From a phage: 64,000 bases of DNA. The DNA lies in the sequence record OZ346187.1; one strand, written 5' to 3'. Positions 1 through 64,000 of the stretch are shown in pieces; position 1 is the first letter of the stretch, and each line of letters opens with the position of its first letter. The notes below the pieces were generated by a model. That model searched no databases. It worked only from the letters and a program-made list of their open reading frames with translations, and was not told where the DNA came from. The translations under genes were made by a program, and so were the position numbers.

Positions 1-29
1 CTGGTGAGCTGTCAAGAGAGGCAGAAACC

Positions 30-737
30 GTGACAACAATGTCACCTACTCCTAGCGGATTTATCAAGCTTACCAACAGAGAAAGATTCAATGAGGGCAG
101 GGATGTTGAGAAAGACTCAGAGTATCGCTTAAGAGCTTCCAGCACAAAACAGTTAACATCTAAGGCTACCCGTCCTGCAATCCTTAGCGCTGTAAGCGAG
201 GTGAAAGGTGTTGAGAAAGTGAGAGTGTTCTCCAACAACACCGATAAAACTGATGCTAAAGGTATACCTCCTTACAAGTTCCAAGTGGTTGTGTTTGGTG
301 GTGCAACGGAGGACATTTGCCAGGCACTTTACCAAACTATAGCTTGTACGAACAGGACTTATGGTAATATTTTCTACGATGTCACTACATCTGACGGTCA
401 AACTGAAAGAATTTATTACTCCAAGGCAAATACCTACCGCCTAGATGTAAGAATTACCTACTCCGGTGCTGCGCTTTCTACAACCGAAAAAGATGCCATT
501 GTAGAGGCTCTTTTGCAGGTTGTTAACGGACTGGATGTTGCAGATACGTTGTATAATATCCAATTGGTAGGTGCTGCATCTGCTGCTGTGTCAATAGGTA
601 GATTTAATAGACTGGTAATTCAAGTTAAACCAGTAGGGGCTTCTGATGAAGCTTACACTACAAACGATATTGTTGCGAACATGACCGAGGTGTTTGACCT
701 CGACGAAAGTAATATAACTTTCCAACAAACTATTTAA
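30..737 (+). CDS. hypothetical virion-module protein (235 aa)
   Basis: Long ORF opening the co-directional block that ends in tail-fibre genes; track start is GTG at 30, in-frame ATG at 39; no diagnostic motif. Confidence 0.5.
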   Translation: MTTMSPTPSGFIKLTNRERFNEGRDVEKDSEYRLRASSTKQLTSKATRPAILSAVSEVKGVEKVRVFSNNTDKTDAKGIPPYKFQVVVFGGATEDICQALYQTIACTNRTYGNIFYDVTTSDGQTERIYYSKANTYRLDVRITYSGAALSTTEKDAIVEALLQVVNGLDVADTLYNIQLVGAASAAVSIGRFNRLVIQVKPVGASDEAYTTNDIVANMTEVFDLDESNITFQQTI

Positions 738-748
738 GGCGGCGAGAT

Positions 749-1435
749 ATGGCAGAGATTAAGTCGGATGTTAACCACATCCACACTCTGCCAGATTTTG
801 TTCAGGGAGGTCTTGACTACCTACCTGGAGATTTTCTGGCTGAGAAGGTTAATTTAGTCACATTCTTAACCGTATACCTTAAAAGGTTGGAGGATGTTGA
901 TAAGATGCTGGTAGGTTTGGCTGAAGGAAGATTGCTTAACAATGCCAGCGGAAGATACCTTGACGAAGTTGGTAATCAACTTGGTATTCTTAGGAATGGA
1001 CTTTCAGATGCTGATTTTCGTGCCACACTAATTATTCAGCAGGCCGCAGCATCAAGGGGCGGGACTCGCGAAGATGTCATCTCCACCTTGCGACAATTGT
1101 TCGGAAGAGACAATTTCGATACGTGGAAAGGAGACAACTTCAGGTTTGACATAAATATTAGAAAAACTTGCTTTGACATATTGCAGTCTATCGATCAGAT
1201 CTTAGATATGCTACCATTGCCTTGTCATTTGCGTCTTACAGAATCGCAAGGGCAAGCTTTTGGTTTTGAAGGGGACTCTACAGCTCTGGGCTTCGGATCA
1301 GTGTGGGAAGAAAACCAATTCGGAGTTGGTGGGCTGGCTACTTTGCTATATGTTCCTGACGTAAGACCTGATTGGGACACCACAACCATTTATTGTGAAA
1401 GTATTACAGTAAACGCAACTAGACAGGAGGGTTAA
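749..1435 (+). CDS. hypothetical virion-module protein (228 aa)
   Basis: ATG start, tightly packed with neighbours in the structural block; no diagnostic motif. Confidence 0.5.
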   Translation: MAEIKSDVNHIHTLPDFVQGGLDYLPGDFLAEKVNLVTFLTVYLKRLEDVDKMLVGLAEGRLLNNASGRYLDEVGNQLGILRNGLSDADFRATLIIQQAAASRGGTREDVISTLRQLFGRDNFDTWKGDNFRFDINIRKTCFDILQSIDQILDMLPLPCHLRLTESQGQAFGFEGDSTALGFGSVWEENQFGVGGLATLLYVPDVRPDWDTTTIYCESITVNATRQEG

Positions 1436-3507
1436 TGGCAACAGCTGTTTTTAAACCTTACCGTGATTACTCTACAATGGCTGCACAGTTTCATTACCGC
1501 ACAGTTCAGGATACTGCCGTTCCTGGTAGAGATTATGATCATGTTGAGGGCGATGTAACTATCCCAGTTGGGGCAACCAGTATTGAGATCCCAGTGGAAA
1601 TTGTTGACAAATTACCCAACAGGTTGCCAAGAAGCTTCTTTATGGAGTTTTCATCAAAATCTCAAGGAGTGATGATTGGAACACAAAGGGCGAAATGTAC
1701 AATAGTTTCAGATGAGAATCTTGACAGGATATCTTGGGATACTGTTGAGGAGAGAATGTTTCACCCAAGATATTGGGTTACAACCACTCAGCAGACTGAA
1801 AGTACCTGTATTGTTGCAGATAACAACTGTTGTATTAACCGTTTAGTGTCAAGAACATATGGAGGTATGGCTGGGTGCATTTGGGAAACAGTTGACAAGT
1901 ATGACCATTTCGGTATTGGGTTTGATGATCACTATGAGATGAGAAACACCAAGCTTTGGTTCAGAATGTCAATAACCAACGCCAGCAACTTCTCCACTCC
2001 TGAAAAGATGATTATGACTGTAGACCTTGTTGATGGCACAATCATCTATGTTCCTTTAGCTCAATATGCTGTCAGCATCTCAGAGGATAAAAATGTTGCA
2101 GAAATTCATATTGATTTTGAGGACTGCGTCGGGATGGACCAGAACAACAACATGATGGGTGTTGATCCTCGGCAGGTGAGAAGGATTTTAATACCACTTA
2201 TGCCTAAAGACTGGGTAAGTAATAGCACAGATCCAAGAACGGAAAATGTAGAGTGTGAGTTGCGCCTAGATCTGCTTCAGCCAGACACAGGCTGGAAAAT
2301 GATGCAACTTAATAATATCCAGGTGAGAGAGCACGACGTTGGGATCTGCACCGCATATGACGATATGTGGAACGTGTCCCCTTTAAGGGTGTTGAACAAT
2401 ATCAAGCGTCTGGGCTATACCGGAACCATAAACCATTATGTTGGTATGAGTCATTATTATGACTACACATGGTCAGGAACCCAATGGTCTATAAACAGAA
2501 CAGGAGCGCTAAACGCTGCAGCTTATAAATGGCATGATGATTTTATGTACAATGCCAAACGACATAACTTCGACGTTATGCAATCTGTAAGTTTTGAGCT
2601 TTTCAGCGATGCCTGCCCGTTGGAATGGACCCAAAGAGACTGGAACGATAACTACGCTAAAACAGGGTATACACCTTGTAGCTACCTCCTGTCTCCAACC
2701 ATTGAAGAGGGTATGAATTTCCTTACTGCAGTATTTAAGAATTTTGCATCAGCCGCTATGAGAAACAACCTGCCAGTGATTATGCAGGTTGGTGAACCGT
2801 GGTGGTGGTACAATACCGATACTCGTAGACCTTGTATTTATGATTACCCTACAAAACAGGCGTTTTATGATGAGACAGGCGAGTATGCATTAGATATTGG
2901 GACTATTGACGATCCTAAAACTGGCGGTGTTTACGATAAGTATGTAGCATTTTGTCGTGGTAAGCTTGGCGCTCGTATTGCTGCTATTTCAAAGGCAATA
3001 AAGGCACACGCTGCATCAGCTCAGATGACAGCTCTGCTGTTTTTCCCAACCATTATGGAAACCGAGCTTACGCAAAAGCTTAACCTTGCTGACCAATATA
3101 AAAAGGAAGCAGGTGCTCTTGATTTCTTCTGCACCGAGTGCTACGATTGGGTGATGCAGGGAGGTATTGAAAAGGCAAAAGAGTCTGTAAACATACCTAT
3201 CGTTAAGTTAGGTTGGCAACCGTCTGAAATACAATACCTTGCAGGGTTCGTTCCTAGTAAAGAGCTTGCTCCGGTATATGGTTACGACCCAACTAGGAAT
3301 TACCAAGAATTTTTATGGAGATGTATTTGCGGAAACATGGCAACTATAGAGTATAGATACCCTGAGGTAAAACAGTATGTGTGGGCATACCCGCAAGTAA
3401 TGTCTGACAGCATCACTGTTACCGCTAGAGATTCTACCGTGCTTCATATGGGGCAGGTTGCTCTGAAAGGGTATGTAGAAGATGTTGTCCCGCCAGACTT
3501 CTCATAA
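1435..3507 (+). CDS. putative tail/baseplate structural protein (690 aa)
   Basis: ATG overlaps upstream stop (TAATG) with GGAGGG upstream; large ORF directly upstream of fibre genes; function inferred from position only. Confidence 0.55.
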   Translation: MATAVFKPYRDYSTMAAQFHYRTVQDTAVPGRDYDHVEGDVTIPVGATSIEIPVEIVDKLPNRLPRSFFMEFSSKSQGVMIGTQRAKCTIVSDENLDRISWDTVEERMFHPRYWVTTTQQTESTCIVADNNCCINRLVSRTYGGMAGCIWETVDKYDHFGIGFDDHYEMRNTKLWFRMSITNASNFSTPEKMIMTVDLVDGTIIYVPLAQYAVSISEDKNVAEIHIDFEDCVGMDQNNNMMGVDPRQVRRILIPLMPKDWVSNSTDPRTENVECELRLDLLQPDTGWKMMQLNNIQVREHDVGICTAYDDMWNVSPLRVLNNIKRLGYTGTINHYVGMSHYYDYTWSGTQWSINRTGALNAAAYKWHDDFMYNAKRHNFDVMQSVSFELFSDACPLEWTQRDWNDNYAKTGYTPCSYLLSPTIEEGMNFLTAVFKNFASAAMRNNLPVIMQVGEPWWWYNTDTRRPCIYDYPTKQAFYDETGEYALDIGTIDDPKTGGVYDKYVAFCRGKLGARIAAISKAIKAHAASAQMTALLFFPTIMETELTQKLNLADQYKKEAGALDFFCTECYDWVMQGGIEKAKESVNIPIVKLGWQPSEIQYLAGFVPSKELAPVYGYDPTRNYQEFLWRCICGNMATIEYRYPEVKQYVWAYPQVMSDSITVTARDSTVLHMGQVALKGYVEDVVPPDFS

Positions 3508-3519
3508 TCAGGAGATAAA

Positions 3520-4560
3520 ATGTCAAAACCTAGTTTTCCATTAGAGATTTGGGCAGAGGAGGATCAGGTTCTGCCTAACACCCACAGACAGAACAGGCTA
3601 CGCCCGATTGATGATTTGTGGAGAAAAGGTTGGGATCTTGGTCAAAAGCCCTCATGTGAAGAACTTAACTATATTTTCAATATGCTCGGAACTTGGGCAA
3701 AATACATTGCTGACGAGCAGATCCCCGCTCAAGAAGGCCGTTATCTGGTACGTGATAATAACTTGAGTGATCTTTTGAACATTCCTGTTGCCCGTAGAAA
3801 CCTTGGGATTATTACTAAGGAAGAGGCAGACGCCAGGTATGTAAAAGTTACAGGTGATACAATGACAGGCCCATTGGGTTTGCAACGTATCAACTTTAAA
3901 GCTGCAGAGTCAGATAAGGCTTGGATAGAGACAACTATTGGCCCAGATAAGACAACTCTCGACTTTGGGTTAAGTGATAATACCGGGTCGTTTGATGATG
4001 GTGGTACATCTACAGTGGATGCGTTCCGTTGGAGATTCCAGCCAACTCAGCCGGATATTAATCCAGAGTTCACTTTGATGTACCTTAACGCGATCACGGC
4101 TAACCGTGCGCTGTTGAAAGTGGTAGGCAATGTTGAAGTTGTCGATAACATGAGGTGCAATAACCTTACTATCAGCAATACAGCGACATTCACCAACTGT
4201 AATGTGGCTAGTCAGTTGACGGCTGGGTCAGTGTATGTTAATGGTGGTGCAAGTTGTGACAGTATGGTTGTAAGAAGCCAGCACTGTGTTGTCGGTAACA
4301 GAAATGTGGTTCGCTCTGTGAACGGAGTGACGGCTAACGGTAACGGTGATGTAACGATCACTATCCCGCAGACAGGTGTGCAAGACATCAGAATCGGTGC
4401 AAGACTTGTGGACGGAGTTTCTGAATCTCCAATCCGCAACGGCTACGTTGTCACAGGCTGGCATTTCGGTGACAAAAAAGAGATGCGTGGTTCAACCTAC
4501 TGGGCAGGACCTTTACAAAAACTTGTAAATGGTCAATGGATCACTGTTAATTATGCATAG
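3520..4560 (+). CDS. putative tail fibre / receptor-binding protein, paralog 1 (346 aa)
   Basis: RBS AGGAGA; N-terminal PLEIWA motif and C-terminal KLVNGQWITVNYA shared with ORF 5575-6618; Gly/Thr/Asn-rich central region. Confidence 0.6.
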   Translation: MSKPSFPLEIWAEEDQVLPNTHRQNRLRPIDDLWRKGWDLGQKPSCEELNYIFNMLGTWAKYIADEQIPAQEGRYLVRDNNLSDLLNIPVARRNLGIITKEEADARYVKVTGDTMTGPLGLQRINFKAAESDKAWIETTIGPDKTTLDFGLSDNTGSFDDGGTSTVDAFRWRFQPTQPDINPEFTLMYLNAITANRALLKVVGNVEVVDNMRCNNLTISNTATFTNCNVASQLTAGSVYVNGGASCDSMVVRSQHCVVGNRNVVRSVNGVTANGNGDVTITIPQTGVQDIRIGARLVDGVSESPIRNGYVVTGWHFGDKKEMRGSTYWAGPLQKLVNGQWITVNYA

Positions 4561-4574
4561 ATCGGAGGACTAGC

Positions 4575-5159
4575 ATGAAAATACTTCAAGAGTTTAAACT
4601 TTACCAACCGGGATCTGGCGAATACCGCACCAACAAGGAAACCAAGGAGCTGACCCCTCAAGAGGTTGAGGATTACACAGCATACACTGGGTATTTTTTA
4701 CGTAATGATGATGGCGATTGGTATGTGCAGTCACGAACATTACGACAAGAAAATCCGGGGTGTATCTTCCTACTTGTTGACGAGAAGGGAATTCTTAAGA
4801 CATCTACAGAAGAACCTGATGCCTTATGGCCTGCTCCAGGTCTTCGTGTGGTTATCGCCAAAAAAGAAGAGGTACCAGAAAACATTATGCTTCACCACGA
4901 CGCTTTGCGTTTAGTTGGTGATGAATTTGTCACAGACAATGAATTCTTTGTTCAACAGGCAGAGGGTGTCATAGAGACAGAACTTGCTTGGGCTACTGCT
5001 AGAATTGGTGCCTATCAAGACATGATTGACCTTGAATATGATCTTACTGATGACCAGAAACGTAACATCAGAGATTTGAAAATGTACAGGGTAAAACTTC
5101 TTGAAATAGATACATCTAAAGCCCCTGACATTTTCTTCCCGGAGCGACCTACCCTCTAA
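4575..5159 (+). CDS. hypothetical protein (194 aa)
   Basis: ATG with GGAGGA RBS; sits between the fibre paralogs (chaperone-like position), no motif. Confidence 0.5.
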   Translation: MKILQEFKLYQPGSGEYRTNKETKELTPQEVEDYTAYTGYFLRNDDGDWYVQSRTLRQENPGCIFLLVDEKGILKTSTEEPDALWPAPGLRVVIAKKEEVPENIMLHHDALRLVGDEFVTDNEFFVQQAEGVIETELAWATARIGAYQDMIDLEYDLTDDQKRNIRDLKMYRVKLLEIDTSKAPDIFFPERPTL

Positions 5160-5170
5160 GAGGAGGTGTT

Positions 5171-5485
5171 GTGGAGTTGGATCTGGCGGCATTGTACGGT
5201 ATCTGCATGGGTACCGTTGTCCCGATCTGTGTATGGGCTTTCAACCAGTGGCACACCAAATGGAAAGGCATTTCCAAGAGGTTGGATGAGCTGGAGAAAG
5301 ACCTCATCTTAGTGAAAAACAGTATGGTTACAAAAGATAAACTTGATTCCGTTATCGAGACCCGGTTAAGTAAGCTAGAGGCCGATATTAACGACCTTAA
5401 GCAGGATGTCAGGACAGATGTCTCCGGTATCCGAGCTGATGTACAAAAGATTTTGCACATGCTCGTAGAGCATAGTAAAAGGTAA
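5171..5485 (+). CDS. small membrane-anchored coiled-coil protein (104 aa)
   Basis: GTG start after GAGGAGG; N-terminal hydrophobic helix (LAALYGICMGTVVPICVWAF) then charged heptad-like region. Confidence 0.45.
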   Translation: MELDLAALYGICMGTVVPICVWAFNQWHTKWKGISKRLDELEKDLILVKNSMVTKDKLDSVIETRLSKLEADINDLKQDVRTDVSGIRADVQKILHMLVEHSKR

Positions 5486-5492
5486 ACAAAGG

Positions 5493-5527
5493 TCAGAACG
5501 GAAAGGACTCCGTTCTTGCATTTTGTT
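5493..5527 (+). terminator. rho-independent terminator-like hairpin
   Basis: Stem agaacgg/ccgttct with 8-nt loop followed by tgcattttgtt. Confidence 0.5.
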
Positions 5528-5574
5528 CCCTAAAGTGTTAAAATAGTCCTAAGGAATTTTCTCAGGAGAACGTG

Positions 5575-6618
5575 ATGACTAAACCAGTTATCCCTCTTGA
5601 TATTTGGGCCAATCAGGATGTTGTGCTTGAAAATACGGGAGAGTTGAATAAGTCTCAACCAAAAAAAGAAGAGAGATTGAAAGGTTGGGATATGACACAA
5701 AGAGTGGCATGTGAAGTTGTTAACTTTGAACTTCACATGCTTTCTGCGTGGTTGAAGCATTTAACAGAAGATGTTGTCCCAGGATGGGATAATAGATTCT
5801 TAAGGGTCACTAATAATCTAGCAGACGTTCCAGACAAAGCTGCTGCACGTCAAGTTCTCAATGTATACTCACCTGAAGAAATGGACGATCTATATGTTGA
5901 CAAGTCTGGAGACATAATGACTCAGACTCAAACTTTAGGTCTTCAAAGAATCGAGTTTGCATCTGCGTCAACAGACAGTGCGGCAATATATACCACCATA
6001 ACTCCAGACAAGACGACGATGGATTTCTGGATTATGGACAACATCGGTGGTGCTGACGGCACAGACCTTGATGATCCTTCTCACCAAATAGATGGGTTCC
6101 GTTGGAGATTTCAACCTTCTGGTGGGCAGCCTGTGTTTTCAGCTATGAAGCTCAATGCTATAACTGCCAACCGTGCAAGACTGGCTATCCAAGGAAATCT
6201 TGAATGCAACGATGCAAAAAGTTCCTCTGCAAATGCCAATGCGGTCACGATACCAAGAGCCACTGTTAATGGACAACAATCCTGCGGAAGCGCTCAAATA
6301 GGTGGAAGAGTTGATTGTAACGATGAAACCGTCAGGGGCCAATATGCAACAGTTGGTGGAAGAAACGTGGTCCGCAGGGTAAATGGTAACGGCGCAGACA
6401 GTAGCGGTAACCTTACTATCCCTATGCCTAGCAGAGGGGTTGATGATGTAAGGATAGCAAACCGTTTTAAAACCACCTACAGAGAGTCAAGAGTCTACCC
6501 TGGACATGTGATGTGCTCTGGTAACTACGCTTATAAACACCCTTATCAAGGTGATTACTGGACAGGTGCTATCCAAAAACTTGTAAATGGTCAATGGATC
6601 ACTATATCTTATGCTTAA
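5575..6618 (+). CDS. putative tail fibre / receptor-binding protein, paralog 2 (347 aa)
   Basis: ATG at 5575 after AGGAGA (track starts at GTG 5572); PLDIWA N-terminus and KLVNGQWITISYA C-terminus parallel ORF 3520-4560. Confidence 0.6.
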   Translation: MTKPVIPLDIWANQDVVLENTGELNKSQPKKEERLKGWDMTQRVACEVVNFELHMLSAWLKHLTEDVVPGWDNRFLRVTNNLADVPDKAAARQVLNVYSPEEMDDLYVDKSGDIMTQTQTLGLQRIEFASASTDSAAIYTTITPDKTTMDFWIMDNIGGADGTDLDDPSHQIDGFRWRFQPSGGQPVFSAMKLNAITANRARLAIQGNLECNDAKSSSANANAVTIPRATVNGQQSCGSAQIGGRVDCNDETVRGQYATVGGRNVVRRVNGNGADSSGNLTIPMPSRGVDDVRIANRFKTTYRESRVYPGHVMCSGNYAYKHPYQGDYWTGAIQKLVNGQWITISYA

Positions 6619-6629
6619 AAAGAGGGTAA

Positions 6630-6896
6630 ATGAAACTAACTCAGTTTTTATGGGGACTGGTTGCGGCATCTGATGACCCTACGAAAGTGTCCCAAACTAA
6701 GCTATGGTCGAACATAGGCATGGCGGTGATGACTGGGGTGTTTATTCATATGGGGTATAATGATACGCTTCCTGAATGGTATGCGTGGATATACGCGCCT
6801 TCAGTAGCTTGCCCCCAGCTTATTAGCAAATTCATCTCGCTCCGGTGGGGTTGCCAGCACCCTGACCACGTTAAAAACGAAGAGCAAAAAGCTTAA
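6630..6896 (+). CDS. hypothetical protein (88 aa)
   Basis: ATG with AGAGGG RBS; hydrophobic central segment. Confidence 0.45.
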   Translation: MKLTQFLWGLVAASDDPTKVSQTKLWSNIGMAVMTGVFIHMGYNDTLPEWYAWIYAPSVACPQLISKFISLRWGCQHPDHVKNEEQKA

Positions 6897-6905
6897 GGAG
6901 AAATC

Positions 6906-8651
6906 ATGGCGCAAGACATGACAAGCTTTGAGCAGGCGGTAGATCAAGTAATTGTTGATTCTGAACGTTTGCACCTGATTGTCAACGGTAACGCTGTGGA
7001 TGAAGTTGTCGTAGAGGATGGGACCACCATCCCTACGGTACGAAAAGCCATGCTTGACACCCTTTATTTTAAAACGCCACCGATCCCTTGGGCGTATGGT
7101 GCATCCACAACAGTTTTTAACCAGCTGTACGAGTTTAAAGGGGACACAGGCCCTCAGTGGTGGTACGCTCCCGCAGCATCAAAATCTAACCCGGTTAGAA
7201 TGCCAGCAGATCCTTCACAATCTCCAAACTGGAGATTATATACCGATTCTGCAGTAATGGCAAAATACTACGCAAAACTTAACAGTCCGAGGTTCGAAGG
7301 TGACCCGCGAGTACCTACGCCTCCAATGGACGACAAATCCGAGTCTATAGCAAACACAGAGTTTGTTGTTGACTATGTGGATAGCATATTTGAAGCCATG
7401 GAGGGAATGAAAGTTACTGTAGGGTCTTTGGTGGTAAAAGGTCTTACAGAACTTGCTAACACTATAGTTGGTGGCACACTCACCTTACATGGGCCTGTTA
7501 ATGGAGCAGATTCTACTGCACGCTTCAGGAACCTAATCCTCACGGCAAATACTTCTACACTTACTTTTGCGTGGAGTGATCCTAAGCATGCAGACTGGAG
7601 AAGCACAGAGCTGCAACCTCATGAAGTGTCCACCCACAGGGTTATAGCTGACACTATAACTTCTGGGAAACCAGTGGCTAATAATAACGATGTGCATTTT
7701 GATGGTCTAGGTAATAACTTTTTTGACTACGTGTACATTCGTGGTAATGCCATGAAGGCAGCAACCGAACCGACATTGCAGGTAGATGGAACCACCAGGG
7801 TTAAGAACCTTGAGGTGACAGGCACTGTTACAGGGATAACCTACTCTGTCGATGGCACCATGATTTACCCTAGCTATATTGAAAGCACGGGGGACGCATT
7901 AATAAATGGTGATTTAGAAGTTGGCGGATCTGTAGTTATTCGAGGTACAGTCTCTATCCAAAACATAGCTCTGAATACCCTAAGAGTCAATGAGCGTGCA
8001 ACTTTTGAAGGGGAAGGGCTTACAGCCAACAAAGGTGTAATTACCGAGCTGACAACCACTACTTTAACTGCAACAACTGCAAACTCTGAAAACTGCAACG
8101 TTACCAGAAACTTGCAGGTAAATGGAGATGTTAGTTTAAACGCAGCAGGGACGGGCACCACCTACCTTCACAACCTTGAAATATCCGGCACAGTGACTGG
8201 GTGGCTGCCAGACTTCTCTAATGTCAACTTTGTTTGTAATGGCATTAACTCCAGTGGCAAGATAACCACCTCTCAAGAAATTGAGGCGGGTAAAACCATT
8301 ACTGCCCCTACTTTCCACGCAGGAAAGGTAGATTTTGATTTAGAGGAGGTTGACGCGTCCAGTGGGACATGGACACCTAACGGGCAGGCCAGTATGTATG
8401 TTGTCCACGCGAAAGGGGATTTTACAATAGGACAATGGCCTGGTACATCAGCGGAAGATAAACCTTATCCATTCACTGCGGTTATCTATGTCATTCAGGA
8501 TGCTGTAGGTCACAACGTGACTTTGCACGATAAGTATGCTATCCTGTCGGCAACGCCTGTTATTAATAACAAGGCTAATAGTGTTACCTTGCTGCAATTA
8601 ACATATTGTGGTGTTGGTGATATCGTAGACGTAGTAATTGCACAACGTTAA
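6906..8651 (+). CDS. putative tail fibre/tailspike protein (581 aa)
   Basis: AAGGAGA RBS; repeated (L)E(V/I)(T/S)GTVTG-type motifs and Thr/Asn/Gly-rich repeats typical of fibrous proteins. Confidence 0.55.
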   Translation: MAQDMTSFEQAVDQVIVDSERLHLIVNGNAVDEVVVEDGTTIPTVRKAMLDTLYFKTPPIPWAYGASTTVFNQLYEFKGDTGPQWWYAPAASKSNPVRMPADPSQSPNWRLYTDSAVMAKYYAKLNSPRFEGDPRVPTPPMDDKSESIANTEFVVDYVDSIFEAMEGMKVTVGSLVVKGLTELANTIVGGTLTLHGPVNGADSTARFRNLILTANTSTLTFAWSDPKHADWRSTELQPHEVSTHRVIADTITSGKPVANNNDVHFDGLGNNFFDYVYIRGNAMKAATEPTLQVDGTTRVKNLEVTGTVTGITYSVDGTMIYPSYIESTGDALINGDLEVGGSVVIRGTVSIQNIALNTLRVNERATFEGEGLTANKGVITELTTTTLTATTANSENCNVTRNLQVNGDVSLNAAGTGTTYLHNLEISGTVTGWLPDFSNVNFVCNGINSSGKITTSQEIEAGKTITAPTFHAGKVDFDLEEVDASSGTWTPNGQASMYVVHAKGDFTIGQWPGTSAEDKPYPFTAVIYVIQDAVGHNVTLHDKYAILSATPVINNKANSVTLLQLTYCGVGDIVDVVIAQR

Positions 8652-8662
8652 TATATATCTAA

Positions 8663-8687
8663 CCGCTCCTGACGGGGCGGTTTTCTT
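8663..8687 (+). terminator. terminator-like hairpin
   Basis: Stem ccgctcc/ggggcgg (one G-U pair), loop tgac, then ttttctt. Confidence 0.45.
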
Positions 8688-8701
8688 ATCTGGAGAACAC
8701 A

Positions 8702-11700
8702 ATGCTTCCAATCCCTTTGCTAAAACTTGGTCGTCATTTCCTCGATAAGAGGGGTGGAATTAAGGAACTTGCTGTTCTGTCATACCCAATAGACAACAGT
8801 GATGGTACAAGCAACACAGTATCCTATGTAAATAGCTTAGCTATACTTTTTGATGATGGTCAGCTTAATATTACTGGCTATAATAGGTTCGGAGAGTGTC
8901 GGACTGGAGATCTTGATACAATAAACTATCCTAATGAGGCAGCTTGGAACGTAGACCATGTTTGGAGAGCTGACCGTGCATTTGTAATCCGCACATTCGA
9001 TAATAAATTTTTCTATATTGGTTGCACAGCTGGTCTTATCGGATCGGAGGCAGCAGGTGGAAACGATGTTTGTGTCAGAGAGTGGACACCTTTGCCGGAA
9101 CAGATCGTAACAGGGTTGCATTTGGACACCCATCCTGAGAGACTTGTTGAAGTAATGGGTGGCGTAAACAATACAGTGTGGGTAATTGCTGCACCAGAGG
9201 CTGATGGTATGCTTCACCTGTACGGCTCTGGCAATAATACTTACGGCTCTCTTCATGTTGACAAAAGTCAACACGCTACTCCAGTTAAGATCGGTGAAAC
9301 ATCTGAAAGTCCAGAGACAGGTCCTTGGAAAAATCCAAGAATTAATTGTGAAGTTCATGACAACTCGGTTATTTTTGGTGGTCCTAACGGATTCTGGATT
9401 GCAGGTTACGATTTCTTAAGAAATAACAGCAAAAACACACTAGTTTATCCAGCCGAGCATGTGACTCTTGACCAGTTTAAAGGCATCCCGGTGGGCGAGA
9501 CATGGAAAGGGTTCATGTGTGGACCTAATGGTGCAATTATAGCCACAGAAAGGATGCACAAACCTGATGACCAGCAGCTTGTTAACGTATTCTACGGGCA
9601 AGACGTCTGGGGAGATGACACATGGCGTTCCTTAAATATCACCTACACCCATGAGGTGATAATGGCTCGTGGATACGGCACAAGTGGCATTTTCTTCAAT
9701 AATGGCACTAAACAGTATCGTGGATTCTCTCGCAACTTGTGTAATGATATTGGTGCACAATCTGCAAACAATAGCCCTAGGGCTAATTTTATCCACTATC
9801 AGGCTCTTGCTACAGCTAAATATGTTGAGCAACGCCTGCCAGTTAGCTGGACAGAGAGTGTTTATTTCCAAGGCATCCACAGGGAAGGTTTCTTAGGAAC
9901 CTTTACTGTTGTTAATGGCAAACTTTGGTGGTCAGGCATCCCAAGGGGGAGTTTTGCAGGATCTAACAACCTCTTTGGCGGCAGACTTAACAGCCAAGGG
10001 TTCACAGAGATTCCGGAGAATTGGTATAAAAATGTCCCGGTAGATAGCTGGGGTATCGAAGACATCTTTGATGTCAATGGTGTGAGCAATGTTAGCAACA
10101 TTTACATCGGAGATACTGTCAAGATGAAATTGAAACCTCAGCCGGAGGGTGCTACGTTCATTATTGACAAGATTGAGTTGGTAAATGCTGCAGGCACTGT
10201 TGTTACAGATGCAAACTATCAGTTCTCCACTAACTGGAACCATGGTGGTGCTAACGAAGTTGTGGTCACCCAGTATAACCGTAACATCAACAGACGTGGT
10301 TTGTATTCTATCAAGATCACCTACCATGACAAGCATGGCACTGGAAGAACCTATACGACAAGAACTTTGAACTGGAACACTATAGTTCCTGCGTACCCGT
10401 CCAACGGCAAGTGGCATACCGTTGGTAGAAACAAGCAGTTCCATGTTAACGATACTGTATACTTTGGGCTGAATGGGACCCAGCCTGCAGTAGAAGGGGA
10501 TACATCGTATATGGTCAGACTCCACAGAATGGATGCTGGATCAGTCACTTATGATGTGACCCAAGAGATCTACGATCAAAGACGTGCCACGTATGACAAT
10601 ATTGTAAAAACACAAGCCTTGTGGGAGTTCAATCCTAATGGCAAGGGTGGTAAAATGTTGCAGGTTAATGAGCAGAACGGAACGTCGTTGACTGTTCACG
10701 AACACCCAGACCCTTGGCCTGATCCTGGAAAACCTCACCCGGGAGCTCGTACACTGAAAATTGTCAGCCATGATGCAGGATATTTCGGAATACGCTGGGA
10801 AGCTACAGTAAGATATGTCGACGGGACAACAAACAACATAGGGATTACACTTGGCGGCACTAGTGAAGATAACTCGCTGAAAATTGCCTACACGCCCAGA
10901 GGTATCTCTATTGATAGTATGGATGTTGTTCGCAATGGCTACGGCGATGTGAATGTCAAAGTTACTCTTGGCGAACATCTTGGTGGGGAAAGGATCATCA
11001 TGTATGCCTTTGATCATGATCCACGCACCAATGGAACTTATGCAAATCAGGCATGGAGTTACCTGATAAATGCACCTGAGCCGAATACTAAAGAGTTCTA
11101 CTATGGTATGAAGCGAGATGTGTGCAAGAAAACAGGAACACATGACTGGATTGCTATCTGCGTTAAAGATGAGCGCACAGCTTGGGATGAGCCTGTTAAC
11201 AGATGGTTCATAGGTATTCCTACCAGAAGTGATAAGTATGTCGCAGAATATATTGTATGCATGGGCGGTACCAACCTAAACATGTGTTGGAACGAAGATG
11301 TAAACAAATACTCTGATTATGACTATATGAGGGATTACTCTTGTAATTTGTGGTTTAACCAAACTACAGGTTACCCTCCAAGACAGGCGAGAGTAAACCC
11401 TGCAATCTTCACAGACACGCAGGTTTTCTTGACAAAACAGGCCAACGAGGTTCAGACCTTCAAGAATAAATACGATCCTAACAAGTGGTTCTACAACTGT
11501 TACGGCGCATTTTTCTGGGGACCTGGTGAGTTACCTGGTGGGGGATCTTGCTTGAATGAGGCAACTTACGCAAGTGACTACATCATGGGGCAGGTCAAGA
11601 AGTATAAGATAATCCCCGGTCCTGAGACTTTGGGCAATGCCGTTGACCCTTATATCATCATGACTGCACTGAGATCAAACATGGATGGGACATCCATGTC

Positions 11701-14329
11701 CATGCAAATTCCGGTAACAAACGGATACAAACGTGTTGTGATGATCATTAAGTGCGACCTGATAGGTAAACAAGTTCTTGCAGAAAACGGGACATCCACA
11801 CATCCTTTTGAGATCGCTCTGCACTATCAGTTTGCTGACTCACCTTTTGCAGGGGATAAGAGAATATCTGATACAGACGCACAGCGTTGTAAGAAAGTAT
11901 TGTTGGGTGCAGGTTGGTGGTGGTATGAGTTTGATTTAACAGACAAATTCACCGACACGTCTAAAGTTGTAACAGGACTTCGTCTAGACCTTGGCGAGAA
12001 CATGCACAAAGCTGTTTGTGATGGCACCTATGGTGACCCTACAATATACCTAAAATATGTTTCTTTTGAGCATCCGGAAGATGTTGTCTACGGTCCAAAA
12101 CTGAGATTGTTTGGCAGCTGGATTGCAAAAGATAGGGTAGGCATGGGTAAGAAGGTAAGAGGGCTCTTGGTTGATGCAGGAACAGAAGACATGCTGGTTA
12201 ATGCAGTGTGGCCTGAATTACCTGGGACTCAGTGGGACAACTCAGCCAAATCTATAAACTGGTTTAACATTCATAGGGCCATGTGGACCACTAACTGCTA
12301 CTTGTGGAGAGAGCTTAACGATCAGGCCTTTGGATTCAGCGATGGTAGAAGGATGGCGATCATTTGCTGGACAACACTGCAAAGATGTTATGACCATGAC
12401 TATGAGATTGGGGGCAGGGCATGGAAAAATATCAGGGATAGAATCATAACCAATTTTGCAGACGACAACGGTGGTGGAGCACATAACTTTGGCACAAGCC
12501 GACTCATCCATTTGAACGGATCCTCAGCCTACAAGAAAGAAGGTTACTCTGGGTCTATGATCGAGTGGGGTCTGGTGAAAGATGCTCGCGTATTGATGGG
12601 CCAGCAACTTGCTGCCGCAATAGGTCCCAGCGCAGTGCAGTCGGTTAAACCAGCGTGGTTCGATATTCCATTGTGGTCACCCGGAACACCGGGAACTGCT
12701 GCAATCAACCCTACCACTGGGGATCTAGAAATCTCCTGGGAGGACTTGAAGCAGGTCGGTGGTTGGGACAAAACAGGGTACCAGGTTCAGTGGTGGAGAG
12801 CTGATGGATCTTTAGCTGCTGATGAGTTTGTTAAGGACAATTTCTACACTATGTCCTCTGCAAAAGCACAGCAATTATTTGGTCAGGCAACTCCGTCAAC
12901 GATCACCATGTCTATGTGCTGTAAAGACAACAGGACTGGAGCTTTGGGGCCAAGGGTTGCTAAAGTTTTCTCAGGTATTAAATGGAATCTACCTGTCCAA
13001 AGTATTTCATGGAAGCAAATAGGTGATAACAAGCTGCTGGTTACCCCTGCCTGTCAGTTCAACGCAACTCTTAACGTTGATCCTGCTGTTGCGGCAAACT
13101 CAGCTAAAGCTTCTGACTTCTCTGTGTCTAACACTGCTATGGCAGATGTGAGGAAGATTGACACACTGAACGCCAGAATTACCTGTAAAAACACTTATGG
13201 CACATTCCAAATCATCAACAACTTCACAGATGCTGATTCTAAGGTAGTAAGGACAGCAAGCCAGACTCTGAGTTTAGGGACTCTGGCCTATGCGGCCCTG
13301 ATCACCGAACAGTCGGCAACACTCCAAGGAGGCGGTGTAGGCAAGTCCATTGCAACACCTGTGTGGAAGCCAAATGAGTGGGTTGTGTTTGATTTGACTG
13401 TGGACTTCTCCAGCGATAATAACTGGACATGGGTAAGGAATTGTTTGTCACAATTGATGGGCGGTCCAAGCTCCGTTAGTGATAGTCACGACTCTACTGA
13501 CCCGAGTGTGTTCCAGGTAGGTAAAACTCACCCAGAGACTGGAGAAACGTTGCCTGACAGGAAGTATGCGTTGGTTTGCATCTCTTACGGGAAGGCAGAT
13601 GTCACATTCTCAGGGACACACACTTATAACGGAACTTACAACTTCTCAAGGAAGTATAGTCTCAAAGCAGGGAACATTATAGACGAGGTCGGTGTGCTGT
13701 ATAATCCGGGCAACGGCATAGGGATTGTGGGCGGTAAACTGCAGATGCAGGAACCTTCTATCACCCCTTCCAACGTATCCGGGATTAGAAAGACTTGGGA
13801 AAGTAGTAATACCAACATTGCAACAGTGGATGCCACCACAGGGCTGGTAACATTTAAAGCTACTGGGAATGTCACCATAAAGTTTGTAGTTAGAGATGAT
13901 GCAGGCCGCAAAACGTCTTCAACATCGTTTACTGTCAGACAGATGGCACCTCAGTGGTTTATTTGGGAAGGAAATCCTCTTGACGGGGCTTACCCTAGAC
14001 CTGCAGGAACGTCCAATATGAGGGTCTTTACCGGTCCGGTCATGAACAATCCGACCACAACCACCAACCCTACATTTTTTGGTGCTTACATACCTGAAAT
14101 TATTGGCCTACCAAGGAACCAGATACAACTGCTTTTCGGAGCAGGTGTTGATGGTCTAGCCACTTTTGGGTACAGTGACAACATTGATGCAGCCAGAAGC
14201 TCGGGTTGGATTGGATTTAAGTTTCAGTGGAACCCTGGTGGTAGAACATTAGGTGTTGCAAGCATAGGTGTTATGCTACCTGGTAACCAGCAATACCATC
14301 TCGAAGCTTATACAAACTTCCCTAGTTAA
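8702..14329 (+). CDS. giant tail-associated/adhesin-like protein with Ig-like (Big_2-type) domain (1875 aa)
   Basis: 5.6 kb uninterrupted ORF with GGAG RBS; near the C-terminus a segment (ITPSNVSGIRKTWESSNTNIATVDATTGLVTFKATGNVTIKF) matches the bacterial Ig-like group 2 pattern. Confidence 0.7.
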   Translation: MLPIPLLKLGRHFLDKRGGIKELAVLSYPIDNSDGTSNTVSYVNSLAILFDDGQLNITGYNRFGECRTGDLDTINYPNEAAWNVDHVWRADRAFVIRTFDNKFFYIGCTAGLIGSEAAGGNDVCVREWTPLPEQIVTGLHLDTHPERLVEVMGGVNNTVWVIAAPEADGMLHLYGSGNNTYGSLHVDKSQHATPVKIGETSESPETGPWKNPRINCEVHDNSVIFGGPNGFWIAGYDFLRNNSKNTLVYPAEHVTLDQFKGIPVGETWKGFMCGPNGAIIATERMHKPDDQQLVNVFYGQDVWGDDTWRSLNITYTHEVIMARGYGTSGIFFNNGTKQYRGFSRNLCNDIGAQSANNSPRANFIHYQALATAKYVEQRLPVSWTESVYFQGIHREGFLGTFTVVNGKLWWSGIPRGSFAGSNNLFGGRLNSQGFTEIPENWYKNVPVDSWGIEDIFDVNGVSNVSNIYIGDTVKMKLKPQPEGATFIIDKIELVNAAGTVVTDANYQFSTNWNHGGANEVVVTQYNRNINRRGLYSIKITYHDKHGTGRTYTTRTLNWNTIVPAYPSNGKWHTVGRNKQFHVNDTVYFGLNGTQPAVEGDTSYMVRLHRMDAGSVTYDVTQEIYDQRRATYDNIVKTQALWEFNPNGKGGKMLQVNEQNGTSLTVHEHPDPWPDPGKPHPGARTLKIVSHDAGYFGIRWEATVRYVDGTTNNIGITLGGTSEDNSLKIAYTPRGISIDSMDVVRNGYGDVNVKVTLGEHLGGERIIMYAFDHDPRTNGTYANQAWSYLINAPEPNTKEFYYGMKRDVCKKTGTHDWIAICVKDERTAWDEPVNRWFIGIPTRSDKYVAEYIVCMGGTNLNMCWNEDVNKYSDYDYMRDYSCNLWFNQTTGYPPRQARVNPAIFTDTQVFLTKQANEVQTFKNKYDPNKWFYNCYGAFFWGPGELPGGGSCLNEATYASDYIMGQVKKYKIIPGPETLGNAVDPYIIMTALRSNMDGTSMSMQIPVTNGYKRVVMIIKCDLIGKQVLAENGTSTHPFEIALHYQFADSPFAGDKRISDTDAQRCKKVLLGAGWWWYEFDLTDKFTDTSKVVTGLRLDLGENMHKAVCDGTYGDPTIYLKYVSFEHPEDVVYGPKLRLFGSWIAKDRVGMGKKVRGLLVDAGTEDMLVNAVWPELPGTQWDNSAKSINWFNIHRAMWTTNCYLWRELNDQAFGFSDGRRMAIICWTTLQRCYDHDYEIGGRAWKNIRDRIITNFADDNGGGAHNFGTSRLIHLNGSSAYKKEGYSGSMIEWGLVKDARVLMGQQLAAAIGPSAVQSVKPAWFDIPLWSPGTPGTAAINPTTGDLEISWEDLKQVGGWDKTGYQVQWWRADGSLAADEFVKDNFYTMSSAKAQQLFGQATPSTITMSMCCKDNRTGALGPRVAKVFSGIKWNLPVQSISWKQIGDNKLLVTPACQFNATLNVDPAVAANSAKASDFSVSNTAMADVRKIDTLNARITCKNTYGTFQIINNFTDADSKVVRTASQTLSLGTLAYAALITEQSATLQGGGVGKSIATPVWKPNEWVVFDLTVDFSSDNNWTWVRNCLSQLMGGPSSVSDSHDSTDPSVFQVGKTHPETGETLPDRKYALVCISYGKADVTFSGTHTYNGTYNFSRKYSLKAGNIIDEVGVLYNPGNGIGIVGGKLQMQEPSITPSNVSGIRKTWESSNTNIATVDATTGLVTFKATGNVTIKFVVRDDAGRKTSSTSFTVRQMAPQWFIWEGNPLDGAYPRPAGTSNMRVFTGPVMNNPTTTTNPTFFGAYIPEIIGLPRNQIQLLFGAGVDGLATFGYSDNIDAARSSGWIGFKFQWNPGGRTLGVASIGVMLPGNQQYHLEAYTNFPS

Positions 14330-14341
14330 CAGGAGGCAAAT

Positions 14342-14371
14342 AAAAAGGGGCCAGACGGCCCCTTTCTTTTT
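14342..14371. terminator. bidirectional rho-independent terminator
   Basis: ggggcc-agac-ggcccc hairpin flanked by an A-run upstream and tttctttt downstream, between convergent genes. Confidence 0.7.
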
Positions 14372-14375
14372 ATAA

Positions 14376-14576
14376 TTAGTAATATTCCCAACACGACCCA
14401 TCTTCAGACGGCTGGACACGCTTACCTTCATGATCGACATAGGTGTAACCACAGCCTTCACAGATAACAGGGGCCGCATAACCTTCCTTCCACTGGTCCT
14501 CTGTGATCAGTCCTTTCAGATCTCCGCAGTCACGACCAAACAACTCTTCAGAACAATCTTTGCAAAAATCAGCCAT
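14376..14576 (-). CDS. small Cys-rich protein, possible zinc ribbon (66 aa)
   Basis: GGAG RBS; CKDC and CEGCGY motifs. Confidence 0.45.
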   Translation of the reverse strand: MADFCKDCSEELFGRDCGDLKGLITEDQWKEGYAAPVICEGCGYTYVDHEGKRVQPSEDGSCWEYY

Positions 14577-14642
14577 CTCTATCAGTCTCCATATTTAACC
14601 AATCTATATTACATATTGCCGAAGAAACAGTATTTCATTTCA

Positions 14643-14861
14643 TCACAGATCTCCAACAACTTCCCAAATACCCCAGTGAGCATCTATATCCTTGATAAAG
14701 TATCTTTCTCCACGGTTTGTCCACACACCTATCCCAACTTTACCATCTATCCCATTGTATACATCTGCCTCATACTCTTTGCCCGGTGTAAAGTGTACAC
14801 CCATCATAAGGGCTGTTATTCCGTTAGGATTTTTAAATTTAACAAATTTTACTTTGCTCAT
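14643..14861 (-). CDS. hypothetical protein (72 aa)
   Basis: ORF co-directional with neighbours in the minus block. Confidence 0.4.
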   Translation of the reverse strand: MSKVKFVKFKNPNGITALMMGVHFTPGKEYEADVYNGIDGKVGIGVWTNRGERYFIKDIDAHWGIWEVVGDL

Positions 14862-14862
14862 A

Positions 14863-15192
14863 TTACTTAATCCTTGCAGTTACAGTAGCGCTATACCCCA
14901 TGTAGTTATGAGACATAAAGAATGTAAGCCCTTTAAGTTCAGGATTCTTTCTAAGAAATCGTTTCAATTTTCGAATGCAATTAACACCATGATCATAGTT
15001 TGAGAAATTAAATTTAATACCCTGCTCCATCATAGTGCACACTTCTTCATGGGTATGCCATTGTCTATCGTGGTCACAAAACCAGTAACCAATACCTTCT
15101 TTTTCTTGGATATGCAATCCCCAAAATACTTTATGCATTGGATATTTTGGTTTTCTACCATGATAATGTAGTTTAATATTCACATGTGCCAT
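14863..15192 (-). CDS. hypothetical protein (109 aa)
   Basis: His-rich ORF, no confident family. Confidence 0.45.
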   Translation of the reverse strand: MAHVNIKLHYHGRKPKYPMHKVFWGLHIQEKEGIGYWFCDHDRQWHTHEEVCTMMEQGIKFNFSNYDHGVNCIRKLKRFLRKNPELKGLTFFMSHNYMGYSATVTARIK

Positions 15193-15361
15193 TTTTTTGT
15201 TACTCCGTTCTGTATCTGTGATAATGAGAATAGCAAACTGGGGTGTGTGCTGTCAACAACATTTTTAAGCGTTTTGGGGAAGTTTTTTGAAAGGTGGGTG
15301 TAATCCCAAGAGAGGGTGGAGTTATTGAAGGCACAGGCCTCTTTTGAGGCCTTAAAATCGA

Positions 15362-15742
15362 TTATGACACTTTGACGTAGCGCTCTGACAGAGCTGGAAA
15401 GCCAAAAGCAGTACCTACACTGCCGTACGCTATCCACCATTGAAGTTCATCGTGACACCATTTTCCGATCAGAAAGGTGCTTGGGTAGCGGGTCAGTATT
15501 TTGGCATAAGCTTTAGGGTCTGCATCCTCTGGGATAATGATGCTTGGAACATCTTTGTTATGACCACAGCAGCAGTTTAGAGTTTTCAATCCTGCCGCCC
15601 ATAGACTCATGATAGGCTTAGCCATGCACTTATCAAGGCACACACGTTTTTTGCCGTCTCGAAGTTTTTTAGGCACATCGACGATAACATTTGGATGCTT
15701 GGCACCTTTCACTTTCCAATTATAGGATTTACACTTGCACAT
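15362..15742 (-). CDS. hypothetical Cys-rich protein (126 aa)
   Basis: ORF in minus block; CCCGH motif; start uncertain. Confidence 0.4.
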   Translation of the reverse strand: MCKCKSYNWKVKGAKHPNVIVDVPKKLRDGKKRVCLDKCMAKPIMSLWAAGLKTLNCCCGHNKDVPSIIIPEDADPKAYAKILTRYPSTFLIGKWCHDELQWWIAYGSVGTAFGFPALSERYVKVS

Positions 15743-15949
15743 TTAATCAGTCTCCGTCTAGAAAGCAATACTTTACTTAAAATCTTTGTCACCTATTACG
15801 ATTGCACGAATCCACTCATTGTGATGTTCAATGGCGGTAAGGTGTAACATAATGCAGTGATTGTCATTACTAAACACGGTGCGGTAAGCTTTGGCAGCAC
15901 CATGATATAACTTCCACATCAGGTAATGATATCTTCGCCTCATGACTCT

Positions 15950-16420
15950 TTACTCCGGTTCAGGATCTGGGTAATCTTCAATAATAAAGGGCCATCCGTT
16001 CCGCTTAGCCTCAGACTTATACTCAATCTCCTTCATTGCAAACTCTAACTGATTCTTAGCCGGAATACATGCCGGAGAATCATCAATCCAGATATCTGGG
16101 TAGATATCAAACTGCGCCAGATAGGCTGCCTTCTGAACACCACCAGTATAAAACACACCAACATCAAGCTCCTTGCGCCAATACTCAATGTCTACATTGT
16201 CTTGAGTAATGAATCGGAAAGTCACAAGGTAGACTGTCCACCCCTCCTTCTTCAGATCCCTGATCAGGCGGGAGAAGATGAAAGGGCTCGCATTAAACGT
16301 TCCATCAAAGTCAATGGCAATGATGTGCGTGCCGTGGCGAGTCTCATATGGATTGCTCGTGGTAAGATTGCTGTAATTAAAAGGGACTTCTTCCCCGCAG
16401 TAGCTGTAGTCCATATTCAC
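15950..16420 (-). CDS. HAD-superfamily phosphatase-like protein (156 aa)
   Basis: Motif I IAIDFDGTF (DxDGT) and a WIDDSP Asp pair consistent with the HAD fold; substrate unknown. Confidence 0.55.
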   Translation of the reverse strand: MNMDYSYCGEEVPFNYSNLTTSNPYETRHGTHIIAIDFDGTFNASPFIFSRLIRDLKKEGWTVYLVTFRFITQDNVDIEYWRKELDVGVFYTGGVQKAAYLAQFDIYPDIWIDDSPACIPAKNQLEFAMKEIEYKSEAKRNGWPFIIEDYPDPEPE

Positions 16421-16692
16421 ACCTTCTCGTTGATAAATTTACGGGCGGTTTGGTGAGTTGTTTCTGCTGTCTTCAGAATGATATTAATTTTATTGTCAAG
16501 ATCATTCATCTCAGCAGTTAATTCAGGGATTTCTCCAGCATGCATGGTGAAATCATACATAGACATGCCCAGAATCTCATTGATGCGACGGTTGCATTCT
16601 GCAGCACGCTGGTTCATTTTCCAAGCTAACACCAAAGCCTCCTGCGTAGCCTCTAGTGCAAAATCTAATACGTCGGCCTCTTCTTTCGTCAT
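16417..16692 (-). CDS. hypothetical protein (91 aa)
   Basis: ORF overlapping neighbour by 4 nt (coupled). Confidence 0.4.
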   Translation of the reverse strand: MTKEEADVLDFALEATQEALVLAWKMNQRAAECNRRINEILGMSMYDFTMHAGEIPELTAEMNDLDNKINIILKTAETTHQTARKFINEKV

Positions 16693-16749
16693 CTTAGTCT
16701 CTCCTGTTGTATTGTTGGTAGGTGTATGAATACCTTATAACTCACCTTT

Positions 16750-17316
16750 TTATTCAAACTGCAATAGTAAGTCCACCACCGCGCTAGGTCTGTCAACAAA
16801 TTCCCCAGGTCCACATGCCCACAGAGGGTATCCGTCCACATACCGCCAAATCCAACCTGCAGTGTGGAGTTCGAGCAGGGCAGTACCGTCCTTACTGTCA
16901 ACCACTCTTTCCCACAGTGTTGGGCAGCGAAGCTTGAGAATCGGATCACCTCCCTTATACCCGTCCATGTAGATACCCATTGCAAAGTTCAGCATCATCT
17001 TTTTGTGCACTGATCTCTTACTGAGGGTGCTCATCACTTCCTCTTTGTGAATGTTTGTAAGCTTCTCTTTGGCTACCCGCAGATCGTTGCAACCATTGTT
17101 CAGCAAATCTTCCAGACACTTGATCCGGAGGTCGTGAATGTCTTTGTCGTGTACCGTTGGCACAGGGTCGTAGCGGTATAGCACTGTTGATACAAGGTTG
17201 CTCGGGTGTGGGTCTGACAACAACCCATAGCCCCAATACTCTTCTGTATCTGAAAGGACAAGGCACCCAATGTCTCTGTCAAGCTTTCCTGTGTTGTAAG
17301 CCACATTGACCGCCAT
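16750..17316 (-). CDS. hypothetical protein (188 aa)
   Basis: ORF in minus block. Confidence 0.45.
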   Translation of the reverse strand: MAVNVAYNTGKLDRDIGCLVLSDTEEYWGYGLLSDPHPSNLVSTVLYRYDPVPTVHDKDIHDLRIKCLEDLLNNGCNDLRVAKEKLTNIHKEEVMSTLSKRSVHKKMMLNFAMGIYMDGYKGGDPILKLRCPTLWERVVDSKDGTALLELHTAGWIWRYVDGYPLWACGPGEFVDRPSAVVDLLLQFE

Positions 17317-17318
17317 GA

Positions 17319-17564
17319 CTATAGCTCCACTAGCAAAGTGCTTTCAAAGTGCCGTTCATGCAGACCGTTGTAAGGGACCACCTCCACAACGCCATCACGG
17401 ACATATGGGGCCATCATGGTGGTATAATCTCCAAACGGGTTGGTATTGTCACTAACCACAACCACCTTCTGCCCTTCCTTGGCAGAGTGCCAAATAGATC
17501 TGCACTTCATCAGGTGTTCGAGAGCTCCAGGTAAAATTTTGTTACGTTCTTTACGGGTCTTCAT
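17319..17564 (-). CDS. hypothetical protein (81 aa)
   Basis: ORF in minus block. Confidence 0.4.
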   Translation of the reverse strand: MKTRKERNKILPGALEHLMKCRSIWHSAKEGQKVVVVSDNTNPFGDYTTMMAPYVRDGVVEVVPYNGLHERHFESTLLVEL

Positions 17565-18010
17565 AACAGGTATAGCTCCTTATGAAAGTGATCTTTTAAT
17601 TTCTCACTGAGAAACTTCTTGATACCTTCCTCTAAAGTGTTTTCGATGTAGTCCAGCTTAACTGCTTCGATGGACATATCATAGATCGCCAGCTCTAAGC
17701 TGTCAAGTCCCATCATAGCATGAACCATAAGATTTTCATCTTCAGATACATTCAGGGGACTTCCTATAACATCTGGAGGCAGAATAGTTTCCCAATTATT
17801 CTGGGTGGTAGTTCTCCCTCCCTCTGCTTTACGGCGCAGTTCGAATGTGTTCTTAGTATAAAACACTTCATAAGAAACGATACGACTGTCGCTCTCATAA
17901 TAAACGAAGTTCAGGTAGGAGCCTAGCCGCAGTCGGCAAACTTCCACCCCAAACCATTGTTTCTTATAAGAATTCAGGCTAATGCTGTCGCATTCACGTT
18001 TGCTCAACAC
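17561..18010 (-). CDS. hypothetical protein (149 aa)
   Basis: ORF in minus block. Confidence 0.45.
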   Translation of the reverse strand: MLSKRECDSISLNSYKKQWFGVEVCRLRLGSYLNFVYYESDSRIVSYEVFYTKNTFELRRKAEGGRTTTQNNWETILPPDVIGSPLNVSEDENLMVHAMMGLDSLELAIYDMSIEAVKLDYIENTLEEGIKKFLSEKLKDHFHKELYLL

Positions 18011-18026
18011 GGCTATCTCCTTTTTG

Positions 18027-18260
18027 TTAATCTTCGTAAATCAGGATTTCTGCTTTAGGTTTTCGTGCTTTCAGGTCCAGCTCTATCCAGTGCACCATAG
18101 CTGTTTCAAGAAAAACAGCTTGGATGCATCCGTCCTCAGCGTGCCCCACCAACATAACGAGATCTTCACCTTCGTCATCTGCATCACGAACATAAAGAAT
18201 CTCTCCAGATTCGAAGTCTTTCACAACCTGATTGCTAGATAATTTTCGAATTTTTGCCAT
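18027..18260 (-). CDS. small acidic protein (77 aa)
   Basis: ORF; acidic small-protein style like those in 50-61 kb. Confidence 0.4.
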   Translation of the reverse strand: MAKIRKLSSNQVVKDFESGEILYVRDADDEGEDLVMLVGHAEDGCIQAVFLETAMVHWIELDLKARKPKAEILIYED

Positions 18261-18261
18261 A

Positions 18262-18525
18262 TCAGAAACCCTCTAAAAAGCTCTTGTAGAAAACAATCTC
18301 AGTATCCACACCAGTCACAATCTTGTCGTTCCTGATTTCATCGGTAAGATAGGTGTCAAAACGCAGAACCTGTGTGGTGTTGTCACACATCCACTCAGCT
18401 GTGACCATTGCGAAAATCTTAGCATCTTCATTATCTGGTGTGAATGTTACCACCTCACCGCACTTAAACTTTTCGATAGGCTGAGTGTTAGCTTTCGGTT
18501 CTGCGATAGTGATTTTTGTGGTCAT
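18262..18525 (-). CDS. small protein (87 aa)
   Basis: ORF in minus block. Confidence 0.4.
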   Translation of the reverse strand: MTTKITIAEPKANTQPIEKFKCGEVVTFTPDNEDAKIFAMVTAEWMCDNTTQVLRFDTYLTDEIRNDKIVTGVDTEIVFYKSFLEGF

Positions 18526-18791
18526 TATTCTTCCTCCATAGTTTCACCAAATACTTCGATACGAGCATCGAGCTCGGTTGCTTTCAGCTCCCCAACAAAA
18601 TATTTTAGTTCTTTCTCGTCCAGATCGTAAGCCCACACACAAGAAGAACATGCAGATTTCACAATCAGCAGCGTAGATACACGACCTGACTCTGTGATCA
18701 TGCTCACAATGGTTCCCACAGGGAACGTGTTGATAGCTTTTTTAACTGGGCGTTCAGCTTTAATTACTACCTCTGTTGCCATAAATAACAT
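18525..18791 (-). CDS. small acidic protein (88 aa)
   Basis: ORF in minus block. Confidence 0.4.
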   Translation of the reverse strand: MLFMATEVVIKAERPVKKAINTFPVGTIVSMITESGRVSTLLIVKSACSSCVWAYDLDEKELKYFVGELKATELDARIEVFGETMEEE

Positions 18792-18797
18792 CCTCTC

Positions 18798-20258
18798 TTA
18801 CTTAGCGTACTCGATTAATTCCACAGTTTTACCAAAGCTAGGGATATAATTTTTATTATACCCTTCGGTTAGAACCCATAAAGTATCGTACTTTTTCCAC
18901 TTGTTGTCAACAGCCTTTTGTTCAAAGTTATGCTCAAAGTATAGGTCGGTCAGGACGATGACATCTTTTGCATTTGGTATGTTGGCATCCAGATACTCGA
19001 ACACGCAAGCAGCTGTTGTTCCCCATGTTGAGTGGACCTCATAGTTGATCATTTCGTCTATGTTGCCGCGAGTGTATACTTTAACCTCTCCAACCTCAGT
19101 TGACCAACAGAACATTGTAACCTTAAATTCTTTATACAGATTGCACAATCCGGTGATTTCATTGAACATTTTCTTTAAAGTTCTTTGAGAGATCGAGCCA
19201 GAAACGTCTAAAGCCACCACAATATCTATAGTGTTTTCCGGATTACGACCAGGAACAATAACGTGCTGGTTCTTGTTTATAGCTCCGACTTTTCGCATTG
19301 TGCTGGTCAAAGACCCAGATCGGCGACCAGGTTTTCTGTAGGTCAGTTCGGCCTTTCTTTTAGACAACATACGCTGCTTGATGATGTCTATATAATTGAT
19401 TACAGGCTTACCTCTATTCTTGACAAACTCACGAACCGCCTCAGGGCAACGACCTCCGGAAGCTTGCATTGCTGCCTCAAGCATGTCACCAGAGTCCTGC
19501 ATGGCCTGATCTTTATCAGATTGGCTGATTACTGGTTGCGGCTGATCATACCCCATAGCCTTTCCAAGATCATCACTAGTACCACCGTTCCCACTCATGT
19601 GATCATCGGTTTGTCGTTTATCTCCTTGGGAGTTCTCGCCTTTACCGTTCTTACTTTTACCGCTATTCTTATCTCTTTGTTTATCAAGAACTGCATAGAC
19701 GTTCTCAGCAATCCATTCATGAAACTTCATGTCGCAGTAGCAACTAGCTAAGAAGCCAAAAGGCTTACCTTTTACGAACTCAGTGCTTTTCCCCTTCGGG
19801 AAGAAAACACAAGGAGGCTTGCTAAAGTCAACCACAAGACCTGTGTTGATAACGTGATCACAAGCAATATTGAACAGTTCCGGCTCAAAGCTTTTACCAC
19901 GGACCAGATGATCACAGATAATGTGCCCCACCTCATGTGACAGAAGAAAGGCCACCTCTTTCACAGATTTTGGGGAATAGAAAACCTCAGCCATCTCAAA
20001 CTGCTTGTCAGTCAGAGATGATTTAAGAATGGTTTTACGCTCATCTGCCAACCCCATAATGAACTCAGGGCTGTAGTAGATGCGTTTATGGTCTGTTGCC
20101 ATAGTGGAGCACCATGTGTGGTTTTCTACGAACTGCAACCCTGACAACAGTGTGCCATAAAACGGCAGCTTTTCAAGAAGGTACATGCGAGCGGCCTGCA
20201 GCATTCGCAAGGCATCATCTTTTTGTGCGGTAATGATTTCTGAACTTCTGCTATCCAT
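18798..20258 (-). CDS. VWA-domain protein with N-terminal HExxH metallopeptidase-like motif (486 aa)
   Basis: HEVGHIICDH (HExxH) near the N-terminus; VVALDVSGS MIDAS-like DxSxS motif in the C-terminal half; likely start is ATG at 20258 after GGAG (track TTG at 20279). Confidence 0.7.
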   Translation of the reverse strand: MDSRSSEIITAQKDDALRMLQAARMYLLEKLPFYGTLLSGLQFVENHTWCSTMATDHKRIYYSPEFIMGLADERKTILKSSLTDKQFEMAEVFYSPKSVKEVAFLLSHEVGHIICDHLVRGKSFEPELFNIACDHVINTGLVVDFSKPPCVFFPKGKSTEFVKGKPFGFLASCYCDMKFHEWIAENVYAVLDKQRDKNSGKSKNGKGENSQGDKRQTDDHMSGNGGTSDDLGKAMGYDQPQPVISQSDKDQAMQDSGDMLEAAMQASGGRCPEAVREFVKNRGKPVINYIDIIKQRMLSKRKAELTYRKPGRRSGSLTSTMRKVGAINKNQHVIVPGRNPENTIDIVVALDVSGSISQRTLKKMFNEITGLCNLYKEFKVTMFCWSTEVGEVKVYTRGNIDEMINYEVHSTWGTTAACVFEYLDANIPNAKDVIVLTDLYFEHNFEQKAVDNKWKKYDTLWVLTEGYNKNYIPSFGKTVELIEYAK

Positions 20259-20267
20259 TAAAACTCC

Positions 20268-20290
20268 AGAAGGGGCCAATGGCCCCTGTC
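20268..20290 (-). terminator. GC hairpin between co-directional genes
   Basis: ggggcc-aat-ggcccc palindrome between stop of 20292-21341 and the 18798-20258 start region. Confidence 0.35.
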
Positions 20291-20291
20291 A

Positions 20292-21341
20292 TTATTTAAC
20301 GTGCTTGAAAATACCAGCCAACTCGGTCATTGTCATGCGAGTGGTCTTCATAAGGTCTGTCATAGCCTTTTCCATGATTGGAGATACTACCATGAAGTTA
20401 CCTTTGGTGAAACCTTTGTTCCAGTCGGTAACTAATAGTGGTTTAAGTCCGGCCCCGAGACGCTCACCAGTTAAAGCACAACATTTTCGAATGTATGTGC
20501 TCTTAAACTGGCTGAAGGACAGATCAACTTTCATACCTGCATCGTAGAACGTCTGGCAATAGAAAGTGTAAGCTTTGGCAATCTCAACATCGTCAGGCAG
20601 TGCAGGAACCTCTTCTGTAAGCTCTTCTTCGACCCCTTGAGGCTCTTTTTCCTCTTCGTAAGCCTGTTGCGTCATCTCTTCAATCTCCTCTACTACAGGC
20701 TCGTTTACAATGTCAGAAATGTGCTTGTTGGCTCCACGATTAGCCATGAAGTTTTTAAAATCCTGCATTGGTGACATATCTTCTTCCTCTTCGTCAAAAA
20801 GTGCTAGTTTATCTTCTTCTGTCCCATATTGCAAGATGAAATCTTCAAAAGTATAATCACCTTTCAATTTCTCCATACGCTCTTCGCTCAGGTGAAGCAT
20901 CATCTGCTGGACAATTTTTCGATCAGTTTTGTCTTTTATCAATATTGCAGTCTTTTTATCTACCAGACAGTCTTTCAGAGCGTTGCACCTCAACCCTACC
21001 ACACAACAATTGTCAATTGCGTAAGGACCTTCATCATCTATCCGCTCCAGAGATGGGTAGAAAGGATTCCCCAGCCCGTTTTCATCTGTGTGCATGTCAA
21101 AAGGTATAAGGGTATAGTCGCATACTCCATCTCCTAAAAGTTTTTTACCAAATAGGAGGTATTCTTCCCATGACAGGTCGAACTCTATATCTCGTTTCCG
21201 TGCGTTATTCTGTTTGCGTCTATATTTTTTGAGCAAGCGCTCTAACTCTTCTGGTGTATAATATTTTTCAAGATTCATGAGTCGTCTCTCGTGCTCTGTA
21301 AGTGAAGAAATCGTATCAATTGTCTCAACAGATGTCAACAT
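20292..21341 (-). CDS. HNH-type endonuclease-like protein with two tandem HNH-like segments (349 aa)
   Basis: DIEFDLSWEEY...CDYT...PSLERIDDEGPYAIDNCCVV..CNALK resembles phage HNH nucleases of the IDRID..GY..N..CN..K type; a second degenerate copy lies C-terminally; start ATG at 21341. Confidence 0.5.
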   Translation of the reverse strand: MLTSVETIDTISSLTEHERRLMNLEKYYTPEELERLLKKYRRKQNNARKRDIEFDLSWEEYLLFGKKLLGDGVCDYTLIPFDMHTDENGLGNPFYPSLERIDDEGPYAIDNCCVVGLRCNALKDCLVDKKTAILIKDKTDRKIVQQMMLHLSEERMEKLKGDYTFEDFILQYGTEEDKLALFDEEEEDMSPMQDFKNFMANRGANKHISDIVNEPVVEEIEEMTQQAYEEEKEPQGVEEELTEEVPALPDDVEIAKAYTFYCQTFYDAGMKVDLSFSQFKSTYIRKCCALTGERLGAGLKPLLVTDWNKGFTKGNFMVVSPIMEKAMTDLMKTTRMTMTELAGIFKHVK

Positions 21342-21351
21342 CAAAAACGTG

Positions 21352-21380
21352 TTGACTTTACTCTAACTCTACAATATAGT
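21352..21380 (+). promoter_or_regulatory. sigma70-like promoter (TTGACT-17-TATAGT)
   Basis: -35 at 21352-21357, 17-nt spacer, -10 at 21375-21380, in the divergent intergenic region upstream of 21421. Confidence 0.45.
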
Positions 21381-21420
21381 GCACCCATTCGAAAGAAAAC
21401 TAACATAGGAGCACTTACTT

Positions 21421-22320
21421 ATGGCAAATCTTAACAGTTTTAGTACGCGGTGGAAACAGGACATAACAACCAATCTTTCAGCTGGGGACATCCTTTCTGC
21501 AATTTACGAGGCTTTAGATGATAAAGCTACTTCAAAAGCGGTTTGTACCAACCCGCTAATTCCTGTAGTGATGAAGGTTATTGAGCGTAGATTGGTATCT
21601 GGGTCTGATAAGTGGACATATTTAGATAATGAAGGACACACCTATTCCAATGGGTACGTCGATATAAAAGTAGAATACGCGGTATCATACCGCCGGAGCG
21701 GTTCTGTAACTTTCAACTTCTCTGGAGGTTTTCGATCTCTGGCTACCTCACCTTTTGTTTCCTCAGAGGAGAAGTATGAGCTGCCATTTCTTTGGATGAT
21801 GGCTAACGCGACAGGAAAAACCCCCGTTAGCATCCGAGTAAAATACAACTACAACGGATCTAGTAAGATCTATGCCGAAAGTGTCTCAGCAAGTTTTTAT
21901 TTTGTGATGGGAGATGGAATCCTCAAACATATAAAGATGTGCGATATGCATGATGTTATAAATGAAGTGACTGATAAGAATGTTCTAGTGAAAGACCTCA
22001 ACAATTTTTATACACCCGGAGACTATTACGTCAGCCGTCCACTGTGCATCTTTAATGCCGCACACCCTCTAGGTGAGTATTTGATCGCCAATAGCGATAT
22101 TGCCAATAACCGATTCGAGGTAGCAAGAGTTCAGAATGAGGTATTGACATCTTGCAAGAGTGGTGATAAGTTTACCGAAGAAGAGATGAGTGTTTTAGAA
22201 ATGATGGGATATAAGTGTAGCCTTTGGGTAGATGAGGTGTTTAATGATTGCATCTATGGACAGGATATTTACCCATTAAAGAAGTATACTGATACAAGTT
22301 TAATTTATGCGAGGGTTTGA
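21421..22320 (+). CDS. hypothetical early protein (299 aa)
   Basis: AGGAG RBS; first gene after the divergent promoter. Confidence 0.55.
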   Translation: MANLNSFSTRWKQDITTNLSAGDILSAIYEALDDKATSKAVCTNPLIPVVMKVIERRLVSGSDKWTYLDNEGHTYSNGYVDIKVEYAVSYRRSGSVTFNFSGGFRSLATSPFVSSEEKYELPFLWMMANATGKTPVSIRVKYNYNGSSKIYAESVSASFYFVMGDGILKHIKMCDMHDVINEVTDKNVLVKDLNNFYTPGDYYVSRPLCIFNAAHPLGEYLIANSDIANNRFEVARVQNEVLTSCKSGDKFTEEEMSVLEMMGYKCSLWVDEVFNDCIYGQDIYPLKKYTDTSLIYARV

Positions 22321-22325
22321 CTACG

Positions 22326-22595
22326 ATGAAGTCGTGTGGTAATGTATATTACGTCGGTGAACATGTTCAGGCAGACAGTGTGTGGAAATCTATTAAGTCC
22401 ACCACTGACGATGCCTTTCTGAGTGGACTATGTTTCCCCAATCCGGGAGACATCCTCCCTCATCCTGGAGATTTTGTTGTCAACAAGATGGACGGTTATA
22501 CCGTGTGCCTGATGGTTGAAAAAATCTTTTTAGACACTAGACACAATCACCGTCTTGTGTTAAAATTTCAAGAATGTAAAATGACAATTGCCTAA
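22326..22595 (+). CDS. hypothetical protein (89 aa)
   Basis: In-frame ATG at 22326 (track TTG 22317). Confidence 0.4.
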   Translation: MKSCGNVYYVGEHVQADSVWKSIKSTTDDAFLSGLCFPNPGDILPHPGDFVVNKMDGYTVCLMVEKIFLDTRHNHRLVLKFQECKMTIA

Positions 22596-22608
22596 GGAGA
22601 CCTTACCG

Positions 22609-22965
22609 ATGTCTAAAGTTACTTATCGTGCAGCTATTTACTGCAATGAACACCCAATTAACAATGATGGTCACTGCCTTTTTAAAGAAAATCAGTTGGG
22701 ATGTATTGTCCTCCCTGATGAAGGGAAAGGTTATCTGATTGCATTGACAGGGTTTGAACCTGAAGCTCTGGAAGCCAATCTGGACTACCTGGTAGAAGAG
22801 GGTGCTGCAGACCTGGTTGCCAATGGCTTCTCCATAAGCCTTGACGAAGTGGAGCGCTTCATGGGCAATTACCGTGTAGTGCGTGAGTTTACTATCGAGG
22901 TGGAAACTCCAGAGTGGGGTAGCCATGAAACTAATGCCGAAGAAAAAGAAGAGGAGGTAGAATAA
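22609..22965 (+). CDS. hypothetical acidic protein (118 aa)
   Basis: ATG at 22609 preceded by AAGGAGA (track TTG 22588). Confidence 0.45.
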   Translation: MSKVTYRAAIYCNEHPINNDGHCLFKENQLGCIVLPDEGKGYLIALTGFEPEALEANLDYLVEEGAADLVANGFSISLDEVERFMGNYRVVREFTIEVETPEWGSHETNAEEKEEEVE

Positions 22966-23222
22966 TGAAAGTGCAGATCTTGACTAATGCCGAGAAGATG
23001 TTTATTGAAGATACACCTTTTGAAGCTGGTGAGCTCCAGTTCATTTATTTTGTTGACTTAGATAAGGTGTTCCCTGCACTGAATCTTGGTCTGGATGAAG
23101 TTCCTCATAAGGTTTTGTGCCAAGTTGTTCGTGCATTAGCGGCAGATGGGGAGTTCCACACCCTTGAAGATGTCCAGACCTACGGGTATCTTGAACTACA
23201 ACGAGAAGAAGAGGTGGACTGA
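22965..23222 (+). CDS. hypothetical protein (85 aa)
   Basis: GAGGAGG RBS, ATG overlapping upstream stop. Confidence 0.45.
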   Translation: MKVQILTNAEKMFIEDTPFEAGELQFIYFVDLDKVFPALNLGLDEVPHKVLCQVVRALAADGEFHTLEDVQTYGYLELQREEEVD

Positions 23223-23224
23223 TA

Positions 23225-23605
23225 ATGGCCCGGTGGAAGACAACAGTTGACCTTCATGATCAGTGGTTAGGACGCATCACTGAAGACGGGAAGCTAGTGG
23301 AGTGGGACAATAAGCATGTTAGCGAGTTGGCAAGTATTGTGGCTGGCAAGTTACGCTCCAAGTTCCCTGAACAACTGGATCCTGATAGTTCAAAGTTCGA
23401 TCCTGAGTTGGAGGATGTTGTATACTACTTCGACACCGTTGATGACTACGACGCGTGGTTTGCAGCACGGGAGCTTTACCCACAAGGCTCTGCTATGCGT
23501 CAGATGGAAGAAGATTATCCTCCGTGTGAGCAATTCAATAGTGCAATGACTTGCCTCTATGATTGGGCAGATAAGAACCTTGTCTGGATTCGGACTGCAT
23601 TTTAG
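23225..23605 (+). CDS. hypothetical protein (126 aa)
   Basis: ORF with RBS. Confidence 0.45.
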   Translation: MARWKTTVDLHDQWLGRITEDGKLVEWDNKHVSELASIVAGKLRSKFPEQLDPDSSKFDPELEDVVYYFDTVDDYDAWFAARELYPQGSAMRQMEEDYPPCEQFNSAMTCLYDWADKNLVWIRTAF

Positions 23606-23649
23606 TGGGCAGGAATGGCGGCAAGGATGCTGCTTAAGGAGTAGTAGAG

Positions 23650-23919
23650 ATGTTATACCAGCAATATGAACTTCGTGCAGAAAAAGAGTTAAATTTTGAC
23701 AAAGATATTCACAGATATTATTATGGGAAAGTTAGAGGGCAAGCAAGAAAGTGTACTCCAACACTCTTTTATGCCAGCAGACGACTAGCGCCAGAAGAGG
23801 CAACAGCAGAAAGGGTTGCGTACAACTGGAGAGTCACGTATGATATTGACAGATCCGATGTGATATCTGTTTTGGAAAACTTTGAAAACACTTACACACA
23901 AGTAGAGGACTTTTACTAA
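23650..23919 (+). CDS. hypothetical protein (89 aa)
   Basis: AAGGAG RBS. Confidence 0.45.
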   Translation: MLYQQYELRAEKELNFDKDIHRYYYGKVRGQARKCTPTLFYASRRLAPEEATAERVAYNWRVTYDIDRSDVISVLENFENTYTQVEDFY

Positions 23920-25103
23920 TGTCAAGAAACGTATTCGAAAGTGGTCAAATCACTGTCCGTGAGTTGCCAGCTATTATTCAGTTTGCCCAACGTCATAGCC
24001 GATCTGTCCTAGTTTTGGGACCAATGGGTGTGGGTAAAAGCCAGGTGATGAAGCAGATCGCTGATAATATGTTCGGTGAGCGAGATGACAACCTTGTTGA
24101 CGTGCGACTGTCAGATAAAGATCCTGCCGACTTATCTGGGCTACCTATCCCTGTAGAGGCGGATGGAACTACACGTACAGTGTTTGCAATTCCAGAATTT
24201 TGGCCTGCGGATCCTGACTGGAGCGGAATTATCTTTCTGGATGAGCTCACTCATGCAGATAACTACCTGCAAAAGGTTGCAATGCAAATTATGCTTGACC
24301 ACAAGTGCGGTACCTATGCATTCCCTAAGGGTTCTGTTTTTGTGGCTGCTGGTAACCGTTCTACAGATGGTGCGGTTCTTTCGGCGCTCGAAGCCCCTCT
24401 GGCTAACCGTTTTATCATTGTAGAGGTTACAAGCAATGCAGAGGTGTTTATTGAGGACTACGCATTCCTTAATGGGGTGCACTCCTCTGTAATTGGATAT
24501 CTGAAAAGAGTTCCATCAGCTATCGATAATTATGAGGCCATGGCTGAGATTAATTGTCCATCTTTTGCCACACCGCGATCTTGGGTTGCTGCATCTGATA
24601 TCTTGCACGATTTTGACAGCGGTATTATTTCTGACGCTATGGCCCGTGTTCTTCTGCAAGGTGCTATTGGTCACACTGCAGCGGTAGAGATCTGGACATA
24701 CCACACCAAGAAACGCAATTTACCTGAAATCGGTCGGATTATGGCAGGTGGTTGCAAAGAATACGTAGGTCCTAAGCAGCCAGACATTTTGTGGATTCTT
24801 GGATCTGAAGGTTGTATCGCTATTCGTAATATGATGGAAAATGCAAGTATCTCAGACGAAGATCTTGTCAGCTGCGTGGCAAACTTCCTCGATTTCCTTT
24901 GGGAAAACTTCAAGGACGAGAACCGAGATTTTGTATTCTCAGTCTTTATGGCGATGATGAAACCTAATGCCTTAGGAAATGCCTTGCTTATCGGCAAAGG
25001 GCGTGACAAGATTGTTGCTCAGCTGATCAAAGCATACCCAAACCTGATGAAGATTGTAAAAGAGTTTGGTGAAGAGTTTAGCGCCATTTTGGCTAAAGCT
25101 TAA
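23919..25103 (+). CDS. MoxR/CobS-like AAA+ ATPase (394 aa)
   Basis: Walker A VLVLGPMGVGKSQ, Walker B IIFLDELTHAD, sensor-like FVAAGN and ALANRF, the AAA_5/MoxR arrangement. Confidence 0.75.
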   Translation: MSRNVFESGQITVRELPAIIQFAQRHSRSVLVLGPMGVGKSQVMKQIADNMFGERDDNLVDVRLSDKDPADLSGLPIPVEADGTTRTVFAIPEFWPADPDWSGIIFLDELTHADNYLQKVAMQIMLDHKCGTYAFPKGSVFVAAGNRSTDGAVLSALEAPLANRFIIVEVTSNAEVFIEDYAFLNGVHSSVIGYLKRVPSAIDNYEAMAEINCPSFATPRSWVAASDILHDFDSGIISDAMARVLLQGAIGHTAAVEIWTYHTKKRNLPEIGRIMAGGCKEYVGPKQPDILWILGSEGCIAIRNMMENASISDEDLVSCVANFLDFLWENFKDENRDFVFSVFMAMMKPNALGNALLIGKGRDKIVAQLIKAYPNLMKIVKEFGEEFSAILAKA

Positions 25104-25112
25104 GGGGGTTGT

Positions 25113-25493
25113 ATGGCTAAAGTAGGTAAGCGGGGAAACTACCTGGTGGTATTGACCGAGGAGCCGGAGAAGGAGTACGAATGCAGCTCCACTTGCGTGA
25201 TCGATATCCGAGAAAAAGATGTAGATGAAATCTGGTTTAAAATATTAGACGCTTGCGACAGCAGTGATTATTTCTTCATCTATGTCAACGATAAGGCTGG
25301 ATTCTTCCATGACGACGGAGAGTTGCCGTATGAAATCTATGAACTTGTAGAGGCTTGCCATCGTGGAGATGCGGAGTTGTTTGGCTTACGGCTGAAAAGC
25401 GGTAAATTCTTCTATCAAGATGAGTGCATGAATCTTCATAACTTTGTAGAGGGAACTTGCAACGATGGAGAGATTTTGGCACACTACGATTAA
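25113..25493 (+). CDS. hypothetical protein (126 aa)
   Basis: ORF with RBS. Confidence 0.45.
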   Translation: MAKVGKRGNYLVVLTEEPEKEYECSSTCVIDIREKDVDEIWFKILDACDSSDYFFIYVNDKAGFFHDDGELPYEIYELVEACHRGDAELFGLRLKSGKFFYQDECMNLHNFVEGTCNDGEILAHYD

Positions 25494-25505
25494 TTTCTAA
25501 TACCA

Positions 25506-25530
25506 CCCCGCTTCGGCGGGGATTTTCTAT
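25506..25530 (+). terminator. rho-independent terminator-like hairpin
   Basis: ccccgc-ttcg-gcgggg followed by attttctatt. Confidence 0.55.
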
Positions 25531-25541
25531 TTGGAGTTATT

Positions 25542-26042
25542 GTGAAAATTAAGATCTTTGCTATTATTTTGAGCGCATTTTTATCGCTGCCTGTTGTTGC
25601 AGCACCAAAACAAAAAGTATATCATACTTGCAAGCCCTCAGATACTAAGGAAAACATTTTGGCATGTAATATCTACAGGGAGGCTAGAGGGGATGGCACG
25701 ATGGGTATGCTGGCATCAGGGTTTGCCACACTAAACAGGAAATCTCACCCCAAATACCCAGACACTATAAGAAAGATTGTCTACCAACCTAACCAGTTTT
25801 CGTGGACAAACCACGGCAAAACTTTTAAGGTGACAGAAAAAGATTCATGGGATCACGCTAAAAGTCTTGCAAAGATGCTTCTAAAGGTCTATAATAACAA
25901 CCATGTTGCATACATGGCTATGGACATAACAGGTGGAGCAACACACTACCATACAACCAAAGTACGACCGAAATGGGCAAAAAAGATGCAGAGGACAGCT
26001 CAATTCGGGAGTCATATCTACTACAAGGAGCGCAATAAATGA
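25542..26042 (+). CDS. secreted SleB-type cell-wall hydrolase (166 aa)
   Basis: GTG start after GGAG; N-terminal signal peptide; NIYREARGDG, VYQPNQFSW and ATHYHT motifs match the Hydrolase_2/SleB catalytic domain. Confidence 0.75.
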   Translation: MKIKIFAIILSAFLSLPVVAAPKQKVYHTCKPSDTKENILACNIYREARGDGTMGMLASGFATLNRKSHPKYPDTIRKIVYQPNQFSWTNHGKTFKVTEKDSWDHAKSLAKMLLKVYNNNHVAYMAMDITGGATHYHTTKVRPKWAKKMQRTAQFGSHIYYKERNK

Positions 26043-28021
26043 TTGTAAACAGTAATGAAACTAAAGCAGTACTAACCGGAAATATGGAGGTCACCAGGGG
26101 CTCAATTTCTCTGAACAAAGAGACTTTTGGGCTAATCATTAAAGGGATTTACGAAGATAAGGTGCTGGCAAGCTGCCGTGAACCAATCTTCAATGCTGTG
26201 GACTCCCATGTTGAGTCTGGACGGGGTGATGTACCGATCATCATTCACTCTCCTACAGACCTTGAACCATACTTCTTTGTGCAGGACGTTGGATTGGGCA
26301 TGTCGGAAGAGATGGTCCGCAACACTTTCATGAACCTCGGGGAGTCAACCAAGCGCAACAGCAACGCTCTGGTAGGTAATAAAGGTGTAGGTTCAAAGGC
26401 CCCGTTCAGCATGGTGGACACTTTCGATGTGATCAGTGTGCACAACGGTGTTGAAAGCACATATCTGTTGTTCTTGGATCAGGGTATCCCAAACGTTACC
26501 AAGATCCGCGAGCGAAAGACTGAAGAGCACAACGGGGTAAAAGTTCAGTTCCATGTTAAGAAAGAGCATGTTCTGAAATATCGCACTGCTATTGCGTCAT
26601 GCCTACGCTATGCAAAGTTTCCGTTTACCGTTACCGACCCTATGACCAGTAAGATGCTGGAAGGTGACAAGGTTGAGGCGCAGTATCGCTACGAGAAAGA
26701 TGGTTGGAAAATGACTATCCTGAAAGGTTATACCAGCTCTGATGAGAGCCGTGTGGTGATGGGACACCAACCTTACCGCTCTAAGTTTCTGGAAACATTG
26801 ACAGACTACCCTGCAATCTGTGTAGAGATCCCTATCGGGGATTGCAATATTAACCCTGGGCGCGAATGGACCATAGAGGGGCACGACGATGGTGGATTCC
26901 AGGATCGCCTGGAGGCCTTTGTCAAAGAAGGTATACGTCTTCGTGGGGCAGAAGTTGTTGCGGAATTGGAGACAGCAAAAACATCCTCAGAAGCACGTGA
27001 GATGATGAAGAACAGTGGAGTGTTCGGACACATCTTCGGCAAAAACTTTATGTGGAACCGTTGGGAAGAAACAGGGCTTGGCGACTTAGGCGATTGTGAA
27101 ATTTTCGCTGGCGGCTTAAATAAAGGCCGCATAGGCTATGCTCGTTACGGAAAGTCGGAGTTCTTACGAGGTGTATACCTTGTATTTAACGACGGAGACG
27201 GCAAATATAACCGAAATAAGTGTAACTACTTAAGCGAGATCACCGGACGCAACGTTTTCTATTGCCGTAACACGGATCTGATGGAAGAGTTTAAAGAAGC
27301 GGCACACCACCCGTTCTTTGCAGATACGGTCAAATTGTTATCAGAGCTCCCTCGCCGTCCTGTAAAGAAAGGTGAAACAAAAACTCACTATGAGCCAGGG
27401 TATTGGGTTAAAAAACTTGAGAAAGATGGTTACTTCCGTCGTGAGCGTATTACTAAGGCAGAGTTCAAGAAGATTAAGCACTGCATTCCTTATGAGGGTG
27501 ATATCCAACGTGGAAGTTGTTGGCTGGGACAGCTAAGTAACATCTACCAGCAAAATTATGACCGTGTGCGTGCGGCACTCCAGATTCCTGAAGGGGAAGA
27601 TCTGTACCTGGTATCAGAATCTCGTCTGCTTTGGACTGATCCTGATTGCCAGTATGTTACAGAGAAAAATGTGGAACATTTGTTGAAAGAGGACGCCTGG
27701 AAATTCTTACTGACTCGCGCAGCAAATGAAACTTCATATGACAGCCTGTATAGACAATTAGGGAAAATTATCCCCATGCAAGATTTTGGAAATTATCGGC
27801 CACATTTCCACAAGTGGGAAGGTAACACCGCGTGGAAGCACAGTGAGCTAAATCATCGTGCCAAAATCTTAATCGCCAACCGAGTCAAGTGCGGGAAGGC
27901 CTATATTGCAAGATTGGAAAAGAAATATCCACTTTTGAAGCATGTGGGCTTGAAATATTGGGACACTCCTGCTATGATTGAATACCGTGAACTGATCGAC
28001 GCAAAGAATAACACCAAATAA
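26039..28021 (+). CDS. GHKL (Bergerat-fold) ATPase-like protein (660 aa)
   Basis: N-box-like EPIFNAVD, G1-like QDVGLGMS and G2-like GNKGVGSKA in the first 120 residues; no Toprim EGDSA motif, so not obviously a topoisomerase. Confidence 0.5.
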   Translation: MIVNSNETKAVLTGNMEVTRGSISLNKETFGLIIKGIYEDKVLASCREPIFNAVDSHVESGRGDVPIIIHSPTDLEPYFFVQDVGLGMSEEMVRNTFMNLGESTKRNSNALVGNKGVGSKAPFSMVDTFDVISVHNGVESTYLLFLDQGIPNVTKIRERKTEEHNGVKVQFHVKKEHVLKYRTAIASCLRYAKFPFTVTDPMTSKMLEGDKVEAQYRYEKDGWKMTILKGYTSSDESRVVMGHQPYRSKFLETLTDYPAICVEIPIGDCNINPGREWTIEGHDDGGFQDRLEAFVKEGIRLRGAEVVAELETAKTSSEAREMMKNSGVFGHIFGKNFMWNRWEETGLGDLGDCEIFAGGLNKGRIGYARYGKSEFLRGVYLVFNDGDGKYNRNKCNYLSEITGRNVFYCRNTDLMEEFKEAAHHPFFADTVKLLSELPRRPVKKGETKTHYEPGYWVKKLEKDGYFRRERITKAEFKKIKHCIPYEGDIQRGSCWLGQLSNIYQQNYDRVRAALQIPEGEDLYLVSESRLLWTDPDCQYVTEKNVEHLLKEDAWKFLLTRAANETSYDSLYRQLGKIIPMQDFGNYRPHFHKWEGNTAWKHSELNHRAKILIANRVKCGKAYIARLEKKYPLLKHVGLKYWDTPAMIEYRELIDAKNNTK

Positions 28022-28031
28022 GGAGACAGCT

Positions 28032-29237
28032 ATGATTTTCATCTACGAACATTTCAAAACTCGTAAAGAAGCACGCGACCGCCGTGCAGAACTTGAGAAG
28101 AAGGGTTTCACATGTGCTATTGAGAAAGGTACTACAACATGGACACTGGCAGTAGGTGCCCCAGAGCTGTTTGATCCTGACCGAGACAGTGTCTGCTATA
28201 CCCGTGAGGATTTTGAAACCCGCGAAGAGGCCCGTTTATTCCGCTACGGACTGGAAGACAACGGTAAGTACGCCATGATCTTAGATTCAGGTGAAGGTTC
28301 CGTTAAACGTTGGGGCGTGGTATACCCACTGTGTGTTGTTCACGGTGTGGGGGTCACTGGGGTAGCAATCAAGTCAGAAGAACCTTTAGTAGAAGTCAAA
28401 GATCCGGTGCTGGAAGTGGTGAGCAGTGTGTCTCAGCAACAGTCTCGAAGCATCGAGCCTTTGGTAGTTATTTGCGGGGAACTCCTCCAAATCACCTGCA
28501 ACGAAGGCATTTTTGAAATTCGCCGCAGCGAAAGTGAGGAAGTTTACCAGAAAGTCTTCGACCATATTTCTGTTCAGGAATATGATGAGGCAATTGGTGA
28601 AATCCTTGTCTGGCTGGAACGCAAGAATGAGTTCACCACACTTGCAGACAACCTGATCATGAAAGATGGTAAGCTCTACTACTACGGTGTAGAGATGCGA
28701 TCCACCATTGCAAAGAAAATTGAGGAAGATTATGTAGATGGAACACTGGACGACCGATATGTTAAATTCCTTGTCCGTCTGCTACGCAACCCGTCTGCAA
28801 AATCTGTGAACATGCTCTACGATTTCATGCAGGCTAATGACATCCAGGTTGCAGAAGATGGTCGAATCATTTGCTATAAGGGGGTTCAGTTTAACGGGAG
28901 CAGGTGGGTGGATTGGCACAGCGGTAAAGTTCCACAATACCAGGGTGCTTTTGTGTCCATGCCTCGTAACTTTGTAGAAGATGATCCGGAAGCTGCGTGT
29001 TCTTATGGCCTGCACTGCGCCAGCAAAGAGTATGCAGCGGGCTATGGCACTGTAATGATGGTTATGGTTGACCCTGCGGATGTGGTTAGTGTGCCATACC
29101 AACACAACAGTGCTAAGTGCCGTGCATGCCGCTACGAAATCGTAGCAGCACCGGAATCACGCAAAGATGGCGATCCGATTGAATACGTAGTTGACCGTGA
29201 TGGTAACATCATCGACATTATCTACGAGGAGGCGTAA
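28032..29237 (+). CDS. hypothetical protein with two N-terminal about 40-aa repeats (401 aa)
   Basis: AAGGAGA RBS; tandem N-terminal repeats; no catalytic motif recognised. Confidence 0.5.
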   Translation: MIFIYEHFKTRKEARDRRAELEKKGFTCAIEKGTTTWTLAVGAPELFDPDRDSVCYTREDFETREEARLFRYGLEDNGKYAMILDSGEGSVKRWGVVYPLCVVHGVGVTGVAIKSEEPLVEVKDPVLEVVSSVSQQQSRSIEPLVVICGELLQITCNEGIFEIRRSESEEVYQKVFDHISVQEYDEAIGEILVWLERKNEFTTLADNLIMKDGKLYYYGVEMRSTIAKKIEEDYVDGTLDDRYVKFLVRLLRNPSAKSVNMLYDFMQANDIQVAEDGRIICYKGVQFNGSRWVDWHSGKVPQYQGAFVSMPRNFVEDDPEAACSYGLHCASKEYAAGYGTVMMVMVDPADVVSVPYQHNSAKCRACRYEIVAAPESRKDGDPIEYVVDRDGNIIDIIYEEA

Positions 29238-30607
29238 TGGAAAAAGGGCAGTATGACGTAGGCACAGATGCTGCCCTCATTGCAATCATGAGTGGTGAGA
29301 ATGTCTTCGTTTCAGGACCTGCAGGTTGTGGGAAGACGTATCTCATCAACATGATCCAGTCAATGTATGGAGACTCTTGCATAACGGTTGCCCCGACAGG
29401 GGTAGCCGCTTTAAACGTTAATGGAGCAACAGCACACCGAACATTCGATCTTGCAGCAGGTGTGAGCATGGAGTCGGACTGGACCGCAATAAGGGCAAAA
29501 ACAGCAAAGCCTTTGAAAAGCAAGGCATTTACCATCCTAATTATCGATGAAATCTCTATGATCCGTGCTGATAAGTTTATAGAGATGGATAGGAAACTCC
29601 GCTTCCTTCGAAAAAATGACAAACCTTTCGGAGGCATACAGGTCATATTGTTTGGCGATTTTTACCAGGCACCTCCTGTTGTCTCTTCTATGGAGAAGGA
29701 AGCCTACTTCAACTTCTACCATACGGACCTGTGTTGCTACACCGAATCTTGGAAAGAGCTTGACCTCCACAACATAGCCCTAATAGATCAGTTCCGACAG
29801 GAGTCTATTCGATTTGCCACAATGCTCAACTGTGTTCGTGAGGGTCGTCGCATAAAAGAGGTTGTAGCAGAACTTAATGCTCGCTGTTACAAAGGTGGTG
29901 TACCAACAGATGCTCTCACAATTTGCGCCACCAACAAACAAGCAGAGGAAGTAAACAGAAGGTTCTATGATGCCATCAACGCCCCAGAGAAGGTATACAC
30001 TGGTGAAATGAAGGGTAAGTTTCCCTCCACCCTGCCAGTTGAGCAGGAGATGAAGTTGAAAATTGGCATGAAAGTTATGATAACCGCCAACGATGTTGAC
30101 CCGACGCACAAAGTACCTTATTATGTTAACGGAACACGTGCCACAATTGTTAAATTTAAGAACAAGGCGGTGGTGGTAGAGCTTGAAGATGGAACACAGG
30201 TTGACATAGAGCAGAGGTTGTGGGAGAATAACGAGTATAAGCCCTCTCAGAGATACAACATTGCAGAAAGGAAGATGGAGAAGTTTATAGAGAGGGTAGT
30301 GATTGGGTCATACAAGCAACTTCCTCTGAAATCTGGGTACGCCGTAACATCTCATAAAAGTCAAGGACTTACGCTAGATTGTTACAACCTAGACCTTGGA
30401 AAGAACGGAGCTTTCTCTCCTGGGATGACGTATGTCGCTTTGAGTAGAGTTAAGACAATACAAGGAATAAACTTGTTGCGTCCCCTAAGAGAAGTTGACA
30501 TTATTGTTGACCCGCGAGTAGTAGAGTTTTACAATACAACATTCCCTGACTTAGACAAAATTGTCAGGAAAGATTTTGAAACCAGAGCAGAAGAGGGGGA
30601 CGTATGA
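29237..30607 (+). CDS. Pif1/RecD-family SF1 DNA helicase (456 aa)
   Basis: Motifs I GPAGCGKT, Ia VAPTGVAALN, II IIDEISMI, III LFGDFYQAPPV, V VTSHKSQGLT, VI YVALSRVK. Confidence 0.85.
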   Translation: MEKGQYDVGTDAALIAIMSGENVFVSGPAGCGKTYLINMIQSMYGDSCITVAPTGVAALNVNGATAHRTFDLAAGVSMESDWTAIRAKTAKPLKSKAFTILIIDEISMIRADKFIEMDRKLRFLRKNDKPFGGIQVILFGDFYQAPPVVSSMEKEAYFNFYHTDLCCYTESWKELDLHNIALIDQFRQESIRFATMLNCVREGRRIKEVVAELNARCYKGGVPTDALTICATNKQAEEVNRRFYDAINAPEKVYTGEMKGKFPSTLPVEQEMKLKIGMKVMITANDVDPTHKVPYYVNGTRATIVKFKNKAVVVELEDGTQVDIEQRLWENNEYKPSQRYNIAERKMEKFIERVVIGSYKQLPLKSGYAVTSHKSQGLTLDCYNLDLGKNGAFSPGMTYVALSRVKTIQGINLLRPLREVDIIVDPRVVEFYNTTFPDLDKIVRKDFETRAEEGDV

Positions 30608-30945
30608 GTTTGTGGAGAAATATCGTTAACTACGTGTGTGGCAATCCGACTCCTGAAGAGAAGGATGTTGTGATTCACGATTTTACTAAAAGATCTCGTG
30701 AAAAAGATTTACTGCTAACAAAGGTGACCGATAAAGATCCTGCAGTAGGGGACTGGGCAGGTTTTGCGTTTACATCGGACAAATACACCTTTAACAAAGG
30801 TGACTACCTTGTTGTGGATTTTAACGAAGACATTGAGGGTGCTGAACCTTACTATCAAACCCTTATTGTTGCAGGGTGTGTTAATCTCTCTGCAGGTATG
30901 CACAGTTTGATTCTTTTTGAGCTTGACTCTGAAGACCTTGAGTAG
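30604..30945 (+). CDS. hypothetical protein (113 aa)
   Basis: ATG overlapping helicase stop. Confidence 0.45.
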   Translation: MSLWRNIVNYVCGNPTPEEKDVVIHDFTKRSREKDLLLTKVTDKDPAVGDWAGFAFTSDKYTFNKGDYLVVDFNEDIEGAEPYYQTLIVAGCVNLSAGMHSLILFELDSEDLE

Positions 30946-30962
30946 TAAGATGTGAGTATAAA

Positions 30963-30980
30963 GGGGAGGCACTCCTCCCC
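30963..30980 (+). other. GC-rich hairpin (ggggagg-cact-cctcccc) without U-tract
   Basis: Perfect 7-bp stem between 30945 and 31007; possible processing or attenuation element. Confidence 0.3.
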
Positions 30981-31006
30981 ACAAAAACTAAGGAGAGCAC
31001 CAAACG

Positions 31007-32332
31007 ATGAGTAAAACCAAATTAGAACTAACCTGGATAGGTAAAAACGAGCGCAAAAAGTTAGAGCCGCACATTTTGTTAGAAGATTCTAGCAAGTCTT
31101 ACCACAGCCAGAAAGTGACCGAAAACGATATTTTTGATAATAAACTGATTTTTGGAGATAACTTATTAGCATTGAAGGCGCTAGAGCAAGAGTATGCAGG
31201 CAAAGTGAAGTGTGTTTACATAGACCCACCATTCAATACTGGAAGGGCTTTTGAGCACTACGATGATAGCCTTGAGCATTCCATTTGGCTGGGCTTAATG
31301 AGGGATAGGTTAGAAATAATTCGTAATCTTCTAAGTGATGATGGGGTAATATTCGTTCACTTAGATGATTGCGAAATGGCGTATTTAAAAGTTTTGATGG
31401 ACGAGATTTTTGGTCGTGCAAATCAGTTAAATACCATATCGATGACCACAAATTCCCCTTCGGGATTTAAGGCAACAGGAGCCACAGTTTTCTCCACAGC
31501 AAACTTTTTGCTTGTATATGCAAAAGATCGCACCCAGAAACCGCTTAACAAAATCTATATACCTAAAGGGTATGATACAGGATATAACAAATACCTATTA
31601 AACCCGGATGACCATTATAAAAATTGGACGTGGTGCGGTATTGCCGATGCGTTTGCAAAGGCCAATGGCTATAAAGATGCAAAAGAGGCCAAGAAAAAAC
31701 TGCCTGATACATTCGATGATGAATTAGCACAATTCGCAATTGATAATGCAGAACGTGTATTTCAATCTGTTGCAATCGGCGGTGGTGCTAAAATAAAGAG
31801 AAAAGAAACTATCGAGAAGTCAAAGAAAGATAGGGATAAGGTTTATGTACATCCAAATGAAGATGTTGAAGGATTTTATATCGTAAATGGTAGGCAAATG
31901 GTCTTTTACTCCAACAGGCTTTTGGAAATTGACGGTGATATGCAACCTGCGGAACTAATAACTGATGTTTGGACAGACATTAGTTGGAATGGAATAGCAA
32001 ATGAAGGCGGCGTTAGTTTCAAAAATGGGAAAAAACCAGAAGCGCTTTTGAAGCGAATTTTCGAAATGTGTACGCGAGAAGGCGATTTGGTATTGGATTC
32101 ATTCGGTGGTTCGGGAACTACTGCTGCTGTAGCTCACAAGATGAAAAGACGTTGGATCTCAATCGAGCTAGGTGATCATTGTCATACCCATATTATTCCG
32201 CGCTTGGAAAAAGTGATCGATGGTGAAGATCAAGGTGGTATTTCTAAGTCTGTAAACTGGGAAGGTGGTGGTGGCTTCCGCTATTACAAACTTACCCCGA
32301 CCTTAATTGCGAAAGATAAGTCTGACCAATAA
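31007..32332 (+). CDS. beta-class DNA N6-adenine/N4-cytosine methyltransferase (441 aa)
   Basis: Catalytic VYIDPPFNTG (motif IV) near the N-terminus and SAM-binding DSFGGSGTTAAVA (motif I) near the C-terminus, the IV-before-I order of beta-class amino-MTases. Confidence 0.8.
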   Translation: MSKTKLELTWIGKNERKKLEPHILLEDSSKSYHSQKVTENDIFDNKLIFGDNLLALKALEQEYAGKVKCVYIDPPFNTGRAFEHYDDSLEHSIWLGLMRDRLEIIRNLLSDDGVIFVHLDDCEMAYLKVLMDEIFGRANQLNTISMTTNSPSGFKATGATVFSTANFLLVYAKDRTQKPLNKIYIPKGYDTGYNKYLLNPDDHYKNWTWCGIADAFAKANGYKDAKEAKKKLPDTFDDELAQFAIDNAERVFQSVAIGGGAKIKRKETIEKSKKDRDKVYVHPNEDVEGFYIVNGRQMVFYSNRLLEIDGDMQPAELITDVWTDISWNGIANEGGVSFKNGKKPEALLKRIFEMCTREGDLVLDSFGGSGTTAAVAHKMKRRWISIELGDHCHTHIIPRLEKVIDGEDQGGISKSVNWEGGGGFRYYKLTPTLIAKDKSDQ

Positions 32333-32345
32333 AGAGTACAATCAA

Positions 32346-32651
32346 ATGATGAAACGTTATAAACCATACACTTTTGAAATCGATTTCGAACTTGACGATA
32401 TGTTCACTGTGGAAGCTCAGGCAGTTGTCCAGTTGCCAGACCCAGAGTGCCGTGATTCTGATGTTGACTATTACGGATTTAGACAAATTACCGATGTGCA
32501 TGTTTACCACAACGGTGAAGAGGTGGACTTCCACCAACTGCCAAACGATTTGCGACACTCAATTTACAAACGTGCAGCCCGTGAACTAGAGTCCTATCTG
32601 GATGCAGCGACGACAGCAGCTGCATTTGCTGAAGAAGTGGGAGGTTTCTGA
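32346..32651 (+). CDS. hypothetical protein (101 aa)
   Basis: First in-frame ATG at 32346 (track TTG 32307 overlaps MTase). Confidence 0.45.
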   Translation: MMKRYKPYTFEIDFELDDMFTVEAQAVVQLPDPECRDSDVDYYGFRQITDVHVYHNGEEVDFHQLPNDLRHSIYKRAARELESYLDAATTAAAFAEEVGGF

Positions 32652-33046
32652 TGATTACAGGTGTGAAGGTTATCCAATACCACTTAACCAAATTGGAAGA
32701 TGCTGAAAAAGAGCTTGCAGAAGTTCTGAATAGTGGATATACTTTGCTATCATGCGCCTGCTCAGACACCTACGCTGTGTGGACACTTATCCGGAAGGAG
32801 GAGCCTGCAGGGATCTTGGTGCCAAACCCTAAGATTATCAGTGAAGTGGATGACTGCTCTCAGGACGGCCTGTCAGAAGGCTGGGAAGTATGGGAAGGTG
32901 GTGAAAACCCTGCACCAGGTAAGTGGGTAAAATACAAACTACGTAGCGGTGCACAGCACGCTGGATACTCTGATAACCTGGACTGGAGTCATTCTTCACC
33001 GGAATCATTGGTAAGTGCATATGATATCGTTGCTTTTCAGGAATAA
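32651..33046 (+). CDS. hypothetical protein (131 aa)
   Basis: ATG overlapping upstream stop, GGAGG RBS. Confidence 0.45.
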   Translation: MITGVKVIQYHLTKLEDAEKELAEVLNSGYTLLSCACSDTYAVWTLIRKEEPAGILVPNPKIISEVDDCSQDGLSEGWEVWEGGENPAPGKWVKYKLRSGAQHAGYSDNLDWSHSSPESLVSAYDIVAFQE

Positions 33047-33058
33047 GGAGAGAGTGTT

Positions 33059-33541
33059 ATGTCAGATTTTATGTGGAAAGTAGGTTATGCCTCTCCTGAA
33101 ATGTGCGAGGCTTGCTTTGTAAAAATAGGCCGCGAGGATATTGACAAAGTGATCTTTAAGTTTCGTGATGTATCTGTGATCGGCAACCGAGTGCTTAAGC
33201 ACTTAAAGAATCTGAAGCTCACCAAAAAGAAGTTCTTCGGACTTTTCGAAGAGAAAGTTGATGCTTGGACCCATTGCATTCAGGAAGCTAAATCTCACTA
33301 CAGTGCTATCGTTACCCCAGAACGGGTAGCCAAGATGGAAGGATTCATCAACAGCACAGAGTTTGAGTGCCTAAAGGCTGCCCTTAATAGTTATCCAAAG
33401 TGCCTCAAACACCTTGACAAGTATGTAGAAAAGGATGGGGAAATGTACCTAACCCTGGACGCATATTATGAGATGCAAGAAATTTTAAATTTAGATTTGA
33501 CATTGGTATCCACCGAGTATACAATAGGTATCCGGGTTTAA
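33059..33541 (+). CDS. hypothetical protein (160 aa)
   Basis: AAGGAGAG RBS. Confidence 0.45.
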   Translation: MSDFMWKVGYASPEMCEACFVKIGREDIDKVIFKFRDVSVIGNRVLKHLKNLKLTKKKFFGLFEEKVDAWTHCIQEAKSHYSAIVTPERVAKMEGFINSTEFECLKAALNSYPKCLKHLDKYVEKDGEMYLTLDAYYEMQEILNLDLTLVSTEYTIGIRV

Positions 33542-33547
33542 CACTAG

Positions 33548-33573
33548 GCCCTGCCCGAAAGGGTGGGGCTTTT
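33548..33573 (+). terminator. rho-independent terminator, GAAA-tetraloop hairpin
   Basis: ccctgccc-gaaa-gggtgggg then cttttt; the same 22-nt core recurs at 44926-44947. Confidence 0.6.
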
Positions 33574-33592
33574 TGCATTAGGAGACAGCAAA

Positions 33593-34357
33593 TTGAAATT
33601 CATCTACAAAGAACACTACCACAAAGGTGTTGTGTGGAGTCTATTTGACGGGTCTGGTGGTGCAGTTATTGACTGGGCAAAAGCTGGGTACCTGTGCCTG
33701 TGCTTTAATGCAGAAGGTGCTGACCACGGCAGTTATGCAGAGGTGATAACCGATCATCCTAACATTCACTATGTGGATTATTGGATTGACCCATGGTTCC
33801 CTCAGGAAACTTTTTGCATGTATCCAGCTCCAGACTTTATTCTTGCATTTCCTCCGTGCACGCATTTAGCGGTATCAGGTGCTGCACATTTTAAGAAAAA
33901 GCTGGCTAAGGATCCTTTGATCCAAATTAATGCTGTAAAGGATGCTCGGGTTGCGGAAGAGTTGGGAGAGATTTACGATTGCCCGTGGCATGTAGAGAAT
34001 CCTGTAGGGGTTATGTCCACACTGTGGCGAAAACCTGATTACCGTTTTCATCCTTCGGATTATGGTGGGTATTTACCGGAGGATGATGTAAACCCCTGGT
34101 TTCCTGAATTTATAGCTCCACGTGATGCCTACCCAAAAATAACTTGCGGCTGGATAGGCAATGGATTTATAATCCCGGCCACAAAACCTGTCCCGCAAAT
34201 AGTTGACGCGGTTAGCGGGTATTCCATGCAACACGCCAAGCTGGGTGGAAAGAGTGCAAGAACGAAGATGATCCGAAGCCTCACGCCACGTGGCTGGGCA
34301 AAAGCCGTATTCTTAGCAAACGAGCCTGTAGTAAGGAGCAGAATTAATGGGAAGTAA
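33593..34357 (+). CDS. DNA cytosine-5 methyltransferase-like protein (254 aa)
   Basis: Probable TTG start at 33593 after AGGAGA; motif I-like LFDGSGG, catalytic Pro-Cys in AFPPCTHLAVSG, motif VI-like HVENPVG; short, target-recognition region unclear. Confidence 0.45.
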   Translation: MKFIYKEHYHKGVVWSLFDGSGGAVIDWAKAGYLCLCFNAEGADHGSYAEVITDHPNIHYVDYWIDPWFPQETFCMYPAPDFILAFPPCTHLAVSGAAHFKKKLAKDPLIQINAVKDARVAEELGEIYDCPWHVENPVGVMSTLWRKPDYRFHPSDYGGYLPEDDVNPWFPEFIAPRDAYPKITCGWIGNGFIIPATKPVPQIVDAVSGYSMQHAKLGGKSARTKMIRSLTPRGWAKAVFLANEPVVRSRINGK

Positions 34358-36425
34358 ATTTATGGCATCTGCATACAACCGTTTCGGTGAGCCAAACCCG
34401 AAAGCAATTAAGTATAAAAGTGGGGGAAGTGTGAAACGAGACTATCGTGATGAAAAAGAGGTTGAAACTGTAGAGACTGTTTTAGAAAATACTAAAATCG
34501 TCCCTGTCCCACAACAAAATATCGGTCTGATGGCTGCACAATATTTTGGTGTGCGATCAGCATTGTCCCAAGAAGACGGTGTGACAGTCACTGCAACATA
34601 TTTCCCATATTACGACCGATACGGAAATCTGTCCGGTTTCAAAAAGCGTGACTGGACTATTCCTAAAGAACAAAGGGGCCACTTCTCCGTTGTTGGCATA
34701 GTAAAGGCCAACTCCCAGATGTTTGGTCAAAAGCTGTGTGCATCTTCCAACAACCGTAAGCAGATTAACGTTTGTGAGGGAGAAGGTGATGTTATTGCAG
34801 CATGGCAGGCTGCATATCAGATACAAGTAAAAGGGATTCTCACCAACGCTAAAGCCCCGGCAAAGGTGAAGCAGTGGGCTAAAGAGGTCCAGGACGGGAT
34901 CGACGCAGTTATCAACGGTGGTGATCTGGCAGGAAAACCCTGCCTGCCTTTTGTTGGAATTAACTGTGGATGTGCAAACGCAGTAGATACTTTTGCAAAC
35001 AATGAGAAGTTTATCCGTAGCTATGGAACAGTTGTGCTGGCAATGGATAACGATGCAGCTAACGAGGTAGAGAAGCAAAAACACGTCATTAAAGGTGTTG
35101 AGGCCACGCACAATATCGCAGCATTTTTGATGGCTGATAACGTTTACCACGTAGAATACCCTGGTGAAGTAAATGACCCTGACGGGGTAAAAGATATCCG
35201 TGACATGCTGAAGGCTAAAAAGCTGGAAGATATTGTCAACATGTTCCGGCACCCTGTTAAATATGTGCCTGATGCTGTGTCGGATTTAGAAGACTTCTCT
35301 ATCGAGTCTTTGCGGAAAAAGACTTCCAACGGGGTAGATATCAGCGCAGAGTTCCCAAAACTGCAAAAAATGCTAAAAGGCTTGCACAAAGGGACACTCG
35401 TAATGCTTACAGGGCCATCAGGGGGCGGTAAAACAACTGTAGCTAAAAAACTGGAACATTGTATTGCAAGATACCTAATGGACCCGACATGCCCGAAGGC
35501 TGATGACTATGAAGAGGATGATCGTCTATGTATGATCCATCTTGAGGAGGACCCAGAGGAAGCAATTAACTCCTTGTATGCAAACCAGTTAGGGTTTGAT
35601 GTTAAAGAGTTTGTTGAAGATCCTAGCCAGTTTTTAACTGATCAAGAACACGCAGAGATTCACCAATCATGGGCAAAAGCTGGAAAAATCAAAGTGTTCA
35701 AACATTTCGGATCTATTCCGGTGGACGAGTTGATTACCAAGCTTAAGCAAATGGTTTGCCTGTACCATTGCCGTTATATTGTGCTGGATCACCTATCCAT
35801 GGTAATTTCAGGGCTTAATGTTAAGGATGAGCGAAAAGAACTGGACATGGCTATGACTCAGCTGGCTGCGTTTTGTAAGCAGTTTAACGTGTTTATCTTG
35901 GTGATCGCTCACCTCAAACGTACAGAGATTGTGCCTCCTAAGGACAAGGATGGTAACCCGTTACCTTTCTGGTATCCTGTGCGAAAAGAGAATTTGCGAG
36001 GATCGGCGGGGCTTGAACAGTTGAGTTGGGTAGTCATAGGTGTCGAGGCCGAAGAAATGGTGGATCGTTCTCGTGGACGTGTCCGTCTGGTAGGTCTTAA
36101 AAACCGTCCAGCAAAAACTCTAGGTATTGCTGACACTTTGGTTATGGACCCGCACACAGGTAAGTTCCATGATGCCAGTAATTGGTACTGGGACAAAGAA
36201 ATGCAAATGTTTACAGACGGAGAAGGTGGGGAGGTTGTTTGGAGACCTCAGGCTATGTTTGAGGATCAGGAGCATGCAGTTGTAGAAACACCTATGGGCA
36301 AGGTTGTGGCTGATAAGGTTGTAACTCCTACTGTTAAGCCTGTTGACACGCAGGAAGACCTCCAGTACGATGATCCATCCTCTGACCCGGTCCCTGGTTT
36401 TGAGGATGATGAAACGCCTTTTTAA
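34347..36425 (+). CDS. DNA primase-helicase (Toprim + P-loop helicase) (692 aa)
   Basis: Toprim-like CEGEGD and VLAMDNDAANE; Walker A LTGPSGGGKTT, Walker B IVLDHLS; acidic C-terminus ...FEDDETPF. Confidence 0.75.
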   Translation: MGSKFMASAYNRFGEPNPKAIKYKSGGSVKRDYRDEKEVETVETVLENTKIVPVPQQNIGLMAAQYFGVRSALSQEDGVTVTATYFPYYDRYGNLSGFKKRDWTIPKEQRGHFSVVGIVKANSQMFGQKLCASSNNRKQINVCEGEGDVIAAWQAAYQIQVKGILTNAKAPAKVKQWAKEVQDGIDAVINGGDLAGKPCLPFVGINCGCANAVDTFANNEKFIRSYGTVVLAMDNDAANEVEKQKHVIKGVEATHNIAAFLMADNVYHVEYPGEVNDPDGVKDIRDMLKAKKLEDIVNMFRHPVKYVPDAVSDLEDFSIESLRKKTSNGVDISAEFPKLQKMLKGLHKGTLVMLTGPSGGGKTTVAKKLEHCIARYLMDPTCPKADDYEEDDRLCMIHLEEDPEEAINSLYANQLGFDVKEFVEDPSQFLTDQEHAEIHQSWAKAGKIKVFKHFGSIPVDELITKLKQMVCLYHCRYIVLDHLSMVISGLNVKDERKELDMAMTQLAAFCKQFNVFILVIAHLKRTEIVPPKDKDGNPLPFWYPVRKENLRGSAGLEQLSWVVIGVEAEEMVDRSRGRVRLVGLKNRPAKTLGIADTLVMDPHTGKFHDASNWYWDKEMQMFTDGEGGEVVWRPQAMFEDQEHAVVETPMGKVVADKVVTPTVKPVDTQEDLQYDDPSSDPVPGFEDDETPF

Positions 36426-36487
36426 TGTTTAACAAAGAGTGGGAGGGGTAGTACAACCGCCTCCCCTTTAAGGAGAACGTTTATACT

Positions 36488-39400
36488 ATGAGTATGTGGA
36501 ATTTTGACTTTGAGGCCTCAGGTCTTCTGGACGAGGAAGATCTTTACTACCATTGTGGCCTGTTTAAAGAGTTGAATAAAAATAATTTTATGTTGTTTTT
36601 GCCTATCAATGATAGATCTCATTACAGTGAAGAGGAGGTTGAAAAAGCAAAACAATTTATGCTGGCAAAGCAAGATATCTATCCTAGCTGCTCTGTCCGT
36701 ATTGCGGATTTCAGCCAGCTTGAATGGTGGTTAACCGGGAACTCCGATTGGTCACCCACATCATTAAGTTGTCACAACTGTTTTAGTTATGACTTTATCT
36801 TGATGGAGAAGCTGTCTGGTATTCATTTTGATATGTTCCGTGATCCCAAGTGTATGGGGACAATCAATAATCATCAGGTGAACCTGTTCGACACTCTGCC
36901 AATGAGTCGTATACTATGGCCCGACAGACCGTTACCTAAAGGATGCCCTGATTCTGTATACAATCCTGTTACAAAACGTATGCAGCAGGTAGGTCCTCAT
37001 GGCCTAATGGCGTGGGGGTACGCTTTAGGAAACCAGAAGGTTAAAATTGATGACTGGAGAAATTTACCTCTGTGGAAGTATGTTGATCGTGTATTCGAGG
37101 ACGTTATCATCCAGGAGCTGCTCTGGAAAGAGCTGGTAGCGGAATCAAAAGGTGTATTCTACGGCAAATCTGACATGCAGAACTTTATGTACGATCCAGC
37201 CAAAGAGAAGCCGAAAGGGTTCAAGAAGATTACCTGGAAGAATGCATTACGCCGAGGCATGCTGCAGCACTTCCTGATGGAGCTGCAGGCCCGTCAGGGT
37301 GTATACTTCGACATAGATGGAGCTATTGCTTTACGTGACCGTTGCGATGCGTGGATGAAAGAAATCGCTGATCGTGTTGAACCACAACTACCTTTAAAAG
37401 AGCTGTCAATGTCTCAGCGGCCCAAGTTCCCTGAAAAGCCGTTTAACCAAGACGGGACAATCTCTAATAATGGTTGGAAATGGTTAAAAGATAAGCTTGG
37501 CTATCCTGTAGACATGAGTGCTTTAGAGTTCAAAGCCCCGCCTAAGCGAGCATTTACCTCTACAGGAGATGTCAGCAAGATGGGGATAAAATGGTGTGAA
37601 GAGATGGGCTGCAAAGACCCCGATAAGATGGCTGATTTCTTGAGAGGCTATATTAAGGGCACCTCCACACCACAACCCTTACCTAAAGAGCTGATGGATC
37701 AGGCAATAAGTGATCTGCAGCAGAAGCGAATGCCTGACTGCAAGATACCTATGAAAATCAGCAATCAGGACGACATCAAGCGATACCTAATCAGTGCTGG
37801 TTGGCTCCCAACAATGTGGAGAACTAAAGATGTAACTAAAGACAGCAAGAAGAAAGCTTTACCTGATGCAGATGTTGATGCACGAGTATATGCATATATG
37901 GACGAGCTTTTGGAGTCAGAGTATTGTGACCTAATTATCAACTTCTGGAACAAAACTGATGCTAAGTTCCAGACAACCGTGCACAAGTTCCGAAGCTTTC
38001 CTAACTCCGAAAGGATTAAAAAGGAAGTATTCGGGAAAATACGTAGAAAAGCCAGGGCACTTATTACTTCTCCGCAACTGAAAGATACGTTTGGACACCT
38101 ATGCCCAAATCTTGAAAAATTGAACGGAGAGATGGCTAAAGATATCGTCTTGTGGTTATCATTGCGAAACCGCAGATCGGTCCTTGATCCAATCAAGGAG
38201 GATAAGGTTGATACTGGTCTTCTTAATCACCCACGTTTGAAGATTGACCATAAGCTTCCTGCTAAAAGCTCTGGATTAACAAACACTTCCAGACAGAAAC
38301 ACAGTATTTGTGCAAACATGCCTAAACCATCTCCTAAAGTGGTTATGGGTAAAGAGATGCGTAGTCTGTGGGGTGTTCCTCCGGGATACTTTGAGATCGG
38401 TATTGACGGGTCCAACTTAGAGCAGCTTATCGGGGCTTGGGGTGCCTTTGAGTTCGACAACGGCCTGTATTATGATGTTGTAAGTAATGGCGATGCACAC
38501 TGTTATTCAGGAGATACACAAATTCTCACGGAGAAAGGGTGGGTGAGGTTTGAAGATCTTGATCCGGGAACACAAGTGTTCCAGTACGATCACAACACCT
38601 CGTCAATGAACCTTGTTACTCCATTAAATTACGTTAAGCGTAGTTATTGTGGGGATATGTATCATTTCCACAACAGTAGTGTGGATTTTATGGTTACAGA
38701 TCAACACAGGATGCTGACTGTGGATCACAGAAGCAATAAATTGTTTGAAGATTTGGCAAAAGACCTGAAAGCAGGTAAAGGGTCTAATTCAGGAAGAAGG
38801 TTTATCCATGCGGCAGAGTTTTATGGGAATACAACCTTATCTCCTGCCCAGGTTAATTTGCTTATTGCTATTCACGATGATGGGCACTTGCATACAAATA
38901 AGGACGGCAGCATCGTGTGCAGGATTCAGGTCGGAAAGGGAAGAAAAGTTGCAACGCTTTTAGATACTTTTTCTGCTCTAAGCCTTAGTTATGTAGAGCA
39001 GAGCGGGAAAACCACAAAAGGGGGCTTACTGGCGAGAAGGTTCCAATTCCACGTTCCGTCCTGGGTATTTGAGTTTTTGGACAACAATAAGGATTTCACC
39101 TATAACCTGATGAACCTTGATAAAGAATCTAAAAACCTGTTTATAGCTTCTTTATCTAACTGGGACGGGTGGGTATCTTCCGAAGGTGGAAAGGTTGCTT
39201 ACTACTCCCAGGCCGAGTGCAGGAAGAAATCTGTAGAGGTGGTGTCTGCGCTGGCTACTCAGTGTGGTTTACGGAATAATACGGTGGCGATTCACAAAAA
39301 AGGTCGTGCCGTGCAGCACAGAATCACAATTGGTAGCAAACAGAGAGCAGGGTTGCTGACACTATCTAAAGAGTCTGTCGAGGTGAGCGGTTCTTTGGTT

Positions 39401-39886
39401 TATTGCGTTACCGTCCCTTCTGGAGCAATCATTGTGAGAAGGAATGGTAAAGTGGCAGTGTGCGGTAACTGTAATAACGCCAAAGCTTACTCTTCTGTAG
39501 CAGGCAAGGAGATTTCCCGTAACGATGGTAAACCTATCACGTATGGGGTTATGTATGGGGCACAAAAAGATAAAGTTGCAGATATGCTGGACATCTCCCC
39601 AGAGTTGGGACAAAGGGTAATCGATGCACTCTGGGATGCCAACCCAGGTCTTAAGGGGCGCAAAGAGGATCTGGAGAAATTCTGGGAAGCAACAGGTAAG
39701 AAGTTTATCTACTCTTTTGATGGTCATGCTATCTGGACCCGATCTAAACACTCTTTACTTAATGCATACCAACAAAATGGCGGTGCATCGTTGTGTGACT
39801 TAGTTGGAATACTCATGCACCACCAGATGGTGAAGCGTGGGTGGTACGATGAAGGTGTTCGTCGTATTATTTATTACCATAAATAA
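36488..39886 (+). CDS. family A (Pol I/T7-like) DNA polymerase with 3'-5' exonuclease domain, interrupted by an intein (1132 aa)
   Basis: Exo I-like NFDFEASGL at the N-terminus; motif A-like IDGSNLEQL followed by GDAH; motif B-like RNDGKPITYGVMYG after the insertion. Confidence 0.85.
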   Translation: MSMWNFDFEASGLLDEEDLYYHCGLFKELNKNNFMLFLPINDRSHYSEEEVEKAKQFMLAKQDIYPSCSVRIADFSQLEWWLTGNSDWSPTSLSCHNCFSYDFILMEKLSGIHFDMFRDPKCMGTINNHQVNLFDTLPMSRILWPDRPLPKGCPDSVYNPVTKRMQQVGPHGLMAWGYALGNQKVKIDDWRNLPLWKYVDRVFEDVIIQELLWKELVAESKGVFYGKSDMQNFMYDPAKEKPKGFKKITWKNALRRGMLQHFLMELQARQGVYFDIDGAIALRDRCDAWMKEIADRVEPQLPLKELSMSQRPKFPEKPFNQDGTISNNGWKWLKDKLGYPVDMSALEFKAPPKRAFTSTGDVSKMGIKWCEEMGCKDPDKMADFLRGYIKGTSTPQPLPKELMDQAISDLQQKRMPDCKIPMKISNQDDIKRYLISAGWLPTMWRTKDVTKDSKKKALPDADVDARVYAYMDELLESEYCDLIINFWNKTDAKFQTTVHKFRSFPNSERIKKEVFGKIRRKARALITSPQLKDTFGHLCPNLEKLNGEMAKDIVLWLSLRNRRSVLDPIKEDKVDTGLLNHPRLKIDHKLPAKSSGLTNTSRQKHSICANMPKPSPKVVMGKEMRSLWGVPPGYFEIGIDGSNLEQLIGAWGAFEFDNGLYYDVVSNGDAHCYSGDTQILTEKGWVRFEDLDPGTQVFQYDHNTSSMNLVTPLNYVKRSYCGDMYHFHNSSVDFMVTDQHRMLTVDHRSNKLFEDLAKDLKAGKGSNSGRRFIHAAEFYGNTTLSPAQVNLLIAIHDDGHLHTNKDGSIVCRIQVGKGRKVATLLDTFSALSLSYVEQSGKTTKGGLLARRFQFHVPSWVFEFLDNNKDFTYNLMNLDKESKNLFIASLSNWDGWVSSEGGKVAYYSQAECRKKSVEVVSALATQCGLRNNTVAIHKKGRAVQHRITIGSKQRAGLLTLSKESVEVSGSLVYCVTVPSGAIIVRRNGKVAVCGNCNNAKAYSSVAGKEISRNDGKPITYGVMYGAQKDKVADMLDISPELGQRVIDALWDANPGLKGRKEDLEKFWEATGKKFIYSFDGHAIWTRSKHSLLNAYQQNGGASLCDLVGILMHHQMVKRGWYDEGVRRIIYYHK
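38501..39469 (+). mobile_element. intein with LAGLIDADG-like homing endonuclease domain inserted in the DNA polymerase (323 aa)
   Basis: In-frame insertion between GDAH and motif B; starts CYSGDTQILTEKG (Hint block A), ends ...VYCVTVPSGAIIVRRNGKVAVCGN then Cys +1; internal LLIAIHDDGH and FIASLSNWDGW resemble LAGLIDADG motifs. Confidence 0.65.
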
Positions 39887-40153
39887 CATTGTGGCTTCAT
39901 AGAGTAATCTATGTCGAATAACCTCTTTAACTGCGGGAAGCCTAAACCTTATGGCAAGGTAATCCGCAACGAAGCGCTCAAAAGAGCGAACGCTCAGAGG
40001 CCATTCCGAAAGGAAGTAGACCAGCAAGTGCGGTCGAAATGGGAGGATTCCTGTGGTTGCTTATCATAGGAATATGAGATGGTCCGATCCTACGTGAAAA
40101 CGTATGGCTATGCACGTAATGGTGCGGGGTAGCTTAACGACCTACCTGAACTA

Positions 40154-40510
40154 TTGGATGAGTACCAACTTCAAGTGCCTGACACACCGAAGTATAAGAC
40201 TGTGTACACCTTCGACACAATTGAAGAACTGGAAGCATTTAAGGCAGAGCAGGAAGCCAAACTTCATGTGTTCGACGGTCATAAGTACAAAAAGGCACGC
40301 AAGGATGAGGACGGAAACGAAGTGGTTGACAGAGACGGAAACACGGTGTACGATCCTATCCTGAACGATGACGGAAAGCTTGAACTTATCTGGAGCCCTG
40401 TGGGTGAAATGGTGGTACATTGCTTCTGGCAAGCTTCTAAAATGATGGGAGTCCCGTTCCAGATCACAGGTGAATACTTGTGTGGTCGTAATTGGGGTGA
40501 TTGTCACTAA
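40154..40510 (+). CDS. hypothetical protein (118 aa)
   Basis: ORF with TTG start in track; start uncertain. Confidence 0.35.
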   Translation: MDEYQLQVPDTPKYKTVYTFDTIEELEAFKAEQEAKLHVFDGHKYKKARKDEDGNEVVDRDGNTVYDPILNDDGKLELIWSPVGEMVVHCFWQASKMMGVPFQITGEYLCGRNWGDCH

Positions 40511-40559
40511 TGTAAACTATCAACACATGGAAGTGTTGTTGAGCAAAGAGGAGACTTTT

Positions 40560-40844
40560 ATGGTAGTAGAACCAACAAAAACATTTACATCCATGACTAT
40601 CCCTGTTATTATGCAGGTGGAGTGTGTTCAGGTATCTCAAGTGTGGCCTGGCACCAAAATCCCAACAGGGCCTGATTTCTTTCAGGTTGGGAAAGTGTAC
40701 AATGTCTGGAAGGCACCAGATTGTTACCCTTTCATTAAAGATGACCGTGGGATGCTGTGGTATCTTGGAAATGACTTGACACTGCACCTTGGGAATGCTA
40801 TTATTGCAGTATTCAGACTTAACAAGAAGGAGACCGATCAATGA
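40560..40844 (+). CDS. small early protein, triplicated family member 1 (94 aa)
   Basis: ATG at 40560 after AGAGGAG; shares G-K-x-Y...KDD-x-G-x-x-W-Y pattern with the next two ORFs. Confidence 0.45.
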   Translation: MVVEPTKTFTSMTIPVIMQVECVQVSQVWPGTKIPTGPDFFQVGKVYNVWKAPDCYPFIKDDRGMLWYLGNDLTLHLGNAIIAVFRLNKKETDQ

Positions 40845-41068
40845 CGACTTTGGTTAAAGCCACCTTTGTAGAAGAAAAGATGACAGACATGTCATTCTTT
40901 AAAGAAGGAAAGACCTACGAGGTTTATTCCGATAAAGCTCGTGCAAACAAAATGATTAAAGACGAGGAAGGGGTTGACTGGTATATCTCTCACCTGGCAA
41001 ACGGTGAGTATCATATCTACGGAACCACTTTGCTTGCCAAGTTTGTAGTTGTTGAAGAGGACCTATGA
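40841..41068 (+). CDS. small early protein, triplicated family member 2 (75 aa)
   Basis: AAGGAGA RBS; family pattern GKTYEVYSD...KDEEGVDWYISH. Confidence 0.45.
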   Translation: MTTLVKATFVEEKMTDMSFFKEGKTYEVYSDKARANKMIKDEEGVDWYISHLANGEYHIYGTTLLAKFVVVEEDL

Positions 41069-41259
41069 AAGTAAAGTATCTTGCTGAAGGTATGAATAGG
41101 TATTTTACCCTTGGTGAAGAATATTGGCCCTTTACAAACAACGGCGATGTCTACGTGAAAGATAATTTCGGCACGCCGTGGTTTCTGCACTCTAATGGGC
41201 TGGGATACTCCATTTACTGCGGTGCAGTGAACAACACAACTCTTGCAGAGTTCGTTTAG
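41065..41259 (+). CDS. small early protein, triplicated family member 3 (64 aa)
   Basis: ATG overlapping upstream stop; GEEYWPF...KDNFGTPWFLHS. Confidence 0.45.
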   Translation: MKVKYLAEGMNRYFTLGEEYWPFTNNGDVYVKDNFGTPWFLHSNGLGYSIYCGAVNNTTLAEFV

Positions 41260-41269
41260 AGGAGGTAGG

Positions 41270-41641
41270 ATGTTAGTAAAAGGTACCCACACAGTCAAAC
41301 AACGTATTGAAGTTGAGATTGATGATTGTGAGCTGAAGCATATTTTACGGTCATGCTCCAACGTTTTGCTCCTTAGTATTCTTCAGGAGCGAGCGGAGAA
41401 CGAGTTCTTAAATGCATTGGCAGGCCGTCCCGGTGACTTCTGTGTGCGTAAGCGTGGTGACAACAAGTCGTGGTTGTGGGAGATCGATGCCGACTGGGAT
41501 TACCACAAAAATGAGGGTATAGATGAGCCTATTCGTGAACTGACGGACAAAGAGATTCAGATGTACAATGAAGTTTGTCATTGGGCAACACGCCAACAAA
41601 TTTACCTAGACCCTGTGTGGCTGATTGAAAATAGTCGTTGA
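41270..41641 (+). CDS. hypothetical protein (123 aa)
   Basis: ATG at 41270 after GAGGAGG (track start 41243). Confidence 0.45.
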   Translation: MLVKGTHTVKQRIEVEIDDCELKHILRSCSNVLLLSILQERAENEFLNALAGRPGDFCVRKRGDNKSWLWEIDADWDYHKNEGIDEPIRELTDKEIQMYNEVCHWATRQQIYLDPVWLIENSR

Positions 41642-41666
41642 CAAGAAGTAAGGTTAGATGTAAGAT
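41638..41666 (+). promoter_or_regulatory. sigma70-like promoter (TTGACA-17-TAAGAT)
   Basis: -35 overlaps the upstream TGA stop; upstream of 41718. Confidence 0.4.
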
Positions 41667-41717
41667 ACTCCTCACAAACAGAGTATTGATTGTTAAATAA
41701 TTAAGGAGACCTCTAAG

Positions 41718-41945
41718 ATGAAAATCATGTTGAAACCAGAATGCGTTGCAAACGACCGAGCTTTTAAAGATTGCACACTTGGCGCTACTTATGAAGCAGA
41801 GTTTTGTGAGAACCCTTTGGTAAAAGCCCTTTTGGAAGAAGTACTTTATCACAAGAAGAGCTTGATGAGCTGGAAAACTCAGCACAGTGCCTTACCTTTA
41901 AAGATGATGAAGGAGACTCTGTCTGGTGCACTGTTAACGAAGTAG
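41718..41945 (+). CDS. small early protein, KP...AF(K/R)DCT family, copy 1 (75 aa)
   Basis: AAGGAGA RBS; MLKPECVANDRAFKDCTLGATYEA parallels ORF 42032-42292. Confidence 0.45.
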   Translation: MKIMLKPECVANDRAFKDCTLGATYEAEFCENPLVKALLEEVLYHKKSLMSWKTQHSALPLKMMKETLSGALLTK

Positions 41946-41971
41946 TTTTTGTAAAAACTGAACATTAATAC

Positions 41972-42000
41972 TTGACAACAGCGATAGGACCTAATACAAT
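41972..42000 (+). promoter_or_regulatory. sigma70 consensus-like promoter (TTGACA-17-TACAAT) with palindrome over the -10
   Basis: -35 41972-41977, -10 41995-42000; inverted repeat ataggacc/ggtcctat (41984-42008) brackets the -10. Confidence 0.5.
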
Positions 42001-42031
42001 GGTCCTATCAAAACGAAAGGGGACCACAGCA

Positions 42032-42292
42032 ATGACCAAACAATATCAACGAATTAAAGCCAAGGTTAAGCCAGACTATCTAGAGAAGGACTCTGCTTTT
42101 CGGGACTGCACAGCTGACAAAGTTTACACAGGGGCCGTCCTGTTGAACGATAAACTTGAAGTAGATGTGCTGGGTAAAGAGGCCGTTATCGAGGATGACA
42201 ACGGTGACTGTGTTTTCTGCACCACACGAGAGCTAGAAGTCTTAGAATATTTCGGTGAAATCTTCAACTCCTTAGACGACGAGGAAGCGTGA
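42032..42292 (+). CDS. small early protein, KP...AF(K/R)DCT family, copy 2 (86 aa)
   Basis: ATG at 42032 after AAAGGGGA (track TTG 41972 lies inside the promoter); KVKPDYLEKDSAFRDCTADKVYTG. Confidence 0.45.
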   Translation: MTKQYQRIKAKVKPDYLEKDSAFRDCTADKVYTGAVLLNDKLEVDVLGKEAVIEDDNGDCVFCTTRELEVLEYFGEIFNSLDDEEA

Positions 42293-42681
42293 TGAAAAAT
42301 ATTTGGGATATCGATATCTTTGAAGCCTCTAAGCTTGACGGTGCTGATGGAGTGATTATGGTGTCTGATGGCAAGGCAACACTAACTTCCGGAGATATCA
42401 TCTATGCCTTGGACGAGCTGGCGCTTCTGAAATCTACCGGTAACACTTTGGAGGAGCGTCTTCAAGGATTCGCTTTCAAAGAAGGTACAAATACAGCCAT
42501 GATGTGCACCACACGGACAGTTCAGGTTGGTAACGGTGTCTATATGATTATTGCTGTGTGTCCTAAATTCAGCAACGTCAACAAAGATGATGCTGACGCG
42601 GTCAACGATGTGGTTGTTCTCTTCGTGGGTGACGCTATGGCAGATCTGATGAATGCAGGAGAAGCAGCAAATGAAGACTGA
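42292..42681 (+). CDS. hypothetical protein (129 aa)
   Basis: ATG at 42292 (track GTG 42289). Confidence 0.45.
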   Translation: MKNIWDIDIFEASKLDGADGVIMVSDGKATLTSGDIIYALDELALLKSTGNTLEERLQGFAFKEGTNTAMMCTTRTVQVGNGVYMIIAVCPKFSNVNKDDADAVNDVVVLFVGDAMADLMNAGEAANED

Positions 42682-42973
42682 AAACATCACCCCAGCAGGG
42701 TTCTTAAAAGTATACCGTGAACTGCTATATACTACAGAGGACAGTGTTCTAGAGTATCCAGAATATCTTTTGCTGTATAAGTATCTGCAGGAGGCTGGTG
42801 AAAATCTGCCAGTTAGTGCAGAAGGTGGTCCAAACTGGATATACAGCGCATGGAGAAAGGTTGACATTCTCCCAGACCCAGGTAAAGATATGGTAGTTTG
42901 GCAGCTTATCAACAACATCGGGATTCCAATCTTTGATGAAGCTGTTAAAATCTATTTTGAACTTGACGATTAA
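42674..42973 (+). CDS. hypothetical protein (99 aa)
   Basis: ATG at 42674 (track start 42653). Confidence 0.4.
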   Translation, partial: KTENITPAGFLKVYRELLYTTEDSVLEYPEYLLLYKYLQEAGENLPVSAEGGPNWIYSAWRKVDILPDPGKDMVVWQLINNIGIPIFDEAVKIYFELDD

Positions 42974-42990
42974 TATCAGGAGACCTTAAG

Positions 42991-43236
42991 ATGACTGAAG
43001 CAGTTGCTCGCGCAGGACAGAAAGTACGTTGTGTTGAAGTAGGTTTTGGTGGCAAAGGGTGTCAAAACTTGACTCAAGGCAAGGAATATGCTGTTATCTC
43101 TGGTGGTGGCGACGAAAGTATTGTGTTCGAGGGCCACATCCTGGATGCTGAAAACTTTGAAATCTTTGACGACGATGGGGATCCGATCACCTGCCTGCTG
43201 GACGGGAATTGGGGAACTTTCGAAGTGATTGGCTAA
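42991..43236 (+). CDS. small acidic protein (81 aa)
   Basis: AGGAGA RBS. Confidence 0.45.
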   Translation: MTEAVARAGQKVRCVEVGFGGKGCQNLTQGKEYAVISGGGDESIVFEGHILDAENFEIFDDDGDPITCLLDGNWGTFEVIG

Positions 43237-43246
43237 CAAATACCTA

Positions 43247-43275
43247 TTGTAATTTACAGAAGGGGATGCTAAAAT
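43247..43275 (+). promoter_or_regulatory. sigma70-like promoter (TTGTAA-17-TAAAAT)
   Basis: Hexamers with 17-nt spacer upstream of 43320. Confidence 0.35.
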
Positions 43276-43319
43276 AGTGTCTCCTTCTATGTTGTTCAAA
43301 TAAAATCGGAGATTCCATA

Positions 43320-43688
43320 ATGGAACAAATGAACGATCAAGAGTCGGTTGCGATGAACGAGCAAGAACAACCTCAAGAATTTTTCTTAGGGTTAAGTAAA
43401 GATCAAGTGTCTCTTTTGCTAGTGCTTTCTTCTTTCATGGGAAGACTTCAGGAGCTCACACAACAACCGGAGGCTGAACAATTATTTCAGGCTCTGCGTG
43501 AAGAAGAAAAATATCGTCGTTTGGACTATGCCTTAGGTTGGGTAGCTCAACAACGAGATATGCTGATGGCCCTCTCTGGGACCACAAGTTTTGCAATGGG
43601 CCTGTTGGCTCAAGTTCAGGACAAATTAATTCAAGCAGGGTTTGCACACACGGCAAACACTAACGAAGAACAAGGAGACAAAGAATGA
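43320..43688 (+). CDS. hypothetical protein (122 aa)
   Basis: ORF with RBS, Gln/Glu-rich. Confidence 0.45.
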   Translation: MEQMNDQESVAMNEQEQPQEFFLGLSKDQVSLLLVLSSFMGRLQELTQQPEAEQLFQALREEEKYRRLDYALGWVAQQRDMLMALSGTTSFAMGLLAQVQDKLIQAGFAHTANTNEEQGDKE

Positions 43689-44911
43689 GCGTTATTCAAC
43701 AATTCGCTAACCCGATGAATCCGCGTGAAACTGTTTTACTGGCTCACGGCATGATTAAACGCGTCAGCATCAAGCCTATCAAAGGTGCTGATCCTACAAC
43801 AGGTATTAAAACCACTGTGTGGCAAGGTAAGAAAATTGAATCCAGCCACACCATCTCTTTACTGATTTCTGAACTGGATTCCTCTGATAACCTACTTCAA
43901 GGTGGTGAAGAAGTTTGGATCAGTATGGGCGATAAGCTGCTTAAACCGGGTCATCAAGACTCTGTCTCTGTTAAAATTGATGACAAGTGGGAAACCGTAA
44001 CGCCAGGATGGATCGTAAATATCCCTTTGAAGGCAAACGAGCATAACGGTAAGACCTACTACAAAGGCTCACTGGCTAAGATGGTTAAGCTGGGTGCAGG
44101 AGAGGCTCCAGCAGCGACTCAGCAGCAAAAACAGCAACAAGGTGCACAATCACAAGGCCAGAAGCAGAAACCTCAGCAGAATGCCAATCAGGACGTTTTA
44201 CGCATCTATGGTGATGTGACTCAGATTGTTGGCAACGTGGTTACTGTAAATGACCACAAGATTGGCGAAGGTGCTATGGTTGTAACTGATGAGCAGCTTA
44301 AAGACCTGGTGGTAGGTGGTCGTGTTGCAGCCATTGTTGACAAAGACACTGGAAACATTATCAGTGGTTTCAAGGCCTATCCTCCTAAGGCAGAGAACGG
44401 CACTCAAGGCTCCGGTGGCAAGCGTAAATCCTCTTACGACCCTATCGGTGTGGAAACGGGGCATAGCATCAATGCGTTGCAGATCATCCTGGATCGCGGG
44501 TTTAAGGTAGACGACCCACTGGGCGTGGCTAAAACACTGCACGTAGTCACCATTGAGCTTAAGAAAGAGTATGCTCAAGCCACCAACCGAACTGAAGATG
44601 AAGTAGGTGCCAGTGTCGGTAATGCGGTGTTGAACGCTTGTCGCCGTATTGACAAGAAAACGAAAGTTGATGATTTTGCAGCGGCAATTACTGCAGAAGC
44701 AAAAGATGTCTTGACTAATCTGGCTGAGCCGTTGTACGATTGGATCAAGAACGGTGCTGGGTCAACTGACCATCAAGAACCTCAGGCTGCCAAACAGGAA
44801 GCAGCTCCACAGCAAAACACTGTAGACGCTCCTCCTGTAAATGATGGGGAAGATGACCCGATGGATCAGAATCCAGCACAGTACGCCTTTGATGATGACA
44901 TCCCTTTTTAA
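43685..44911 (+). CDS. ssDNA-binding-protein-like protein with SSB-type C-terminal tip (408 aa)
   Basis: Ends in DDDIPF, identical to the bacterial SSB C-terminal tip, after a Gln/Ala-rich linker; N-terminal fold not assigned. Confidence 0.5.
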   Translation: MSVIQQFANPMNPRETVLLAHGMIKRVSIKPIKGADPTTGIKTTVWQGKKIESSHTISLLISELDSSDNLLQGGEEVWISMGDKLLKPGHQDSVSVKIDDKWETVTPGWIVNIPLKANEHNGKTYYKGSLAKMVKLGAGEAPAATQQQKQQQGAQSQGQKQKPQQNANQDVLRIYGDVTQIVGNVVTVNDHKIGEGAMVVTDEQLKDLVVGGRVAAIVDKDTGNIISGFKAYPPKAENGTQGSGGKRKSSYDPIGVETGHSINALQIILDRGFKVDDPLGVAKTLHVVTIELKKEYAQATNRTEDEVGASVGNAVLNACRRIDKKTKVDDFAAAITAEAKDVLTNLAEPLYDWIKNGAGSTDHQEPQAAKQEAAPQQNTVDAPPVNDGEDDPMDQNPAQYAFDDDIPF

Positions 44912-44927
44912 CAATTAGTTAACATAG

Positions 44928-44955
44928 CCCTGCCCGAAAGGGTGGGGCATTTTTG
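44928..44955 (+). terminator. rho-independent terminator, GAAA-tetraloop hairpin (second copy)
   Basis: ccctgccc-gaaa-gggtgggg then cattttt; same core as 33548. Confidence 0.6.
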
Positions 44956-44973
44956 TATAAGGAGATCTGAAAA

Positions 44974-45390
44974 ATGACATTAGAAGATATCATTGTTAAA
45001 CCTGAGAACTATGACCAATACAACCTGTCAACTCAATCTGTAGACCTTGGATGCGCCACAGTTAGTGCGTGGCTGGTTAATGGAAAAGAGCTGGACAAGT
45101 GCTTAGAAGCTCACATGTCTGTTAACAAGTTTCTGGATGAAAATACTCACTGGCTTGAGGGTGCTGGAGTATATGCTTCATGGTTGGAGAGCATGGGCTT
45201 TGACTATCAATCTGATGAAGGGTGGTGGAGCTATCTGGCTATCTGTCCAGAAACACTGCAATGCTTCATGAAATACTCTGAAGATCTTGAGTACCGAGCG
45301 GTGGTTGATAGTGCTATTGCCCGTTATAGCCGTAAACCTTTTTCCCATGACATTAAAACTGTGGAAGAATTTGTTGAAGTTTTCTGTTGA
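44974..45390 (+). CDS. hypothetical protein (138 aa)
   Basis: AAGGAGA RBS. Confidence 0.45.
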   Translation: MTLEDIIVKPENYDQYNLSTQSVDLGCATVSAWLVNGKELDKCLEAHMSVNKFLDENTHWLEGAGVYASWLESMGFDYQSDEGWWSYLAICPETLQCFMKYSEDLEYRAVVDSAIARYSRKPFSHDIKTVEEFVEVFC

Positions 45391-45486
45391 CACAGGTTGA
45401 AAGGTGTGCAATTATAACTTCATAAAACGGGAGGACGCGATGAACGAAGAAAACTGGGATGTATAACTAACAGGAGACCACTGCCC

Positions 45487-45684
45487 ATGATTTATCGAAT
45501 CCGTGTAAGAGAAGATGCACCAGGCTGTTACTTTGACTGGCGTGGGTGGTGGTTTCTCCACCCAATGGATGGACTCACAGATAGAATGCTGGATGCTGCC
45601 CTTTATACAGATACCGACATAGAATATAATCTCTATCTGAAGGACGGTATAGATAACGGTCTATTTGAAGCAATTCCTGTGTAA
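45487..45684 (+). CDS. hypothetical protein (65 aa)
   Basis: AGGAGA RBS. Confidence 0.4.
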   Translation: MIYRIRVREDAPGCYFDWRGWWFLHPMDGLTDRMLDAALYTDTDIEYNLYLKDGIDNGLFEAIPV

Positions 45685-45752
45685 GAGACTGTGATAGCCA
45701 TGTTTTATGATCTTCCTGTAGCACCACCACCTGTTGAACCTGGAGAACTAAG

Positions 45753-46172
45753 ATGATCTATGAAATGCCAAAACTGATTCGTGACGATGCCCAAAACCAC
45801 ACCATTATTATGGGTAAACGCATGAATATCCTTTGCCGTAACGATTTCTGTGGTGTAGAATACGTTGCAGACTACTTCGGTGAGAATGGTAAACACCCTG
45901 TTCAGTTCTTCCTTGACCATGAGGATAACATTATCTGGGAGTTTGAAACTGAAGATATCCGCAACCTCTTCATCTTCCTCGGTGTCAAGGTTAAGGCCAA
46001 TTTCGCGGAAGGTGAGTGCGACGATTGTGGATTTTATGAGGTGACAGACTTCTATCTCCCGAGTGGCAAGAACATTTACTATGAGAGTCACTTCGGAAAC
46101 ACCAACATGCCTCAAAGCTGGGAAGAATTTTTCAGTATCGTAGAAGAGGAGCTGGCATACCGTGATTATTGA
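45753..46172 (+). CDS. hypothetical Cys-containing protein (139 aa)
   Basis: ORF with RBS. Confidence 0.45.
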   Translation: MIYEMPKLIRDDAQNHTIIMGKRMNILCRNDFCGVEYVADYFGENGKHPVQFFLDHEDNIIWEFETEDIRNLFIFLGVKVKANFAEGECDDCGFYEVTDFYLPSGKNIYYESHFGNTNMPQSWEEFFSIVEEELAYRDY

Positions 46173-46620
46173 TACTGTAAAGGGAGATTTAATCTCCCTT
46201 TTTAAGAGCGGTGCTGGTCACCTAATCCACGGTTGTAACTGCTTCCACACAATGGGTAAGGGCATAGCAAAACAGATTGCCCGTGAGTTTCCTCAAGCAT
46301 TGTCAGCCGACAAAGAGACCAGACACGGTTGCCTAAGTAAACTGGGTGCGTTCTCCCGATGGGAGCACTTATCTCCGAGAGGTATTGTCTACGGAATCAA
46401 TCTGTATACTCAGTTCTACCCAGGGCCTAATGCTGAATATTTCTCAATCCTGAAAGGCTTTGAGCTAGTCAATGAGGTATTCGAGGGATCGACTTTACCA
46501 TTCTACATCCCTAAGATCGGATGCGGCATAGGCGGTTTGAAGTGGGAGCACGTAGAGGACGTTATTAACCTCGCCACTTTTGATATAGATATTATCGTGG
46601 TGGAGTACAAAGAGTGTTGA
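46162..46620 (+). CDS. macrodomain protein of the DarG/TARG1 type (152 aa)
   Basis: N-terminal GDL...AGHLIHGCNCFHTMGKGIAKQIAREFP matches the GNLL...NTVN..GVMGKGIA...FP signature of TARG1/DarG-type ADP-ribose-processing macrodomains; GTG start. Confidence 0.55.
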   Translation: MIIDTVKGDLISLFKSGAGHLIHGCNCFHTMGKGIAKQIAREFPQALSADKETRHGCLSKLGAFSRWEHLSPRGIVYGINLYTQFYPGPNAEYFSILKGFELVNEVFEGSTLPFYIPKIGCGIGGLKWEHVEDVINLATFDIDIIVVEYKEC

Positions 46621-46645
46621 CAGCTGACTTTTGAGATGGTATAGT
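46617..46645 (+). promoter_or_regulatory. sigma70-like promoter (TTGACA-17-TATAGT)
   Basis: -35 overlaps upstream TGA stop; upstream of 46677. Confidence 0.45.
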
Positions 46646-46676
46646 CACCACAACGATTGAGAGAGGGAGCACCACT

Positions 46677-46877
46677 ATGGAGACTAAAATCTTAATTCTG
46701 GCTGTGATAGATACGACCGAAGGGGCCGTGTTCGAATCTGCAGGAGGGTATTTCTACCTGCCCTACGGAAAAATAACTTCCGAACCGAGTAAAGATTCAA
46801 TCCTTAAAGTGTTCCCTTGTGCTTTCTGGCTGGAGATTCTGGTAGAAGATTGCAGAGGATTGGGGAGAGAATTATGA
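46677..46877 (+). CDS. hypothetical protein (66 aa)
   Basis: GAGAGGGAG RBS. Confidence 0.4.
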   Translation: METKILILAVIDTTEGAVFESAGGYFYLPYGKITSEPSKDSILKVFPCAFWLEILVEDCRGLGREL

Positions 46878-47068
46878 GAAACAAGAAAGAGCTTTACTCT
46901 GGCGAGTGGATCAACGATCAACAGGTCGGAGAGGTAACCTGCTTCCGGTGTTTTACTCGGTACAATCTTAAAACTGCACCAAAAAGTGTTCCAAAGACTG
47001 ACGGTTATTACATAAAAGAACCTCATTGCCCAAAATGTAAATGCCGATTGTACTGGAGCAATCTATAA
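46874..47068 (+). CDS. small zinc-ribbon-like protein (64 aa)
   Basis: ATG at 46874; CFRC and CPKCKC Cys pairs. Confidence 0.4.
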   Translation: MRNKKELYSGEWINDQQVGEVTCFRCFTRYNLKTAPKSVPKTDGYYIKEPHCPKCKCRLYWSNL

Positions 47069-47072
47069 GAGG

Positions 47073-47100
47073 TTGACATCTGAAAACTGCAGTGTATAGT
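47073..47100 (+). promoter_or_regulatory. sigma70-like promoter (TTGACA-16-TATAGT)
   Basis: Hexamers upstream of 47132. Confidence 0.4.
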
Positions 47101-47131
47101 ATACACATAAACTAACAGAGAGCGATGTATT

Positions 47132-47323
47132 ATGGTAATTTTTAACCGGGATGGTATCATAGTTAGACAGCACCCGTTCCTTGAATACTATCAAATTGAG
47201 CAATGGTGCTACGGGGATTGCAGTCACTCCTATGGGCAAAGTTGGGGATATCGTACAGTTTTTGAATCAACAGACCTTGACAAAGTAAGACAGAAAGTTT
47301 TAGAACTTATTAACAACAAGTGA
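47132..47323 (+). CDS. hypothetical protein (63 aa)
   Basis: ORF downstream of promoter. Confidence 0.4.
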   Translation: MVIFNRDGIIVRQHPFLEYYQIEQWCYGDCSHSYGQSWGYRTVFESTDLDKVRQKVLELINNK

Positions 47324-47332
47324 GTATGATAT

Positions 47333-47665
47333 ATGGTAACATTAGAAAGACGTAAAGCTATCGCCGCCACACTGGCAGACATCTTTTGGGATTGCAACTT
47401 AAAAGATACCAGAAATTGTGGCGCATCTGTAGATGTATTATTCCCACGGCCCACCATTGTTGCAATGGGAAACCTGTTAAACGTAGTGTACGGAGCATGG
47501 GACAAAGAAGGTGGATTCTATATCTGGCAACCTGACTACAGAGCCTGGAAAGAGGTAAGGGGTGCGGTTGACTTTGGGCCTGCAAGTGCTAAGATGGATG
47601 GCTGGGAAATTTATGTTGGAAACGACATGAAGCTGAAAGGCGAGATTGTTTACTGGTTACCTTAA
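47333..47665 (+). CDS. hypothetical protein (110 aa)
   Basis: ORF with RBS. Confidence 0.45.
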   Translation: MVTLERRKAIAATLADIFWDCNLKDTRNCGASVDVLFPRPTIVAMGNLLNVVYGAWDKEGGFYIWQPDYRAWKEVRGAVDFGPASAKMDGWEIYVGNDMKLKGEIVYWLP

Positions 47666-47685
47666 GAGAATGCAGGAGATAAAGT

Positions 47686-47931
47686 ATGAACAAAGGGTGG
47701 ACATTTGTAGACGGCGTTGAAAACATGCCTCTAGGAAAGTATATTGTAGCCATGGCAGATGAGAATGGCAAGGTTGATTTCGGAGCTTGCGAGGTTGTTC
47801 TTGCAGGATCTGGTGACTATGCTCACAAAACTGGGATAATTAACGGTCATTTCTACTTTGATTACAACCCTGTTGTGGCGTATATGGCTATGCCAGAGTT
47901 CGAGCTCCCAAAGGAGGGTGCGGATGTTTAA
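47686..47931 (+). CDS. hypothetical protein (81 aa)
   Basis: AGGAGA RBS. Confidence 0.45.
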   Translation: MNKGWTFVDGVENMPLGKYIVAMADENGKVDFGACEVVLAGSGDYAHKTGIINGHFYFDYNPVVAYMAMPEFELPKEGADV

Positions 47932-48121
47932 GCTTAAATCTGCATGGAACATCGCTGTGGGGGACGAGATCCGCATCCCAGGTGGAAAGACCATTATGAA
48001 GATATCTCGTATCGAGTACGAAGGTGATCGTGTATTTCATATCTTTGCAGAAGATGGTCGAGAAATTTATATACAGGCAGGCTCTCACATCTATATTCGT
48101 AAGAAAGGGGACGACAAATGA
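47924..48121 (+). CDS. hypothetical protein (65 aa)
   Basis: ATG at 47924 after GGAGGG (track start 47858). Confidence 0.4.
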   Translation: MFKLKSAWNIAVGDEIRIPGGKTIMKISRIEYEGDRVFHIFAEDGREIYIQAGSHIYIRKKGDDK

Positions 48122-48447
48122 CAGAGATCATCATTTCAACTGCAGGGTATGTGTTCCTGACAATCATTGCACTGACCATTTTGGTGGTGGTATATGGAAT
48201 TGTTATTCTCCCTATTCTTGAGACAATTAGTTTGTGTCGGTGTTGGAGAAAGGCTTACGGTCCACAGCCGTGGAAGGACTGGCCCCACCTGGTGCACATA
48301 GCGTTCTCTTATGCTTATGATCACGCCAGCAGTGCATGCATAACCGGGTATCACGCCCACAACTGGAGCTGGGAAGGGTTGAGGAAATGGAATGTTACAA
48401 AGACCATACCTCTGCGCATGTACAAACCTAAAAACAAAGACAGCTGA
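48118..48447 (+). CDS. membrane protein (109 aa)
   Basis: N-terminal long hydrophobic segment IIISTAGYVFLTIIALTILVVVYGIVILPIL; last gene of the plus block. Confidence 0.45.
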   Translation: MTEIIISTAGYVFLTIIALTILVVVYGIVILPILETISLCRCWRKAYGPQPWKDWPHLVHIAFSYAYDHASSACITGYHAHNWSWEGLRKWNVTKTIPLRMYKPKNKDS

Positions 48448-48476
48448 TACTTGAAAATCCCTGGCATATCAAGTGT

Positions 48477-48512
48477 AAGGAGGATTTCTAAAATGGATTT
48501 CCTCCTTTTGAT
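48477..48512 (+). terminator. terminator-like hairpin at end of plus block
   Basis: aaggagga ... tcctcctt stem with about 15-nt loop followed by ttgatattt. Confidence 0.35.
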
Positions 48513-48747
48513 ATTTCACCGGGCCAGATATTTTAAAATTCTTAGAAAATCAGGTCTTTGAAATGAAAAACAGATCGAGTACCGAAAGAGGATGTACAAA
48601 TTTTCTGATAATAATGGACTTATTGTTATAAAAGGTCAGAGGTAAGCTGGGAAAGTTCTGGTAGAAGGGTGAGAGTATGTGCGGAAAAATCTGGAATAGT
48701 GACTTAAAGTACGGTGCGAACGATAAGGAATTGAGCAGCACATCTTA

Positions 48748-49150
48748 TCGTGCCTGTATTTTGTGTGGATGAATGAGAATACCTATCATTGTGAGAACCA
48801 TTATCATTACGGGCAATTTAACAGTACCGATTATGCGCACCACTGGCGATACATACAGGGATTGATAACATGGGTTACTGTTTACGCACATAACAATTGT
48901 ATTTCTTACTATTTGTGTGGGCGTTTAGACGTTGACGGTCAGAAGTCTGCAGGTTAATATCTAATCTATTGGCTGCTAACTATATCCCACACAAATAGTA
49001 AGAAATACAATTGTTATGTGCGTAAACAGTAACCCATGTTATCAATCCCTGTATGCATGCCAGTGGTGCGCATAATGGGTATTATGTTAAATTGCCCGTA
49101 ATGATAATGGTTCTCACAATGATAGGTATTCTCATTCATCCACACAAAAT
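48748..49150. repeat. large imperfect inverted repeat (arms about 170 bp, spacer about 64 bp)
   Basis: 48748-48921 is the near-exact reverse complement of 48986-49150 (identical for the outer 66 nt and the inner about 66 nt; one indel-containing patch); track ORFs 48763-48957(+) and 49014-49205(-) are mirror images of it. Confidence 0.85.
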
Positions 49151-49379
49151 AGATTGCAAATGTTGTGCCACTGTGTGAACGGCCTGGCCTATTAATTTGC
49201 CTCACTGCCTTGATATTTGAGAATTATTATAAGAATGAGAAGTATTCCCATTTCGTCCGCCTGGCAGCACTCCTGTAGGTCCTGCAAGGACTCTAGCTGA
49301 AAGCTAGACCCTTCGGGCCTCCCTGCAGGTCAGGTCAAAATCGTGGTAGAATTGGGCCTGTTCAGATATTTCTGGCTGA

Positions 49380-50587
49380 CTCTTCAGGTCTGTGTGGGAA
49401 AAGCCAACCTCTCCGGCGGGGCATGGGGTCATGACGGGAAAATTGCAGGTCAATTAAAAAATTTACGTGGTGTATGAAGCGCTCTTCAGGTAAGGCAGGT
49501 ATTATGGGATGAAACCCTCTTCAGGCAATGATATTTGTGGGTGTGATATTTGCTGGAAAGCCAGATATGACGGGACTCCCGGCGGGGCAGGGGTAGTACA
49601 GACAGGGAAAATATGGAGGATGTGGTTGGGTAAATTGATCAGGCAGGTAGAGTATGGAATATGTTACAGGTATGTTAAATAGGGAGGCTGAATATCTGTA
49701 GGATTTGTGTGTAAAATCAAAGACTTAAGTGGTGTTGTGGTATTTTCTATAAATAATTCAAGTTTAATAGGTAATATTTGTCTCTATTCGCTTTGTGTGG
49801 TAAACAGATTCAGATGAGATTGGTTTACAAGTGTATACATAATATACAAATTAAAGATACAAGAAACCCCCCTCCCCCTTCGGCTACCATTCACCTTTTC
49901 CTCTGACTGGTACTTAAACACTTATTCAGACTCTTCAGGTTATCACCCATATATCATATGGCAGTGACTGGTGTCCTCCGGCCCCTCTTTCGTCACCCGT
50001 CCGCTTCGCCATGCTAATGCCATAGCCAATGGTTCGGTTGTTCACCCTGTTCACTCAGGTGTATCTCCATACCCCTTCAAACCGAAGAGAACAGAAAACC
50101 CGAATTACTCGGTAAAAGAAAAGAGAAGAACTTAATTTTATCAGGATAGGCAAGAATGTCAAGGCATGACTGCTCACTAAACAAGCAAACAGTCATGTGT
50201 GGAAGGTAAGTGATTGTGGTGGTAGGAAATTTAGTTGAAAGATGTGTTATAGGTGCTTCCAGCACTTTAGCCGGGCAGCTAATTGTGTGTCAGTCCAGCG
50301 GTTCATCCTCTACTTCACTGAAATCAATGTTCATGGTCTCTTCCCAACCATCGATCTCAGCACAAGAGTGGAGTTCTTTAGGGTTTACTCCCAAAGCCTC
50401 AGCAACAGAGTCTATATTTAACACCTCTGGCAGGTATGATTCATCGAATTCAAGGTAAATCAGGCCACGAGTGTTGTCAGCTCCACCAAATATCTCTATC
50501 TTCATGAAATCTCCTCTGGAAATGAGAGTGTGAACAGGGTTTTATACGTTCTAATGCACAGGAATTATACACGTTTGCCTCTTCAGG
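49380..50587. repeat. iteron-like direct repeats in non-coding DNA
   Basis: CTCTTCAGG at 49380, 49482, 49517, 49931, 50579; about 35-nt repeat ctcc(c)ggcggggca(t/g)ggg...gggaaaat at 49411 and 49577; AT-rich stretch 49741-49860; C-tract 49867-49878. Confidence 0.5.
50290..50505 (-). CDS. small acidic protein (71 aa)
   Basis: ORF, first of minus-strand small-gene array. Confidence 0.4.
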   Translation of the reverse strand: MKIEIFGGADNTRGLIYLEFDESYLPEVLNIDSVAEALGVNPKELHSCAEIDGWEETMNIDFSEVEDEPLD

Positions 50588-50626
50588 CCATGCTTTAGCA
50601 TGAGGAACCTGTGTGGGCTCGGTGCT

Positions 50627-50839
50627 TCATAGTCTACCACCTCTGAACTCTTCGTGCTCAGGCATAATAGAGAACCAGATATCTACGATGTCCTCCCACG
50701 TCAGGTCATCAGCCTCAGGATCTGTCTGGGACGAAGATGAAGAGTCCTCAGAATCTAAGTTTTCCTCTTTAACTGGCTCATCCAAGGGACATATGGTCAC
50801 TCCTTCGGATGTCTCTTCAGATGCATGTGTGTTGATCAT
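50627..50839 (-). CDS. small acidic protein (70 aa)
   Basis: ORF; start overlaps the stop of an upstream 33-codon hydrophobic micro-ORF (ATGA). Confidence 0.4.
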   Translation of the reverse strand: MINTHASEETSEGVTICPLDEPVKEENLDSEDSSSSSQTDPEADDLTWEDIVDIWFSIMPEHEEFRGGRL

Positions 50840-51199
50840 GTTCCCCCCGTGAGTATTCCGGCAACAGCCGCTATGGAAGTAATGATCATCAGGATCACCA
50901 CTAAAACTTCAGACAATGTTCTCATTGTGTATTCCATATTCTCCAAACTGTGTGTGGATACTATCACGGGAGCGGTAATGTGTCAACAGCAACGCCGCGA
51001 GGGTTTGGTTAAAATCCGAGCGTATGGTGATTTGGGTCAAAACGGACGTGCGTTCTCGCTACGCTCGAAATATGGAGTTGTTTGTAGGGAGCTCTTAAAC
51101 GCTCTGTAATGAGATTAACTGCCCAAGGTATGCAATCGTGCACCAGATAAAGAAAAGGACGCCACAGAGCGTCCTAGGTGTCTTAAATTTGATATTTTG

Positions 51200-51511
51200 C
51201 TATACCCACGAGGGCTTATCAAGGTTGGAGTAGCTGAAAGGTGTCAAAAGGTGACTGTCAAAATCTCTCAAACTATCCAAATCTTTTTCCTCGTCCTGAC
51301 ACCATCTGTGCCTACATTTGTTGTTGTAGTGCATGGAATGCATAGCGTTCTGCAACTTAACAGGCACAAGTGATTCAGGAGTAGATAGTATTGTTGGGTA
51401 TGCCAGAACCACCTCAAACAGTGGAAACACATCGAAACTAAAGTCTACCTCTGCAGAGGTTGATGGCATGTAGGAGTATTTAGCCGCCTTTGTAGACATA
51501 ATCCACCTCAC
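51200..51511 (-). CDS. hypothetical protein (103 aa)
   Basis: ORF in minus block. Confidence 0.4.
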   Translation of the reverse strand: MRWIMSTKAAKYSYMPSTSAEVDFSFDVFPLFEVVLAYPTILSTPESLVPVKLQNAMHSMHYNNKCRHRWCQDEEKDLDSLRDFDSHLLTPFSYSNLDKPSWV

Positions 51512-51834
51512 ACAGGTTTGATAATACCTTCACCGAATAGCTCTTCGTATCTAATCTTGTCCGGATCCCACTCTTGGATAATTTCGAAGACAATATCCAA
51601 CCCAGGGATAATCACTTCTCCAGTGTCAAGTTTGGCAAGAACAAAACCAGAAGGCTGAATGGTTTCCCAGTTGCGCCGATTGGAATAGAAGACCTCGAAA
51701 ATATCGCCGACCTTTATCTGTTGATCAAGATGTTCAAGATTCTCTTTCATATAGACGCAGCGGATTTTTCGTGCAGGCCATAGACCACCTGCATCACGTT
51801 CATTTAGCTCTTTTACAGTAATCGGTATACCCAT
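51508..51834 (-). CDS. hypothetical protein (108 aa)
   Basis: ORF in minus block, coupled to downstream ORF. Confidence 0.45.
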   Translation of the reverse strand: MGIPITVKELNERDAGGLWPARKIRCVYMKENLEHLDQQIKVGDIFEVFYSNRRNWETIQPSGFVLAKLDTGEVIIPGLDIVFEIIQEWDPDKIRYEELFGEGIIKPV

Positions 51835-51850
51835 CTCAAATCTCCTTCAT

Positions 51851-51883
51851 AGATAGTAAAAAGAGGGGCCCAAGCCCCCCTCT
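51851..51883 (-). terminator. rho-independent terminator-like hairpin (minus strand)
   Basis: agagggg/cccctct stem; on the minus strand followed by a U-run (plus-strand taaaaag). Confidence 0.45.
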
Positions 51884-51889
51884 TTGTCA

Positions 51890-52195
51890 TTATTCTACAG
51901 AGCGTTTGAACAGAATGTCTGCCTCAGACATGTGCTCAACCTCTTCTTCGATTTTAGCGCGACGTTTTTCAGCCTCATAGCGAATATCGAACTCGGTAGC
52001 CACCAGAGATTTGATGAATTTAGGAGAATACAGGTGATCCTGCTTCTCAACGAGAATGATATCCTTAATGGCATCTTTCAGATCTTTAATCTGAAGTTGG
52101 AGTTCTACCAGTTCTTCGATTGTTTTGCGAAGGCGATCACGCTCTGCAGTGTCAGAAGGAAGAGAGGTGAACAGTTCAACTTTAGATTTAGCCAT
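51890..52195 (-). CDS. coiled-coil protein (101 aa)
   Basis: ORF; charged heptad-rich sequence. Confidence 0.45.
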   Translation of the reverse strand: MAKSKVELFTSLPSDTAERDRLRKTIEELVELQLQIKDLKDAIKDIILVEKQDHLYSPKFIKSLVATEFDIRYEAEKRRAKIEEEVEHMSEADILFKRSVE

Positions 52196-52223
52196 AGTAA
52201 GAGTCTCCTTATGTTGTTTTAAA

Positions 52224-52475
52224 TTAACGTTCTACAAAAATACCGTTCAGTTCAATAACCAGGAATTTCTGGTCTTCACTATCGTCTCGTGCCAGCACCT
52301 CACAGACGTATCGGTCATCCCCATCATCATCGCAGTAAAATACAAGACTGAGGACTTTATCATGGTAAACCTTCGCAACTACCGCCTCGTAAGTATTGCC
52401 GATTGTGAATCCAAGATAATCTCCGATGCATTTGACAACAACATGGTCTCCAGCATTTAAGTCAATCTTCGTCAT
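52224..52475 (-). CDS. small protein (83 aa)
   Basis: ATG at 52475 after AAGGAG (track start 52541). Confidence 0.4.
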   Translation of the reverse strand: MTKIDLNAGDHVVVKCIGDYLGFTIGNTYEAVVAKVYHDKVLSLVFYCDDDGDDRYVCEVLARDDSEDQKFLVIELNGIFVER

Positions 52476-52630
52476 TACTGCGCTCCTTGGGTAATAATAC
52501 TGTATGTAAAACTTTAACCAGAGATGTGAATAACGCCCCAAAACACACCGATAGCGCTAAAACAGACAAGGCCATCATTAAAGCTTCAGTAAAATCAGTC
52601 ATTCCTCACCTCTTGTTAGTCACTATACTA

Positions 52631-52894
52631 TCATTTATCCTTGTCGTCAAGAACTTTTTTAAATCTTTCAGGGATATCTCCCGTTCTTAGATAGTTCATG
52701 ACCTCGCAAGGTTCCCACTTGAATTTCTTACAGAGCAGGGCGGCTGAGATTGTTTCATTGCGAAAAGAAAGGATATTAATATCCCACTCTGAGAACCCCA
52801 ACTTCCGAAGGGTAGCTACAGAAATCCTCACCGCAACCCAGCAGCAAAAACATGCAACAAACGCCACTGCTACAACCCACATCAGGATGTTCAT
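52631..52894 (-). CDS. membrane protein (87 aa)
   Basis: N-terminal hydrophobic helix. Confidence 0.4.
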   Translation of the reverse strand: MNILMWVVAVAFVACFCCWVAVRISVATLRKLGFSEWDINILSFRNETISAALLCKKFKWEPCEVMNYLRTGDIPERFKKVLDDKDK

Positions 52895-52983
52895 ATAAGC
52901 ACCTTACTGAAATACAAGACACAGTGTTAAGGTTACTGACCAGCAAATAATTAACAGTGCCGTTGCAACCTTGGCAAGATTTA

Positions 52984-53271
52984 TCATAGTGCCTCTAAGA
53001 TTTCATATCCTTCGGGTCGGAATACAAGCCACTCCGTGGCTCCGTTTGGTCGATACGCTTTATACAGAACAACCTGGTCTCGGCACATGCACATGGCTAC
53101 ATAGTTTTCATCCACACCTGCAGCCTGCATTGCATCTTCTTCTCCGGCAACTGCTTTGCTTACAACTTCCTTGGTAGGCAGGTGTGCGATCAGCTCGTCA
53201 CCATCATTAATTCCAAAATGGCTGAGTTCGCCGTTGGTATCTTTAATCTTAATCTTAACCAGATCTTTCAT
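52984..53271 (-). CDS. small acidic protein (95 aa)
   Basis: ORF in array. Confidence 0.4.
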   Translation of the reverse strand: MKDLVKIKIKDTNGELSHFGINDGDELIAHLPTKEVVSKAVAGEEDAMQAAGVDENYVAMCMCRDQVVLYKAYRPNGATEWLVFRPEGYEILEAL

Positions 53272-53600
53272 TAGTCTTCCCCCAGGTTCAAAGGTCCTAA
53301 GATTTCATATGCCAGATTAGAAGTTACAAGAGGGTCTTCTGCGTCTTTAGTATTATACCACCCGTGAATAACCAGAGTCCCACTTTGTTTCATGTCCAAC
53401 TGGAACTCTTCTGCCGTTTCCTCATCCAGCTCCAAGATTTCCATAAGGTATTTGATGTTAGGGAGGTATGCAGCTGTTACAGTCCCCTCTACCAGACCTT
53501 CAGGCCAACCTACATCTGGATGACAAGTAGGAACCAGATTGGTCAGCTTAATGGTGTACGCTTTTTCTGCACGAGCCTTCAGTAACGGGTCAATCTTCAT
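53271..53600 (-). CDS. small acidic protein (109 aa)
   Basis: ORF in array. Confidence 0.4.
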   Translation of the reverse strand: MKIDPLLKARAEKAYTIKLTNLVPTCHPDVGWPEGLVEGTVTAAYLPNIKYLMEILELDEETAEEFQLDMKQSGTLVIHGWYNTKDAEDPLVTSNLAYEILGPLNLGED

Positions 53601-53950
53601 TATTCGTCCTCCTCTTCGGTACCTGCTTCCAGTAATAAGTTAAGAATATCTTCTGCACAAGGCTCATAGAACTCTTGGCCTTCATTATCGATGATTTTGT
53701 AGTCATCTCCGCGAATAATCAGAGGATCACTCTCAAAATTATCGAGACCTTTAACAACGACAACACGATCGATTGCCATCATTGTAAGAACTTTATCGAC
53801 ATCTTCCTCTGCTACACCATACTGCAGCAGAATGTCTTTGGTAGGAGGAACAGCATCCACCACAACACCGTTACCAAAACCTTCCGGTAAGTTAGCTAAA
53901 ATATCTTCCGGAACCACACTAACATCAAAACCAGTAATTTCTACTTTCAT
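53600..53950 (-). CDS. small acidic protein (116 aa)
   Basis: ORF in array; acidic C-terminus. Confidence 0.4.
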   Translation of the reverse strand: MKVEITGFDVSVVPEDILANLPEGFGNGVVVDAVPPTKDILLQYGVAEEDVDKVLTMMAIDRVVVVKGLDNFESDPLIIRGDDYKIIDNEGQEFYEPCAEDILNLLLEAGTEEEDE

Positions 53951-54211
53951 TTACAGCACCTCTTCGTCAACTACTTCATAAAAATGGCCTGGGATTGCAA
54001 TAGCGTTCTCACCTTCACCTACAAACACAGTTCCGTCAAGAATCAACATCATAAGAGTTTCTGGAATATCCTCTTCCTGAACGTTGCCAAAACCTTTAAT
54101 CAGCTCGTAGGTTGGAAGATTTACCTCTAAGATGTCACCATCTTTAGAGCGGAAATCAACACCATCCTGAATCTCTGCCATTTCAAGGTTTTTCAGTTTA
54201 ATCTTCATCAA
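53951..54211 (-). CDS. small acidic protein (86 aa)
   Basis: ORF in array. Confidence 0.4.
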   Translation of the reverse strand: MMKIKLKNLEMAEIQDGVDFRSKDGDILEVNLPTYELIKGFGNVQEEDIPETLMMLILDGTVFVGEGENAIAIPGHFYEVVDEEVL

Positions 54212-54287
54212 TCAGTCTCCCGTCTTGTTAAGATGAAGGTATTATTTCACACAGGGTTGGCGTTGTCAACACCTGTGTGCAAGAAAA

Positions 54288-54683
54288 TTACTGAAACAGT
54301 GCGGATAAATTACCTTCTGGTGGGAACTTATCTGCCAAAAACGGTGTTAGCACAGTAGCCTTCTGAAGATCTGGGGTCCACTCGTTGTTCAGAACATCCC
54401 AGTAGTACGCAATGTTGCTGTGTGGGTGCCGCATTACGAACTTTTTCCCTTCGTAGTCATCTGAAACCTCTACAGAAGAAATAACAACAGAATCTTCAAG
54501 GGTTTCTTCATAGAAAGATCCACCTTCAAATTTCCAACGAGATGCAAGAGCTCCTGCCTTGAACGCTGCAGATAACGGACTGTCTGCAAGAACATACATT
54601 TCTTGCACTCTGTCGCTGCGATCTTTGCTTCTTACGTTGTATACAGTATCTGAGCTATACTCAACACGGTATAGGCTTACCAT
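54288..54683 (-). CDS. HP-x-S...YW...WTP family protein, copy 1 (131 aa)
   Basis: Shares A..A...W.(F/Y)EG and HP.S....YW......WTP motifs with ORF 56490-56888. Confidence 0.45.
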   Translation of the reverse strand: MVSLYRVEYSSDTVYNVRSKDRSDRVQEMYVLADSPLSAAFKAGALASRWKFEGGSFYEETLEDSVVISSVEVSDDYEGKKFVMRHPHSNIAYYWDVLNNEWTPDLQKATVLTPFLADKFPPEGNLSALFQ

Positions 54684-55042
54684 TACCGCACCTCCTCAAT
54701 AACTTCCACATCTGAGCCCACCACAAATGCAAAAGGACAGGTTTCATGAAAGACATCCGGATCGCCGCCAAGCTTGCTAACAATCTCTCCACCACTAATA
54801 AACACAAGCTCACCGATATTCATCAGATTGCTGAAATAGTACCCATAATGATTAAAGAATGCAGCAGGGTCAGGTAGACTAGTAGCCTCAAGCACTACAT
54901 CAGTTGAGGTTACTTTCTTATCATAACCTCTCGCCTTTTGAGATGCAAGATCTGCAGAATCCTCAGGCGACCGGAGATGCACAGGAATTGTTTCACCAAT
55001 AAAGCGTACTTTCATATTATCACCCAACAACCATAGCTTCAA
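54683..55042 (-). CDS. MKV(K/R)-family small protein (119 aa; alternative start at 55015)
   Basis: Contains MKVRFIGE... and C-terminal GSDVEVIEE like the 56901-57372 paralogs. Confidence 0.4.
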   Translation of the reverse strand: MKLWLLGDNMKVRFIGETIPVHLRSPEDSADLASQKARGYDKKVTSTDVVLEATSLPDPAAFFNHYGYYFSNLMNIGELVFISGGEIVSKLGGDPDVFHETCPFAFVVGSDVEVIEEVR

Positions 55043-55283
55043 AAGGGGTCATGAACGAATAAACGGCATCATCATCTGCTTCAGGGAATGCTCCCAAAGA
55101 CTTCATGTCTGAGCCCTTGACAAATACAAGGTTTTGATCAAAAGCTTCTTGAGGATCAATCCGATACATATTTCGTAGAATATCGCCTACCTCCTCATCA
55201 AGAGGTGAGTATGCTGTGCACGTTTTTCCGATCAAGCTTTGAGAATCAGGGTATCCACCTGAAGTTTTAAAATAAACAATCAT
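55020..55283 (-). CDS. MKVK-family-related small protein (87 aa)
   Basis: GYPD..IGK and VFVKGSDMKSLGA resemble ORF 60786-61019. Confidence 0.4.
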   Translation of the reverse strand: MIVYFKTSGGYPDSQSLIGKTCTAYSPLDEEVGDILRNMYRIDPQEAFDQNLVFVKGSDMKSLGAFPEADDDAVYSFMTPFEAMVVG

Positions 55284-55374
55284 ATAGTATCACCTCTGGT
55301 AAGAGATTGGGATTCCTTTCCCACAAATAATTACAAACCTTCCTTATCGAGGAAGTATGCTAATCCAAGCAGGA

Positions 55375-55644
55375 TTATTCCTCTACAATCTCATACACAT
55401 CCGGAGTTACAATCAACTCTTCTCCGTTACCCGGTGCAACAAACACCACCATGCCTTCAGGTGTGTGCTTTTTAGCCATCTCGATAACATCTTCTCGCAG
55501 AGCTGGCTCCATCAGATCAAAACCTTCACCCAGGGCATCACGAACCACCTTCATATAGTCAACTGGTTGTGCTTCGACAATCATACCTTCAACCAGTCCA
55601 CAGTTTTTGTCTGCCAGCTCAGTTTTGAATAATTTAATTTTCAT
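55375..55644 (-). CDS. small acidic protein (89 aa)
   Basis: ORF; MKIKLF N-terminus, acidic EIVEE end. Confidence 0.4.
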   Translation of the reverse strand: MKIKLFKTELADKNCGLVEGMIVEAQPVDYMKVVRDALGEGFDLMEPALREDVIEMAKKHTPEGMVVFVAPGNGEELIVTPDVYEIVEE

Positions 55645-55781
55645 TTAGAGGTCTCCTCAATTATTTGATATTAATAGCCGTAACCTAACACATTAACTAC
55701 AACTGCGATTGCAAACATAATTTCAAAGCATGCAATCTCTACATTTGGAACTAATTTCTTGATCACACCCATTGTAGCACC

Positions 55782-56099
55782 TCATTCTCTAAAGTCAATC
55801 TTTACTTTGCCTTTCCCCTTACCTTTCTTTCCACCGCATTTAGCCAGTTGACGTGCTGCAACATCTACCATACGGTCAGTTGCCTCGTAAGCATCACTGC
55901 CTTTAGCTTTGGCAATAACTTCTTTTCCAGAATTGTCAAAAATGAACGCCATAACTTCCTGGTGATCATTTTCAACTTTTACACTCACACGTGCATAGTT
56001 GGCAGAGGGATGCAAACGCTCCAGCTTAGACATTTTGTGGGAAATGAAAGACACCATACCTTCAGTGATTTCTACGTTGCCAGTGATTTCAATTTGCAT
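55782..56099 (-). CDS. hpf: ribosome hibernation promoting factor / RaiA-family protein (105 aa)
   Basis: MQIEITGNVEITEGM...KLERL...VSVKVEN...SGKEVIAKAKGSDAYEATDRMVDVAARQLAK aligns along its length with E. coli HPF (MQLNITGNNVEITEAL...VNGGEIHASAEGQDMYAAIDGLIDKLARQLTK); Lys/Gly-rich tail. Confidence 0.8.
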   Translation of the reverse strand: MQIEITGNVEITEGMVSFISHKMSKLERLHPSANYARVSVKVENDHQEVMAFIFDNSGKEVIAKAKGSDAYEATDRMVDVAARQLAKCGGKKGKGKGKVKIDFRE

Positions 56100-56181
56100 A
56101 ACGTGTTCCTTTTAAAGAAGAGGGAACCAAACCCTCTTTGAAAACAATGATACTAAATCTGAAGCGTTGTGTCAACAGTTT

Positions 56182-56472
56182 TTACAGATTGTTGTCGATA
56201 GTTTTTAAAATATCCACAGCAAGATCTGCCATTTTTCGAACATACTCTGCAAACTCAACAGGATCCTTGATCAAAGAATTCACAGGGTCGTACCCTAGAG
56301 CGTTCAAAATGGCTGCAGCATCTACAACCTTCTCATCATTTGCGAAGATCTCTCCATCAAACTTGTAGGTCCATTTTGAGTCAATCTTGGCAGGGAATGA
56401 TTGGTCAACGCTTGTTACACCATCCTTTTTAAACGCTCCGGTGTTATCAGTGTCTAGAACTAAATCCATCAT
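56182..56472 (-). CDS. hypothetical protein (96 aa)
   Basis: ORF in array. Confidence 0.4.
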   Translation of the reverse strand: MMDLVLDTDNTGAFKKDGVTSVDQSFPAKIDSKWTYKFDGEIFANDEKVVDAAAILNALGYDPVNSLIKDPVEFAEYVRKMADLAVDILKTIDNNL

Positions 56473-56489
56473 GTTAGTACCTCACCGTT

Positions 56490-56888
56490 TCAGTTTAGCT
56501 TTTCTTCAACAACCCCATAGCTCGGGACAGAGTCAAGAGCTTTCTGGTTTAAAAGTGGTGTAGCAGAATCTGCAAACGGTGTCCAAGTTTTTGTTCTGGC
56601 ATTCCAGTAATGCTTCACTCTGGAATCTGGATGCACTATAACAAAAACTTTTTCACTTGTCAACACATTAATTTCTTCTACACCCTTGCTGATAATTTCT
56701 CCGTCATAGCCACCAGTCTGGTATCCTTCGTACCAGGTTCTTGCATATGCATAGCCAGCCTGCCAGCATGCAGCCTCCTCCGAGGTGGAGACTACGTAGA
56801 AGTCTTTCTCAAATTCTGGGATACGCCCTTGCTTTACGCTCCAAGCTCCGCGAATTTTCATTGTAACTTTGAACAGTTTATTTTTCAC
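56490..56888 (-). CDS. HP-x-S...YW...WTP family protein, copy 2 (132 aa)
   Basis: Paralog of ORF 54288-54683. Confidence 0.45.
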   Translation of the reverse strand: MKNKLFKVTMKIRGAWSVKQGRIPEFEKDFYVVSTSEEAACWQAGYAYARTWYEGYQTGGYDGEIISKGVEEINVLTSEKVFVIVHPDSRVKHYWNARTKTWTPFADSATPLLNQKALDSVPSYGVVEEKLN

Positions 56889-56900
56889 AACGGTTACCCA

Positions 56901-57155
56901 TCACAGCTCTACAATCTCTGCATCTGACCCTGCCCCAAAGGCATAATAGGATTCTTCCCCGAAATAATATTCCGGTGCACCAGCAGCGATCAGGTCTGAT
57001 CCCAAGATAAACACCACGTTGTGGCCTACATAACTGTGATGTTGCCGCACAGGATCATCCCACGGCAACCCTTCAAAGTATACCGCAGGAACGACCTTTC
57101 CCTTCAGGAAGGATTGTCCCAAGTAGACGTTAGAATCAAGAATTTTAACCTTCAT
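56901..57155 (-). CDS. MKVK-family small acidic protein (84 aa)
   Basis: MKVKILD...GKV...GSDLIAAGA...EIVEL; family with 57145-57372 and 60786-61019. Confidence 0.45.
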   Translation of the reverse strand: MKVKILDSNVYLGQSFLKGKVVPAVYFEGLPWDDPVRQHHSYVGHNVVFILGSDLIAAGAPEYYFGEESYYAFGAGSDAEIVEL

Positions 57156-57372
57156 TCTCGTCCTCCACTATCTCTACATCCTCACCAAGGGCAAAGTTGT
57201 AGGTCCACTGGCTGTCAAAGCAGTCCTGAGATGCACCAGCGGAAATAAGATCTGCACCTTTTATTTTTAAAAGGTCAGGATAATCTTCGTTAGGGATAGC
57301 GGTAAACACTTTCCCCACTAAGGGCTCCTGACCAATATAGAAGCTTGAATCTAAAACTTTAACTTTCATCAA
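57145..57372 (-). CDS. MKVK-family small acidic protein (75 aa)
   Basis: MMKVKVLD...GKV...GADLISAGA...EIVED. Confidence 0.45.
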   Translation of the reverse strand: MMKVKVLDSSFYIGQEPLVGKVFTAIPNEDYPDLLKIKGADLISAGASQDCFDSQWTYNFALGEDVEIVEDENEG

Positions 57373-57656
57373 CGGTCTCCCTCAGGCGGTTGTGGGACGT
57401 AAACACTGTTACGAATATCGTCAGCAGTGTAGTAATAAGTGGTTCCAACCCTATCTCGGGCTGCAATGTACTCTGCTATACCAATAAGTGCCATTGATTT
57501 GGTGGCGTATCTTCCCCACTCGTTAGCTCCCCAGTAGAATTTAGACCAGTAGGGAATAATACCGAACAAATATACCTTTTGACGAACTTCCCAGTAAGTG
57601 CCTTTTCCGACAAGTTTAAACTCTACTTCACTACTGTTAATCTTTTTCATTATCAA
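57369..57656 (-). CDS. hypothetical protein (95 aa)
   Basis: ORF, Trp/Tyr-rich. Confidence 0.4.
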   Translation of the reverse strand: MIMKKINSSEVEFKLVGKGTYWEVRQKVYLFGIIPYWSKFYWGANEWGRYATKSMALIGIAEYIAARDRVGTTYYYTADDIRNSVYVPQPPEGDR

Positions 57657-57949
57657 TCTCCCTCTACCGTGGTCGGATTGTCAGTAAGAAATTGAGCATT
57701 GGCTGGAGGCACGCCTGACATTTTCCACACAACCATAAGTTTGTAACCAGGAACTCTATTAAGTGCAGATCGAGTAGAGTTTGTGCACGTATACTTTCGC
57801 TTTCCAAACCCGTTCTCCATCATAATCCAGTACCCAGTATCTTTGTCACCAGGTATCGGTAGACCACCTTCATCAACCCACTGAATGGACCACGGCACGA
57901 TGGCTACAGCTTTATATTTAAACTTTTTAAACCACTCAAAAAGTTTCAT
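57653..57949 (-). CDS. hypothetical protein (98 aa)
   Basis: ORF in array. Confidence 0.4.
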   Translation of the reverse strand: MKLFEWFKKFKYKAVAIVPWSIQWVDEGGLPIPGDKDTGYWIMMENGFGKRKYTCTNSTRSALNRVPGYKLMVVWKMSGVPPANAQFLTDNPTTVEGD

Positions 57950-58044
57950 AATTCAGCCTCGCATAGACATAATCACTATAAACAGGCAAACAATGAATCC
58001 GAATGCCACGCCACCCATAAACGTTAATATTGATGCAATCATAG

Positions 58045-58230
58045 TCAATCAGCCTCGCTTGGCAACTCTTCTACCTTAACATGCCGAAAAGTGTTACCGT
58101 AATGGTTGATCCATGACATCAGCTCGCTTTCTTGCTCTTCCTCTGGGATGAACTCTCGAATGCTGACAAGTTTTAAGAAAACCCAATCACAATCTGCACC
58201 CATTCTACCAGACAGGCAATAGTGCTTCAT
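58045..58230 (-). CDS. hypothetical protein (61 aa)
   Basis: ORF in array. Confidence 0.35.
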   Translation of the reverse strand: MKHYCLSGRMGADCDWVFLKLVSIREFIPEEEQESELMSWINHYGNTFRHVKVEELPSEAD

Positions 58231-58248
58231 AAAACCCCCCCACCTGGT

Positions 58249-58443
58249 TTAGAATATTGCTTCTTCCATTGCACCTGAGAGCAACAAAGAGGTGATCTGG
58301 CTAACATTCATCTCAGACTCTACTTCCTCCCCTTTGAAAGGTTCGCGGCAGAATAGGACTGTTTCAGGACTTTTACTTCGAACAATATAATACAAATCAT
58401 TCAATGTGTTGTAGTAATAAGTGTTAAAACGTAAGTTTTTCAT
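58249..58443 (-). CDS. hypothetical protein (64 aa)
   Basis: ORF in array. Confidence 0.35.
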   Translation of the reverse strand: MKNLRFNTYYYNTLNDLYYIVRSKSPETVLFCREPFKGEEVESEMNVSQITSLLLSGAMEEAIF

Positions 58444-58727
58444 TTTCTAGTCCCCTTCTTAGATTTTTGTGTAGAAACGCTTTCTGCAATACGAGACAAA
58501 CGTTCTTCTGAAGCCTTGCCTATTCCAGGTTTTTTGAGTGGGTTATCTTTATGACCACAATCCAATTGGATATTGGATACCTCTCCAACCTTGTAAGTCA
58601 ATTCTAGCAAAAGGTTGTCGTCCTTGTCAAATGTTCTTACGATAAATTTTTTATCGTTCTCCTGAACTTCGTATCGGGTACCCGCAGTATACAACATGGT
58701 GCCATCCGCATAGGATATCCAGATCAT
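58440..58727 (-). CDS. hypothetical protein (95 aa)
   Basis: ORF in array. Confidence 0.4.
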   Translation of the reverse strand: MIWISYADGTMLYTAGTRYEVQENDKKFIVRTFDKDDNLLLELTYKVGEVSNIQLDCGHKDNPLKKPGIGKASEERLSRIAESVSTQKSKKGTRK

Positions 58728-59071
58728 TGAACCTCCTTCTGCTGCAACAGCATTAACTCTTTGTTGGAGATTTTTACTGCTGTTTTTATTGTTCCATCTT
58801 CACGAAACCACGACCAGAACTCTACAGTGTCCCCACTGTCAAGCAAAGCATACCCGTGGTAGAAGTCTTTGTCCTTAGACAGTTTCTCATCTATGTCTGC
58901 ATCGACACATTCGTGATCCATAGCATTTTGCCTGAATGCATCGGTTATACCAATGCACGCCTTGCTCTCAAGACTGGTATATCCGATATCTTTTAATTCA
59001 GTTTCCCAAGTCCAGTACCCTATAAAAGCTAAAACAGCTACCCACATTAATAACGTTTTAATCTTTGGCAT
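58724..59071 (-). CDS. membrane-anchored protein (115 aa)
   Basis: N-terminal signal-anchor-like helix LLMWVAVLAFIGYWTW. Confidence 0.45.
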   Translation of the reverse strand: MPKIKTLLMWVAVLAFIGYWTWETELKDIGYTSLESKACIGITDAFRQNAMDHECVDADIDEKLSKDKDFYHGYALLDSGDTVEFWSWFREDGTIKTAVKISNKELMLLQQKEVQ

Positions 59072-59133
59072 TCTCTCTACCTCTTTCTTAGTTTATTTCA
59101 CTATGGCACATCCTTTGTGCCATATCTCAACCA

Positions 59134-59595
59134 CTACTTAAATAGTAGTCCAAAATAGTGCAAAATTAACAGAAGTTGAACTACACCTAGTGCAACGGCG
59201 AGTATGTTAATCTTAGAATCGAAAAACTTCTTAACTTTTACTCTAAAAGGTTCCTTAATGTCCTTTACGATCCTATTTATAGATGATTTCATATCCCTGA
59301 TTACCATCCTAAACATTAGAGACGGATCTTCCTTCTCTGTAATAGAATCGAAAACATACTCTCTTCGGTCATAAGGACCTCCAGATCTGCGTATTAACCT
59401 CTCCACAGAGACCTCGTACGACACACCTGTAACGTAATCATCTATGATAAGTAGTGACGGGTCTTTATCGTCCAAGGGTATTAAAGTTATCTTTCCAGAT
59501 TTTGTTAAAATTTCTCCTTTTTCAAGCAAGGTGTACCAATGCTCTCTACCAAGATTGTTGAGGCACGTTTTTACATATTTAACAAACATCGTCAC
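59134..59595 (-). CDS. C-terminally membrane-anchored protein (153 aa)
   Basis: C-terminal hydrophobic helix INILAVALGVVQLLLILHYFGLLF. Confidence 0.45.
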   Translation of the reverse strand: MTMFVKYVKTCLNNLGREHWYTLLEKGEILTKSGKITLIPLDDKDPSLLIIDDYVTGVSYEVSVERLIRRSGGPYDRREYVFDSITEKEDPSLMFRMVIRDMKSSINRIVKDIKEPFRVKVKKFFDSKINILAVALGVVQLLLILHYFGLLFK

Positions 59596-59777
59596 CCCTC
59601 ATAGCACGTCTGATATAACCACTCTATGAAATCTTGATACCATTCGCCCTCTGAGCGCTCCGTAGGCCAATAATCTTCACCCTCTCGTGCATTAAAATCT
59701 GAGTATTCAACTTTCCACTCCTTTACCAGCTCGTGGAGAAGGTTTTCAGCCTGCTCTAAAGATTTATTTTTTGCCAT
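59592..59777 (-). CDS. small acidic protein (61 aa)
   Basis: ATG at 59777 after AAGGAGA (track start 59795). Confidence 0.4.
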   Translation of the reverse strand: MAKNKSLEQAENLLHELVKEWKVEYSDFNAREGEDYWPTERSEGEWYQDFIEWLYQTCYEG

Positions 59778-59996
59778 TGCTGTCTCCTTTTTCAAGATAG
59801 TTATACATCAGAACTGCACCACCTAAGATGGCTACCAGTAACAATATCCCAGATAGCATCTCAATAAACATGGCTTGAAACACTGGAAGGTCTCCCTAAA
59901 TTAACGCACCATTTTAAATACATGCTCTTTTCCCATAAAGGTGCCTGGCTAAGATCTGCGTAGAACGCAATCTCTTTAAGAACAGTATAGATAGTT

Positions 59997-60223
59997 TTAG
60001 GTGCGGTCTCCATCCCTACTCTCCTTCCTGATATTCTTGTAGTAATCAACTAGGCACATTATTACGATGAAGATAACAACAGGCCAAAAAGGTGCAGCAG
60101 TGATGATGGTGATAAAATCATCAAACTTCACCCTTCGTCTGGACACGATGCATACACCTGTCAAGAATACCGCTGTTATAACGGACATTACCAGGTAACC
60201 TATTAGCACAACATTTATACTCA
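59997..60223 (-). CDS. small two-helix membrane protein, holin-like topology (75 aa)
   Basis: ATG at 60223 with GGGGAGG 4 nt upstream; two hydrophobic helices with Arg-rich loop and charged C-terminus. Confidence 0.4.
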
Positions 60224-60255
60224 TTGGTCCTCCCCTTTGTAGGTTAAATTGTATA

Positions 60256-60789
60256 CTACAAATGGTCGCTGAGGGTGTCAAGAAAATTATCCCGTTCTTT
60301 CTCAGAGTTTTCATGTGTGTAGCTGAAAAACATATCGAGAATAACCTTATTGATATATTCCAGCTCCTCTGTGTTCAGATGCTTAGCAGGATCTACAATG
60401 ACATCCCAAATATCATACAGACCACACTCATGATACCCATAACGCCACTCAATTGTCAAGCTGAGCGGCAAATCTTTACCGTCACAAACAACCTTCCATC
60501 TACATATGTTGGTATCTGGTCGTACCTGTGCACGGTACACCTGTACAAAATCCAATTTGAATTTGAGGTACTCGTCATACAATTTAAGCACAAAGCTCTC
60601 GATTTGTGGAGACACTTTTGCAGCAAACTGTGCGTATTTGTACTTGCACTGGATGATCTTTCTGCGTTTTGCAGTTAAATTTTTTGCCGCCAGTTGTTCT
60701 TCAGTGTATCTCCACCTACGATCAACAAACGCAACAGGGTCTTTGTCCCCATAGAGGTCTTCCCAGTTAATCAGAAGCATACCTGTCAC
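60256..60789 (-). CDS. hypothetical protein (177 aa)
   Basis: ORF in minus block. Confidence 0.45.
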   Translation of the reverse strand: MTGMLLINWEDLYGDKDPVAFVDRRWRYTEEQLAAKNLTAKRRKIIQCKYKYAQFAAKVSPQIESFVLKLYDEYLKFKLDFVQVYRAQVRPDTNICRWKVVCDGKDLPLSLTIEWRYGYHECGLYDIWDVIVDPAKHLNTEELEYINKVILDMFFSYTHENSEKERDNFLDTLSDHL

Positions 60790-61019
60790 TCCTCCACAAC
60801 TTCAAGGCCTTTACCGCCTCGCTCTGGCAGATTACTTAAAGATAGGTAATACATATAATCAGGAGAGATCCTGCCAGACTCTGCACCTGCAGCTAGTAAA
60901 TCCTTCCCTTTAACCAGGACAACATTCTCGTTTGCAGATAGCCGTTTTGCTTCCACAATTTTACCAACACAGTCAACCAAGGAAGGGTACCCTAAATCTG
61001 TAAGAAATTTAACTTTCAT
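60786..61019 (-). CDS. MKVK-family small acidic protein (77 aa)
   Basis: MKVKFLTDLGYPS...GKIV...GKDLLAAGA...EVVEE. Confidence 0.45.
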   Translation of the reverse strand: MKVKFLTDLGYPSLVDCVGKIVEAKRLSANENVVLVKGKDLLAAGAESGRISPDYMYYLSLSNLPERGGKGLEVVEE

Positions 61020-61056
61020 GCTACCTCCTACCTACCATCCCTGGTAAGATAAATTA

Positions 61057-61455
61057 TTACTGAACAGAGCGCGGTGCTGGGAAGGATAACTCTTCTAAAG
61101 AGAAGATTTCATTTCCTACCACCCAAGTTGCTGGGTCATCTGGATCAACAGGTTGGATAATCATTACCTCATCAGCCTCGCACACACGTTTCCCACCCAT
61201 AGTAGCGTCAGCCACTAACATACGCGGCTCTTCAGAAATGCACAGGTAGCCACCTCGGCCCACTGTTCCTTCCACGGGATCCTGCCCTTTGACCACAATG
61301 AATACCTTCTCTCCTGTGGCGATATTACTTTTCACACTAACAGTTTGACCAACTTTAGATGTACCGATCTTGGTGGCTTCAAACATTAAATCCCGAATTA
61401 CTGTTGCATAGTTGCCGGACACTTTCTTACCTTCTTTAGTAATCTCAATCTTCAT
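61057..61455 (-). CDS. hypothetical protein (132 aa)
   Basis: ORF in minus block; no confident family. Confidence 0.45.
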   Translation of the reverse strand: MKIEITKEGKKVSGNYATVIRDLMFEATKIGTSKVGQTVSVKSNIATGEKVFIVVKGQDPVEGTVGRGGYLCISEEPRMLVADATMGGKRVCEADEVMIIQPVDPDDPATWVVGNEIFSLEELSFPAPRSVQ

Positions 61456-61727
61456 AATCTAGGCTCCTTAAATGAATCTATGTAATCAATTAAATCCCAA
61501 GCATCGCGATGGGCTGTCAGAGGGTATACTTCTCCGAGAGGGATCATAGCAATAAGTCTATCAAAAACCCAGTCTGGACGCAACATTTTATGGTGATATT
61601 CCCACTCACCTTCCACAGATTTTTTCTGAGTTATCAGGATCTCTGTGTAGTGTTTCTCCTGTCTTGAGTAGATTGAAAATGACTTGTACATAAATGACCC
61701 CCTCTTGTTGAAAACAACAATACACAA
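61452..61727 (-). CDS. hypothetical protein (91 aa)
   Basis: ORF coupled to neighbour. Confidence 0.4.
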   Translation of the reverse strand: MCIVVFNKRGSFMYKSFSIYSRQEKHYTEILITQKKSVEGEWEYHHKMLRPDWVFDRLIAMIPLGEVYPLTAHRDAWDLIDYIDSFKEPRL

Positions 61728-62042
61728 CTACCAGGTTACTGTCAAGTAGGCAACCGTATTATTTTTCTCTGGGGAGATGCCAACAACATCTACCTGCAGA
61801 CCTCCTGCCCTTAAATCTCCAACAATGTGAGGGAAGTAATCTGAGAGATGCGAGGGTAGATTTATCGAAAATCCGCACCCCAGAAAGCCTGCTAACGCTT
61901 TATTTTGTATCTCCCCCACAATCGCATCATAAATGGAGTTAAGCTCGTCAGGGAGCGTTACAGGACGTTTTAGCGCTAACTGGTGTAATTTGTCCTTAGC
62001 ACTCATTTTCATTTCAGGTCTACCTCTGGAGGTGCCAACCAC
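61728..62042 (-). CDS. hypothetical protein (104 aa)
   Basis: ORF in minus block. Confidence 0.4.
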   Translation of the reverse strand: MVGTSRGRPEMKMSAKDKLHQLALKRPVTLPDELNSIYDAIVGEIQNKALAGFLGCGFSINLPSHLSDYFPHIVGDLRAGGLQVDVVGISPEKNNTVAYLTVTW

Positions 62043-62542
62043 ATAAACGGCGGCAAGTCTAAACGGTTTTTCTTATCCCACACAAAATATGCATATGCTT
62101 GCCCGTCAGTTCTGCCGTTTGATTGAAATGATGGACGCTTAGATATTGTGATCACAGTAGTAGGTGCATTATCAAGCCACCATTCAAATCTGGCTTTGCT
62201 TTCCAGAAAATTAAGACGCAAAAGCATAATAACTACGTCAGCATCTTTCAACGCCTTGTCTACAAACTCACGAGCCAGGCTGTATGGTGGGTTGGTGATA
62301 ATACAGTCAACATGGTTGTATTCTGTATTCAGATAGTCAACACCTTCTTGTATTTCTCCCCATGCAGATCCTAACGGCATACGGGAGTAGAACACACCTG
62401 AGGCACTATTCCTGCAAGGCTCTAAGTAGGTCCAGTCTTCTGGGAACGGAATAAGGTCATACAGCCCTTCTGCACACCACTCCGGTGTCACATACTCATC
62501 GTAGGCGTTACGTTGTTCATCAGGTTTTCGAGCACAAGTCAT
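62009..62542 (-). CDS. small phage Dam-type DNA N6-adenine methyltransferase-like protein (177 aa)
   Basis: Catalytic IITNPPYS (NPPY) motif with upstream YVTPEW...F segment, as in small phage Dam-family MTases. Confidence 0.55.
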   Translation of the reverse strand: MTCARKPDEQRNAYDEYVTPEWCAEGLYDLIPFPEDWTYLEPCRNSASGVFYSRMPLGSAWGEIQEGVDYLNTEYNHVDCIITNPPYSLAREFVDKALKDADVVIMLLRLNFLESKARFEWWLDNAPTTVITISKRPSFQSNGRTDGQAYAYFVWDKKNRLDLPPFMWLAPPEVDLK

Positions 62543-62554
62543 GCAAATCTCCAG

Positions 62555-62580
62555 ATCATAAAAGCCCTCCGAAGAGGGCT
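62555..62580 (-). other. hairpin between protease and MTase genes
   Basis: aaagccctc-cgaa-gagggcttt perfect 9-bp stem; weak U-tract. Confidence 0.35.
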
Positions 62581-62593
62581 TTAGAATTAATGT

Positions 62594-63643
62594 TTAAGCT
62601 TCTTCGACAATTCCTGCACCCAGGATTTTTTCATTGAGCTCTTTTGCTGTTTTAATAATATTGTCCACCAGACGCTTGCGAGTCTTATCTTTTACCTTAA
62701 CCTCTTCACCGCCGTTTAGGGTTGTCTTCAATTGGGACAAAATGTCTTGAAGTTCAACGACAGAGAATCGCTGCAGATCTTCTGAGGTAATCTCACCTAA
62801 GGCAATCTTAACGGTCTCACCACTTTCCATCTGCAGGTTCAGGAACACAGTGTGAACATCACCTTTCGAACCACCAGCTTTTGCAGATTCAACAGCATGA
62901 ACTAACTCATCTAAAGAGGTACACTGGTGAATCTCCGGGAGACCTGCTTCACCTAACACACCTTCTTCATCACCTTTTGCCAGAAGCTTTTTCGGTTTTT
63001 GTCCGTTCTGGATGCGTTGTATGTTACCTTCATCCAGAATGATAGCTCCAGTTCGAGCTGCCAGCTCCTCTCCGTCCAACCACACTTCACCACCAGCTGT
63101 GATGGATGCGATCTCATCTTCTGTCAGCACCCAACCGTAGTATTTTTCGATCAGGCGTTCGAAACGCTTTTTCCAGTAGCTGACCTGAGTATTCATGTTC
63201 ACACCGTTACCATAAGTGCCACCTTGATAGTAGTGGAACATAAATTCTGTGTCCGGAGCCACAGTACGTTCTTTGCAACCCAGCCATAAGATTGTTCCCG
63301 CAGAGCAGCACATCCCTTCCGCATGTGCAACAACGCTTGCCTGAGACTCGCGGAATGCCTGCAGATAAGCCATCGCAATGTGCACGCAACCACCAGGGCT
63401 GTTAATGATCACTCGAATGCTTTCTTCAGGCTGAGCCATACGGATCGTCTGCAGGCGAGACATATGATCCTGCAGGTCTTCCAAATCGTCGATATAAAGA
63501 ACGTGGTCAACAACAGGTGTTGGGTAGCTGTATGTCTCCATAATACCACCCGGCATACCGAACATTTTATTACTCATAGGTTCGAAACCGTTCTGTTTTT
63601 CTTTCATGCCGTGTACCATGGTGCTGCGAGGTGTTAAATTCAT
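62594..63643 (-). CDS. ClpP-family serine protease (prohead-protease-like) with about 120-aa C-terminal extension (349 aa)
   Basis: INSPGGCV, active-site-like GMCCSAGT (Ser), MFHYYQGG (His) and downstream Asp fit the ClpP/S14 triad arrangement. Confidence 0.75.
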   Translation of the reverse strand: MNLTPRSTMVHGMKEKQNGFEPMSNKMFGMPGGIMETYSYPTPVVDHVLYIDDLEDLQDHMSRLQTIRMAQPEESIRVIINSPGGCVHIAMAYLQAFRESQASVVAHAEGMCCSAGTILWLGCKERTVAPDTEFMFHYYQGGTYGNGVNMNTQVSYWKKRFERLIEKYYGWVLTEDEIASITAGGEVWLDGEELAARTGAIILDEGNIQRIQNGQKPKKLLAKGDEEGVLGEAGLPEIHQCTSLDELVHAVESAKAGGSKGDVHTVFLNLQMESGETVKIALGEITSEDLQRFSVVELQDILSQLKTTLNGGEEVKVKDKTRKRLVDNIIKTAKELNEKILGAGIVEEA

Positions 63644-63703
63644 GAGAAATCCTTAATATTGGAAGTTGAAAGCTATTTATTTAAACCTGATTCACATTTA
63701 CCT

Positions 63704-63949
63704 TTATTTAGCAATCACTAGTGAATACTTACGATTGTCAGAAGCATCACAGCTCAATGATTGCCAGTCTACCACATACCACGTATCATTGTCAACAATT
63801 ACTTTATCGCCTGTTCTGTAGCAGGTACTGCTTTCAATAATCCGAGACTCGATAAAGAATCTGTGTCGGCGCTCACGTAGCAACGCTAAGTTGATTATAT
63901 TACCACCGCTGTCCTTGATCCACACATTCTTGGATCCTTTATTTGCCAA
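63704..63949 (-). CDS. hypothetical protein (81 aa)
   Basis: ORF at window edge. Confidence 0.4.
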   Translation of the reverse strand: MANKGSKNVWIKDSGGNIINLALLRERRHRFFIESRIIESSTCYRTGDKVIVDNDTWYVVDWQSLSCDASDNRKYSLVIAK

Positions 63950-64000
63950 AATTGTCTCGCCGTTGTAGACAAACAGGCAGTATATTTTATTCAGTTTCTC

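Follow-up and report, generated by a model that had tools for sequence, protein, structure and literature searches.

A strictly conserved ~263-nt block with its own sigma-70 promoter in the gene-free box of rV5-like coliphages: probably an undescribed early phage RNA, not a classical iteron origin

Since 2013, the genome of the coliphage rV5 has been known to contain a gene-free box, which was reported as a gap only, without promoter, RNA or conserved block (Kropinski et al., PMC3606486). In this genome, 91.6% of which is coding, the box (104013-106618, 'no observable ORFs') is the largest gene-free stretch; it lies between convergent units ending at genes 163 and 164, and a change in GC skew is located at 104425-105475 (PMC3606486). 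Bidirectional terminators were expected between these two genes by the rV5 authors and none was found there (PMC3606486).

Several known systems share features with this locus. Regarding replication, ColE1 RNA II, the primary origin of T7 (phi1.1A/B promoters plus an AT-rich region) and the mitochondrial LSP-CSBII-OH region have the same order of elements as the one described below, namely a promoter, a G-rich transcript, a G-run and an AT-rich segment. ColE1 RNA II requires contact between a G-run and a C-run, and human CSBII, which reads G5-6AG7-8 followed by T's, works via an RNA-DNA G-quadruplex and an R-loop. The iteron origins of plasmids and lambdoid phages are similar in another respect, having short same-strand repeats near an AT-rich stretch. 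Regarding non-coding RNAs, the closed-end RNAs of the 6S type are like our candidate RNA in size class and in the pairing of 5' and 3' ends, which is predicted here. Finally, an rV5-like phage with a non-coding anti-defence RNA between its genes is already known: pseudo-ToxI of Pectobacterium phage phiTE (Vequintavirinae) is made of tandem 36-nt repeats and lies beside tRNAs and the terminase gene, a location that is not syntenic with the present one (PMC3475682).

The window analyzed here, i.e., the whole stretch of 64,000 nucleotides from record OZ346187.1, belongs to an rV5-like coliphage (Vequintavirus) and is matched at 80-99% by 122 Vequintavirus records. The region under study is the right half of the 2.6 kb rV5 box, in which the transcription of two early gene clusters converges. 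Positions 49150-50300 are 90.5% identical to rV5, matching from ~105324 downwards, and position 50128 (minus strand) corresponds to ~104175 on the plus strand of the rV5 record DQ832317. In the aligned relative L003, the box extends from 968 to 3571 and the window keeps the part from 2261 onwards, so that no more than 1.3 kb, on the right side of the box, survive in this genome. The left edge of the region, where ~12.8 kb are missing, is formed by a junction segment (48554-48756) inverted with respect to the homologous sequence of phage FV3. It is followed by a large inverted repeat (48757-49151; arms 48757-48921 and 48986-49151, 64-nt loop) which the first-pass annotation, made from the sequence alone, had taken as one part of a candidate replication origin. 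The arm ends sit on TTTGTGTGG and CCACACAAA, and no phage record spans the junction. Relatives carry the right arm only and the repeat is thus a rearrangement private to this genome. The half of the box missing here contains its only true tandem array, made of ~16-nt units ending ACTGTTYAC and present in 1 to ~10 copies in different relatives. No paralogue of the conserved block described below was found in that left half, the alignment score being at shuffle level.

The claim that the region holds no convincing ORF proved correct for 48448-50289, which is non-coding, and wrong for 50290-50505 on the minus strand, where a real 71-aa gene is located (phrog_12108, E 1.9e-52). This gene, restricted to the genus and found in 118 phage records, accumulates substitutions according to codon phase (25, 4 and 7; p=2e-5). 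The same 3-periodicity is seen in five flanking ORFs (p from 9e-5 to 5e-12); it is absent in three non-coding segments (p=0.88, 0.83 and 0.26), in which indels of 1-2 nt are present. Automated annotation has placed CDSs of 30-60 codons here in several GenBank records (Mangalyan, PMBT16, APECc02, JEP1), and unannotated small proteins are an alternative that we consider highly improbable. Besides the lack of periodicity and the indels found in relatives, no frame shows a synonymous excess, the conserved block has stops in all six frames, and none of nine mechanically called ORFs has a PHROG match (the control gene does match). A 2-nt deletion in two relatives (L011 and L012) falls within a 62-codon ORF. 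Moreover, a C-tract of variable length shifts the frame of an overlapping 21-codon AUG-initiated ORF (within the listed minus-strand ORF 49784-49921), which is therefore not coding. For annotators, the short ORFs called at this locus thus lack support.

What appears to be the functional core of this locus is a discrete minus-strand transcription unit and not the repeated 9-mers discussed below. Its main part is an ultra-conserved block (49866-50128, minus strand; G 32% and C 17% on the RNA strand) with a mean pairwise identity of 0.991, compared with 0.976 and 0.871 at codon positions 2 and 3 of the flanking genes. Only 9 of its 263 sites are variable (3.4%), against ~35% of third codon positions, and no 3-periodicity is seen. 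This conservation persists in the two most divergent relatives: in L025, 49866-50205 is 97.6% identical while the flanks are at 59-86%, and in L031, which is 80% identical overall, 260 of the 263 block positions are the same (98.9%). Altogether, 118 phage records contain the block with an identity of at least 97.2%. Outside the genus, blastn at E<=10 found no homologue, and scans of IMG/VR and metagenomes returned rV5-like contigs plus chance hits only. Synteny with other genera was of no help either, since in PVP-SE1 and 4MG the DsbA-like neighbor is not beside a gene-free region and the 71-aa neighbor is confined to the genus.

Directly upstream of the block, a promoter scan identified a sigma-70 promoter (50162-50135, minus strand) with 11 of 12 consensus matches plus a TG: -35 TTGACA at 50162-50157, a 16-nt spacer, the TG of an extended -10 at 50143-50142 and -10 TAAAAT at 50140-50135. 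The predicted start site is ~50128 and conservation begins within ~2 nt of it. Six sites of this class exist in the window, this one included, and all are oriented like the local genes. In a set of 22 sequences, changes affect 13 of the 37 positions of 50129-50165; the hexamers and the TG are free of them (P=3.2e-4), so that 13 of the 23 remaining positions vary. In L031 the spacer is rewritten, with 18 nt instead of 16; the hexamers, 16 or 18 nt apart, are preserved under divergence as expected for a sigma-70 promoter. The proposal that the repeats could be promoters for a non-host polymerase finds no echo here, the one convincing promoter being of the host sigma-70 type. A T4-type late promoter was also considered for TATAAATA at 49748 and rejected, as this motif has two copies in the window for 2.3 expected. 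Immediately before the -35 hexamer lies a conserved hairpin, CATGACTG-N17-CAGTCATG (50165-50197, minus strand). The single change in its stem arms, at 50196 in L031, would on our reading keep a G-U pair on the minus strand and create an A-C mismatch on the plus strand.

With a strong promoter of its own, near-identity in every rV5-like coliphage and no protein encoded, the block is probably an undescribed early phage RNA of ~263 nt and not a classical iteron origin. We put at roughly 60% the probability that it is a transcribed non-coding RNA gene and that the 9-mers are not origin iterons. The promoter would start an untranslated, G-rich RNA at ~50128, which would run to a G5AG6 tract (49878-49867) and is predicted to close on itself, its pyrimidine-rich 5' end pairing with the G-tract in a helix. 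Only on the minus strand do polymorphisms stay away from predicted pairs (0.37 vs 0.64, P=0.014; plus strand, P=0.57), and the sole consensus-fold signal is on this strand, at 50000-50199 (z -2.3 to -2.7). In the flanks, no segment of 48920-49860 passes z<-2 on either strand, 49441-49740 being equally devoid of signal. None of the 86 predicted pairs shows a double change among 18 distinct sequences, because these are almost identical (~98-100% to that of the window), and the single-sequence fold of the block is no better than shuffles (z=-0.94). A DNA-level role of the block, as assembly site for the replisome or another protein, would give the same conservation; the only arguments against it are the way in which the promoter is conserved and the strand on which polymorphisms avoid predicted pairs. 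A literature search returned no Vequintavirus transcriptome.

At the presumed 3' end of the RNA, the C6TC5 tract reported by the first-pass annotation is present at 49867-49878 (G5AG6 on the RNA strand), at the very edge of the conserved block where conservation stops. Its length differs among genomes (C5-7 T C5-6). A scan of 49850-49900 found no intrinsic terminator (GC-rich hairpin plus U-run), and only UU is conserved after the G-tract, which is thus not such a terminator. Beyond it, the AT-rich block is also confirmed, the 132 nt that precede the C-tract having 74% A+T. It forms a spacer (49741-49865) between two convergent G-rich units, the second being the untranslated and moderately constrained left flank (49330-49740, plus strand). 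The spacer has 69-75% A+T in every variant and a pairwise identity of 0.776; its left ~48 nt are conserved and its right ~70 nt have a different sequence in five relatives, L025 among them. As for the left flank (G 32%, C 14%), it contains three CTCTTCAGG copies and eleven CAGG. Its part 49441-49740 has a pairwise identity of 0.917, with 71 of 300 sites variable, indels of 1 and 2 nt and no 3-periodicity (p=0.83).

The repeats on which the origin proposal was founded are real, all the motifs listed being present and non-random. The 9-mer CTCTTCAGG occurs five times on the plus strand, at 49380, 49482, 49517, 49931 and 50579, and the count proposed by the first-pass annotation as a test of enrichment gave a clear result across the window: only one further copy exists (30652, minus strand), giving a count of 6 for a shuffle mean of 0.62, with none of 100 shuffles reaching 6. 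In a classical iteron origin, an initiator protein bound to these copies would melt the AT-rich block. Five same-strand copies within 1.2 kb, where 0.6 would be expected in the whole window, their presence in relatives and the location of the AT-rich block, whose composition suits an unwinding element, between copies 3 and 4 are in line with this scenario, which we nevertheless regard as improbable. Iteron origins have at least three tandem or phased repeats of ~17-22 bp; here the repeats are of 9 nt, their spacings are irregular (102, 35, 414 and 648 nt), they are neither tandem nor phased, and the window has no tandem family, the only true array of the box lying in the missing half. In addition, the copies are partly inside other features. 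Copy 1 (49380-49388) is within the 12-mer GACTCTTCAGGT (repeat family D12), which recurs at 49929, two copies being found in such larger repeated units. Copies 2 (49482-49490) and 3 (49517-49525) are the first and second units of a 35-nt local tandem duplication (49474-49493/49509-49528; family D3, the second unit also in D1). Copy 4 (49931-49939) is inside the conserved block, reading CCUGAAGAG in the candidate RNA, and copy 5 (50579-50587) is in a 121-nt gap between two real minus-strand genes, where it overlaps the -35 area of an extended -10, TGTATAAT (50562-50555, minus strand), and where L031 has a 46-nt hairpin cassette inserted directly before it. Across the five copies, 5 of 45 positions vary, against 60 of 300 in the flanks, and the 9-mers are therefore no better conserved than their surroundings. 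The neighbors of the locus are small genus-restricted genes, none recognizable as an initiator. DnaA boxes are not enriched: three near-matches in 2.3 kb, two of which are one site doubled by the private inverted repeat, for a background of 0.52 per kb. Two other readings of CTCTTCAGG were discarded. As a fixed promoter element, it has a -10-like hexamer at the right distance in only 2 of 5 copies, and the rest of the window shows no avoidance of the restriction sites it could represent (overlapping Eco57I CTGAAG and EarI CTCTTC).

The two-copy element is likewise genuine, with a core CCGGCGGGGCA(T/G)GGG at 49413 and 49579 (repeat family D8), both copies on the plus strand. The local alignment of copy 1 (49408-49449, CTCYCCGGCGGGGCA...GGGAAAAT) with copy 2 (49575-49619) scores 36, whereas shuffles average 14.8 and never exceed 27. 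The 3' half of copy 1 (~49430-49447) is deleted in most relatives, which argues against the proposed origin architecture. The same holds for the small palindrome tctagc-tgaaa-gctaga, found at 49292-49308: followed by cccttcggg, it constitutes a variable hairpin cassette (49286-49320) carried only by the window and three relatives, and absent or replaced in the others aligned. In the zone surrounding this cassette (49260-49440), pairwise identity falls to 0.615. Further words are enriched on the plus strand, namely TGTGTG, CAGGT, GATATTTG and GGCAGGTA. The flank 49330-49740 appears to be built from short local duplications, which would have given rise to the two-copy 45-nt element as well as to the words CTCTTCAGG, CAGGT and TGTGTG.

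These duplications, together with hairpin cassettes that come and go, are also compatible with a region without any dedicated product, i.e., a buffer and termination zone of the convergent early units, derived from decayed small genes and duplications, in which the block would be a Rho loading site for plus-strand transcripts. In the reading that we favor, too, Rho may act at this locus: each of the two units is G-rich and C-poor on its own sense strand, and the plus strand of the block as well as the minus strand of 49330-49740 are C-rich and G-poor. A transcript crossing the AT-rich spacer would hence turn into untranslated RNA with much C and little G, as is typical of a Rho loading zone, and we infer that Rho-dependent termination could explain the missing intrinsic terminators between the units, including those expected by the rV5 authors (PMC3606486). 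Rho loading, however, needs a composition and not a sequence, and a region without any product would leave unexplained both the identity of 0.991 and the preservation restricted to the promoter hexamers. In the two non-coding flanks, 17-24% of sites are variable, fewer than the ~35% of third codon positions, and these flanks are thus no free-running junk either. A locus without product is thus unlikely in our view.

If there is an origin here, it would be of the transcription-primed kind and not of the iteron kind. In such a scheme, the G-rich transcript started from the promoter at 50162 would be kept as an R-loop or as a hybrid G-quadruplex on the C-rich template, the G5AG6 would stall RNA polymerase or anchor the hybrid, and the RNA 3' end or the displaced strand would lead to the start of synthesis in the AT-rich spacer by the phage family-A DNA polymerase and a T7 gp4-like primase-helicase. 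rV5 encodes both a family-A polymerase and a gp4-type helicase-primase, a likeness to the T7-type replisome (PMC3606486). The promoter reads towards the AT-rich segment, and the order of promoter, 263-nt G-rich RNA, G5AG6 and 125-130 bp of AT-rich DNA is conserved even though the sequence of the right half of the spacer is not, all this in the largest gene-free stretch of a mostly coding genome. The G5AG6TTT tract, moreover, presumably resembles CSBII. Several differences from known transcription-primed origins make this scheme rather unlikely. The promoter is one for the host RNA polymerase and not for a T7-type enzyme; to our knowledge, reports of the G-quadruplex effect concern RNA polymerases of the T7 type and not that of E. 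coli. Nor is it obvious why an R-loop primer should have 263 nucleotides with hardly any variation, a conservation far stricter than priming seems to require. The first-pass annotation had suggested a skew analysis; the cumulative GC skew has its maximum at this locus and not its minimum, and coincides with convergent transcription (PMC3606486). Forks leaving this locus would therefore meet early transcription head-on on both sides. Transcription also confounds the GC skew as an origin marker. Overall, the origin or regulatory-hub proposal is supported insofar as the region lacks coding content, is under selection and stands out in this genome, which makes 'regulatory hub' fair in a loose sense; the architecture of iterons, AT-rich segment and inverted repeat is not supported.

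Another DNA-level function would be a packaging initiation (pac) site for the terminase. The size (~300 bp) and conservation of the block resemble the SPP1 pac region, and at least 12 GenBank records have one of their ends within ~3 kb of it. These record ends, however, are at differing positions (49262, 49766 and others), and pac sites are normally in or beside the small terminase gene, whereas a terminase-type group I intron is ~10 kb away (39871-40106). In four Vequintavirus isolates sequenced at ~1,000-3,300x, PhageTerm gave 'circular permutated' and not pac-type ends (PMC8407724). Such a site is accordingly a most improbable explanation.

We therefore come back to an early phage RNA and to its possible mode of action. 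We favor a stable trans-acting RNA binding a host or phage protein, for instance as a takeover or anti-defence decoy, although this more specific proposal is tentative and stands somewhat below even odds; a cis-acting R-loop or pre-primer opening the AT-rich spacer for replication is, in our estimation, doubtful. Other RNA roles, or a block that is not an RNA gene at all, account for the remainder. Comparison with known RNAs gave no family to which the candidate could be assigned. In Rfam, nothing reached the gathering score (best matches of 11-22 bits for thresholds of 45-120), and searches at E up to 10 gave two chance-level matches and nothing more. Unlike the rod-like 6S-type RNAs, its fold is predicted to be branched, without covariation support and with no Rfam match beyond chance. 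As to a ToxI-type RNA, there is no tandem array in the window and no sequence or Rfam similarity. Complementarity to mRNAs within the window is at best 11-12 nt, which is the chance level. A sponge of the CsrA type was rejected, GGA motifs being enriched on neither candidate RNA, as was host mimicry, no match being found in 5,426 E. coli genomes at E<=1; the GTDB hits of the block are 20-mers shared by chance with GC-rich bacteria.

Phages of the rV5 type rank among the coliphages isolated most often, and both therapy cocktails and the BASEL collection make use of them. A 2.6 kb gene-free box, unexplained since 2013, is now narrowed to one 263-nt unit with a defined promoter. Should a cis-acting pre-primer be produced, it would be a first origin for this phage group and a bacterial-virus counterpart of mitochondrial priming. 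Should the favored trans-acting RNA exist, it would represent a new, strictly conserved family of phage RNAs, made in the first minutes of infection, which could be a takeover or anti-defence factor.

Matches to the 2.5 kb around the locus come from 122 phage records (80-99% identity), which belong without exception to Vequintavirus (rV5-like coliphages). Some 18-19 "Campylobacter phage" records (UNVERIFIED, MG0656xx) appear among these matches; they are rV5-like coliphage genomes and are probably mislabelled or contaminant assemblies. On the rV5 map, where 104013-106618 carry no ORFs, a grey "non-coding" box lies between convergent units (genes 82-163 versus 164 onwards), and a GC-skew change at 104425-105475 was ascribed by the authors to transcription direction (PMC3606486). 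This box corresponds to 968-3571 in the oriented rV5 locus L003 and, as the window aligns to it only from L003 2261 onwards, the region analyzed here is the right half of a known, unexplained gene-free box. The lack of convincing ORFs noted in the first-pass annotation holds as far as 50289; the adjoining 50290-50505 (minus strand) is a real gene of 71 aa, so that the gene-free stretch is 48448-50289 and the earlier coordinates have to be corrected. Elsewhere in the window, 51890-52195 (minus strand) encodes a protein of 101 aa, annotated either as DsbA-like or as a transcriptional regulator; its amino-acid sequence is 100% identical in nearly all Vequintavirus records, and identity falls to 42-60% in other genera of the Vequintavirinae, in which no gene-free region adjoins it. 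At 39871-40106 (plus strand), a group I intron scores 64.7 bits against Rfam RF00028, exceeding the gathering score, and agrees with the report of an intron-split large terminase gene in rV5.

The region is non-coding. In five flanking genes, substitution is strongly 3-periodic (p 9e-5 to 5e-12), with identities of 0.961, 0.976 and 0.871 at codon positions 1, 2 and 3; three non-coding segments show no 3-periodicity (p=0.88, 0.83 and 0.26) and contain 1- and 2-nt indels. Regarding the most conserved block (49866-50128), stop codons are present in all six frames and a synonymous excess in none, and the C-tract at its edge (C6TC5, 49867-49878) differs in length between genomes, shifting the reading frame of the ORF that overlaps it. 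Moreover, none of nine mechanical ORFs has a PHROG match (control gene, 1.9e-52). With no coding signal in these tests, the CDSs that some GenBank records place here are unsupported.

Alignment of the window with 14 annotated relatives, joined later by five metagenomic or IMG/VR contigs and MaxTheCat, delineated zones of contrasting conservation. Pairwise identity is 0.949 at 48922-49259, 0.615 in the indel-rich 49260-49440, 0.917 at 49441-49740, 0.776 in the AT-rich spacer, 0.991 in the block and 0.979 at 50129-50205. Within the spacer, the right 70 nt are swapped for other sequence in five genomes, with A+T still at 69-75%. Variable sites amount to 3.4% of the block versus ~35% of third positions in the flanking genes. 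This conservation extends to the most divergent relatives: in the metagenomic contig L025, 49866-50205 is 97.6% identical and the flanks 59-86%, and L031, whose overall identity is 80%, retains 260 of the 263 positions of the block. In GenBank, 118 records hold the block at at least 97.2% identity.

Read on the minus strand, the block would encode a candidate RNA of ~263 nt, and a putative promoter precedes it at 50162-50135 (minus strand; TTGACA, 16 nt, TGnTAAAAT; 11 of 12 matches plus the TG). Just six sites in the window reach this score, all oriented like their local genes. Among 22 sequences, 13 of the 37 positions of 50129-50165 vary, none of them in the -35, TG or -10 elements (P=3.2e-4). 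L031 has a spacer of different sequence and length (18 nt versus 16), and changes at three of the six bases separating the -10 from the predicted start site. Near-perfect conservation restarts at 50128, the predicted start site, and stops at the G5AG6 tract, the RNA-strand form of the C-tract. That the conserved entity starts where a transcript would start is the main argument favoring an RNA gene over a DNA site. Directly upstream of the -35 hexamer lies a conserved hairpin with an 8-bp stem (50165-50197). The single substitution in its arms, found in L031, leaves a G-U pair when read on the minus strand but not on the plus strand; the hairpin may be an operator, or the 3' terminus of the three-gene operon that lies upstream.

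The predicted minus-strand fold pairs a pyrimidine-rich 5' end with the G-tract and includes a long 5' hairpin, with a stability not above that of shuffles (z=-0.94). No covariation was seen in the block, as the sequences barely differ. Weak signals point to the minus strand: a consensus-fold scan gives z<-2 on this strand only (50000-50199), and the 12 polymorphic sites avoid its predicted pairs (mean pairing probability 0.37 versus 0.64, P=0.014), whereas no avoidance is found on the plus strand (P=0.57). The candidate RNA has no Rfam match, and searches of E. coli, the GTDB genome collection and other phage genera gave no homologue. Its GUGAACAGGGU stretch (50044-50054) is complementary to 11 nt at 50530-50540, a site that precedes the start codon of the neighboring 71-aa gene by 25-35 nt; this match is at chance level for the window (E ~3).

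The first-pass annotation had listed iteron-like 9-mers, a two-copy 35-nt element, palindromes, an AT-rich block and the C-tract, and had proposed a replication origin from the iterons and AT-rich segment next to a large inverted repeat, or alternatively binding sites for a phage regulator or promoters for a non-host polymerase. All these items are present at their positions, and CTCTTCAGG is truly enriched, with five plus-strand copies in 1.2 kb and one elsewhere in the window (0.62 expected; 0 of 100 shuffles reach six); that strand also has an excess of TGTGTG, CAGGT, GATATTTG and GGCAGGTA. Over ~45 nt, the copies of the two-copy element align with a score of 36 (highest shuffle score, 27); a deletion removes the 3' half of copy 1 in most aligned genomes. 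Still, the iteron-origin reading is mostly unsupported. The five 9-mers occur in relatives too, with 5 of 45 positions varying versus 60 of 300 in their flanks, and no copy outside the block is invariant across the genomes. A 35-nt local duplication contains copies 2 and 3, a copy of the 45-nt element comes after copy 1 and another after copy 3, and copies 1 and 4 have a 12-mer in common; judging from the sequences, the 9-mers are best read as having arisen by local duplication within an untranslated tract and not as binding sites in a phased arrangement. Within the family's non-coding box, the feature most like iterons is the sole true tandem array, made of ~16-nt units ending in ACTGTTYAC (minus strand), with ~10 copies in rV5 (L003 ~1950-2120) and one to four in other relatives; it is also found in L016 and at the corresponding position in other relatives, falls in the half of the box missing from the window and is followed by a conserved box, GATGATAAGCCATGCCATTCGTTTGCATGA. 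The small palindromes (49286-49320) occur, within the aligned set, only in the window, L001, L002 and L013. A ~46-nt hairpin cassette (CTGGCTATGCCAG, GGTGACnnnGGTCACC, CCCTTCGGG) occupies differing places in differing genomes (49286-49320 in the window, ~1855-1900 in L003, an insertion equivalent to 50578 in L031) and in one genome immediately precedes a CTCTTCAGG copy; its appearance is that of a small hairpin module that moves or recombines.

As for the large inverted repeat, relatives carry only one arm and no phage record was found spanning the junction (48554-48921), so that it does not belong to a conserved architecture. Window 45500-48553 corresponds to 75417-78467 of phage MaxTheCat and the window from 48914 to MaxTheCat from 91275; the intervening 12.8 kb, present in all relatives, have no counterpart anywhere in the window and contain 36 small ORFs (one "putative holin") plus 1.2 kb of the non-coding box, its left part. 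At the junction, a 216-nt piece with an inverted match to FV3 is followed by a 165-nt inverted copy of 48986-49151; this may reflect either a genuine deletion accompanied by an inverted duplication or a chimeric assembly. Every breakpoint sits on TGTGTGG/CCACACA words, of which nine of the 31 window copies (10.6 expected in the whole window) are concentrated around the locus, at 48762, 48914, 48987(-), 49140(-), 49391, 49794, 50196, 50610 and 50951. On the minus strand, CACACA words also come immediately after the stop codons at which the three small genes end (50290, 50627 and 50836).

Sense strands on both sides of the AT-rich spacer are G-rich and C-poor (G 32%, C 14% at 49330-49740, plus strand; G 32%, C 17% in the block, minus strand), and both units are thus C-rich and G-poor in antisense. 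Rho loads on untranslated, C-rich, G-poor RNA. From composition, the sense RNA of each unit would resist Rho, and a transcript crossing the spacer would turn into a Rho substrate. No intrinsic terminator was found at the G-tract, which Rho-dependent termination would explain, as it would the bidirectional terminators that the rV5 authors expected between genes 163 and 164 and did not find (PMC3606486).

Regarding function, a pac site is unlikely, since PhageTerm gave permuted ends and no pac signal in four isolates (PMC8407724). For the same reason, the ends of at least 12 GenBank genomes of the genus (isim, bov10K2, slur12, slur16, magaca, 241Ecol014PP, HdK5, EdH4, ECP2303, Gotham, C12 and A13b), which start or end within ~3 kb of the locus at differing positions (window 49260-49770), probably reflect breaks in assembly, which may fall at the C-tract or in the indel-rich zone. 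The main alternative to a trans-acting RNA is a cis-acting pre-primer, which would fit the order of promoter, G-rich RNA, G5AG6TTT and AT-rich spacer, an arrangement that recalls ColE1 RNA II, the T7 primary origin and mitochondrial CSBII. The phage also has a family-A polymerase and a gp4-like primase-helicase (rV5, PMC3606486); against the pre-primer, the skew peaks at the locus and transcription converges on it. The object of interest is a candidate RNA gene, unreported before, genus-wide and ultra-conserved, whose existence is well supported by comparison. A trans-acting early RNA is the favored reading, given that predicted loops and stems appear equally constrained, the ends closed and the promoter strong, early and its own. 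The pseudo-ToxI RNA of the Pectobacterium phage phiTE (PMC3475682), although its locus is not syntenic and its form unrelated, shows that Vequintavirinae can carry anti-defence RNAs.

Follow-up and report, generated by a model that had tools for sequence, protein, structure and literature searches.

Phage-encoded homologs of the bacterial ribosome hibernation factors HPF and RaiA have been described before. The 105-residue protein of phage rV5 (ABI79209) was included among virus-encoded ribosomal proteins by Mizuno et al. (2019; Nat Commun, PMC6375957), where it was found to cluster with the HPFs of Gammaproteobacteria and competition with host factors against ribosome dimerization was suggested, its high conservation being taken as a relatively recent transfer. 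On overexpression in E. coli the rV5 protein was detectable in the lysate; neither 70S nor 100S ribosomes yielded peptides of it after the salt wash, and the 100S level did not change, with growth phase, the stringent salt washes or a true loss of binding given as caveats by the authors (Mizuno et al., 2019; PMC6375957). The gene hpf has also been listed as an auxiliary gene of rV5-like phages (Mathieu et al., 2020). A functional study of a phage HPF was looked for in the literature after 2019 and none was found.

Of the bacterial proteins, E. coli short HPF (YhbH) is a protein of 95 aa under stationary-phase control, and HPFs of this RMF-dependent type turn the 90S dimers induced by RMF into 100S particles. 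RaiA (YfiA, protein Y) has the same fold and the same ribosomal site in the family, and possesses a C-terminal extension beyond the core, as does the phage protein studied here; in RaiA the extension is directed at the RMF site and prevents 100S ribosomes from forming (bioRxiv 10.1101/2025.10.07.680626). S30AE-fold proteins are also present in other large virulent enterobacterial myoviruses, namely Cronobacter phage GAP32 (K4F6Q6) and Escherichia phage PBECO4 (L7TII8). These were not found by tblastn with the phage HPF studied here at E≤1e-5. Given that they share 16–21% identity with it and belong to phrog_8990 rather than phrog_12469, they are regarded as independent acquisitions.

The DNA analyzed here, referred to as the window, is a stretch of 64,000 nucleotides (sequence record OZ346187.1). 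Its last 25 kb are 98.1% identical to Escherichia phage AlexBoehm (Bas56) of the genus Vequintavirus (rV5-like myoviruses), and the 2 kb around the gene of interest (55000–57000) are 100% identical to Escherichia phages AlexBoehm, nomine and PMBT16. An earlier note on this DNA had claimed a phage-encoded HPF/RaiA homolog in a 105-aa ORF at 55782–56099. The ORF was found exactly at this position on the minus strand (the strand having been left unstated), with ATG at 56099 as its start and TGA at 55784–55782 as its stop, and the identity of the surrounding 25 kb to AlexBoehm confirms that the copy is phage-encoded. The features of the locus that are discussed below are as follows.

55782–56099, minus strand: complete coding sequence of the HPF homolog, 105 codons plus TGA, from the ORF list and its translation; the end coordinate 55782 counts the stop codon.
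55833–56099, minus strand: predicted HPF-fold domain, from the Pfam match (residues 3–88), the AlphaFold2 elements and the Foldseek superposition.
55785–55832, minus strand: Lys/Gly-rich C-terminal tail, residues 90–105 (GKKGKGKGKVKIDFRE), predicted to be disordered (pLDDT 42–45).
56107–56111, minus strand: Shine-Dalgarno sequence AAGGA, 7 nt 5' of the ATG of the HPF homolog, read from the sequence.
56147–56175, minus strand: putative sigma-70-like promoter (TTGACA-17 nt-TATCAT) within the 82-nt gap that immediately precedes the HPF homolog.
54288–55283 and 56490–57372, minus strand: paralogous small-gene modules flanking the HPF gene.

The protein is 100% identical to AlexBoehm bas56_0150 (QXV75701.1), annotated as 'ribosome hibernation factor'. 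It is the same gene as that of rV5 (ABI79209) and the 'ribosome hibernation factor' of other Vequintavirus phages, with 99–100% protein identity, the same length of 105 aa and the same genomic position; the C-terminus reads ...IDFRE in the window and ...IDFGE in rV5, and otherwise nothing material differs. In related records the gene is labelled 'ribosome hibernation factor', 'sigma 54 modulation factor', 'RaiA' or 'hpf', and the original rV5 record (DQ832317) also bears such a label. The identification is correct but already known, both from GenBank annotation and from the 2019 publication in which it was partly tested. What is added here is purifying selection on the gene, a putative sigma-70-like promoter, the residue-level remodeling of the binding helix and a Lys/Gly-rich tail, predicted to be disordered, which bacterial short HPFs lack, and the residual interest lies in the function and in the remodeling of helix and tail.

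Membership of the S30AE/HPF-RaiA superfamily was examined with profiles and with a structure prediction. The motifs quoted in the earlier note (MQIEITGNVEITE, VKVE and GKEVIAKAKGSDAYEATDRMVDVAARQLAK) are all present in the translation. The Pfam family Ribosomal_S30AE (PF02482) matched residues 3–88 of the protein over profile positions 1–83 of 88 (E 1.8e-12, 48.3 bits against a gathering score of 23.7), and TIGR00741 (HPF/YfiA) scored 45.9 bits against a cut-off of 40.9, so that the cut-offs of both models are exceeded. The AlphaFold2 model, for which the input was five sequences, had a mean pLDDT of 83, with the element order of HPF (E2–7, H13–29, E33–42, E47–55, E60–67, H70–89) at a pLDDT of about 90. 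In a Foldseek search against the PDB all 35 of the best 35 matches were HPF/RaiA/pY hibernation factors, and the model superposed on V. cholerae and E. coli HPF (4hei, 2rql, 6h4n_x) with an rmsd of 1.1–1.5 A. A profile match and the fold had been named as the two tests of the homology claim; as it passes both, homology to HPF/RaiA is established and the 105-residue protein is a genuine member of the superfamily.

Within the superfamily, the phage protein is by sequence comparison nearest to the gammaproteobacterial short HPF and far from RaiA. The best-scoring NCBIfam model was NF007780 (gammaproteobacterial HPF equivalog) with 55.8 bits, which does not reach the equivalog cut-off of 125. A phmmer search against PDB sequences placed E. 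coli HPF (2rql, 4v8h, 6h4n) on top (E ~5e-12, residues 1–89), and by BLASTP the two proteins were 43% identical over 88 residues (residues 1–88, E 5e-18), sharing the N-terminal MQ(L/I)xITG(N)NVEITE. The fold of E. coli HPF (2rql, 6h4n chain x) superposes on the phage protein at 1.2–1.5 A, and R83, K87, K91 and K26 are common to both. RaiA membership was ruled out by a score of 17.6 bits against the cut-off of 158 of the RaiA equivalog (NF007654), by 25% identity to the E. coli RaiA sequence used and by a tail which is basic, not acidic. Membership of the long (Gram-positive) HPFs was also rejected, the phage protein having 105 aa against about 180–190 aa, no second Pfam domain and a tail predicted to be disordered. 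It should also be noted that short HPFs have about 95 aa with about 8 residues after helix alpha2, a length which the phage protein exceeds with its 105 aa and 18-residue tail.

The rRNA-contacting residues were compared in an alignment of the phage protein and a diverse set of 21 bacterial representatives. In Gram-negative HPF/YfiA the strictly conserved rRNA-contacting residues of helix 2 are K80, R83, K87, K89 and K91, with K26/Q29 located near m3U1498, T53/H62 at m2G966 and H55/E60 at the uS9 tail, and beta1 is said to contribute extra ribosome contacts in HPF (bioRxiv 10.1101/2025.10.07.680626). Three of the five basic residues of helix 2 are kept in the phage protein (R83, K87 and K91), while K80 is replaced by V and K89 by G; in the divergent phage lineage described below (protein P0004) these two positions are T and S, respectively. 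E. coli K26 is kept (K25 of the phage protein) and Q29 is replaced by R. Further changes at family-conserved positions are R17 to V, T53 to F/R, H55 to F and I74 to T, and the near-universal DMYxAID motif reads DAYEATD. Relative to E. coli HPF itself the differences are K80V, K89G, R17V, T53F, H55F and DMY to DAY. About ten family-conserved positions are altered in all, and as most of these are altered in both phage lineages the changes are considered derived and maintained, not drift. Residues 1–20, which comprise beta1 and the start of alpha1, are identical at 19 of 20 positions between the two lineages. The altered conserved positions could represent weakened or redirected binding.

The C-terminal tail also differs from that of the host factors. 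The 18 residues after K87 (CGGKKGKGKGKVKIDFRE) carry a net charge of +5, whereas E. coli HPF has 8 residues after the equivalent lysine (tail HKDKLKQH) with a net charge of +2 and the tail of RaiA is longer and acidic (26 residues, net −4). The tail of P0004 is also basic, with a different sequence. From its composition, the phage tail may be suited to RNA or other nucleic-acid binding. Some variation was seen among alleles. That of phage Murica (L009, 151–450) has a 1-nt deletion in the G/A run coding for the tail (window 55800–55830), giving a protein of 99 aa which ends in ...GKGKAK, the tail being shortened with the GKKGKGK part kept, and some alleles have NN instead of N at residue 8, like E. 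coli HPF. The deletion in Murica, lying in a run of low complexity, may be either genuine or an error of sequencing.

Upstream of the gene, the putative promoter lies in the intergenic gap on the coding strand and matches 11 of 12 consensus positions; the call is a consensus match, the total count of such sites in the region not being above shuffled expectation. The AACTGTTGACAC box was found again upstream of the ortholog in the divergent lineage (L003). Within the rV5 genome, 33 E. coli-like promoters were reported genome-wide, and 88 small ORFs form a block to which the region of the HPF gene belongs (PMC3606486). The HPF homolog apparently has its own independent promoter, apparently of a constitutive type, in contrast to the stationary-phase control of E. 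coli HPF. Expression by the host polymerase early in infection would be expected, the timing being taken from the consensus promoter match. A stem-loop in the 5'-UTR (56119–56137, −9.9 kcal/mol, z −0.94) was rejected, being no better than shuffled sequences and missing in the divergent lineage. A further promoter-like site (TTGACT-16-TACAAT with a TG extension, 55798–55771) was seen within the 3' end of the HPF gene. The start of a 33-aa hydrophobic ORF (55671–55772, minus strand; 'hypothetical' in the AlexBoehm annotation) lies 10 nt past the HPF stop codon, which is overlapped by its ribosome-binding site GAGGTG.

The earlier note had named shut-off of host translation, preservation of ribosomes and counteraction of defense as possible roles. 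HPF-type factors compete with, and exclude, mRNA and tRNA, and for this reason they act on idle and not on translating ribosomes. The reading preferred here, which is given an even chance of being correct, is that the phage protein occupies this ribosomal site and modulates hibernation as a competitor or protector. Host RNA polymerase, unmodified, would probably transcribe the gene from its own sigma-70-type promoter. The protein would then occupy the HPF/RaiA site, that is the channel at the 30S decoding centre of unoccupied host ribosomes, using the retained contacts R83 (to m4C1402), K87, K91 and K25 (E. coli K26) together with the face of the beta-sheet, and the long flexible polylysine/glycine tail may compensate for the lost K80 and K89. 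It would cap and protect idle ribosomes reversibly, rivaling host RaiA and HPF+RMF and possibly also keeping nucleases off the capped ribosomes, and the tail, like that of RaiA, may extend in the direction of the RMF site. The ribosome pool would by this means remain undamaged and monomeric, ready for rapid reuse on phage mRNAs, rather than being hibernated by the host or degraded.

Binding to the HPF/RaiA site is inferred from the 43% identity to HPF, the retention of R83, K87, K91 and K26 and the RNA-suited tail. A role as competitor or protector is favored because the phage needs ribosomes, and comes without RMF, and because overexpression of the rV5 protein did not raise 100S. No RMF homolog was detected in 50,697 phage records with a validated RMF query, and the phage therefore brings no dimerizing partner. 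Several observations stand against this preferred reading: the rV5 protein was absent from purified 70S and 100S ribosomes, with 100S unchanged (Mizuno et al., 2019; PMC6375957); of its five strictly conserved rRNA-contacting residues, helix 2 lacks the lysines K80 and K89, and other family-conserved positions are changed; and the HPF equivalog model is missed (55.8 against 125 bits). The present results would also fit an effect in either direction, be it anti-hibernation with protection or inhibition. Host HPF and RMF are themselves salt-labile. Owing to exponential-phase expression and the stringent salt washes, the published negative is considered weak evidence either way.

A further reading is put forward tentatively, as a possibility with the balance against it. 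The protein might act as an anti-hibernation or anti-dormancy factor instead of a hibernation factor, being a remodeled HPF which binds the site weakly and reversibly (K80 and K89 being lost) with its polylysine tail on the path to the RMF site, displacing RaiA and HPF-RMF or shielding the decoding centre and the 16S 3' end from nucleases and ribosome-targeting defense toxins. Ribosome hibernation is one way in which starved or defense-arrested bacteria become poor hosts, and were this the case the phage could translate in starved, stationary or defense-arrested cells. Ribosome-contacting phage genes are rare. With HPF universal in a well-studied, therapy-relevant genus (rV5-like, at least 10 phages of the BASEL collection), the gene is a tractable entry to the handling of dormant ribosomes, for which the residue differences and the basic tail offer concrete mutants.

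The host shut-off that would be expected of a classical HPF is considered unlikely. By this explanation the protein would sit in the decoding centre and convert ribosomes, together with host RMF, into inactive 70S and 100S particles, damping early host translation or parking ribosomes. The greatest similarity is indeed to the short, RMF-dependent HPF, the fold is the same and the central R83/K87 contacts are kept. However, HPF-type factors silence idle and not translating ribosomes, and the phage needs the same ribosomes. Host RMF is a stationary-phase protein, no RMF is encoded by the phage, and an 18-residue basic tail exceeds that of short HPFs and may clash with the RMF site like that of RaiA. 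Overexpression of the rV5 protein was also without discernible change in 100S (PMC6375957).

It is also rather improbable that the HPF fold was exapted and now serves to bind a partner other than the ribosome, whether a host protein or a different RNA, with any action on ribosomes given up. The negative published test of ribosome association (PMC6375957) would fit such a role, as would the change of about ten conserved positions, including two rRNA-contacting lysines, mostly in both lineages. T7 Gp1.2, a dGTPase inhibitor, shows that phages use such a fold for other targets, and among the fold matches it followed directly on the hibernation factors (Foldseek rank 36; rank 10 in a further search). 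Kinship with Gp1.2 was rejected, the similarity being too weak (TM 0.45, 13% identity), and this counts against exaptation, as do the 43% identity to host HPF, which is high for a retargeted protein, the retention of the most central rRNA contacts and a polylysine tail which suits nucleic-acid binding.

The distribution of the gene was examined in phage records and in larger protein sets. It was found in 118–119 phage records by tblastn, at an identity of at least 90% in 118 of these, equal to the number of records in which the genus-type DNA polymerase is present at the same threshold. It was not found by tblastn in about 220 more distant relatives (Certrevirus, Klebsiella and Cronobacter phages, and ICP1), and no record of the phage collection lay at 60–90% identity to the window HPF. 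As its presence matches the DNA polymerase count and the distant relatives have none, it is a core gene of the genus Vequintavirus and not of the subfamily. An exhaustive search of 1.84 billion representative proteins gave 22 matches at E≤1e-3, among which the best non-phage match had 45% identity, no bacterial protein in the set exceeding this value. A match to a 1160-aa repeat protein (P0006), consisting of eight short matched stretches, was treated as spurious and driven by composition. A word-indexed search returned near-identical proteins plus a single lineage at 64% and nothing else, and IMG/VR contained two loci, both Vequintavirus-like.

This second, divergent rV5-related lineage (P0004; L003–L005) is known from assemblies only (Logan ERR6997038, ERR4623478 and SRR25571739; contigs of 126–137 kb). 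It contains a syntenic HPF ortholog at 64% identity, which exceeds that of most neighboring small genes, the neighbors overall being 29–87% identical. Between the two lineages the HPF core has a pS of 0.79 (saturated) and a pN of 0.23, a pN/pS of about 0.3. The lack of a bacterial match above 45%, the synteny and the saturated pS with a low pN indicate that the gene is old in phages and under purifying selection, which argues against a 'relatively recent transfer' and against a passenger gene. An rV5-like ancestor long ago captured it from a gammaproteobacterial short-HPF gene. That it is a neutral passenger, taken from a host not long ago and of no use to the phage, could draw on the reading of high conservation by Mizuno et al. 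(PMC6375957), but is effectively refuted by the conservation pattern, with no close match among the 1.84 billion representatives, universal presence in the genus and synteny in a lineage with saturated synonymous sites and a pN/pS of about 0.3.

The HPF gene had also been described as lying between two copies of a duplicated small-gene module. Paralogs are indeed present on either side of it, though only as old, diverged copies. The 131-aa (54288–54683) and 132-aa (56490–56888) genes are 28–31% identical (E 3e-11), and the 110-, 84- and 75-aa genes form a second paralog family. The order of genes on the minus strand, by length in aa, is 75-84-132 / 96 / HPF / 33 / 89 / 87-110-131, a small-small-large order on both sides of the HPF gene. 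One copy only of the 131/132-aa gene is present in L003 of the divergent lineage. None of nine neighboring ORFs had a significant match against Pfam, that of the 33-aa ORF being at chance level (E 0.078). The 89-aa ORF (55375–55644, minus strand) is labelled as a second 'sigma 54 modulation factor' in MN850649 and its sister records. This candidate was rejected, and the label is likely a propagated annotation error, as the ORF neither matches Pfam/S30AE nor resembles the HPF gene. In MT884008–MT884011 and OR062530 the HPF gene proper bears the erroneous label 'ATP-dependent protease La type I'.

Some further observations were made within the window and among the related records. Phage tRNAs are discussed in the rV5 genome paper (PMC3606486); ARAGORN found no tRNA genes within window positions 1–64000, and any such genes must therefore lie outside it. 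The DNA polymerase ORF (36488–39886, plus strand) encodes 1132 aa, of which 71% is covered, by two separate alignments, in most of the Vequintavirus relatives. A coverage of at least 80% was reached in seven records only, and a sub-threshold match to a Hint domain begins at residue 672. This suggests that the DNA polymerase of the window may carry an in-frame intein-like insertion of about 330 aa. Finally, 16–20 'Campylobacter phage' records (MG0656xx, host C. jejuni) were found to be 94–99% identical to E. coli rV5-like phages, as compared over the HPF region and the DNA polymerase, and the C. jejuni host label of these records looks doubtful.
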